Assembly: GCA_033442325.1 (NCBI GenBank)
Contig: JAWQFM010000004.1
Location: 324,459-388,458 of the forward strand
Length of the DNA: 64,000 nt
Source: Salpingoeca rosetta
Lineage: Eukaryota > Protista > Choanoflagellata
Direction: 5' to 3'
Shown: piece by piece, positions 1-64,000 of the stretch
Layout of the letters: each line of letters opens with the position of its first letter
Position numbering within the stretch: the stretch's first letter is position 1
Translations under genes and position numbers: made by a program
Notes under the pieces: model-generated
Told to the model about the DNA's origin: nothing
The model's input: the letters and a program-made list of their open reading frames with translations, nothing else
Databases searched by the model: none

Positions 1-73
<73 letters not shown>

Positions 74-180
74 CTGTGTGTGTGAATAAAGCCCGCGTGC
101 TGCGCATCCACGCTGTGCGATTTGGCTCTGTGTCCGTTCCAACCACCAGCACCATCACGCTTCATTGCTGTTTCCTGCAG

Positions 181-1010
181 ACAACAAGCTGCGGCTGACG
201 CGTCAGGAAATTGACGGCGCGCACAAACGGAAACACCTCAAGATCTTCAACCCAAGCGTGAGTAGGGTTGCGTGCGTGCGTGTGTGTGTGTGTGAAGGTG
301 TGTGTGTGTGTGTGTGTGAAGGTGTGTGTGTGTGGTTGTTCGTGCATGCTTGTCGTTGCGTTCACAAGAACAACTCGCTCCTATTCTGTGTGTATGTGGA
401 CAACATCCCTCTCAACTGCTGGCTGTTCATTGCTTTTGTCTGTGTGTGCGTGCAGTTTGCGGTGACGCTGTACTTTGACGATGTCGAGTGGGCTAGCAAG
501 GACACAGCAACCACAACAACACAAGACGGCAACGACGACAACGATAACATCAACGACGACGCCACACCAACCACCACAACTGCTGCTACGAACGAAGACG
601 ACGACGATGCTAACACCACCACCACCACCACCACCGCGGCTGCCACGGCCACACTGAAGCCGGTGCATCCTGCGAGCATGCGGGTGAAGAGTGGCATTTC
701 ACGGACGTCGCGTCCGGGATCGCTGGTGCCGCGAAGAGGGGCGCCGCACGTGTCACCCCCACATGCTCAAGATACACGTGCAGCTGAGGCTGATGCAGGT
801 GAGGCCGAGACAGAGGGTGGTGCAGAGGGCATTGCAGAGGGTGGCGATGATGATGGTGCTGTGGAGGAGCAGGCCACTGCAGACAAGGGGATGGTGAAGG
901 GCGAAGAGGCAGAGCAGCCGCAACAGCAGGAGGAAGAGATGGAAGGGAAGGAGGGCATGCAAGAGAAGGAGGGTCCAGCGCAGGAGTCGTCGCCCACCGA
1001 TGACCAATGA
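181..1010 (+). CDS. 3' end of a PTEN/TPTE/voltage-sensing-phosphatase family gene (end of C2 domain plus acidic tail); 5' part is outside the window
   Basis: Exons 181-257 and 456-1010 (GT-AG, in frame) give DNKLRLTRQEIDGAHKRKHLKIFNPS|FAVTLYFDD. This matches the C-terminal C2 motif of PTEN/TPTE (L.L.K.ELD.A.K....F...F.V.LYF). Stop at 1008-1010. Confidence 0.7.
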
Positions 1011-1229
1011 TGGTCGTGTGTGGTGCACATGCTTTCCACGGCGCTCGCTGCCTCGTCCTCGTCTTGTTGCGCGTGTTTGTGTTGTTGTGTTACCTTTCCC
1101 TTTTGTCATTCGTGTTATCCACACTCTGTCATATCAGCTTGCGTTCCTCCTTGCGTTTTGTCGTCTGGTGTGAGCGGGAGGTGGGAGTGTTGCGTGTCTT
1201 CGCACAGTATAACAGCAGTCATGAGCCGC

Positions 1230-1580
1230 TTATCGGTGAGTGTATTTGGCACATGAGGACGCAGTGGGCTGAGGGAGCAAACAACAGCCGAGAGGGACAA
1301 GTGGGGGGGGCGGCGGCAAGGTTTGTGAACGCTTCAAAGCACTCCAGAGACGAACGCAAAGAGAGCGCGAGCAATGCACAGACGGTTGCAACGGGTAGAT
1401 GGATGTGCATGGGTAGAAGAGTGCACGCGAGGGAAGGCGGGTGGGTGGGGAAGGCGGGGCACGGGTGGATATGTAATCAAATAGGCGCACACAGACACAC
1501 AGACACAGACACAGACACAGGTACACACACACACACACAGGCACACACACACACACACACAGGCACACACACACACACAG

Positions 1581-1636
<56 letters not shown>

Positions 1637-1767
1637 ACACACACACACATACACACACACACACCAACCTTATCGTCCTTGTGGACCTTGAGCTTCTTCT
1701 TCAGGCCTTCAAACTCGTTGATGTCCTCGACGCTGAACTCGATCGTCGTGGGCGGTCGTCGCAACAT
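1230..1767 (-). CDS. CDC26: Anaphase-promoting complex subunit CDC26/APC12 (~45 aa, 2 exons)
   Basis: Exon 1767-1669 encodes MLRRPPTTIEFSVEDINEFEGLKKKLK, matching the CDC26 N-terminal signature MLRRKPT.LEL.LDDI.EFE. GT donor at 1668; plausible CAG acceptor and last exon 1268-1230 (less certain). Confidence 0.8.
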
Positions 1768-1830
1768 CACGGTCGGTGGTGGCGGTGGTTGTTTGCCGTT
1801 GAAAAAACTGCACAACCAACAACAGCTCCC

Positions 1831-1871
<41 letters not shown>

Positions 1872-1884
1872 AGACACACACACA

Positions 1885-1962
<78 letters not shown>

Positions 1963-1970
1963 GACAGACA

Positions 1971-2006
<36 letters not shown>

Positions 2007-2051
2007 TACACACACACACACGCACACACACTCACACACACACACACTACG

Positions 2052-4382
2052 ATGAGCAGTACCCTCCAGTTCCAGAGCGCTGAGTGGGCGCTCGTTGCGA
2101 AGCAAGTGCTGACACTGCCACTGACAGCAGAACGAGACAATGATGAAGATGATGAAGATGCGAGCTTTGGTGTGATAGACTGTGCTGCACCCTTTCGACC
2201 AGATGCCACTGTCCTGAAGCGCAATGCGGCGCGCACCTTCTTCAACCTCATGCTGACGTGCCGCGAACTCTACCATGATCTGCCCTGGGCAATGCCAAAG
2301 TGGTGCCTTGCTCACACTTTCCACGTTGGCAGAGGTGTTGGGATCATCCCAGTCACAGACTGGCTCGACACATTCCAAGCCACCCTCACGCCAGCGCCGG
2401 CACCCTCGCCTTCCCGGCTTTCCCAGCCTGCACAGCTGCACACGACAGCGCAAGGCAACACCGTGGGTACCCACATCCGCGCGAGACCCTCAGCCCCTAC
2501 CTCGTCGCCTGAGCTCATGTGGATGGAAAACAGGCTGCTCGTGTACTGCTGGCTCGGGGTTACGTGGGACAGCAGCTGCACCTTCCTTCGCGAGAGGTTG
2601 CCAAGACTGCAGGGGGGCTGTACTCGGCAAGACTTCTGGGAGCAGTTTGCGCAGTACGGGAGCATCCGCTTTCTCCAACTGGCGGACATTGAGACGTGGG
2701 CAATCGATGCAACCACATTGCAAACACAGCCGCACCACGCGCATGGCCAAGCGGAACAAGACGATGCTGCAGACCAGCCACAGCCCCAAGAACCGCAGAA
2801 AGACCACCTGCAGGAAGTACCCCATGCACCTGATATGGCAGGTTCTTCGGCACGCACGGGGGATGATGGCACGGGCTGCGCTGTCCTCCCTATGCCAGCT
2901 CTGTTTTATCTTGATGCAACGCTGCACAGTCAGGCAGATGCACAGCGCTTTCACGAGCTCCGCACCACGGTTCTGGCACATGCGCGTGGAGGGTCGCTCC
3001 GGCTTTGCGTGGCGTCCCCTTGGTCGTCCTTGTCAGCATACAACATGAACGCCATCAGCATCACTTCTGCAGACGCTGGCATCGACCAGCTTTGCTTACG
3101 AGATGTGGGCCGTGTGGAGTGGACTGACGCAGAGAGCCAGCGCAGTGTGCGCGGCGAGCTTGAGCGCGTGGGCCGATTCGATATTCACCACTGGAACGCC
3201 GTCGATGATGTGAGTGTGCTCTCAGGTGTCTCAGCTGTCAGGCTGTCCTACAACGAGCACCAGACGCGTGACCTGACACCACTGCGTGGTGTGAAGAAGC
3301 TGATCCTGCGTGAGCCGCCAAGCGGTACAGGGCAGGAGGTGATCGCAGCAGCACAACACCTGCAACTATCAGACATGGTGCTTGAGGTTAACACGCTCAC
3401 TGCCAAGCGCATCAGGCTGTCCGAGATGATCAGCGTGCCAGATGTCCTGCACCTACCCAACGCTACACACATCGAGTTGCTTCGTGGATGCGCAGTGAAG
3501 CAGTTCACGTGCCCGCCCCGCATCAACGCGCTTGCCATTCACCGTTGTGATTTCATCTCCATGCCCAACTTCGAGCACGCAGACGTGGTGACACTTTGGA
3601 CCCCCCTCACGCGAGAGCAACTGACTGACTTGGGCAACCGCGTGGACAGACTCGAGCTGCATTACTGCGTTGAAGATATGGCCCCGCTGCGCGACATTCG
3701 ACATGACGCGTACGTGTGTCTGACAAACGCTGTCGTCGACTCCCGCGTTCCACCGTGCGTGAAGGAATTGCATGCATTCATCTTCGGGGGTGTGCAGTGC
3801 GCGTTCCTTCGCACAGTGCCAATGTTGAGCATGACTGGCGGGCTGGAGGATCGCATCCACGATGTGCACCTCCTCTCCGGGCGCGCGTACCTCAACATTG
3901 AACAGGGCTGCGTTGACGGCGAGATTGCAGACTGTGACCACGTGCACCTCCATCATTGCTACGGAACAGCCCGCCTGACATCGATCAACACCCTCAGCAT
4001 CACCTGTGCAACCCTGGCGCCTCCTCCCACTGCATCCAACACCGATGACACGATAGATGATCACATTGCGTGTTTCGCGGGTGGTCCAAAGCTGCAGATC
4101 CGATGTCTGTTACACGTGGCCAACTGCCGGCTACACAACTGCGAAATCAACACCTTCACGTGCTTTCGCAACGTGCAGCGTGTTGCTCTTCGTCGCTGTA
4201 GGTTCGACTGCTTGGACAGCATCCCGCCCTTCACGTCCCTCAAGCTCCACAACTGTACCACAACAGACAGAGCGTGGCAGTGGCCTGACATTACCGTTGT
4301 GGGCCGGCCCCCACAAGAGGTGCAAGCGTTGCTGCTGGCAGGCCGAACCGAGAGAAGGGCAATGTGGAAGGGAGCCAAGTGA
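2052..4382 (+). CDS. Intronless 776-aa protein with F-box-like N-terminus and degenerate LRR-like solenoid (lineage-expanded family)
   Basis: Long ORF. N-terminal EWALVAKQVL...FFNLMLTCRELYHDLPW and repeats such as DVSVLSGVSAVRLSY / DLTPLRGVKKLIL. Clear paralog at 9398-11941. Confidence 0.65.
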   Translation: MSSTLQFQSAEWALVAKQVLTLPLTAERDNDEDDEDASFGVIDCAAPFRPDATVLKRNAARTFFNLMLTCRELYHDLPWAMPKWCLAHTFHVGRGVGIIPVTDWLDTFQATLTPAPAPSPSRLSQPAQLHTTAQGNTVGTHIRARPSAPTSSPELMWMENRLLVYCWLGVTWDSSCTFLRERLPRLQGGCTRQDFWEQFAQYGSIRFLQLADIETWAIDATTLQTQPHHAHGQAEQDDAADQPQPQEPQKDHLQEVPHAPDMAGSSARTGDDGTGCAVLPMPALFYLDATLHSQADAQRFHELRTTVLAHARGGSLRLCVASPWSSLSAYNMNAISITSADAGIDQLCLRDVGRVEWTDAESQRSVRGELERVGRFDIHHWNAVDDVSVLSGVSAVRLSYNEHQTRDLTPLRGVKKLILREPPSGTGQEVIAAAQHLQLSDMVLEVNTLTAKRIRLSEMISVPDVLHLPNATHIELLRGCAVKQFTCPPRINALAIHRCDFISMPNFEHADVVTLWTPLTREQLTDLGNRVDRLELHYCVEDMAPLRDIRHDAYVCLTNAVVDSRVPPCVKELHAFIFGGVQCAFLRTVPMLSMTGGLEDRIHDVHLLSGRAYLNIEQGCVDGEIADCDHVHLHHCYGTARLTSINTLSITCATLAPPPTASNTDDTIDDHIACFAGGPKLQIRCLLHVANCRLHNCEINTFTCFRNVQRVALRRCRFDCLDSIPPFTSLKLHNCTTTDRAWQWPDITVVGRPPQEVQALLLAGRTERRAMWKGAK

Positions 4383-5134
4383 CGTTACAGCGAGGCAAAT
4401 GTTGGTCGGTCAGTTGCTGATGTCCTCGTGATGGCTGCTGTGTTGTTTGTCGTGCGAAGCCCACTTCTGAGAGGTGGTTGTTGTTGCGTGACATGTTGTT
4501 GCCGATGGGTGGTCGGGCTGCTGGCTCCTTGTTGGCAAGTTGGTTGTTTTTCGAGTTGTGCTATCGTCTTGATTTGTGGCTGCCATGTCCACAGCGCATG
4601 GCATATCGCTTGTCTGCGTCTTGTCATGTCACATAAAATAACCTGCGTCAGTCCCTCTGAGCTCAGCACGATCCTCAAACGTGAAATGAGAACAACTGCC
4701 GCAACAGCTCGCGCCTGTGGTCTGGCACCTTTATTCTTCCAGCACAGCAGCATGGACACGACCACAGCAGGCGAGGAGCATAAGCAGGAACACGATGACA
4801 CGAGACTGGGCATTGTCAAACTGAAGAACTGAAGAACTCACTCCACAAGAACAAGAGAGAACACGCAACTGCTGTCCTAAAGCTCGACCTGCGCGATCAA
4901 ACCGCACGCTCTTGCATGGTGATGTGGCTTCACAAGCAGCACAAGGCATCAGACCTGAACGCCAACAACAAGAGAACAGGGGCAAGAAGCGAGCGTTGAA
5001 CCAACCAAGCGTCATGAGCACGAACACAACGTACAGCCTCACCACCACCACCACCAAACAGCCAAACATTGATCTCATGTCTGAGGATGTCACGTGTACG
5101 TGAGCACGTGTGTGCGTTTGTACAGTACACGCGG

Positions 5135-6397
5135 TCAGCAGCCAGGGTCGATGAGTAGCACATCCCCAGCGACGTGTGGAATGGCGTAGATGAGGCCATT
5201 GCTTGCGAGGACACCTTCATGCCACTTGTCGATGCCAGAAGTGACTGGAAGCGACGTGGTGTCGGTGGTGTTGGTTGCTGGGTCGATGATGAGGACAGAT
5301 TCCGCATTAAGCGGGATGCCGAAGATGTTGCCGTTTGGTGCAAGCACGCCGCCGAGCCACTTGGAACCGTCGCTCGAGAGGCCGGTGATGGCCGTCGTGT
5401 CGGCCGTGTTTGAGGTGGGGTCGATGACGAGCACTGTCGTGGCGGATTTCGGAATGCCGTAAATGAGACCGTTCCGCGCGAGCACGGTGCCAAACCACTT
5501 GCTGCTACCTGTCAACCCAGCAATAGATGTGGTGTCTGCGGTGTTCCTGGCTGGGTCGATGATGAGGACGGCGTTTGCGCTGTGTGGCACGCTGTAGATG
5601 AGCCCGTTGGCGGCTTGAACACCCCCGAACCATTTGAAGTAGTCCCCACCAAAGCCAGATATCGTCGTGACATCTGTGGTGTGGAGAGTGGGGTTGATGA
5701 CGAGCACAGAGCTTGCAGACCACGGAATGCCGTAGATGTGCCCGTTGTGTGCGGCAACCCCGCTCCTCCATTTTCCGCCACCGCCGCCGGAAGGCAGTCC
5801 GCCCAGGGTGGTGGTGTCCACGGTGTTTGCGCGTGGGTCAATGATGAGCACAGACGTTGCGCTTTCGGGAAACCCGTAGATGAGCCCGTTGTCGGCCAGC
5901 ACCCCGCCCGTCCATTTGCTGCCGCCTGCAGGCAAACCGGAGATGGATGTTGTGTCGGCGGTGTTGGTGGCAGGGTCGATGATGAGCACGGACGTGGACA
6001 AGTACGGGATGCCGTAGATGAGCCCGTTGTCGGCCAGCACGCCGCCAATCCAGCCGCGGTCCATCATGCCCATGTTTGGAATGGAAGTTGTCGTTGGCGG
6101 GAAGCGACGGCACAGCGCCTCGCGTTGCTCTTGCAACTGAATTGCCTGTCTTGACACCACACGCTGCTGTTCAAGCACAAGCGCGAACATCTTGCCCACG
6201 TCCACTCCGTTCACAAACACTGGTTCAGTCAGCGCATCGCTCGTGTTGATGTGCAGGGCGCCGCTCCCGTCCCGGCCAATGCCGACATCACCACTGAGCG
6301 CTGCAGTTTGGGGCAGTGGTGCGACAAGAAGAAGCAGCAGCAGCAGCAGCAGTAGACGCAGCGGTGGGAGGAAGAGGAGGAGGGCGAGGGTTGACAT
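5135..6397 (-). CDS. Secreted protein A: signal peptide, HINTSD..PVFVNG neck, short coiled coil, seven ~47-aa repeats (predicted 7-bladed beta-propeller)
   Basis: Leu-rich signal from ATG 6397; seven repeats of KWxGGVLAxNGLIYGIPxSAxSVLIIDPxTNTxDTT; ends IDPGC-stop; intronless. Confidence 0.85.
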   Translation of the reverse strand: MSTLALLLFLPPLRLLLLLLLLLLVAPLPQTAALSGDVGIGRDGSGALHINTSDALTEPVFVNGVDVGKMFALVLEQQRVVSRQAIQLQEQREALCRRFPPTTTSIPNMGMMDRGWIGGVLADNGLIYGIPYLSTSVLIIDPATNTADTTSISGLPAGGSKWTGGVLADNGLIYGFPESATSVLIIDPRANTVDTTTLGGLPSGGGGGKWRSGVAAHNGHIYGIPWSASSVLVINPTLHTTDVTTISGFGGDYFKWFGGVQAANGLIYSVPHSANAVLIIDPARNTADTTSIAGLTGSSKWFGTVLARNGLIYGIPKSATTVLVIDPTSNTADTTAITGLSSDGSKWLGGVLAPNGNIFGIPLNAESVLIIDPATNTTDTTSLPVTSGIDKWHEGVLASNGLIYAIPHVAGDVLLIDPGC

Positions 6398-6667
6398 GAT
6401 GATCTGTGGCTGGTGGGTTGTGGTGTTGTGCGTTTTGTTGGAGAGTGCGTCTTGGCATTTCGCTTTGCTTTTTGCCAGCAACAAGAGTGCTTACCACAGA
6501 GAAGCAGTGCTTGTCAATTCTGATTGTGCCGAGGCTCAAGAGACACTCAGCGTTCATTCATCCATCCACAAGAACACCGGCAGAAAGCAGAAGAGGAAGT
6601 CGAACACCCTGTCACTGACCCTTCCGTCGACAACAACGCAAACAAGCAAACACTGCCAAGAACAACA

Positions 6668-8866
<2,199 letters not shown>

Positions 8867-9312
8867 TGGCGCACTCACTTTCCGACACCACCTGCTGACA
8901 CCCCTCGTCTCTTTGCTGTTATATACTCGCTGCCTGGCACGACCTTGACCTAGCGCGTTTCTTCGCTTCGTTCCAGTACCTCACCAAAGAACATCATCTT
9001 GTCCCCCCTTTCTATGACACGTGCATGTCGTGTCACGTTTACTGTGGTGTCGTGGTTGAAAGGAAACACTTGTGAACCCTGTCTCCAACAGACACAGACA
9101 CACGTGTCCCACGAGTCAAGAATGTTGGCGTCGATACAGTGGCCAGCGTATGCACTGAGCATGAGACAAACGAGCAGCAGTGAGCCTTTGAACCATGGAC
9201 AATGGAGAGAAAGCTTGGTGGCACGAGGAGAGGACGTTGGTGGAGAGATGGGGCAGAAGCGGAAAGCGAAACGGGGGAGAGACGTTGAAGAGATGATCAA
9301 AGTCAAGCGAAC

Positions 9313-9380
<68 letters not shown>

Positions 9381-9397
9381 GTCGCACCCTCACGCCC

Positions 9398-11941
<2,544 letters not shown>

Positions 11942-11942
11942 G

Positions 11943-12079
<137 letters not shown>

Positions 12080-12874
12080 TGACATGCGTTGCTTGGTTGA
12101 CGAAAGTCTGTGAATGATGCGCACAATCCTCCGAACTTGAAGTGGCAAGTTTGTGTGTTGTGCTGGCTGGTTGGTTGGTCTGGTTGGTTGTGGCCACGAG
12201 CACACGACGATGATGGGTGCGTGTTGATCTGATGATGGTGATGATGGTGATGTTTGGTGTGCTGGCAGTGGTTCTGTTGCCTCTGCTGTCACAGTGACCA
12301 TGCATACGTAAGCGTGTCGAGGTGGTGGTGACACAGAAGGTGGGAGAAGGGCTGAGACAGCGATGATGAGAATGATCCTGTGCATGTGTGTGTGCGTGTT
12401 GTCAAGTTTGCAAGCGTTGACCCTCTCCACCTCTCCACCTCTCGACTACTGTTGCTCACACCGACCTGACCCGCCCAATCAAACGACCATCATTCCACAG
12501 GGATCAAACGAGCCGCAATGTGCCCAGTGTCGCATCGCTTCGTGGAAAGGGATCACACCGCCTCTGTTGTTTGGTGTATGGGGCAGTAGTTTCCACATGA
12601 GTTAGGAACCACCACCACCACCATCAGCAGCAGCAGCAGCAGCAGTGTGTGCTGGTGAGCTTCCATGCAGCATCACAGGAGGCTGGCCTGCAGGGGATGG
12701 CGTGGGCAAGGAGCTGTGTATGGATCCAGTGCTGATGTGGGTGGTGGTGGCGAGAGCTGGCACGGCGTGCTCAAGGTTTGATTGGGCAAGAGACGAGGGA
12801 GGACGACTAGGACGAGGAACGGATGTCATTGGGCCACCATGAGCAGAAGGACAGCGTTTGCGCGTTTGCTGCAT

Positions 12875-12951
<77 letters not shown>

Positions 12952-12961
12952 GCGTGCGTGC

Positions 12962-13053
<92 letters not shown>

Positions 13054-14148
13054 TGTATTGGGTTGCATGGGCTGTACATATTGTGTTCTGTTGTGCCTTT
13101 TGCGTGCTTTCAGGTGGATACTTTTTGCTTTTCTCCCCACTCCTCACGGTATTTGTGACCCACAACACACATGTTGCGTTGTTCAAGTGTCGTGGCGCAG
13201 GTTAGCAGGTTTGGAGAGACCTTATGTCGCGCATTACTTTCGTGTTGTTCATTGTTTGGCACCAACACCATAGATCATGCCTGACGACCCCTTGATGGCA
13301 CCTCCTTGATTGCGTGTCTCTGAGTTCCTTCAACACTTCTTGTTGTGGTGACAATACAATGGTGGCTATGCATCAGCTTGCGCTCAGCACATCAGGTCAG
13401 CACTGTTCCATGTACCCAGAGTGGAAAAGTGCAAGTCAGCACACAGAGAGGAGATCAAGAACACTGGGTCGCCTGCACTCGATGAGCTGCTGGGCTGGTG
13501 TGTGGCATTCATCATACCCATGCATTTATGCTTGAGCTTGTCGCGGCTTGTGCTGCCCTCACGTCTGAGATCAAGAGTGAATGTTTAATCTAGTGATCTG
13601 TTGATTGACCATGACATGAGCGGGTTGATTACCTTGTTGCATGTCTCATTTCGTCCAACTAGCGTATTCTCGACCGCAGCTTTCTCAAACGAGCTGAGGG
13701 CAATGGCTTTCTTTTCTGCCACCACCAAGAAGACTTTACACACCATCAACGCCAGGATCATAAGATCACAGTCACGCAAACAGACCCTCGCTGACAACAA
13801 GCCAGTCTTTAAAGTCCCCAGTCGTCGTTGCCTTGCCATCAGGTGGGAGGGGGCGTTGCCCAACCAACTGAACACTCACCACGCCCCTTTCAATTATTTC
13901 TTCGTGACATTGCGTTTACGTCCTTTCCCATGTACTCGCTTTTGCGCGTTTTGGCTCTGCGCTGCACACTCCGGCGTGCAGCGCATTTTGTTTGTTTGTT
14001 TGCCTGTGCACATGCTTGGCGACGCCCTCACAGCCAACAAACAGACACAAACAGACAGCGTGCATTCATTTTACTTCACGCCTCACTTCACCCTCACACC
14101 GCCACACCCCACTGTGTCTGCAACCGTCAGCACAGCAAACGAGCAAAG

Positions 14149-20312
<6,164 letters not shown>

Positions 20313-20337
20313 GAGAGTTATGTGCGTGCGTGCGTGC

Positions 20338-20425
<88 letters not shown>

Positions 20426-21028
20426 AGGGGGGGGGGTGGAGTGGGGAGAGCTGGGGTGCCTGGTGCCCTTGTCAAATTGTTTCAAATTGTTACTCTCTCC
20501 ACTTCGACTGGTTGGTCTGTTGAGAACTGAGAACACTAGAATATGGCGTTGGTTCCCTCCATTTGTGTGTGGGTGTGTGTGGGTGTGTGTGGGTGTGGGT
20601 GTGGGTGTGTGTGGGTGTGGGTGTGGGTGTGCAATGGCTTTCCCTTTGATAGAAGCCGTGCATCCATGAGTGGTTGTTGTGATGGAGGTGGCGTGACTGG
20701 CGAAAGGTGATGCAGTTGGTTGTACATACACGTTGGAGATGAACACGGGCAAAGCAAACAACACAAAAAAGGGGGCTGGAATGATGATGCTGGGTGACGC
20801 AACAACAAAACGGAGGGCAGAGCACAAGACATGAGCGCGCACACACGCATACACGCACAGATGCAGATGCAGATGCAACTGAAAGGGTGCAGGACGTGTT
20901 GTGCCAACAGTCATGTACAGCAGAAGAAGGGGAAAGGCACAGCAGGGTAATCGAATGATCCGTGGGCAGGAGTGAGGTGCCGTCAACAAGCGTTGAAATG
21001 TAGTTGCGATACGGCAAACAACATCGAT

Positions 21029-21990
21029 ACACTGGTCGATGACGAGCACAGACACGGCGTTGGCGGGAGGAATGCAGTGGACAAGGCCATCCACAGCAAG
21101 CAAGCACGCCTCCTGATGCTGGTCGTTGATGTTGCCGTTTGACGCAAGCAAGCCGCCAGCCCACTGCACTGCAATCGCTGCGTGTGGAGCTGGGTGGATG
21201 ACAAGCGCCGTCGTCGTCGAGTGATCTGCTGGCTGGGACATTGTAGATGAGGTCGTTGCCTGCCTGTGAGGTCGCCTCCCGCACCACGAGTGCCAGCGAA
21301 TGAATGTGCTTCGTGGGATGCAGGAGTGGATGAGGCCATTTCCAGCTGGCATGCTTCATCAGGCAGCTGTGTTGGTGGTCCTTGGATGAATCGAGGATAG
21401 TGGATAGAGTGTTGCAGTCGCCGATAAGGGCATTGTCCTTGCTTGCAACAAGGGATGATAGTCAGCGTCTAGATGAGGCCGTTTCTCGCTGGAACTGTGG
21501 TCGTTGCGCCGAACAGGGAGTGGGTGGAAGGGATCGATGATGGGCACAGATGCACGTCTCTGCGCACAGATCAAGTGATTGCTGTTGTTGGTGTTGTTGT
21601 AGGGCATTGCAACACCACCCATGCCACGTTGCCAATCCCTGTGGTTTGGGCACGTAGCTTGCTGCTTCAGCGTGTCACATGATGGTGCGCTGTGTCTATG
21701 AGGCGTCCTCGCCACTGGTTGATGGGCGCTCCTGCAGCATATGTGCTGCACTGGCACTGATGCAAGCATACCGTTCACGTCCATCATGCCCGTTGACTGA
21801 CTTGAGCCCATCAGAGGGATGGATGGTGTTGATGTGTTGATGTGGAAGGGAAGGTGCCGACCTTCTTGTGTCAATCACAACTTTGATCCTCCCCAACAAC
21901 CGCCACGCTTTCTCTTGCACAACACATGATCCTGCCACCACCATGGTGCACCTGTTTGTATCTGTGGCAAGAGCCATCAGTGCAGCAAAC
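21029..21990 (-). pseudogene. Decayed copy of the secreted propeller family
   Basis: Fragments in shifting frames: FHINTS, DVNGMLA, GGV..SVPIIDP, AGNGLIH..IP, WAGGLLASNGNI, GLVHCIP..SVLVIDQC (equivalent of terminal IDPGC). Confidence 0.75.
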
Positions 21991-22347
21991 GAGGAAGAAG
22001 GCGAAGAAGAGCACAGATGGCGTCCACATTCATCCAAGCAAGCGGGCAACAGAGCGAGCAGGCAACAGAGCGAGCAAGCACTGGCTGGCTTGTTGCGGCA
22101 GTGTGGAGTGTGTGCGACAACACAAGAACTGCTGTGTACTGTGTTGTATTGTTTTGTCTTTTTGCTTTGTGCTGCAGGGCGGGAAAGTGCTTGCCAGAAA
22201 CGCAAGGATTTTCCTTCTCTGTCAACACGGCAAGCAAAGAAGGAAGCAAACAGCGTAGTGCGTTCTGTTGATGTGAGCGCCACTTTTCGCCAACAAGAAG
22301 CAAAGGACAGAAAAAAGGACAGACAACAAACAAGCAAGCAAACACAC

Positions 22348-22640
22348 TTGGATGGTTTGTGGATGCGATCACAAAGCAGGCCTTCCTCGCGTTCACGCAA
22401 GCCAGCAAGCAAGCAAGCACCTCGTCGTTGTGGTGCAACAATACAAGAGGGACACCTGCTGCGCGTGTATTATTGATTTGTTGCACAAGCAGTGGCAGCC
22501 ACTCCACGATGCAGTGGGCAATGGAACCGTGCTCTTGGTGTCGCACACATGGCGGTTCAAGAAAACGACGCACGTGCTGGACGTGTTCAGCGTGCTGTTG
22601 CTTTGAGAGTTGGCACATGAAGAAGGAGCAGGCAGCGCAA
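22348..22640 (+). pseudogene. Decayed 5' fragment of a TIR-like/TPR family gene
   Basis: CACIIDLLHK..DAVGNGTVLLVSHTWRFK..DVFSVLL aligns by eye with CSYIDLLRR..EVGPATVFVSHAWQYK..DVLTTML of the 6668 gene; stops and frameshifts present. Confidence 0.6.
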
Positions 22641-23599
22641 GGTAACAGCAATGTGTGCGTAGAAAGACTGTGTGTTGCAAAACACTCTACTCACTCCACT
22701 GACTGCTCCCACCAACCACTGCCTTCGAATCCGATCTCACCACCTTTCCCCACCCCCCTGCTGCTACCATATCAGGAAGCGTCTGCCACAAGAACCGACC
22801 CCCTCCCGACTCCCATGCAAGCGCCTGCTCAACGCTCGACCTCCATGCGCACGCAATGTAAGCCGGCTGCAGTCACCTCCCTGTTCGTCACTTTTTTCCT
22901 CCTAAATCACACGCATGCAACACTCATGCACACGAACACAACCGCACACATGTGACAATGCCACCACCACCTGCAGTCATACAGCGTGGGCGACCGCAGG
23001 AGAGCAGACTGGGAATGAGCGTGGTTGAAGTGGGCGAGGAAGAGGACAAGGAGCTCGTGTACGGAGCAGAGGATATGGCAGAGAGGGTACATCCATCCAC
23101 ACCACACGCGACAGCGCCACCATAATGAACGCGGCACCACTCCTGCAACTACTATTTGGGAGCGGCATCAGGCCCATTCCCACCAGCATTGCCTGCGTCT
23201 GTACACGGGCCAGCAGTGACACCGTCTCTGACGCATGCCATGATGCCGACATTTGTCAACGACACCAATCATCACAAGCACATTGCCACCGCTGCAGCGG
23301 GATTGCAGAGCAGCCACCAAAATGTCAGGGTTGCCTGCAGCAACGATACAGCAACAGCAACAGCAACGACAGCAACGACGACAACAGCTGCGATGGCAGC
23401 AGAAGCAGCGGCAGCAGTAGGGCTTGTCCACCCTCCTTTCCGAACACGGTGCCGTTACCTCATGTCTGCGACGACTGCAGCGACAGCGCCACGGCCGTTC
23501 AGGGGCACCCTTTCTGTCGCCTACTCGCTTGACGGCATCACCATCGTCCTCATCGTCGTCTTCTTCACCACCGTCATCAACAACAACGACTGAAGCAGC

Positions 23600-24585
23600 A
23601 GCGGCGTCACCAGCGACAAACACTGTTGCACCACCAGTATCGCTCTCGGCATATGCAGCGCTTGCAGACAGAGAGTCCGGGGCGGAGAAGATTCACATGC
23701 TCGGCTGTCGGTAAGTAATACACGTACCAGTGTTGTGGTTGTGGAGTCCAGCGCATGCTCGATGACACGCGTCCTGTGTTCACTCACCCCTTTGTATTTG
23801 TGTGTGTGTGTGCGTGTGTGTGTGTGTGTGCGTGTGTGTGTGTGTGTGCGGGTGTGTATGTGTGCGTGCTTTTGTGTGTATGTGTGTGTGTGTGTGCACG
23901 CCTTAGACTGTGGCATCGAGGATTGGGCGGGCTTTTGAATCCAAGCGCGCTTCGGGGGCAGCAACGACGATGCTCGCAACCACTGACGGTTCGAAGTAGC
24001 AGACAGAAGGCTTTGCACTGCCCAGGTGTGTGTATGCACGTGTGTATGTGTATGCATGGGTGTGCGTGCATGTAGGTAGTTGTGTACATGAGTGCGTGTC
24101 TGTATGTATGTGTGTGGGAATCGCCGCGCATGTGTACGCATGCAGTTCGCCTTCTTTACTCTGTGACTCCCTCACTCCCTCACGTCCTCACGTCCTCTCC
24201 CGCGACGCACGCGCCTGCACTTGCATACAGCTACAGCGCATTCCATCCTGCGCCATACGACGGCACGGTGTACGTGGCAGACTCATCAACGCAGTCTTCC
24301 ACCGGGGAACAGACAGAGGTATCTGGGGCACCAGCTGTGCAAGCTGTACAACGTCGAGGCAGAGCACGCCGTGCACCTCAGGGATGTGCCACAGCGACAA
24401 GACAGCGTGTCGTGTGGCCTGTTTGCGCTGGCTTACGCCACACTGCTGGCTGCTGGCCTGCATCCACTCGACTTGAACAGCGTCAGCATGACGGCACACC
24501 AGCTGCGCACGTGGTACTTGCAGTGCGTGGCTGATCGGGAGGCCGATGTTGCGGAGCTGCTGCTCATGAAGTTGTTACAAGAGGC

Positions 24586-24590
<5 letters not shown>
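23600..24590 (+). pseudogene. Ulp1/C48-like cysteine peptidase fragment, frameshifted
   Basis: TVYVADS, then in another frame VPQRQDSVSCGLFALAYATLLAAG.HP..LRTWYLQC, the Q..D..CGLFA.A catalytic-Cys motif of C48-like peptidases. GT-rich introns nearby. Confidence 0.55.
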
Positions 24591-25213
<623 letters not shown>

Positions 25214-25839
25214 CTGCAGCAGCCACACTTGCAACAGCAGTTGCAGTTGCTGCCACAAGTGCACCATACCGTCGCTCAGCATGTGTCGCTGAACAATCAA
25301 TTTTTGCATCATCACAAGCAACTGCAGATACAGCAACAACACAACCACCAGCAGGTCCAGCAACAGCAGCACTCGGCATCGTGGCAGTTTGCACTGCACG
25401 ATGCCCAAGGTGCCAAGAACAGACGCAGTCGGAGACAACGTCGCCAACAGCACAGGCGCCAGCAGCGGAGAGCACATCAACGTCGTCCGCATGCCCTTGA
25501 ATGAGCAGTGTGGTCCCACCACTCCGGTCGCCGTGATGGAGACACACTCAGACGCACATACACACACGCACACACGCACACACGTATGCGCATAGACATT
25601 ACCGTTGCCTCGACGACACAACAAGCTGTCCTCCCACCCTCTCGTCCACCACATCGCAAGGACCCAACCTCTGACATGTTCCTGCAGTATTGCTCTGTGT
25701 TTGCACCAGCTTTAGTTCTGTGGGCCTATCGTTCTTACTTTTGTGTGCTTGTGTGTCTGTGCGTGTGCGTGTGTGTGTCTGTGTCTGCGCGTGTCACATG
25801 TGCGACCGCTACTGCAGCTGCTGGACTGTCGTTCTGTGT

Positions 25840-25950
25840 CTTGTACCGTTGAAGATGAAGGCATGCCAAGTTGACGAGCAACCTTTGCTTGCGTGTACCC
25901 TGCAAATACAACGCCAACAAGGGCGCGATGTGCGCTCGCGTGCGCGTATG
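25840..25950 (-). mobile_element. Possible Tc1/IS630-like transposase helix-turn-helix remnant
   Basis: LLALYLQG then (frameshift) YTQAKVARQLGMPSSSTV, resembling G.S...VA..LG...STV. No DDE domain or terminal inverted repeats seen. Confidence 0.3.
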
Positions 25951-26901
25951 CCTTTTCTTTCTTCTTTTTTTTTTTTTTTCTGTGTTTTGTTTGCGCCATT
26001 GCACGAGTAAACAGCGAGAGGCAACAGGGAAAAGGTGTTGACATCGTGCACAGAAGCTTGTCCGAGCGATCTGCAAAATCTTGGGTGCTCTGATCAAGCG
26101 AATAGGTGTCTCTGTAGTGCAACGCGAAAATACACAGTAATAATGTTCAACCAAAAATGCCATGTGTATTCCACTGAGTTTAACAAGGCATTATGACAAG
26201 AACATGAACACACAAAATCACGTTTTGGGCTTTCCTGTTGGTTCTAGCACACCAAACAACGTCATCTTCTTTGTGCTCATGAACGTGACAAGCACCGCTG
26301 CTATGACCAACACCATGGAGAAAGCCCAGAATGGGGTGTACGCTGCGCACCACGCTTCATATGGGGTGGCAGACACACCTTCAAAGATCAGCCTGTCACA
26401 CAGCATTGCCCCAGTCAAAATGAGTCAAACTGGCATCATTCGATAGCCCGCTCAACGGGCTATCGAATGCGTGCGTTTTCATACCGTGATCCTAAACACA
26501 ACGGCATATATGAGGATAGTAAGACCCATCACCATCATAAGCAGTCTTCCGGACACCTCAATGCAATCAAGATAAAGCTGACGAAACTCGAGCTTTTGCG
26601 CGTGGTCACGAACCGGCAATGCTCACTTCGCAACCGTAGTTTAGCAATGGTCACCCGTAATATTTTTTTTAAAACCCAACTGGCAGGAAGTTCACATTCA
26701 AAAGGGAAAGCAGACACAAAAGGCAATGGCTCGATGTAAAACCAGGTGAACCGGGGAAACTCACAGAAACGCCCCAAGAAGGAAACCGCTGTCCCGCTCC
26801 TCGACGCTCACGAACGGTAAGCTTGTTTGTGAATTAAATGAAACACATTCGCAGAGTGGTGTTGGCTGCTCATTTTGTGAGTTGGCGAACACAGCGGCAC
26901 G

Positions 26902-29900
26902 ATGTCCACACCACACACGATTGGGCGAATGAGTGCACCGCAACTTCAGTCATGGCTTGAGGACCACGCTCTCAACACCGCCGAAGCCGGCAAATTGACT
27001 GATGTGTCTGGAGAGCAGCTCGTGAGCGTTGCACGAAGGGGCGAGACAGCGTTGCAATCGTCGTTTCAAGTTTCTGCAGTGTACGCTCAGTCATTGCTGG
27101 AAGCACTTCACCTGGGAGATAGCATCCATGGCGAGGACGCGACTCGTCATGCCTACAGTGAAGGAGATTGCCAAGATACACGAGAATTTCAACTCAAACA
27201 AGAAGTCCTGCAACAGTTTGACATTGTTGATGTTCAGCTTCCGGCCCGGTGGCGCCGTTGGCTGTTCAGCACATCAACACGACACAAACCAGTGACGCTA
27301 CGAACGTCCCTGAAGGACACAGTGAAGAAGAACATCGTTCACATTGTGAAAGCCACCACAACGCCCAATCCGTACGTGTTTGCTTTGACAGCACTCGGGC
27401 TTTGTAAAGGCGGCTATGACCGGGTGCAGATTATGAAGAAAAACAAAGCGGCCGCGGAGGGCTTGGCCAAGCGAATCAAGCAAGTGGTCAAGTTTGGTGG
27501 CCCAATTCTTGTGTATTTTGAGAAGATTGAAGACGGGGAACGACTCATCGACGATGAAGCTGAAGAACTGCTGGAGGCTTCATTCTGTGCCTTTCGGCTC
27601 ATTGGCGACTACAACAAGGATAGCAAGGCGAAAGCAATCCTCCACTTTTTGGGCTGTCACCAATTCAAGAAGGCCATTCATGAAGCCAAGCAGCGGTTGC
27701 TGGAGGCTGTCAGTTTCACTGCCATGGGTGCGATCTCCACGATGGTGAAAGAGCAAAGGACACCCGGATGGCTGAGCACACTTAGCAGCGTAGAGGCAGA
27801 GGATGCCGTGCAGTTTTGGATCAAGCACAACTTCCAGGAATCTGTTTCTGTCAGGAAGCTAGTGGATGCTATTGTCCTTTGGGTTCATGACGCTGACATG
27901 GGAGACAGTCACGGCAATGATGATGGCTGGCCAAACTCCGCAAAAGCAGTACGTGATGAGCAAGCGGTGTTCAGCTTCTTCAGTCGTCAGGACACAATCG
28001 AAACAACAACAATTCAGCGTTTTGCTCTGTTTGTCAAGGATTCGCCATCGATTGCGCACGCCGCAACAGCTGTCGTCGAGCGAATGGAGGATGCTAAACT
28101 CCGCAAAGCCCTGCGCAATGTGTTGGCGCCCGTGGACTTTGGTCGTGACCTCATCAAGCACCAGCGCGCGTTTGTGGAGGGCACGCGGCAGTGGGTGTTT
28201 GACGCCTTTGAGGAGTGGGCGATGTGCGAGGACGATAGGGTGGCGAAGAAAGCGAAACAGACTCGCCCACACAGCGACAAAGATAAAGGGCAGCGGCGCG
28301 TGTTCTGGGTGAAGGGGACAGGTGGACTTGGAAAGTCCGTCATCGCGGCACAGCTTATCAAGCGGTACGGCCAGGCAAGCACCAGCAAGCAGCCACTCAT
28401 CGCCGCCCACTACTTCTGCAAGCACGACGCCACCAATCGCAACGACCCCCGCAAGGCGATCAACACCCTCGCCTTTCGGCTTGCGACGCAGCTGCCCGAG
28501 CTCAGGGAAGAGTACAAGGCTATTCTTCAAGGTGAAAACGAGGAGAGACGCAACAACTTTACGACACACGCGGATGGCAGTGAGGGCACCGTGGAAGATG
28601 CCTTCAACGTGGTACTCGCTGAGCCACTCAAGGCCGCGCTCGGCGAAGATTCAGGCGGCAAAGGCAGCGATGTCTTCATCCTGATTGACGCATTGGATGA
28701 GTTGCGTGCCGGCAACAGTCGCGCGCAGTTCCTGCGTCTGGTGGGCAAGCTGCTGCCATCACTGCCACCGTGTGTGCGAATTGTGGTGACGTCCCGCCCG
28801 GAGGAAGACATTCTGGCCTTGCTGAAGAACTTGAACCCATTCACCATCGACAAGCAGGATGAGCGGCAGCGCGAAGACCTGCAGTTGTGTGTGCGGAACA
28901 TCATCATCAAGCAGAGCAGCCTGGGCAAGCTGAACCAGGACGAGCAAGAGGAGGTGGTGCAGATGGTCGTTGACCGGGCGGATGGCGTGTTTCTGGCGGT
29001 GCGGCTGATTGCTTGTGAAGTGGACAAAGCAGAGGGCAACACAAGGCATCCGCTCACTGTGGCCGATATACGACGACTGGTGGGCAAGGGCGGCAGCTTC
29101 ATTGACGGCACGTACACGGAGACGCTCGACCGCATCCAGGCGCGAATCAAGGAGGCGGCGGGCGATGACGACGGTGTGCTGGCCGCGCTGCAAGGCACCC
29201 TGCATGACATGTTGGCGGTAATTGTGGCGTCGCTGCAGCCACTACGCGTGGACGATCTGCACGAGCTGTGCGGTGGTGGCCGGGTGCAGAGCAAGGCGCT
29301 GACGAAGCGGCTGCTGAGTGCGCTGTCGCTCCTCTTCTCCAGCAGCAGCAAGCATGACGTGGTTGAGCCCCTACACAAGACCGTCAACGACTTCCTCACT
29401 GACAAGCAGCGCGCTGGCCCTCACTTTGTGGACGAGCGTGAAGGCCACGCCATCCTTGCTCGCGCTTGCCTGCGCGTGTTGGAAGACAGAGGCCTGTTGT
29501 CACACGGCGACAAAGCAGCATCCTCAGCCGAGTTGGTGGAGGAGAAGGGTGCAGAGGAATCGGTGGTGGTGTATGCCATTGCATTTGGCCATCAACATCT
29601 TACGACGTGTGCAGAGGCAATGCAGGCGCAGGCGACATTTGAGATTGAAGGTTTGCAGCGTGCCTGTGAGGCGGCCCTTTGTTCATGGCAGGGAGCGTGG
29701 CTGCAGCCGCGCGGTAAAGCAGAGCTGACAAAGCAGGAGCTGGCGCTGGTGAAGGACGGGGCACTGCAGCAATCACAGCACGAGGCGACGAAGGCATTTG
29801 CACAGTGGCTGCTGCTGCAGACGTACACGCTTGGGCGCACGAAGCCGCTGGTGGCTGAACTTGCGGCTTTGGTGGCAGCAACAGATGAGATCAAAGACAG

Positions 29901-31887
29901 AGAGGCCCTCCACGCAATGCTCGACGACGTCAGGCGCATGTACGGCACACATTGGGCGTCGGAGGAAGACATTCGCACAGGAATTGCCCAATCATGTGCG
30001 AACCTGCCGCTGAGGAGCAGCTTGGCTGCTTCGCCTGCAATAGCCTTGCTGTGGACGGTTTCGTCACAACCACAACCACTGATGACCATCCCGCCGATAC
30101 TGACGCAAGACCCGTGCCTGATGCAACTAAAGGGGCACACAGGCTATGTCACATCTGTTTCGTTCAGCGCTGATGGCAAGCGCCTCGTGTCTGGCAGCTG
30201 GGACAAGACGGTGCGCGTTTGGGATGCCTCCACGGGCCAGGAGCTTGCTCGGTGCATCGGGCACACAGATTGGGTCACCTCAGTGGTGTTTACACCTGAT
30301 AACAAACACATCATGTCTGTCAGCGATGACAAGACAGTGCGCACTTGGGACAGTGATACAACCGATGAGTTGATATTGCGTCGCATGCAAACAGAAGAGT
30401 TGGGCCAAAGAGCAGCGGTGAGCGCTAATGGCAAGTATGTGAGAACCGGAATTTGGGCGGAGCGATTTCGGGCTGGCAACCACAATACACCAAACTCCAG
30501 TGCCACCTCAGCTTCAGTCAGCCCGGACGGTCAACGAATCGTGTCTGGGTGCGCTGACAACACGGTGCGTGTCTGGGATGCTCACACAGGACACAAGCTC
30601 GCTCAGTGGAACGGCCACACGGCTAGCATTAGCTCAGTAGCATTCAGTGATGATGGGAAACTCATCGCGTCTGGGAGCCAGGACATGACGGTTCGGATCT
30701 GGGACGCTGGCACGGGTAACTTGTTAGCTCAATGCGATGGTCACTTGGGTGATGTCAACTCCGTGACCTTCAGTGCGGATGGGACGCGGATCGCGTCTGG
30801 GAGTGACGACAAGACAGTGCGCATTTGGAACGCTAAAACTGGACAGGAGATGGCAACGTACATTGGGCACGCAGACAACGTCACCTCAGTGACGTTCAGC
30901 CCCGATGGCAAGCGTATCGTGTCTGGGAGCATCGACAGCACCGTGCGCATCTGGGACGCTGGGGTGCGCCAGACACTGGCACAGTGTCACGGGCACACGA
31001 ATGATGTCTACTCCGTGGCGTTTAGCCCCGATGACAAGCGCATCGTGTCTGGGAGCCATGACAAGACCGTGCGTGTCTGGGATGCTGAAACAGGTCAGGA
31101 ACTAGCACAGTGCAATGGACACACTAACAGCGTCACCTCAGTTTCGTTCAGCCCCACTGGCACGCGTATCGTGTCTGGGAGCAAGGACAAGACAGTACGC
31201 ATCTGGAACACGGACACGGGCGAGGAGCTGGCTCGGTACAGCGGGCACACAGGGAAAGTCAGGTCGGTGGCGTTAAGTCGTGATGGCAAGCTGATCGTGT
31301 CTGGGAGCGGCACCCCTTCGGCGCTCTTTACGAGGGGTGAAGACTATTCTGTGCGCATCTGGGACGTGACTACGGGGCAGCAGCTCACCAAGTGCGACGG
31401 CCACACGGATGTTGTCACCTCGGTTGCTTTCGGTCCAGATGGACAACACATTGTGTCCGGTAGTCGCGACAACACTGTGTGCATCTGGGACGTGACTACG
31501 GGGCAGCAGCTCACCAAGTGCGACGGCCACACGGATGTTGTCACCTCGGTTGCTTTCGGTCCTGATGGACGACGCATTGTGTCCGGTAGTCGCGACAACA
31601 CTGTGTGCATCTGGGACGTGACTACGGGGCAGCAGCTCACCAAGTGCGACGGCCACACGGATGTTGTCACCTCGGTTGCTTTCGGTCCTGATGGACGACG
31701 CATTGTGTCTGGTAGCCACGACAAGACTGTGCGAGTCTGGGACTCAAGTACCGGGGAAGATCTGTGTGTGTACAGAGGTCATACAAGCACGGTCAGGTCA
31801 GCAGTGTTCTCCACTCTTGGTACTTTCATCGTGTCCGGAGGTTATGACAACACCGTGCGCATCTGGAACACTGAGAGAATGCCGTGA
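26902..31887 (+). CDS. Intronless NLR-like STAND protein: SAM-like, MLKL/MCAfunc-like four-helix bundle, Cbl-type EF-hand-like, NACHT, ~13-14 WD40 (HET-E-like)
   Basis: 1661-aa ORF. FVEGTRQW, VFWVKGTGGLGKS (Walker A), AAHYFC, VFILIDALDE (Walker B), IVVTSRPE, LHKTVNDFLTD; WD40 GH..VTSV.FS.DG.RIVSGS.DKTVRIWD from ~30120. NACHT-WD40 is secure; the N-terminal domain calls are by-eye inference. Confidence 0.9.
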   Translation: MSTPHTIGRMSAPQLQSWLEDHALNTAEAGKLTDVSGEQLVSVARRGETALQSSFQVSAVYAQSLLEALHLGDSIHGEDATRHAYSEGDCQDTREFQLKQEVLQQFDIVDVQLPARWRRWLFSTSTRHKPVTLRTSLKDTVKKNIVHIVKATTTPNPYVFALTALGLCKGGYDRVQIMKKNKAAAEGLAKRIKQVVKFGGPILVYFEKIEDGERLIDDEAEELLEASFCAFRLIGDYNKDSKAKAILHFLGCHQFKKAIHEAKQRLLEAVSFTAMGAISTMVKEQRTPGWLSTLSSVEAEDAVQFWIKHNFQESVSVRKLVDAIVLWVHDADMGDSHGNDDGWPNSAKAVRDEQAVFSFFSRQDTIETTTIQRFALFVKDSPSIAHAATAVVERMEDAKLRKALRNVLAPVDFGRDLIKHQRAFVEGTRQWVFDAFEEWAMCEDDRVAKKAKQTRPHSDKDKGQRRVFWVKGTGGLGKSVIAAQLIKRYGQASTSKQPLIAAHYFCKHDATNRNDPRKAINTLAFRLATQLPELREEYKAILQGENEERRNNFTTHADGSEGTVEDAFNVVLAEPLKAALGEDSGGKGSDVFILIDALDELRAGNSRAQFLRLVGKLLPSLPPCVRIVVTSRPEEDILALLKNLNPFTIDKQDERQREDLQLCVRNIIIKQSSLGKLNQDEQEEVVQMVVDRADGVFLAVRLIACEVDKAEGNTRHPLTVADIRRLVGKGGSFIDGTYTETLDRIQARIKEAAGDDDGVLAALQGTLHDMLAVIVASLQPLRVDDLHELCGGGRVQSKALTKRLLSALSLLFSSSSKHDVVEPLHKTVNDFLTDKQRAGPHFVDEREGHAILARACLRVLEDRGLLSHGDKAASSAELVEEKGAEESVVVYAIAFGHQHLTTCAEAMQAQATFEIEGLQRACEAALCSWQGAWLQPRGKAELTKQELALVKDGALQQSQHEATKAFAQWLLLQTYTLGRTKPLVAELAALVAATDEIKDREALHAMLDDVRRMYGTHWASEEDIRTGIAQSCANLPLRSSLAASPAIALLWTVSSQPQPLMTIPPILTQDPCLMQLKGHTGYVTSVSFSADGKRLVSGSWDKTVRVWDASTGQELARCIGHTDWVTSVVFTPDNKHIMSVSDDKTVRTWDSDTTDELILRRMQTEELGQRAAVSANGKYVRTGIWAERFRAGNHNTPNSSATSASVSPDGQRIVSGCADNTVRVWDAHTGHKLAQWNGHTASISSVAFSDDGKLIASGSQDMTVRIWDAGTGNLLAQCDGHLGDVNSVTFSADGTRIASGSDDKTVRIWNAKTGQEMATYIGHADNVTSVTFSPDGKRIVSGSIDSTVRIWDAGVRQTLAQCHGHTNDVYSVAFSPDDKRIVSGSHDKTVRVWDAETGQELAQCNGHTNSVTSVSFSPTGTRIVSGSKDKTVRIWNTDTGEELARYSGHTGKVRSVALSRDGKLIVSGSGTPSALFTRGEDYSVRIWDVTTGQQLTKCDGHTDVVTSVAFGPDGQHIVSGSRDNTVCIWDVTTGQQLTKCDGHTDVVTSVAFGPDGRRIVSGSRDNTVCIWDVTTGQQLTKCDGHTDVVTSVAFGPDGRRIVSGSHDKTVRVWDSSTGEDLCVYRGHTSTVRSAVFSTLGTFIVSGGYDNTVRIWNTERMP
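31355..31732 (+). repeat. Three near-identical 126-bp WD40-coding tandem repeats
   Basis: Units begin at 31355, 31481 and 31607 (gcatctgggacgtgactacggggcagcagctcacc...) and differ at only a few bases. Confidence 0.95.
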
Positions 31888-32169
31888 AGTGATGTTGTGT
31901 CATTTCTGCAAAATGCATGTGCTGGACGTTCTCTGTGCTCCTTGTGAAGCTGAGTGAACTTCCGTCGCGTTTGTGTTTTCATTGTCACAGATTGTTGACT
32001 TTGCATGCGTGAAGAGGAAGCGGGGTTCAGGTTACAATGTGACCATCCACGATGCTGTGTGTGACACCCTCCTCCCTCGTTACAAGCTTCTGTCTCATTG
32101 TGCCAACTTCAGTATGAAAGTTCAATCAGACTGCAGCGCAGGTGGTTGTTGTGTGTCTTGTTTCGATGT

Positions 32170-32600
32170 GATGTGATGTGACAATCGCCTAACAAAGTTC
32201 TTCAAGTGACTGCCTTTCCTGCTGTCCAGCTTGGTCATGAACACTGGCGGCATGATGGTGCGGAATGTTCGATCAGGCGAACAAGGAAGCGAGGACCTTG
32301 GGTGCAAGCGATTGGTCGCATGAAGTGAAACCTCCCTGTCTCACTCCCAAGATGACACGAGTGTGAGCTTTCACGAGGGCGCAATGTTTGATCATCACAT
32401 GCAGTATCCAGGCAAGCACGCTGCACTTGCAGATACCACGCAACAAGAACAGCGAGGTTGCATTGCACTCAGTCGAAGAGTACAATTTGAAGACTTTCGC
32501 GTGCTTCATTGTAAGATTGTAAAGTCGCGGCAGTTGGAGATCATGCGGCAAAGAATACGTGGCCATCCGTCCCCCGCGCACAAACAGGTGCATGTCCTCG
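32170..32600 (-). mobile_element. Possible degraded Penelope-like reverse transcriptase fragment
   Basis: LPRLYNLTMKHAKVFK..SSTECNATSLFLL, then GVRQ and MTKLD..LK, in the order of the PLE RT motifs LP.LY..PK.HK..S..C...LS.LL, GVNQ, LYT.I. Heavily frameshifted. Confidence 0.3.
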
Positions 32601-33858
32601 TGGAGCAGCTGCAACGTATGCGGGGATGCCGGCAATGCAACGTCCGCAAACGCCCGCATCGCCTCTGCGCGGTGAAGAGGGGGGGGGGAAGCGATAGTGC
32701 ACTGTGCTGCCGTCTGTCGCCGCCACCAACGCAGGCTCCTCTTGCCTGGCAACAGACAGCGCGTCAATCGTTCAGTTTCAGCTTCGGATGGCCACGTTGC
32801 AGTTGCTGCTCTCCTCCCGCAGCGTCAGCACCAAGGTGCGTGTTGGCGAACAGACACCACATGCTGCTCTGTTCCAGCGTTTGCGTGCAGCATAGATCGT
32901 CACGCATGCACGCATGCACGCATCGAACACGATGTGTATGAGCGCGAGAGAGCTGCTGAGTTGAGTTGGCTGTGGATGGTGGTGTCATTACAAAAGCACT
33001 CGCGCTGCAAGAGAGTACTGAGAGTAATGGTCGCAGGAAGGTGCACGCACAGTGAACGTGAGATGGCTGCACTGCACAGTACAGTTGCGTGCACACATGT
33101 CTGAAAGAAAGCATGGCGACAAGAGAAAGGGTAACCAAACATGCTGCATGTCGATCTCACAAGACATGGTGGTTGCATCCACTGCCAAGCCAGTGCAGCG
33201 CGAAGAAAGGTTGCCATCCATGATGATGACGATGAAGGAAAGGGAAGTGAGCTGTGGCCATGTGCACGGAGTGCAGAAAAGAGGTGTCGTGACACTGCGC
33301 AAGTTGCCTTCACGGTTGTTGCTGCTATTCTGCTGTCAGCATGCGTCCTTGTTTGTACCACTGCCAGTGGTTATCGTCGTTCGGAAGGAAACGATGAGGT
33401 GGAAGAAGGTAGCAGCTGCAGCACACATTCGGAAGCACGCCGTCGTTGGCTGTCTGTGCGGGTGATGGCGGCCATGATGATGGGAGTAGCAGGAACTGAC
33501 GCGGTGTGCAGTGTGGAAGCGACAGTGCTGTCTGTCCAAACCAAGCCAACGTGCGCGACAGCACAAAGCACACCAAACAAACCCCACTTCATGTTTTCTA
33601 TTCTGCAGTCTGGCCAACTTGCGTGTGTTGCCAAAAGTGCCAGGGGTTTCCTTCTCTTGCAAAGCAAATCATCGCAGGGCAATTAAATTATTGCAAGTGA
33701 GGAAGGAGAGTGTTTGCGCAGAAGGAAACACAGCCAGCTCAAACTGGGAATCCTTTCCTTCCCTGGTGTATTGTTTTGTTTTTCTCTTGTGTGTTGTTGT
33801 GCTTTTTCTTTCTTCCACCTTCCTTGCTTCCATTCCCTGTCCTTCCTTTGGTGTCAAC

Positions 33859-34030
33859 ATGCGACCTCCTCCTTCTCCTCTCCCAGCTGCTGCTGCTGCT
33901 GCTGCTGTTGCTGTTCGCCCTCATCATCGCTGGGCGCTGTGCTTGCAGTTGCCACTGTTGTTCTTGTTGTTCTTGGCAGGCTTGTCGGTGGCTCGTGTCC
34001 ACGGCAGCGGCTGCTTGAAGGATGCTGTGA

Positions 34031-34097
<67 letters not shown>

Positions 34098-34587
34098 TGT
34101 GTGTGGGTGTGTGGGTGTGTGTGTGCTTTTTATGTTCTCGATTGGGTCCGGTTGTGGTGTTCTTGTTGTCCTTGTGTTTTGCTTCTTTGCCACAACGTGC
34201 CTTCTGCTCTGTTCATGGTTGCACTTGCAGCTGCCACTGACCCACACCTCCACACCACCACATCTCCACACCTCTCCACGTCCGTTTCACAACACCAAGG
34301 ACCGCACGCTGTCCCCCTCCGTGGACACAACATTGAAGCAACTGGACACCACGCTCAAAGAGCATCGCGTGCCGTTTACCACTGGACAGTTGCGTCCACG
34401 GAAGCACTCCTTTCATCATGATTGATCTGCCATCGATCCNNNNNNNNNNNNNNNNNNNNNNNNNNNNNNNNNNNNNNNNNNNNNNNNNNNNNNNNNNNNN
34501 NNNNNNNNNNNNNNNNNNNNNNNNNNNNNNNNNNNNNNNCAGACTCGAACAGATGCATACGTGTGTGTGTGTGTGTGTGTGTGAGTG

Positions 34588-34627
<40 letters not shown>

Positions 34628-35406
34628 GGCACGTGTTTGTTGCTAGGTTGCTCACCCCTTCATCTCCACCCACCCATCCACCATCCACTTTACAGGGGCT
34701 GCAAGAGCGGCAACGTGCTGGTGTCATCATCGCTTCGCGCCAAGATTACGGATTTCGGGTCCATCCGCCAGTGCTTCACACGTGACAGAAACCAGCACCA
34801 GCAGCGCACAAGTCTCTCCCCCACCTCAAGCCATGATCCCCAGTACAGCCAGCAGGCTGGATTGCAGACGATGACGAGCATGACGCTGACGGCTGGCGTG
34901 GGGACGCCACTGTACATGGCACCAGAGGCACTGACGGGCGACAAGTACAGCTTTGAGGCAGACGTGTTTAGCTTTGGCGTGCTGATGTGGGAGGTGGCGA
35001 CGCAGCGACCACCTGATCTGATTGAGCAGGAGAAGGGGAGCGGGTATCGGGGACCAATCCTCGCCACCATCAGCAACCTGATGAAGGATGGGAAGCGGCT
35101 GCGATTTGATGATGGTGAAGAAGATGGTGAGTTTTGTGTGTGTGTGTGTGTGTCTGTGTGTGTGTGTGCATGTGTGTGTGTATGTGCATGTGTGTGTATG
35201 TGTGTGTGTGTGCAGGTGTGTGTGTGTGTGTTTGCGTGTTTGGATTGCTTGCTTGCACGTCACTCACGCTCACGCACACATGTACACACATACCCCTCCG
35301 CACAGCCATCCCCGAGTGGTTCCAGTCGCTGACGTACAAGTGCATGACGCAGAACCCGCGTGAGCGCCCGTCGTTTGGAGAACTCAAGGACCACCACTTT
35401 GCTTGA
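33859..35406 (+). CDS. Second LRR receptor TKL kinase paralog; middle lost in gap; catalytic Asp appears replaced
   Basis: Signal exon 33859-34026; exon from 34300 (LSPSVDTTLKQL..LKEHRVPF) homologous to LCSEVHGTLESM..LRTHGVAF of the 48892 gene. Kinase exons 34696-35126 and 35306-35406 are near-identical to the 48892 gene with the same intron positions. Catalytic loop reads RGCKSGN. Confidence 0.65.
34440..34539. other. Assembly gap (likely hides several kb of the kinase gene)
   Basis: 100 N placeholder between the 5' and 3' parts of one gene. Confidence 0.9.
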
Positions 35407-35724
35407 TTGTGTGTGTGCACTTACTTGCTCTTCTTACGTACGAAGTTGTGAACGTGTCTTCAGCATGCATGTATTGTGGGGTTTGGAACGACGCAAAGTG
35501 CAAGCAATAAACCAACACCAACGCAAAGACAAACCAACACAACACCATCAACTGCACGGCATGTCACATTTCATTCTATGATGGTCGGCAACGTCGTTCT
35601 GCACGTGCTGTGCTGCACCTCCTTCTTCAGCGCATGCAGCACACCCTGCCACTGCGCGCTGCAGCCACCACTTTGAAAAAGCGTCGCACATCCATACATC
35701 GATTCCTCCTTCTCCGCATGCGTC

Positions 35725-36350
35725 AGCCACGTAGCAGCTGGAACTCAACATCTGCGCAGTCCGACGCGAGCGCAATCAGCAGGTTCAGCAGCACCATGGA
35801 GATGACATGCAGGACGCACAGCAGCCAGCACCGCCACTGTAGTCGCCGTCAAAGGTGTCCAGGTCAAAGTCCACCACCAGCAGCAGCATGTTGTTGAACA
35901 CGAGCAGCAAGGCCGTTGCCCGACAACGTGTTGTCGTTGAGCAGCAGCAACAACCGGAACGACGTCCACCCAGAGGGCGAGCAGAGCAAGAAGTGGCGCA
36001 TGTCGAAGCAGATGGGCCAGGATCATGCGCTGGATGGAATGCTTGCAGGCAGCACCGCAGTGAAAGGAACGTGTGTGCGTGCTGGGAAGTGTGCGTGCTG
36101 GGAAGGAGTACGCACCACAAACACAAACACAAACACTACATTCGTCACTTCCAACCAGCCTTGACTGCCGCACCTCCTGCACCATGTCCACAACCAGCCA
36201 GCACACCCAGCACCAGCATGATCACCACCGACTTGTTTTCACTAACTCCCAGCAGCAGCTGGGCCACGTCCTTGCCACTGATGAGGGCGACGGTGAGCAT
36301 GCACCACGCTGCCTCCCACAGCAACTGGCGCTGACGCGAACAATGAAGCT
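35725..36350 (-). pseudogene. TRP-like cation channel remnant (pore and S6)
   Basis: ALLLVFNNMLLLVVDFDLDTFDGDY, then (frameshift) HVISMVLLNLLIALASD, the TRP S6 LLNLLIA.M.D motif; further hydrophobic fragments upstream. Confidence 0.5.
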
Positions 36351-37929
36351 GCCAAACAGCTCCGCATCGTCCGTAGACTGAAACCATCATTCACAAAACC
36401 AGCTGCACGCGACAAGTGGCACCACGCGCGCCCCAGGGTCCTCAAGCTTGGCCAGCTCACCAGACAACTTTAGCAGGTTGTGCCAAAACGTACTGCTGCT
36501 CATCTCGCTGATGAATGTCCTGTCTGCCCTGGTGAGACAATCATGCCCGCTGCTGGTGGTTGTACTGCTTGTCGGCGGTGGAGGTCGCAAGCTCAAGCTC
36601 GCTTGTAAACGTGCACACAAGCAGGATGACGTCTGCCACGAGTGTGTGCGTCAGGGGCGACGCGCAGTGACCAGGGCTTCCCTGCCAGGGCTTGTCATCG
36701 CTAGGGTTGAAGAAGGCTCTGGCGAACTCACACACCTTGTCCACGATGAACTGCTCTGTGCTGCAGTCGAGCCAGGACACGCTGGTGGAGGTGCTGAAGA
36801 AATGGCACAGGGTGCGGGCGCGTGGCTGGTTTTGTTGGCCGCAATCGACAACAGAGACGGCGGCGTGTCTGCCTCGGCATCCTCCACGGCAGTGCTCACG
36901 GTGGCAGGGAACATGCACAGGGCTCGCTGCAGCTCAGCAACGCTGCCACAGTCAATTGAACGGGAGGTGATTGGGAGCTCGAGCGACGCCTCGACGTGGT
37001 GGGTAACAAGGGCAACGGCGCCAAGCATCGTGCCTTGCGGTCAAACTAGATGGCCAACAGGGTGGATTGCGACGGCCGTGGTGTTGCCCATGTTGAAGCT
37101 GAGCACACAATACGCAGCCGGCACCGCGAAGCTCGGCCATACAGGAGCACGTGCTTGGCGTCGCGTGTCCAAGTGGCTGACTCGAAGCTTGCACTGGCCG
37201 GCGTGGTGCTGCGTGATGGGCTGCCAGCCTCGCATGCTCCACAGCACAATGGCAACACTTGTCATGTTCCACTGCTCCAGGGTATGCGCGGTCAGGACGC
37301 GCTCGCCATCCAGGTGCTGGTGCACACCCCCGCTGTTGCCTCTGATCGATTGTGCTGGCCACCACACGGGGACTTCAAGGCCACACGGCAGGGGTCGTCC
37401 AGGTCCCAAACACTTTGCGCCATCGTACCCGGCAGCGAGCACGAGCGCCCTGCTGCAAGGGGGCTGTGTGGATCAGGGACACGCACAGTGACGAGGAGGA
37501 GGTCAGGCTGTACGCCGCCAAAACTGCCGGCTTTCTGACAAAAGCAGGTGCTGATCTCTGCTCGCAGACACGCTGATGGTGCCGATGAAGCCATGGCCCT
37601 CGCCAAAATGATGCCAAAGGCGCACAGGAGAAGGTGACGAAGTGGTGGCTGTTGCAATGGATTGGATCGCCGAGACGTGGACGCTGGTGATGTGGCGAAT
37701 CGTGTGCACTCATCGTTGGCGTCGCTGGTTATGTGGCCACTGGCCACGACCAGTGGATGGCTGCAGCCGCAAAGCCGCGTAACGTCAGCGGAGTTGCTCC
37801 AGGATGCAACAGCAGCGCACGCGTCGCCGTGTCCACCACCTGCACACACCGGTGGCGTTGTAGACCACGCGGCCCAGATGAACGTTGTAGTGGATGCGGA
37901 GCACGGTCGCATGCAACAGGTGTATGACT

Positions 37930-39844
37930 AGAAAACACCTCCAGCAAGCAGGTCGTCCTTGATCATCAGAACGACGTGCGCTGACTCAATGTTGATGTTG
38001 TCGCCAACTATTGCCACCACGTCGTCCTTTCGCCTCCATCTCCTGCACGCTCCTGCGAGCACGGTGTCGACGCCAACATCTGCCCCCGATGGACCGCGCA
38101 GTGCCCTCGTTGTCGCCCGTGTGAGCATGACCAGGCGCAAGCCGTGCTGGCACAGAAGGCGCACCGCCTCTTCACCTTTAGGGCTTGTACGTGTCAGCGA
38201 GACCTCACATAGCCCAGGCAGGAGGTTGCCGTCTGCCGAGCACACAACAACCGTGCAGCCACGCGTCTCCTCATCTTCGTGCATCGTCTGCCGCGATTTG
38301 CCGCTGATGGCGTTGGATTGCCAATACCACGATGTGCATGCCCATAGCACAATGGGCATGCCAATGACAATATGCTTGCTGTCCACGGTTGCTGAGATGC
38401 CCCGACCAGAGACCGTCTTGAAGTCCGTTGCAAGAGACAGCGCCGACGTGTGCCACAATCGCCTGGCCCAGGGGCATGCTCGCTGTTTGCCTCTGCAGCC
38501 GCCACCAGCTTCAACAGGGCGTCCTCCTCCGTCCACGTGTCATCATCGCCGAGCACGCGCACACATGACTTGTGGAGATCCAACCGTCAGCGTGCCCGTC
38601 TTGGCAGAATTGTGAGTGTGTGAGAGAGCGTGTGTGTATGTGCGTGTGAGTGCGTGAAGGTGAGTGTGGGCATGGAGGTGTGAGTGAGTGAGTGTGTGAG
38701 TGTTCTCTAACCACGACTCGCGAGCACCAGTACGAAGCACACACACACACACACACACACACAAGACACACACACACACACACACACACACACCGAACGT
38801 GAGCTCCAATTTGTCAGCGGCACCCGAGGTCAGCAGCGCAACCCACACACCAACAGCAACACGACGCCTGACACAAAGCGCCCCGCCAGCTTGTCTGGGA
38901 AAGAACAAGGAGGGAAAGGAAAGGGAGAGGGTGTGTGAGTATGTGTGAGAGTGGGAATGTCTGCAGAAACATTGACAGGCACGTGTGAAACGGTGGTGTA
39001 GCATATTGCATCCATCACACACACCTGCTGGATGGGCGCCTTTGACAGTTGAGCATCCTCGTTGTCAACATGCGTGGCCTCAAAGACCATGCACCATGGT
39101 GCCGCCCATACGACAATAACGCCTTTGGAGACGAGACGGGCTTTGATTCGCCCGTGACCATGGCCTCGTCCATTTCACCCGCACCCTCCAGCACGCGGGC
39201 GTCCAATCAATTCACAGGCACTTTGTCACCGGCCACCACCTACAACCAAGAACGTGAGGGAAGGTGAGCGAGATGCAACGACAGTGCATTTTCTGGCGGC
39301 TGCCATAACCGCAGCTGAGGGCTGCAAACAACTACCACAATGCTGCTGCTGCAGCAGGTATAACCAACCACCCGCCCATCACCGACCACCACATGTAAGC
39401 ACCACCACTGACTCCAACACCCAACCCCTCATCACGCACCTTCAGTTTGTCACCGCGCTGCACGAGCTCGGTGTCAATTCGCTCCTCCACGCGGTTGCCT
39501 TTGACTATATCTTCCTTCATCAGGCTGGAGGTGTTGCCTTTGGCGAGGTATTCGATGTACCGCCCAGGCGACACAAAGGTGAAGAGGAGAATGCCGGTCT
39601 CAAAGAAGAGGTCGCAACCATCACAAGTCAAAGTAATCGTGGGCGGCGGGTGCAACAATGCGCACCACCAGAGAGTACAGGTACGCAACCCTGAGGTGGA
39701 TTTACGACGACGCAAGAGCAAGTGCGTGTGGATCAGCAACACGTGTGCACGCATGCAAACGTGAGCAAAGAAGGCAAGTACAGCGCTCTCTCGTTCACTG
39801 CGGTGGTGGGCTTGAAGAGAAAACGCGGAAGTGGTCGCAACACA

Positions 39845-39893
<49 letters not shown>

Positions 39894-40996
39894 CGCACAC
39901 ACACACACGCACACACACACGCACACATACCACATTCATGTTGGCAGCGCCGTGCATGGTGGACCGCACCGCGGAGACGAAACGGCCGACCGGGAAAATG
40001 AAGGAGATCAGACCCAGCAGCGTGAGAATGAGGTTGTGTTGCGATATGTCATCGACGACGCACGCATCCCAGGAGTCCGGCCACACACGGCCACGATGAT
40101 GGACGTGACGAAGAAACACGGTGGTGCACACGATGAAGGTGATGGGGCAGAAGCGGATCTCGCTCCTGTGGGTGGGTGGTGGTGCTTCGTGGTCCAGCTC
40201 CGACGCGTGCCCCAGCATCCTTCAGCGCGCTGCAGGAACAAATGGGCATCGTGTGAAGTGCATGACACAAGGCATTCTTTAGTAAGTGGTGATGGGTAGC
40301 AAGAAGGTGTTGCAGCAAGGACAGACACAGAGTCAGTTGGAGGGATTCGGTTGGAGGGGGAAGCAGAGAAGAAGCAAGACGAAGCGACACGTACAAGTGC
40401 AAACACGCACACACATACACACACACCCATACACATGCGCACGTGATCATGTCGCGTGGTCCCGTTGCATAGGTCTCGTGTTTGACTTGCATACGGCCCA
40501 ACGCATCATCAACCTGCACCGTTGAACATCGGGCAGGGCCCTTAGCGTCGCCTGTCATGCATGTCCAGCAACAGCAGCAGCAGCAGCAGCAGCATGATGA
40601 GAGGTTGAAGTGGAAAGTGGGCATGCGTGCATACAAGCAACCGCGCGTGCATGCAAGCAAAAGAGAACAAGCAGAGATGCAGTGCCGCGCACATCGCATA
40701 CCACATGCTGAGGTACGTCATGCCTTGTGCGGGTGTATGCATTTCCTCGCGGGCCTTTGTATCCGCCGACTTTGCTGATGCTGGCGATGATGGGTGCAGG
40801 GCTTCACCGTCGCGGTGCCAGTGAGCAGGCCCACACGACACATTGCTGTGCACGCCCAGGCATGCGCCCTCAATGTTGGGCACGCATGAGGTGCACGGCA
40901 TGCCTGTAGTGCAGCGCGACCGCATCAGCGAAAGTGGAAAGTGGAAGTGAGAAAGTGCCGAGGGTGAGAGTATGCCGAAGCGAGGGAGCACTGAAC

Positions 40997-41047
<51 letters not shown>

Positions 41048-41330
41048 GTGCATGCACGCACCCCAGAGGCGTGGGGAGCTGCTGTTGTGCTGGGGTGGGG
41101 TGATGGCTTTCCGAAGAGTGTCGGCAACAGCGTCTTGGCGCTTGTTGGAAGGCGCCACTGTTTTCCTGTCGGGTGTGCTCAAAGCTGAAGTGGAGGACGT
41201 GGACACCCCATCAACAGCCTGCTGCTCTTCACGCTGCTGTGGCGGTGAGACGATTTCAACGGAGTACCCGCCCGTCGCGTACAATGTCTGCCAGCTGGCC
41301 TGATGACACCTCTGCAAGTTGTTCGACAGC
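37930..41330 (-). pseudogene. Heavily decayed P1B Cu-transporting ATPase (ATP7-like)
   Basis: Collinear motif remnants: GMPCTSCV (HMA), HGAANMNV, FFETGILLFTFVSPGRYIEYLAKGNTS, LVQRGDKLKV, DEAMVTGESKPV, SKAPIQQ, DKLAGRFV, KTGTLT, AEANSEH, VSGRGI, IVGDNIN. Many frameshifts; microsatellite introns retained. Confidence 0.85.
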
Positions 41331-42578
41331 AACCGTCTTGTCTTCGATCATGAGTGTGGTCTTGATCACCGTTGGCCTGACACGCTGCTGTCGCTTAAGA
41401 CGGCCGCATTGCCCTGATCACACGAGCCACATGCCACGGTGGACTTTGCCTGAGGAGGCTGCCATGGCTGTTGTTGTTGTGGTGGTGGTGGTGGAGTCGA
41501 GTGGCCACATGCAGCAGCAGCAGGTTCACGTTGTTCTCCTGCTCCTCCATCCACCGTCTGGCAAGGACAGCTGGCCCAGACTCAACATCACGCATACTTG
41601 CAGTTGTCTTGGCGAGGAGCGTGCCGTGTTGGTGGAGAGGAGGCGCTGCGCGCATGCATGCTGGTGCCAACCAGACGGAGGGAGGAAGGGCACACACTCC
41701 TTATGATACCGGCAGCAGTGACTGGGGAGTGTCTTGGACAGAGAGGGACAGCTGCATCATATGCGTACATCAGGTGCACCTGTGTGCGTCCTTGTCTGCA
41801 TGGACACTATGTTCACAGAGGCGCGAGGCAGCGTGGAGAAGGTGGTGGCGGGGGGACGAGAGCGTCACGATGTCAGACACGACGTAGATGCGAGAGGAGG
41901 TAAGGTGCACCAGCACAATGGAAGATAGGCAGATGGGCGTGAGCACGTGTCGTTGGAACAACGTGTGATGTATGTGAGCGTATGCGTTTACGTGTGTTGC
42001 GTAGATAAGGCTGGGCAATGCAATGCAATGCAATGTAATGGAATGACCTCACACACACTCACACACACGCACCTTTGGATGAACAGTGTATTCTTCAGTC
42101 ACGATGGCTGCCTCCTTCACATGTGTTCAACTCACGCCCTTCTTCTGCACTGCGTGATGAAGCTGTGTGCCGTGTGTGCTCTGTCCTTGTTGGTCCAGTG
42201 ATGAGGTGATGAAGGAAGGCTGAGGGATGGATGGATGGATGGATGGATGGAAGGCTGTCTCAAGGGATGGATGCGTGTCAACGTGCTCCTTTCCACAACA
42301 ACAACAACACACACACAACAGTGAACTTGCTTGCTTGTGTGTGGCTGGAAATCCAATGCACGATTCCCAACAATCGTCCACAACCACAACCAGCCAAAAA
42401 CGCCACAAACAACAACAACCAATCCGGTCTTCTTTTGTCTTCTCTTGGTGTTGCGCCTGTCCTGCGAACAGCCACGCGAACGAGGAAGGAGGAAGGCAGA
42501 CTTAACTTCTCCTTCTGTTCTCCTCTTCTTCTCTTCTCTTCTCTCCTTCTCCTTCTCCTCTTCTCCTCTTCTTGTGCG

Positions 42579-43814
42579 ATGAGAACGATGGGGTGCCTGC
42601 AGGCACGTGTGATGCTGCTCCCCGTGCTGCTGGTGGTGGCGGCGGCAGTGTGCTGGATGCCGTTCATCAGCAGCGTTGTTGGAGAGGTGACGCTGGTGGA
42701 GGATGATGCGGGCGCGTTTCACATCAACACTAGCGATCCAATGAGCCAACCGGTGTTTGTGAACGGGGTGAATGTGCACGAGACACTCAGCACGCTGATG
42801 AGCACCGTCTCGGTGCAGCAGAGCATGATCGATTGTGTCTTTGGCAGCAAAGTGTGCACCCCGAGCGCCAGCACGTTTGGCCAGCTCGACTCCCTGGGTG
42901 GAAAGTGGCTTGGGGGTGTGCTGGCCAACAACGGCCTGATCTACGCTGCACCTCGGAACTCCCCTTCCGTGCTCATCATCGACCCCAGCACCAACACCGT
43001 CGATACAACCACAATCACCGCACTTGGAACGGACAAGAACAAATGGGCGGGTGCTGTGTTGGCACAGACGAGGCTTATTTATATGTTCCCTTCACGAAGG
43101 GAGACCATGCTCATCATCGATCCGGACACCAACACAGTTGACGCCACCAGCATCCACTCGCTTGGATCGATGGATGCCAAGTGGTTTAGCGGTGTGGTGG
43201 CTCACAACGGCCTCATCTTCGGCGTTCCGTACTTCGCCACGGCAGTTCTGATCATTGATCCAGAAACCAACACAGCCGACACCACCACGCTGTCCGGGCT
43301 GTCGAGCCAGCAATACAAATGGTACGGCGGTGTGCAAGCGGACAACAGCCTTATCTACTGTATCCCCAGGTCGGCGTCTTCTGTCCTCATCGTCAATCCA
43401 GAGTCCTTCACAATGGACCTCACAACCATCAGCGGCTTCGACACGAGAGCAAAGTGGTTTGGTGGTGTGCTGGCAGGGAATGGCCTCATCTACACCATCC
43501 CAGCATCCTCTGCCACCGCGCTTGTTATAAACCCAGCCACCAACGCCACCGACGAACTACCAATCGCTCAGCAAATCAGCGTCACAAAGTGGATTGGTGG
43601 CGTGCTCGCACCCAATGGCAACATCATTGGCATTCCATTCAGCTCTTCATCCCTCCTCATCTTCGATCCAACCACCAATACTACCGACACAACAACCGTC
43701 AACGATCTTGGTGGCGACTACAAGTGGTGGGATGGCGTGCTCGCACCAAACGGCCTCATCTACGGCATTCCACATGATGCCGAGTCGGTCCTTGTGATTG
43801 ACCCTGGGTGCTGA
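42579..43814 (+). CDS. Secreted 7-repeat propeller protein B
   Basis: Signal peptide; EDDAGAFHINTSD..PVFVNG; seven KWxGGV repeats; IDPGC-stop. Confidence 0.85.
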   Translation: MRTMGCLQARVMLLPVLLVVAAAVCWMPFISSVVGEVTLVEDDAGAFHINTSDPMSQPVFVNGVNVHETLSTLMSTVSVQQSMIDCVFGSKVCTPSASTFGQLDSLGGKWLGGVLANNGLIYAAPRNSPSVLIIDPSTNTVDTTTITALGTDKNKWAGAVLAQTRLIYMFPSRRETMLIIDPDTNTVDATSIHSLGSMDAKWFSGVVAHNGLIFGVPYFATAVLIIDPETNTADTTTLSGLSSQQYKWYGGVQADNSLIYCIPRSASSVLIVNPESFTMDLTTISGFDTRAKWFGGVLAGNGLIYTIPASSATALVINPATNATDELPIAQQISVTKWIGGVLAPNGNIIGIPFSSSSLLIFDPTTNTTDTTTVNDLGGDYKWWDGVLAPNGLIYGIPHDAESVLVIDPGC

Positions 43815-45460
43815 TGTGGGTGTGTGTGTGTGTGTGCATATGTACATGTGTCTTTGTGTCTGTCTGTCTGCCTGTGTGTGCGTGTGTGTGTGTGTGTGTG
43901 CACATGCTTTCCTACTCGCACCTTTCTGCACCGCCTTGGCTCTTTCAGTCTTCCACCCTGCTGCTTCTGTCAACCTCTGTGTTCCTTCTTCTGTCTCTCT
44001 CCTTGTACCCTGCGTATCGATGCTGTTCATTGTTCTTCAACTGTACATACATGCATTGACCCCGGCCCGATTGTCAAAACATCAAGAACAGTGTCAACTG
44101 CAAGACTGCAACACTCAAAGAGCTTGACGTGAACTCCTTGACACACTCGCATCCATGCAGTTTGAACAGCTGTGCCACTACGATGATGCACGCACTTATG
44201 CCGAAGGGAAGCCACCTCTTCCAGGACACCAATGCAATCACTCTTTTGAGTCAGTCATCAGTACACGAGCAAAACAACTGCAGTCCATGTCATCCACAAC
44301 ATGGACATGGATATCAACACAGTGGAGGCGTTGCTCGTGCGGTCGAGCCCGACAGGGGAACACGCAGAGGTCACGGCCAACCCCCAGCAGCACAGTGCAG
44401 GTGCAGGTTCACCTGCAACAGGCAGAAGCACGACAGGAAACAGGACAACAACGTGAGCGTGATGCACATCAAGCCACCGCACACACACACACCATGTTGG
44501 AATGCATCATGTGAGCAAACCAGACACGTTATGCACACGACCCAAGGAGAAGACACCATCCTCACTACCTCACATCAAAACACACACGCGTTGCTGGCTT
44601 GCACCTTGGTCTGGCTGCTCAATGAGTGGAAAGAGGGAGAGTGGATGCTCGTGCATCCATGCGTGCATCCATGCACGCGTGCTCAGGTGCGCAGTGGAAT
44701 GCCAGCGAGGGAGAGGTGTGTCTCGGTGAACGTCGGGGTGAGGTCTTGCGATGAGTGCCATATTCCTATCCTCCACGTGTGTAAATGGAATCAGAGTGGT
44801 TCCTCTGCCTCTTCCACTGTGTCACAGCAAGCCAAGTGTACGTGGCACGCGAACACGCAATAGCGTGTGCTGCTCTTGCTGACATCAAACCTCATCGCCA
44901 CCCCCCCCCCACTACAATCAGCTGGCGGTGCAGCGAAGGAAGGGGTCTCTGCCTCTCCCGTGTCATTGCCTCAGCAAGGAAAGCTGGGTGGTCGACGACA
45001 GGCGGCGTCTCCTCTGGTCGTGTGTGGACGAAACAGCAACGAGGACAGCGAGGGAGCCTGCGGAAGGTCAGTAATGTGATGTGATCTCACACTGGGAGCA
45101 GTGGAGTGGACTGTGTGGTGGAAGCGAGGAGAGTGGAGTGGCGAAGCTGCACGCAGCAGTAACAGCGACTGCCTCAGGAACGAAGGGACGGTGTGCCTCA
45201 TCCCCCTCCTCTCTTCTGCAACAGGCAACAGGCAAGCAGGCAACACGCAGTACCTGAAGGAATGAAGGAAGGAGTGTGCGTGTCTTCTTGAGCTGGCTGC
45301 AAGCAACAAGAACAGCAGGGAGAGGGAAGCTGAAGAGGAAAGACTGCAGAGAAGAGCGAAGTGGCTGCTGCGATTTTGCTTGCTTTGCTTTTTCTAGACT
45401 TGTGCACGAACAACCAAGCAAGACAAGCAACAGCACAGCACAGCAAGCACAGCAGACGAG

Positions 45461-46813
45461 ATGCTGCTCAGCGACATGAGATGCACACCAACAACAAGCG
45501 CAACAACAACACCAACAACAACAACCACAGCAGCCTTTCCCTCCCTCCCCCGCTTACTGCCCACCATCCTCTTCCTTCTCCTTCTCGTCCTGCTCGCAGA
45601 ACCAATGAGAGGAGAAGTGACGTTTGTGGAGGACGATGCGGGCGCACTGCACATCAACACGAGCGATCCAGCGAGCCAGCCCGTTTTGGTCAACGGGATG
45701 AACGTGGATGCGCTGTTCGAGACGGTGGCAACACAGCAGAGCATGCTGCAGGAGTATGAGCAAAACGTGCAGGAGCAGCAGACCACGATCGACAAGCAGC
45801 AGGGCACGATCAGCGTGAACCAAGGAAGGATCGATGCGCTGAGAGCTGAGGTGTGTTCCCCAAGTGCCAGCACGTTCGGAGACCTTGGCAGCTCCACAAA
45901 CAAGTGGATTGGCGGGGTATTGGCTGGCAACGGCTTGATCTACGCGACCCCATTTGATGCTGACTCAGTCCTGATCATCGATCCCACCACCAACACTGTC
46001 GACACCACCACCATCGCCGGACTTGGAGCAGCTAAAGAGAAGTGGGCCGGTGCTGTCCTCACACACGACAACCTCATCTACATGCTTCCCGCAGGAAACA
46101 CCACGATGCTTATCGTTGACCCTGAGACCAACACAGCTGACACAACAAGCATTCAGTCGCTTGGATCTGGCAGCCACAAGTGGTACACCGGCGTTGTGAC
46201 AAGCGACGGCCTCATCTTCGCTGTTCCTTATTCCGCCACATCTGTGTTGGTCATCGACCCCACCACCAACACCGCGGATACTACCACCATGGGTGGCCTC
46301 CCTTCCGATGCCTACAAGTGGTACGGCGGCGTACAGGCCGCCAACGGCCTCATCTATTGTATGCCAGTCCGCGCAGCCTCAGTCCTCATCATTGACCCGG
46401 TGGCACTCACAATGGATACGGGCACGCTGGCTGGCTTGGGCACGACTACCAAGTGGTGGGGTGGCGTCCTGGCTGGCAACGGCCTCATCCACACGATGCC
46501 ATCCTATGCTGGAAGTATGCTCGTCGTTGATCCAGCCACCAATACCACAGACACGATCACCATTACTGACACGACCAGCACAGCCAAATGGGTTGGTGGT
46601 GTGCTTGCACCCAACGGCAACATCATAGGTATTCCATATGAATCCTCGTCCGTCCTTATCTTCGATCCAGCCACCAACACCAGCGACACAGCTGCCGTCA
46701 ACAACCTTGTTGGAAACTCGAAATGGTGGGATGGCGTGCTCGCCAACAACGGCATCATCTACGCCATTCCACATTATGCTGAGAACATACTTGTCATCGA
46801 CCCTGGGTGTTAA
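45461..46813 (+). CDS. Secreted 7-repeat propeller protein C (tandem paralog of B, longer coiled coil)
   Basis: Same architecture with stalk QQSMLQEYEQNVQEQQTTIDKQQGTISVNQGRIDALRAEVC; IDPGC-stop. Confidence 0.85.
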   Translation: MLLSDMRCTPTTSATTTPTTTTTAAFPSLPRLLPTILFLLLLVLLAEPMRGEVTFVEDDAGALHINTSDPASQPVLVNGMNVDALFETVATQQSMLQEYEQNVQEQQTTIDKQQGTISVNQGRIDALRAEVCSPSASTFGDLGSSTNKWIGGVLAGNGLIYATPFDADSVLIIDPTTNTVDTTTIAGLGAAKEKWAGAVLTHDNLIYMLPAGNTTMLIVDPETNTADTTSIQSLGSGSHKWYTGVVTSDGLIFAVPYSATSVLVIDPTTNTADTTTMGGLPSDAYKWYGGVQAANGLIYCMPVRAASVLIIDPVALTMDTGTLAGLGTTTKWWGGVLAGNGLIHTMPSYAGSMLVVDPATNTTDTITITDTTSTAKWVGGVLAPNGNIIGIPYESSSVLIFDPATNTSDTAAVNNLVGNSKWWDGVLANNGIIYAIPHYAENILVIDPGC

Positions 46814-47859
46814 TCAACGACTCTCGTTGCCTTGCTTTGGCTGCATACTTGCAAGCGTGTCCCCTTTTCCTGTTGTGGCTTGCCTACCACCCAGCCTCTG
46901 GCTTTGTTCTTCCTGCACAGCTGTTGCCCACCAGTACACCATTACTGCAGTGCTTGTGGTCACTTCGATAAACACTCCTCTTATCCTGAGAACAAGCGTC
47001 ACATCACCTCGCATCATTCATTGTCCGACACCCCCCCCCCCAGCGGCAATGGAACCAAACAAATGTGTGCTGTGATGTGATGCGCATCTGCTCCTGCACA
47101 CAACGCAACGCACCGCAATGCGCAACTGAGAGGATGGCGTACACATGCTGGATGCTTCCCCCGTTCGTCTGCTGCTTCCACTCGACTGCCCCTCTTGTGC
47201 AGACCCTTTGCGCCAGAGCGTGGAGCATGGCGAGACGACACAAGAGCGAGCGCACAGGCCGCACCACAGCACGTTATTTATTCCCCCAGCGACAGTCCCC
47301 ACCCACCAAAGCAGCTACTGCAGCAACAGAGGCAACAGGAGTGGCCGCGTGGTGTTGAGTGTCAAGCGATGCGGCATTCCTGCTTGACACACAAACTGGC
47401 CGTTCGTGGCACTTTCACCTTCATCCGCTTGGTGTATGCAATTGCGTGGTGCTGCGCTTGACCTGTGCAGTTGTTATCAAGAGAGATGGGTTGGTGGCGA
47501 TGCATATTGTGGATTGTCTTCTGTGGTGTTTGTGTGAATGCGTGACATTGTTGAACTTGCGTGCTGCTCGACCGTGCACATCATAGAATGACTTTGAAAC
47601 GAGGATGTACTGGCGTGGATGAAGGGATGAACGAAGAGACGCAAGAAGCACAAGTCAAAACAAGCACACAAAGAACACACGCATGCAAGCAAGCACTCGG
47701 TCACTGTGCCTCAAGTCAGAAGAGAATGTAACAGCAGCAGGAAGGAGGGGCAGCGAGAGCGGACAAGAAGTACAGATGCAAACACGTCACTGCCCACATC
47801 CCACCACACACACACACACACACGCACACACGCACAACCATCCGCCCCCCTCACCTTCC

Positions 47860-47900
<41 letters not shown>

Positions 47901-47914
47901 TCCACTCCTCCTCG

Positions 47915-48577
47915 TCACAGCTCATCGTGCCCCCCATGACCGCTGAAGCACGTCTTGAAGCAGGAGCCGAGCTTTTGGCCCATGAGCGGGCCGTCCACGT
48001 TCAGGTTGAACACCTCCATCTTGTCGAGGTGCGGGTTGAGGCGGGCGTTCAGGCGCTCGGGGATGGTGAAGAGGCACGGCGGGCCGGGCTTCTCCGTGGA
48101 GTACGTGGCCATGGCAAACGTCATGGCCATGACGCAGTTGATGCGCCGCTCCTCCGGGTTGTTGCTGGCCACGGCGCTGTTGTTGACGGCCATGACGTCC
48201 GTCACCTCAAACGTCACCTTGAGGCCGCACCCTGGCGGCGTGTTCACCTGGCTGTACGCGTCCACCATCGAGGCGTGCGTGCGTGGCATGAACGACGGAA
48301 ACTCTGCAGCAAGGTCCTCTGTGTAGAACTTGTCCACATGCTCCTGGATGCGCGTTCGCATGACGCCCTCGTCCCCAGATGAAGACGTGGTGATGGCATC
48401 CACAAAGTCCTCGATGCTTCGCCGAAGGTGGTCCACACACAGCTCCTCGTCCGAGGTCTCAGCTTGCGGTTGCGTTTGCGTTTGCGCAGAAGCAGCACCA
48501 AACAGCGCAAGGCTGGCAAGCACAGCAACAACGAGGAGCATGCAGGCACGGAAGGCCGCGACAAGGCGCACACACAT
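47915..48577 (-). CDS. 220-aa ER-lumenal protein of unknown function (signal peptide plus C-terminal HDEL)
   Basis: Hydrophobic signal MCVRLVAAF..LALFGAASA; strong GC3 codon bias; ends GHGGHDEL-stop. Confidence 0.8.
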   Translation of the reverse strand: MCVRLVAAFRACMLLVVAVLASLALFGAASAQTQTQPQAETSDEELCVDHLRRSIEDFVDAITTSSSGDEGVMRTRIQEHVDKFYTEDLAAEFPSFMPRTHASMVDAYSQVNTPPGCGLKVTFEVTDVMAVNNSAVASNNPEERRINCVMAMTFAMATYSTEKPGPPCLFTIPERLNARLNPHLDKMEVFNLNVDGPLMGQKLGSCFKTCFSGHGGHDEL

Positions 48578-48891
48578 CTTGGTGTGATGGGATGTTGTGT
48601 TTGGTGCTGCTGTGTGCTGTGAGATGTTGTTCTTCTCTTGTTTGGCGAAAGCAAGCAAGCAAGCAGTGCTACAAGGAAACAGACAGCAGTCCTTTGCTGA
48701 CTTGTGTTGTCGAAGATCGTGAATGGCTTCAGGTGATTTTCCACAAACAGCAGCAAAGAAGAGCAAAGCGCCACATCAAGCACCGCTCTTGCTGCTCTTC
48801 TTTTGTTGCCTTGTTGCTTGCAGAGCTTGCCCTTAGTGCCCTTGCCTTCCTTCAGGCCTTCTTGTTGAAGTGTGTCAAACTTTGAGGCACA

Positions 48892-53415
<4,524 letters not shown>

Positions 53416-53934
53416 TTACACGCTGTGCTGAGAGTGTTATGCGTGTGACATCCTCTCTCACACTCTCTCACTCTGTTTGTGCTTGTATCTCTATCTGGGT
53501 CTGTGTCACTACGGGCCTAACACCACTCTCACTCACGCACTCTCACTCTTTTTGTCTTTTTGTGGTGCTTGTATCCTCCTCTGTCTGCTGTTTGACATGA
53601 TTCTATGATGGTGTGATTGTCCTCTGTGTTGACTCGTTGAGTCTTTGAATGGAAAGGAACCTGAGGTGACTCAATAAGTTGTGTCGACTGAGACTGAGCA
53701 TGGTGGGGTGAGACAGTGGGTCTGAGGTTGTGCTTGTCACAGAGAGTCACTTCTGAGGCCGTTTGTGTTTGTTGAACTAGAAGAAGCAAGCAGGGACACG
53801 GAAGATCATGTCCTCATGTCACAGCTCGCTCGGCTGTACGCTTCAAACGCACCAACTGAATTCAGTTTTCCTTCGCCATCGTTTCTTTTGTTGACACATC
53901 TGTCTCCTGTCCATCTCCACCCACACGTCCAGCT

Positions 53935-54799
53935 ATGCCAAACCCACGTCGCTTGCAAATGGTGAGCCGTACATGGTACATATGTGCGTGCTTGCCGTGC
54001 ATGCTCACGGCGGCTTCACACACACACACTCACACACACACACACACTCTCTCTCTCTCCCTCTCACACATACACATTCGCACATTCTCACACGTTCGCA
54101 GGAGATGAAAGATCTCCACAAGGGGGTTCCCAACGTGGAAGGCATCACCTTTGATGAGGCCGACATGACACACGTCAAAGCCACGATCCTCCCGGTTCGT
54201 CAACAACGCTTGATCGCATCATCATCGTTTGCTCGTTTGGCCCCCCTCAACCTTCCTACCTCCTTCATTCTTCCTGTCGACACACAGCACGCCATCATGG
54301 GTCTTGAGTGTGTTGAATGCGTTTTCTGTGACAATTCTCGCTTCCCTCACGACTCACCCATGTGCATTCCTCTGCCATCAGACGGAGCCGCCCTTCAACA
54401 AGGCCAAGTTTGAGGTGGAGATTACATACCCGGACAAGTTCCCTTTTGAGGCGCCAAAGGTAGGGTGTTTCGTGGTGTGTGGGCAGTAAAGTGTGCGCAT
54501 GTCGTGTCGATCACCCACCCCCCATGCCTCGACAGTTCTCTCTTGACAGTTGTCTCTTGACAGTTCTCTCGACAGTTGTCTCTCGACAGCTGTCTCTCAG
54601 CCTCACCTCGTCACCCGCTTATCTTGTTTCTCTTGCAACAACATCATTTTATCGACGCTTCCCAGGTCAAGTTTGTCACGCCCATCTATCACCCCAATGT
54701 CAATGAGAAGGGCACGGAGATTTGCCTCAACATGATCAATGCAGAGCACTGGAAGCCGGCCACTCGCACACGGCAAAGTACGCTCATCGTGTTGCCGTC

Positions 54800-54896
<97 letters not shown>

Positions 54897-55117
54897 NNNN
54901 NNNNNNNNNNNNNNNNNNNNNNNNNNNNNNNNNNNNNNNNNNNNNNNNNNNNNNNNNNNNNNNNNNNNNNNNNNNNNNNNNNNNNNNNNNNNNNNNCCCC
55001 CCCCCCCCTCCACACACACACACACACACACACACACCTTCGCCTCACTACATCCATGCACCGCACAACCACCAGAACTTCCTCGAGCACGCCAAGAAGC
55101 ACAAGGCACGCAGATGA
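53935..55117 (+). CDS. UBE2L3: Ubiquitin-conjugating enzyme E2, UBE2L3/UbcH7-like; part lost in gap 54897-54996
   Basis: Exons 53935-53961, 54102-54194, 54382-54459, 54666-54777 and a last exon ending 55117. Motifs YPDKFPFEAPK, IYHPNVNEKG.ICL and WKPAT. Confidence 0.8.
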
Positions 55118-55342
55118 GCAAGCTCGGCCGCGTGCAGTGCAGATGCATGTATTTGTCTCAAGCAAAGCCCCCTTTCTCTTCCCAACATAACCATGAACAT
55201 TTTTGTTTGTCGCCTGTCGTGGTCGGCAGTTTTCTGGTAAAACGTGTTTAAGCGAAGCCTCAGTTCTGTTTTTTGCGCGGGAAAGACACAAACACCCAAT
55301 ACAGCAGCAGCAGCAAACGCACCAAAGAAGAAGACAACGACG

Positions 55343-55428
55343 ATGCAGGTGAAGCTGTCTGCCGATAAGCTGCAAGGTGAGCCCGCGTGGGGACTGTGGT
55401 GGCAGTGCTTGGTGCATCCACACGCACC

Positions 55429-55478
<50 letters not shown>

Positions 55479-56910
55479 CGCATATCCACACACAGTCACA
55501 CGCATCCACTGACTGTTGTGCTTGTGTGCACACTCTTGATGTGGTGCAGTGTTCGCGCGGGCGATCCAGTGCCTGTCCAAGGTCGGGGAGGACTTGTACC
55601 TGGAGGGCACGCCGAGCCAGCTTGACTTGCGCAGCGTGAATCAGTCACGGTCGGCGTTTGCGTGCGTCGTCTTCTCCCGCACGTTCTTCTCCAGCTTCAC
55701 GCCTCCAGATCCAGCGCTGTGTGGCGTGGAGCAACAGCAGCAAGGTGGCGCGGGAACCAGCAACAGCAACGCTGGCGACAACGCATCGCAGGACACGCAA
55801 GACGACAGCGTTGCCGTGATTCGCTGCAAGGTCTTGAACAAGTCGTGCCTTGGCGCCTTCAAATCCCTCAACGCGCTGCACAAGAACGTGGACAACTGCG
55901 TCATCACGCTGGACCCAGTGCGAGAGGCCATCGTCTTCAAGCTCAAGTGCCACCACGGTGCGTGCCCTGACCTGTGTGATGTCAACACTGGCGTAGGTGC
56001 TTACGTTGGCGTTGGCGTTGGTGCTAGCGTTGGTGCTGGGGGCTGGTGTCAAGTAGGGCTTTTGCCAGTCTTGGGAGTGGTCGCTGAGTGCAGTTTGGGC
56101 TGTCGTGTTGACTGACAAGCTCCCGCGGTTCTGGTCTGTTTCAACAGGCATCTGCAAGACGTACCAGCTCAATATGGACGACTGTGATCCGCTCAACGTA
56201 CGCCACACCGTGCACACGCGCCATGTGTCTGCCTGTTTTCTGCTGCGGCGGCTGCTGCTGCTGCTGCTGCTGCTGCGTGGTGGTGTTTTTGTTGGTGGTG
56301 TTGTTGTTGACTTCGTGCCCGCTCCCCTCCTTGTTTTGTCCTGCTTGTTTTGCTGCGTTGTGCTGCCAGGCACTGTATCGGGTGGACCAGTGCAAGAATG
56401 TGCTGCAGGGCCCCGCGCACGTGCTGTCGGAGTGCTTGCTCAACTTCCAGCCGGGCCTGGAGGAGATTTCCATCGATGTGTCCAGCCACACCATGAGCGT
56501 GAGCAACGCCACAGAGCCCACGCTCTCCGGCCACAACGAGCTGCTGCGAACAGAGCTCACCATCGACTATGCAGAGTTTGCGGCCGCCAACATCAAGCAG
56601 CCGTGCACCATCACCTTCTGCCTCAAGGAGCTCAAGGCCTTCCTCGCCTTTGCAGAGAAGGCCGGCGAGGTGTGTGCACATGTGTGTGCGTATGCACGTG
56701 TGTGAGTGTGTGTGTGTGTGTGTGCGCATTGCGAAGTATAGTGAATTGATGCTCATCCCCTTCTCACCCCTTCTCACCCCCTTCCTTCTCCACCAGCTGA
56801 TGCTGATGCACTTTGACGGCCCCGGCGACCCGCTCATCTTCAAGGCGCACGGCCGCGAGTTTGTGCTCGATTTCGTCCTCGCCACACTTGCCCCAGAGAT
56901 TGAGGTAGAG

Positions 56911-56988
<78 letters not shown>

Positions 56989-57553
56989 ATTTGTCTCCTT
57001 CCTTCCTTCCTTCCTTCCTTCCTTCCTTCCTTCGTTTTCTCTCTGTGCTTGCATGCACCCGTGCTTTCGCTCCGCTGACCCCCCTCTCCCATACCTCACT
57101 CCGTCACCCCATTGTTGTCTCGTTCACTGCAGGATGACTCACGCGCGACACAGATGAGCTCGCAGGCGTCCATCCGGACGCCAATGCGCACGCCGGCCTC
57201 CCAGCACCAGCACACCCACTCCCACCACCGCCGTCGCCGCCCCTACCACCACCACCACCACCACCATCACGACCACTCACAGCAGCAGCAGCAGCAGCAG
57301 CAGGAGAACCAAGCGTCGCCTGCACGTGGCGGTGCTGCGCCATCCATGCACACAACACCGCGTCCCCCCCACCACCACCACCACCATCCCCACCACCACC
57401 ATCATCGTGACCATAGTCGCAGCGCTTCGCAAGCGGGGACGCCGGCCGCTGCCCGCGCAGTCACGCCCGCCAGCGAACCAGCACACACGCACGCGCAACC
57501 TCAGCAGCATCAGGAACACACTCAACAACAGCAACAACAGCAACAGCAACAAA

Positions 57554-57584
<31 letters not shown>

Positions 57585-57914
57585 ACAGCAGCGGTACCCG
57601 CCCAAGACGCCGCCAACAACCCGCCTTGGCGCAACGGCAGCAGCAACAACGCCGTCGCTGCTGCAGTCTGCGCGAGCGGCGGCATTGCATGATGGCTCGT
57701 TTCTTGCATCGCCACCACCGCCCTCCTCAGCGCACGCGCCGTCACCAGCCGCCTTTAGCCACCCGTGCAGCCCCGTCTTCAGCATGCCATCCGTATGTCG
57801 ATGTGTGTGTGTGTGTGTATTTTCTTGGGGCTGGCGATTTGCGGTTGGCCTGGGATGAGTGATATGCCGTCTTTCGTCCATCTACTGACGGTGGCCTTGT
57901 CTCACGGCACATGG

Positions 57915-57953
<39 letters not shown>

Positions 57954-57960
57954 TGTGTGT

Positions 57961-57998
<38 letters not shown>

Positions 57999-58604
57999 GT
58001 TGGCGAGTCGCCTGCGGGACTGCGACGAACGCGGCGGCGGGTGGCGATGGACACGGGCGCAGACACACACACCCCACACACCCCACAACAACAGCAACAA
58101 CAGCAACAACAGCAGCAGCAGCAGCGAGGTGATGAGGATGCGATGGTGGTTGATGTGACGACGGCGAGCAAGGAGGAGGAGGTGAGCCAGGACATTGTGG
58201 CCGGCGTGGAGGACACGACCGACACCAACGCCACGCGGGAGAGCGGAGAATTGGGCCAATCGATGGAGATGGACGATGATGAGGAGTCGCAGCCGCAGGC
58301 AAACAAATACCGCTCCATGCTCGCAGGTGAACAAATCATGCGCCCGTGAATGCTTTTGTGCGTGTGTGTGTGTGTGTGTTGTTGCTTCTGTGTGTTTGTT
58401 GATGTTGCTGATTGTGGTGTGTTCATAAGCTCACAAGCGAGCGCGTTTGCACCACAATTCCTACTCCTACGCTTCTTCTCATGCACCTTCCCTCACACCG
58501 TCCGCACTGCCGCTCTTCCCCTCCTCCACCGCACAACAGGCCACGGCCCACTGCTGCTGGCGCCAGACACCGACGACGAAGACGACGACGCAGACGAGGA
58601 GTGA
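55343..58604 (+). CDS. RAD9: 9-1-1 checkpoint clamp subunit RAD9
   Basis: VFARAIQCLSKVGEDLYLE..LRSVNQSRSAFAC, GICKTYQL, ITFCLKELKAFLAFAE, HFDGPGDP, FVLATL and acidic tail LLAPDTDDED across GT-AG exons. Confidence 0.92.
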
Positions 58605-58632
58605 ACAGGACGTGCTCGTGTGTATGTGTGTA

Positions 58633-58667
<35 letters not shown>

Positions 58668-58875
58668 ATTGTGTGTCTCTCTGTGTGGTTTCCATTGGCT
58701 GTGTTCTTAAGGATTGTGTATATTGGATTTCAATCAAGTGGTGTTGCACCATGTAAACGAACCCCCAGCAATCAGCGCCAAGGGAAGAACAGCAGACCAG
58801 CTGCCGATGTATTGTGACACCAACAGACACACGCAGAGGGAGACAGATACAGACATACACACACATACACGCACG

Positions 58876-61209
<2,334 letters not shown>

Positions 61210-61232
61210 ATCCGCCCACTGTTACTTACTGC

Positions 61233-61275
61233 AAAGGCAAAATTGACTTTGATGGATGGCGAAAAGGCAAAATTG
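61233..61275. promoter_or_regulatory. 13-bp direct repeat in a short divergent intergenic region
   Basis: aaaggcaaaattg at 61233-61245 and 61263-61275, between ATGs at 61209 (-) and 61374 (+). Confidence 0.35.
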
Positions 61276-61373
61276 CTATTTGCACACTTCGCACGCACAG
61301 CAGCAGAGATAGCAGCAAGGCAGACTCGGAGATGGTGTGGCAGGTGGCAAGGCAGAGGGGCACTGTTGTTGCG

Positions 61374-64000
<2,627 letters not shown>

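Follow-up and report, generated by a model that had tools for sequence, protein, structure and literature searches.

A single protein of the choanoflagellate Salpingoeca rosetta combines a predicted MLKL-like four-helix bundle, a NACHT core and a WD40 array, and the reading that we favour, with slightly better than even confidence, is that of an NLR-like (STAND) receptor with a WD40 sensor, a NACHT switch and an effector bundle of the MLKL/HeLo-like/RPW8 class. Its gene occupies positions 26902–31887 of the window, by which we mean the whole 64,000-nt stretch of DNA that was analysed, and consists of a single-exon, intronless ORF of 1661 codons plus stop (an open frame of 4,983 nt), encoding a protein that is also found, letter for letter, in sequence records. 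All features described below lie on the plus strand and are given in window positions. The first-pass annotation had proposed a one-protein sensor-executioner for programmed cell death; of this, the union of NACHT core, WD40 array and predicted bundle in one protein was confirmed, whereas the membrane and death activity remains putative.

A STAND core with a WD40 array

Pfam analysis placed an NPHP3_N/NACHT NTPase at residues 461–632 (28282–28797; NPHP3_N, E 4.1e-23; NACHT, E 7.1e-08), in which both the Walker A motif GTGGLGKS (residues 472–479; 28315–28338) and the Walker B motif VFILIDALDE (residues 591–600; 28672–28701) are intact. The NTPase is followed by a winged helix-turn-helix of TANC1 type that belongs to the STAND module (residues 768–858; 29203–29475; Pfam HTH_TANC1, 28.3 bits with a cut-off of 27, E 1.8e-06) and by a WD40 array of about 14 blades, corresponding to two propellers (residues ~1072–1658; 30115–31875), which is the presumed sensor. 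Pfam matched the WD40 family in 13 stretches of the array (E 4.5e-149), together with many other propeller families, and Tandem Repeats Finder located three near-identical 126-bp WD40 units (95% matches) within it (31349–31743). On the N-terminal side, two long helices seen in the AF2 secondary structure and the family alignment (residues 384–439; 28051–28218) enter the NACHT domain and bear the conserved motif L.PVDFG.DL..H...F..GTR.WVF.

A NACHT/NPHP3_N domain with Walker A and B motifs, then a winged helix and then a C-terminal repeat sensor is the arrangement that defines the NACHT clade of STAND proteins, and the expectation of a single choanoflagellate protein with a STAND (NACHT) core was therefore borne out. 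LRR, CARD, PYD and Death domains had no Pfam match in the window protein, and by its sequence it falls outside the metazoan NLRs sensu stricto (NACHT plus LRR with CARD, PYD or Death).

A predicted four-helix bundle precedes the NACHT domain

Ahead of the NACHT domain, AF2 confidently predicted an MLKL/CC-R-like four-helix bundle (residues 157–286; 27370–27759; pLDDT 87.8, pTM 0.80), in agreement with searches of the PDB with family profiles and with the first-pass annotation, which had postulated such a domain from a peptide (GYDRVQIMKK...HEAKQRL) that corresponds to residues 171–266 (27412–27699). The predicted bundle has an up-down four-helix topology (a1, residues 157–176; a2, 182–208; a3, 214–236; a4, 255–286) with a short helix (residues 240–250) in the a3-a4 connection, and superposes on solved members of the MLKL/HeLo-like/RPW8 class. 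Residues R174 and R232 are conserved across the family, as is an extra helix, a0, which the AF2 models and family alignments place ahead of the bundle (residues 133–148; 27298–27345).

Structure comparison in two runs ranked MLKL, AtMLKL3 and the NRG1 CC-R within the ten nearest of 48,161 PDB representatives, with the matches to this executioner class taking ranks between the 3rd and the 10th. The AlphaFold and Foldseek check that had been suggested for the domain upheld the bundle fold, with NRG1.1 returned for the bundle model at a probability of 0.99 (TMt 0.69), but gave no PDB row at E≤0.001 for either predicted model. An Atlas structure search listed the N-terminus of a fungal NPHP3_N-Ank NLR in its first row (TM 0.55) and also returned RPW8.2 (TM 0.54). 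As modelled, the bundle fits the MLKL/HeLo-like/RPW8 (CC-R) class structurally, and it probably belongs to this class in evolutionary terms as well.

Helix a1 begins at residue 157, after a0 and about 125 further residues (about 155 residues ahead of the bundle in all), while in relatives the bundle starts after 10–70 residues. The region at the very N-terminus (residues 1–125; 26902–27276) matches no Pfam family, PDB chain or language-model cluster. It had been described as SAM-like, a description that found no support: SAM (PF00536/PF07647) was absent from a Pfam scan of residues 1–153 even at E≤10, a PDB sequence search with the N-terminal region gave no match, and a language-model search with residues 1–110 returned nothing usable. 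The sole weak likeness of residues 1–125 was to the C15 paralogue (29% identity, E 0.18), a gene whose frame shifts between its two halves.

Sequence likeness of the bundle to MLKL

When a profile of 32 family sequences was compared with the PDB using HMMER, its positions 39–153 aligned to human MLKL 10–121 (E 0.28), repeating exactly the residue pairing that the first-pass annotation had proposed (GYDR/IHKR, ILHFL/ICRFL). A profile of the core bundle likewise reached human MLKL (E 0.14), making the MLKL NTD the top natural PDB match for two of the three family profiles (E 0.14–0.28); with the third (A3; bundle, a0 and tail) the MLKL match was lost. The proposed alignment was thus reproduced, but at E values that fall short of the threshold. 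HMM and structural alignments agree on the register at both ends of the bundle, pairing L167 with MLKL L10 and residue 281 with MLKL 120. Because pairwise identity between bundle and MLKL is 12–14%, a direct sequence match of the two does not exceed chance, and no sequence test of MLKL kinship reaches significance; the sequence likeness to MLKL carries weight solely in combination with the predicted fold.

The window protein has no match to MLKL_N (PF22215) even at E≤10. Among Pfam families, MLKL_N nevertheless has the largest number of matching family members, two of 32, both weak (best E 0.025), with a best score of 13.9 bits for the C15 paralogue (profile positions 8–105 of 142) against a cut-off of 27. 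HeLo, Helo_like_N, SesA, Goodbye and NACHT_N had no match in family members even at E≤10, and there was no Pfam match to RPW8. By language-model features, the top clusters were Basidiomycota hypotheticals (0.95–0.93), an MLKL_N cluster scored 0.91 with 177 shared features, and Goodbye and NACHT_N clusters ranked lower. A genome-wide search with MLKL_N yielded a lone match, on contig C7, which was discarded as a spurious hit to a low-complexity ORF of translated microsatellite sequence.

The bundle and EF-hand-like pair form a mobile module in an effector slot

The bundle and the EF-hand-like pair that follows it have no Pfam match as a unit. While a word-indexed homologue search with residues 120–440 returned solely the query protein, an exhaustive profile search revealed a family that forms 33 clusters when grouped at 50% identity, whose named members are choanoflagellates and whose remainder derives from metagenomes and other assemblies. 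A scan of five full-length relatives identified each of them as a NACHT-WD40 protein. In the relative P0037, the same module begins at residue 3 and is followed by NACHT and TPR (hhalign against the family alignment, probability 100%, E 5.9e-43), with the alignment also spanning the NACHT-leading helices at residues 384–439. Because the module occurs in P0037 with NACHT and TPR instead of WD40, it can be regarded as a mobile N-terminal unit, and bundle plus pseudo-EF-hand represent an unannotated domain family that is a candidate for domain databases. To the N-terminus of a NACHT-WD40 protein of the basidiomycete Athelia (P0041), hhalign showed no kinship of the family (probability 0.1%).

The slot N-terminal to NACHT is the place of death and defence effectors, and is filled in related NACHT-WD40 chassis by HEPN_DZIP3 or TIR_2 and in the window protein by the bundle. 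This bears on the view that the helical bundle serves a generic regulatory or sensory purpose, acting as an autoinhibitory lid or as an added recognition domain like the N-terminal Solanaceae domain of Sw-5b, with an MLKL likeness that would reflect merely the ubiquitous up-down four-helix topology and with no executioner role. The internal position of the bundle, some 155 residues from the free N-terminus, speaks for such a domain and counts against an executioner. We nevertheless consider a generic bundle unlikely, given that the weak sequence signals are specific to MLKL_N, recur and fall in the same register as the structure, that the language model favours fungal NLR N-terminal families, that HEPN or TIR effectors fill the same slot in relatives, and that the module of P0037 starts at residue 3.

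The EF-hand-like pair and its resemblance to Cbl

Between the bundle and the NACHT-leading helices, AF2 secondary structure revealed an EF-hand-like pair (residues 299–380; 27796–28041) with a short beta bridge between its helix-loop-helix motifs, starting with AEDAVQFWIKHNF at residue 299 (nt 27796). The pair fell into an EF-hand_7 cluster of the Atlas (TM 0.54 by row), and none of the 24 family members examined had the canonical Ca2+ loop (PS00018). It had been likened to the EF-hand-like domain of Cbl, and this comparison held for the predicted fold and for the motif DA..FW...FG, common to the pair and to S. rosetta Cbl, but found no counterpart in Cbl_N2, PDB-profile or language-model searches or in a Ca2+ loop. 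Neither Cbl_N2 (PF02761) nor Cbl_N matched a single one of 32 family sequences at E≤10, and in this genome both HMMs match only the true Cbl gene (contig C1). A PDB search with the profile of the EF-like domain returned no Cbl and no EF-hand protein, and the language-model search with this domain gave nothing usable.

Like the Cbl TKB (four-helix bundle, EF-hand and SH2), the window protein has a bundle followed by an EF-hand-like pair with DA..FW...FG in its first helix. Bundle and pair could therefore form a Cbl-TKB-like binding or scaffolding module that recruits or regulates partners and signals via adaptors, without direct killing. In a Foldseek search with the two-domain model, 14 of the top 50 rows were TKBs of Cbl, Cbl-b or Cbl-c, among them choanoflagellate Cbl (6bk5), aligned over ~240–260 columns across both domains, and the EF helix of S. 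rosetta Cbl, KIDAREFWHRQFGKRC, resembles the family motif A.DA..FW...NGFG. These rows, however, have structural scores that are not significant (E 0.5–1.3, TM 0.16–0.21, rmsd ~19 Å), and in PDB searches with four family profiles Cbl chains were missing at E≤10, whereas MLKL did appear. Moreover, the pair is followed by NACHT and not by SH2, the part that the Cbl TKB requires for phosphotyrosine binding. Together with the missing Ca2+ loop and the missing Pfam matches, these differences make a Cbl-like scaffold unlikely.

Expression and paralogues

Three RNA-seq runs of one study, each about one quarter read, contained almost no reads over 5.9 kb at the gene. Low-level or induction-only expression is common for NLR-type genes. 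The near-empty coverage, the at least five paralogues in the S. rosetta genome and the change of frame in the C15 paralogue would suggest that the gene, as one paralogue in an expanded family, has fallen silent or is decaying and has no present function. We consider this improbable, since an open frame of 4,983 nt in which every domain is present and both Walker motifs are intact cannot have persisted by chance, many NLR-type genes are expressed very weakly or on induction, and the RNA tested came from one study.

A putative sensor-executioner and its relation to known systems

If the protein is an NLR-like receptor with a bundle effector, binding of a ligand to the WD40 array would release the NACHT, and the NPHP3_N/NACHT-winged-helix module would serve as a nucleotide-driven oligomerisation switch. 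Oligomerisation of the NACHT would cluster the bundles, which might then engage the membrane and cause permeabilisation or form a cation channel, with cell death or an ion signal as the outcome. The effector would comprise the bundle, the extra helix a0 and the following pseudo-EF-hand. Within this scheme, the homology to MLKL_N is inferred, as are oligomerisation, action at the membrane and death as the outcome.

Choanoflagellate NACHT proteins have been described solely with ANK, TPR or WD40 repeats (PMC3879445), and choanoflagellates lack Death and CARD domains (PMC6040629); neither study reports NACHT proteins of choanoflagellates with an effector domain of the death type, and NLR-type death signalling is accordingly dated in these surveys to the origin of animals. 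The absence of LRR, CARD, PYD and Death from the window protein agrees with both (PMC3879445, PMC6040629). A built-in executioner, if true, would bear on regulated lytic death and NLR immunity predating multicellularity, a question that is testable in S. rosetta since this organism is genetically tractable. There is also a modest chance that the likeness to the MLKL/HeLo killer domain reflects true, though very distant, homology and that the family is a surviving holozoan representative of an ancestral opisthokont NLR with a built-in pore-forming bundle. In that case, STAND oligomerisation would already have been coupled directly to membrane permeabilisation in the animal-ward lineage before CARD/PYD-caspase signalling took over, and the pseudo-EF-hand would be a novel latch that holds the bundle in the manner of a brace.

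Cell-death receptors that join an NLR to a four-helix bundle are common in fungi and plants, and the window protein may be a choanoflagellate variant of this known executioner design. It differs from plant NRG1/ADR1 (RPW8-like CC-R, NB-ARC and LRR) and RPW8 in having NACHT rather than NB-ARC and a WD40 sensor rather than LRR, and in its lack of an RPW8 Pfam match. Compared with animal MLKL (bundle, brace and pseudokinase), it has added N-terminal sequence before the bundle, stays at 12–14% identity and below the MLKL_N cut-off, and would be controlled by a NACHT-WD40 switch instead of RIPK3 phosphorylation of a pseudokinase. Unlike the fungal NLRs with HeLo-like, Goodbye or BaMLKL domains (PMC9815663), the family has no Pfam match to HeLo, Helo_like_N, SesA, Goodbye or NACHT_N at E≤10, it is hosted by a choanoflagellate, amyloid signalling motifs were not seen, and an EF-hand-like pair, for which we found no description in fungal proteins, lies between bundle and NACHT. 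With these fungal receptors it shares the order of bundle, NPHP3_N-type NACHT and WD40 (TPR in P0037), as well as the added helix before the bundle, which is present in the MLKL-like (BaMLKL) domains of basidiomycete NLRs (PMC9815663). The fungal likeness extends to the NPHP3_N-Ank NLR N-terminus at the top of the Atlas search and to the near-identical WD40 units, which resemble those of HET-E-type arrays.

Domain layout of the S. rosetta NLR-like protein

The NLR-like protein is encoded by a single uninterrupted open reading frame of 1661 codons at window 26902-31887 on the forward strand. Pfam assigned NPHP3_N (E 4.1e-23) and NACHT to residues 461-632, a TANC1-type winged helix to residues 768-858 and about 13-14 WD40 repeats to residues ~1072 to the end, and both the Walker A (GTGGLGKS, residues 472-479) and Walker B (VFILIDALDE, residues 591-600) motifs are intact. 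Residues 1-433 had neither a Pfam match nor a PDB sequence match. The two peptides quoted in the first-pass annotation were recovered from the frame, GYDRVQ...HEAKQRL at residues 171-266 and AEDAVQFW... from residue 299.

Within the WD40 array, three 126-bp units at window 31349-31743 are mutually 95% identical, and units upstream of them, at 30750-31308, show a likeness of 69-77%. The near-identical units represent recent repeat amplification or homogenisation, as is also seen in fungal HET-E-type WD40 arrays.

A predicted helical bundle, probably of MLKL/HeLo/RPW8 type

AF2 modelled residues 120-440 with a pLDDT of 85.2 (32-sequence alignment) and residues 128-297 with a pLDDT of 87.8 and a pTM of 0.80 (27 sequences). 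Helix a0 (residues 133-148) precedes a four-helix bundle (a1, 157-176; a2, 182-208; a3, 214-236; a short helix, 240-250; a4, 255-286), which is followed by a helix-loop-helix pair bridged by two short strands (residues 299-380) and by two long helices leading into NACHT.

In structural comparisons, the bundle scored 9.6-9.8 against Sw-5b SD, 9.6-9.7 against Arabidopsis NRG1.1 CC-R, 9.4-9.5 against mouse MLKL (2.7 Å over 100 residues), 8.9 against AtMLKL3, 8.7-8.8 against human MLKL and 8.2-8.3 against Cbl 4H. Foldseek with the bundle model gave no match at E<=0.001; the top TM in its list belonged to NRG1.1 CC-R (TMt 0.69, probability 0.99). The ESM Atlas structure search returned an ascomycete NPHP3_N-Ank NLR, matched at its N-terminus (TM 0.55), together with DUF7580 and RPW8.2 (TM 0.54). 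Among all PDB sequences, the human MLKL N-terminal domain was the top natural match of the 32-sequence profile A2 and the core-bundle profile A4, and this match was lost with profile A3, which includes a0 and the tail. In the HMM alignment, L167 lies opposite MLKL L10 and residue 281 opposite MLKL residue 120. The structural alignment (model residues 31-155 against MLKL 1-121) matches these residues in the same way at either end, so that two different methods agree on the residue correspondence across all four helices. By language-model features, the closest clusters were Basidiomycota hypothetical proteins (0.95-0.93), with an MLKL_N cluster at 0.91 (177 shared features) and Goodbye and NACHT_N clusters lower.

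The MLKL-like bundle proposed in the first-pass annotation is partly supported, by fold comparison and shared register, but its sequence matches stay below significance: E values were 0.28 (A2) and 0.14 (A4), and Pfam MLKL_N matched more family members than any other Pfam family, yet detected only 2 of 32 and scored no higher than 13.9 bits, its cut-off being 27. Taken singly, none of the tests reached significance. According to PMC9815663, the effectors found most often on fungal NLRs are bundles of the HeLo-, Goodbye- and MLKL-like kinds, and the MLKL-like bundles of basidiomycetes carry an extra N-terminal helix. Such a helix is likewise predicted for the S. rosetta bundle, which probably belongs to the MLKL/HeLo/RPW8-type class. 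The only genome-wide Pfam MLKL_N match, at 24.1 bits (G000:C7:798254-798625, reverse strand; L011:3036-3686), lies in a reading frame of translated CA/TG microsatellite and poly-Asp and is a false positive.

A predicted pseudo-EF-hand adjoins the bundle

Residues 299-380, modelled by AF2 as an EF-hand-like pair, had been likened to the Cbl EF-hand domain. This likeness finds some support in the fold, with an EF-hand_7 cluster in the Atlas matching the pair (TM 0.54 by row), and a motif is shared between S. rosetta Cbl (KIDAREFWHRQFGKRC) and the family (A.DA..FW...NGFG). Many Cbl TKB entries were aligned by Foldseek across both domains, but at E 0.5-1.3 and an rmsd of ~19 Å. This is outweighed by the evidence against a Cbl domain: in the genome, the HMMs for Cbl_N and Cbl_N2 matched solely the true Cbl gene, no family profile found Cbl in the PDB, and a canonical Ca2+ loop, defined by the PROSITE PS00018 pattern, occurred in 0 of 24 family members. 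We call residues 299-380 a pseudo-EF-hand, which may act as a latch on the bundle.

The suggested SAM-like N-terminus was not upheld, as no SAM family matched even at E<=10 and PDB and language-model searches gave no match. Residues 1-93 weakly resemble the N-terminus of one paralogue only, on contig C15 (L004/L007, G000:C15:~208998-211400). In this paralogue the bundle is read in one frame (488 aa) and the EF-like/NACHT part in another (724 aa), which could reflect an intron, a frameshift or damage to this copy.

The module occupies a presumed effector slot

The S. rosetta genome (55.4 Mb, 68 contigs) encodes at least five paralogues of the N-terminal region, and the paralogue profile found 33 clusters among 1.84 billion representative proteins. 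Named members come from S. rosetta (including PTSG_12916 and PTSG_10743) and the choanoflagellate Barroeca monosierra; the remainder come from metagenomes (the single one checked being marine) and other assemblies. One member, the partial protein P0019 (NCBI MFY8064408.1), is filed under a bacterial Usitatibacteraceae MAG, and since its contig measures only 1148 bp, mis-binned eukaryotic DNA is more likely than a bacterial homologue. PTSG_10743 (P0024, 363 aa) has a bundle interrupted by a long acidic/low-complexity insert and no NACHT in its gene model, which may represent either a bundle protein in its own right or a gene cut short in annotation.

All five full-length relatives scanned carry NACHT and WD40. 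In P0037, a JGI metagenome protein of 1080 aa, the bundle and pseudo-EF-hand start at residue 3 (hhalign probability 100%, E 5.9e-43 against the family module) and are followed by NACHT and TPR rather than WD40, so that the presumed effector module pairs with more than one type of sensor. More distant NPHP3_N/NACHT-WD40 relatives from metagenomes (P0040, P0045, P0046) bear HEPN_DZIP3 or TIR_2 at the N-terminus, making up an NLR-like family in which one death or defence effector has been exchanged for another. Because P0037 exchanges the sensor and these relatives place other domains in the same position, the architecture suggests that an NLR-like chassis holds its effector at the N-terminus and that the module is an exchangeable unit.

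A candidate sensor-switch-executioner receptor

Fungi and plants both have well-known receptors that combine a STAND NTPase with a bundle of the MLKL/HeLo/RPW8 type: in the fungal ones, HeLo-like, Goodbye or BaMLKL bundles accompany NACHT and WD40/ANK/TPR, and the plant ones are RNLs and CC-NLRs. Choanoflagellate NACHT proteins were described with WD40, TPR, ANK or LRR repeats, without Death or CARD and with no effector domain assigned (PMC3879445, PMC6040629), and our literature text search found no paper tying choanoflagellates to MLKL, HeLo or RPW8 bundles. The design is already known; new are the host lineage, the unannotated divergent bundle family and the added pseudo-EF-hand. We lean slightly towards the prediction that the whole protein acts as sensor, switch and executioner in one chain.

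In RNA-seq data (three runs of one study, about a quarter of each read), almost no reads fell on the 5.9-kb stretch and the few that did fitted only partially, and a DNA-like run covered it fully. The intact 5-kb frame argues against a dead gene.

The region around the gene is rich in repeat-sensor genes. Its neighbours include an NPHP3-type TPR_12/TPR_10 repeat protein (7115-8866, forward strand) and an LRR plus tyrosine-kinase receptor-like protein (49274-52648, forward strand). Frames at 5135-6484 (reverse strand) and 42231-43814 (forward strand) match the DUF6923 repeat family, the latter also DUF5074.
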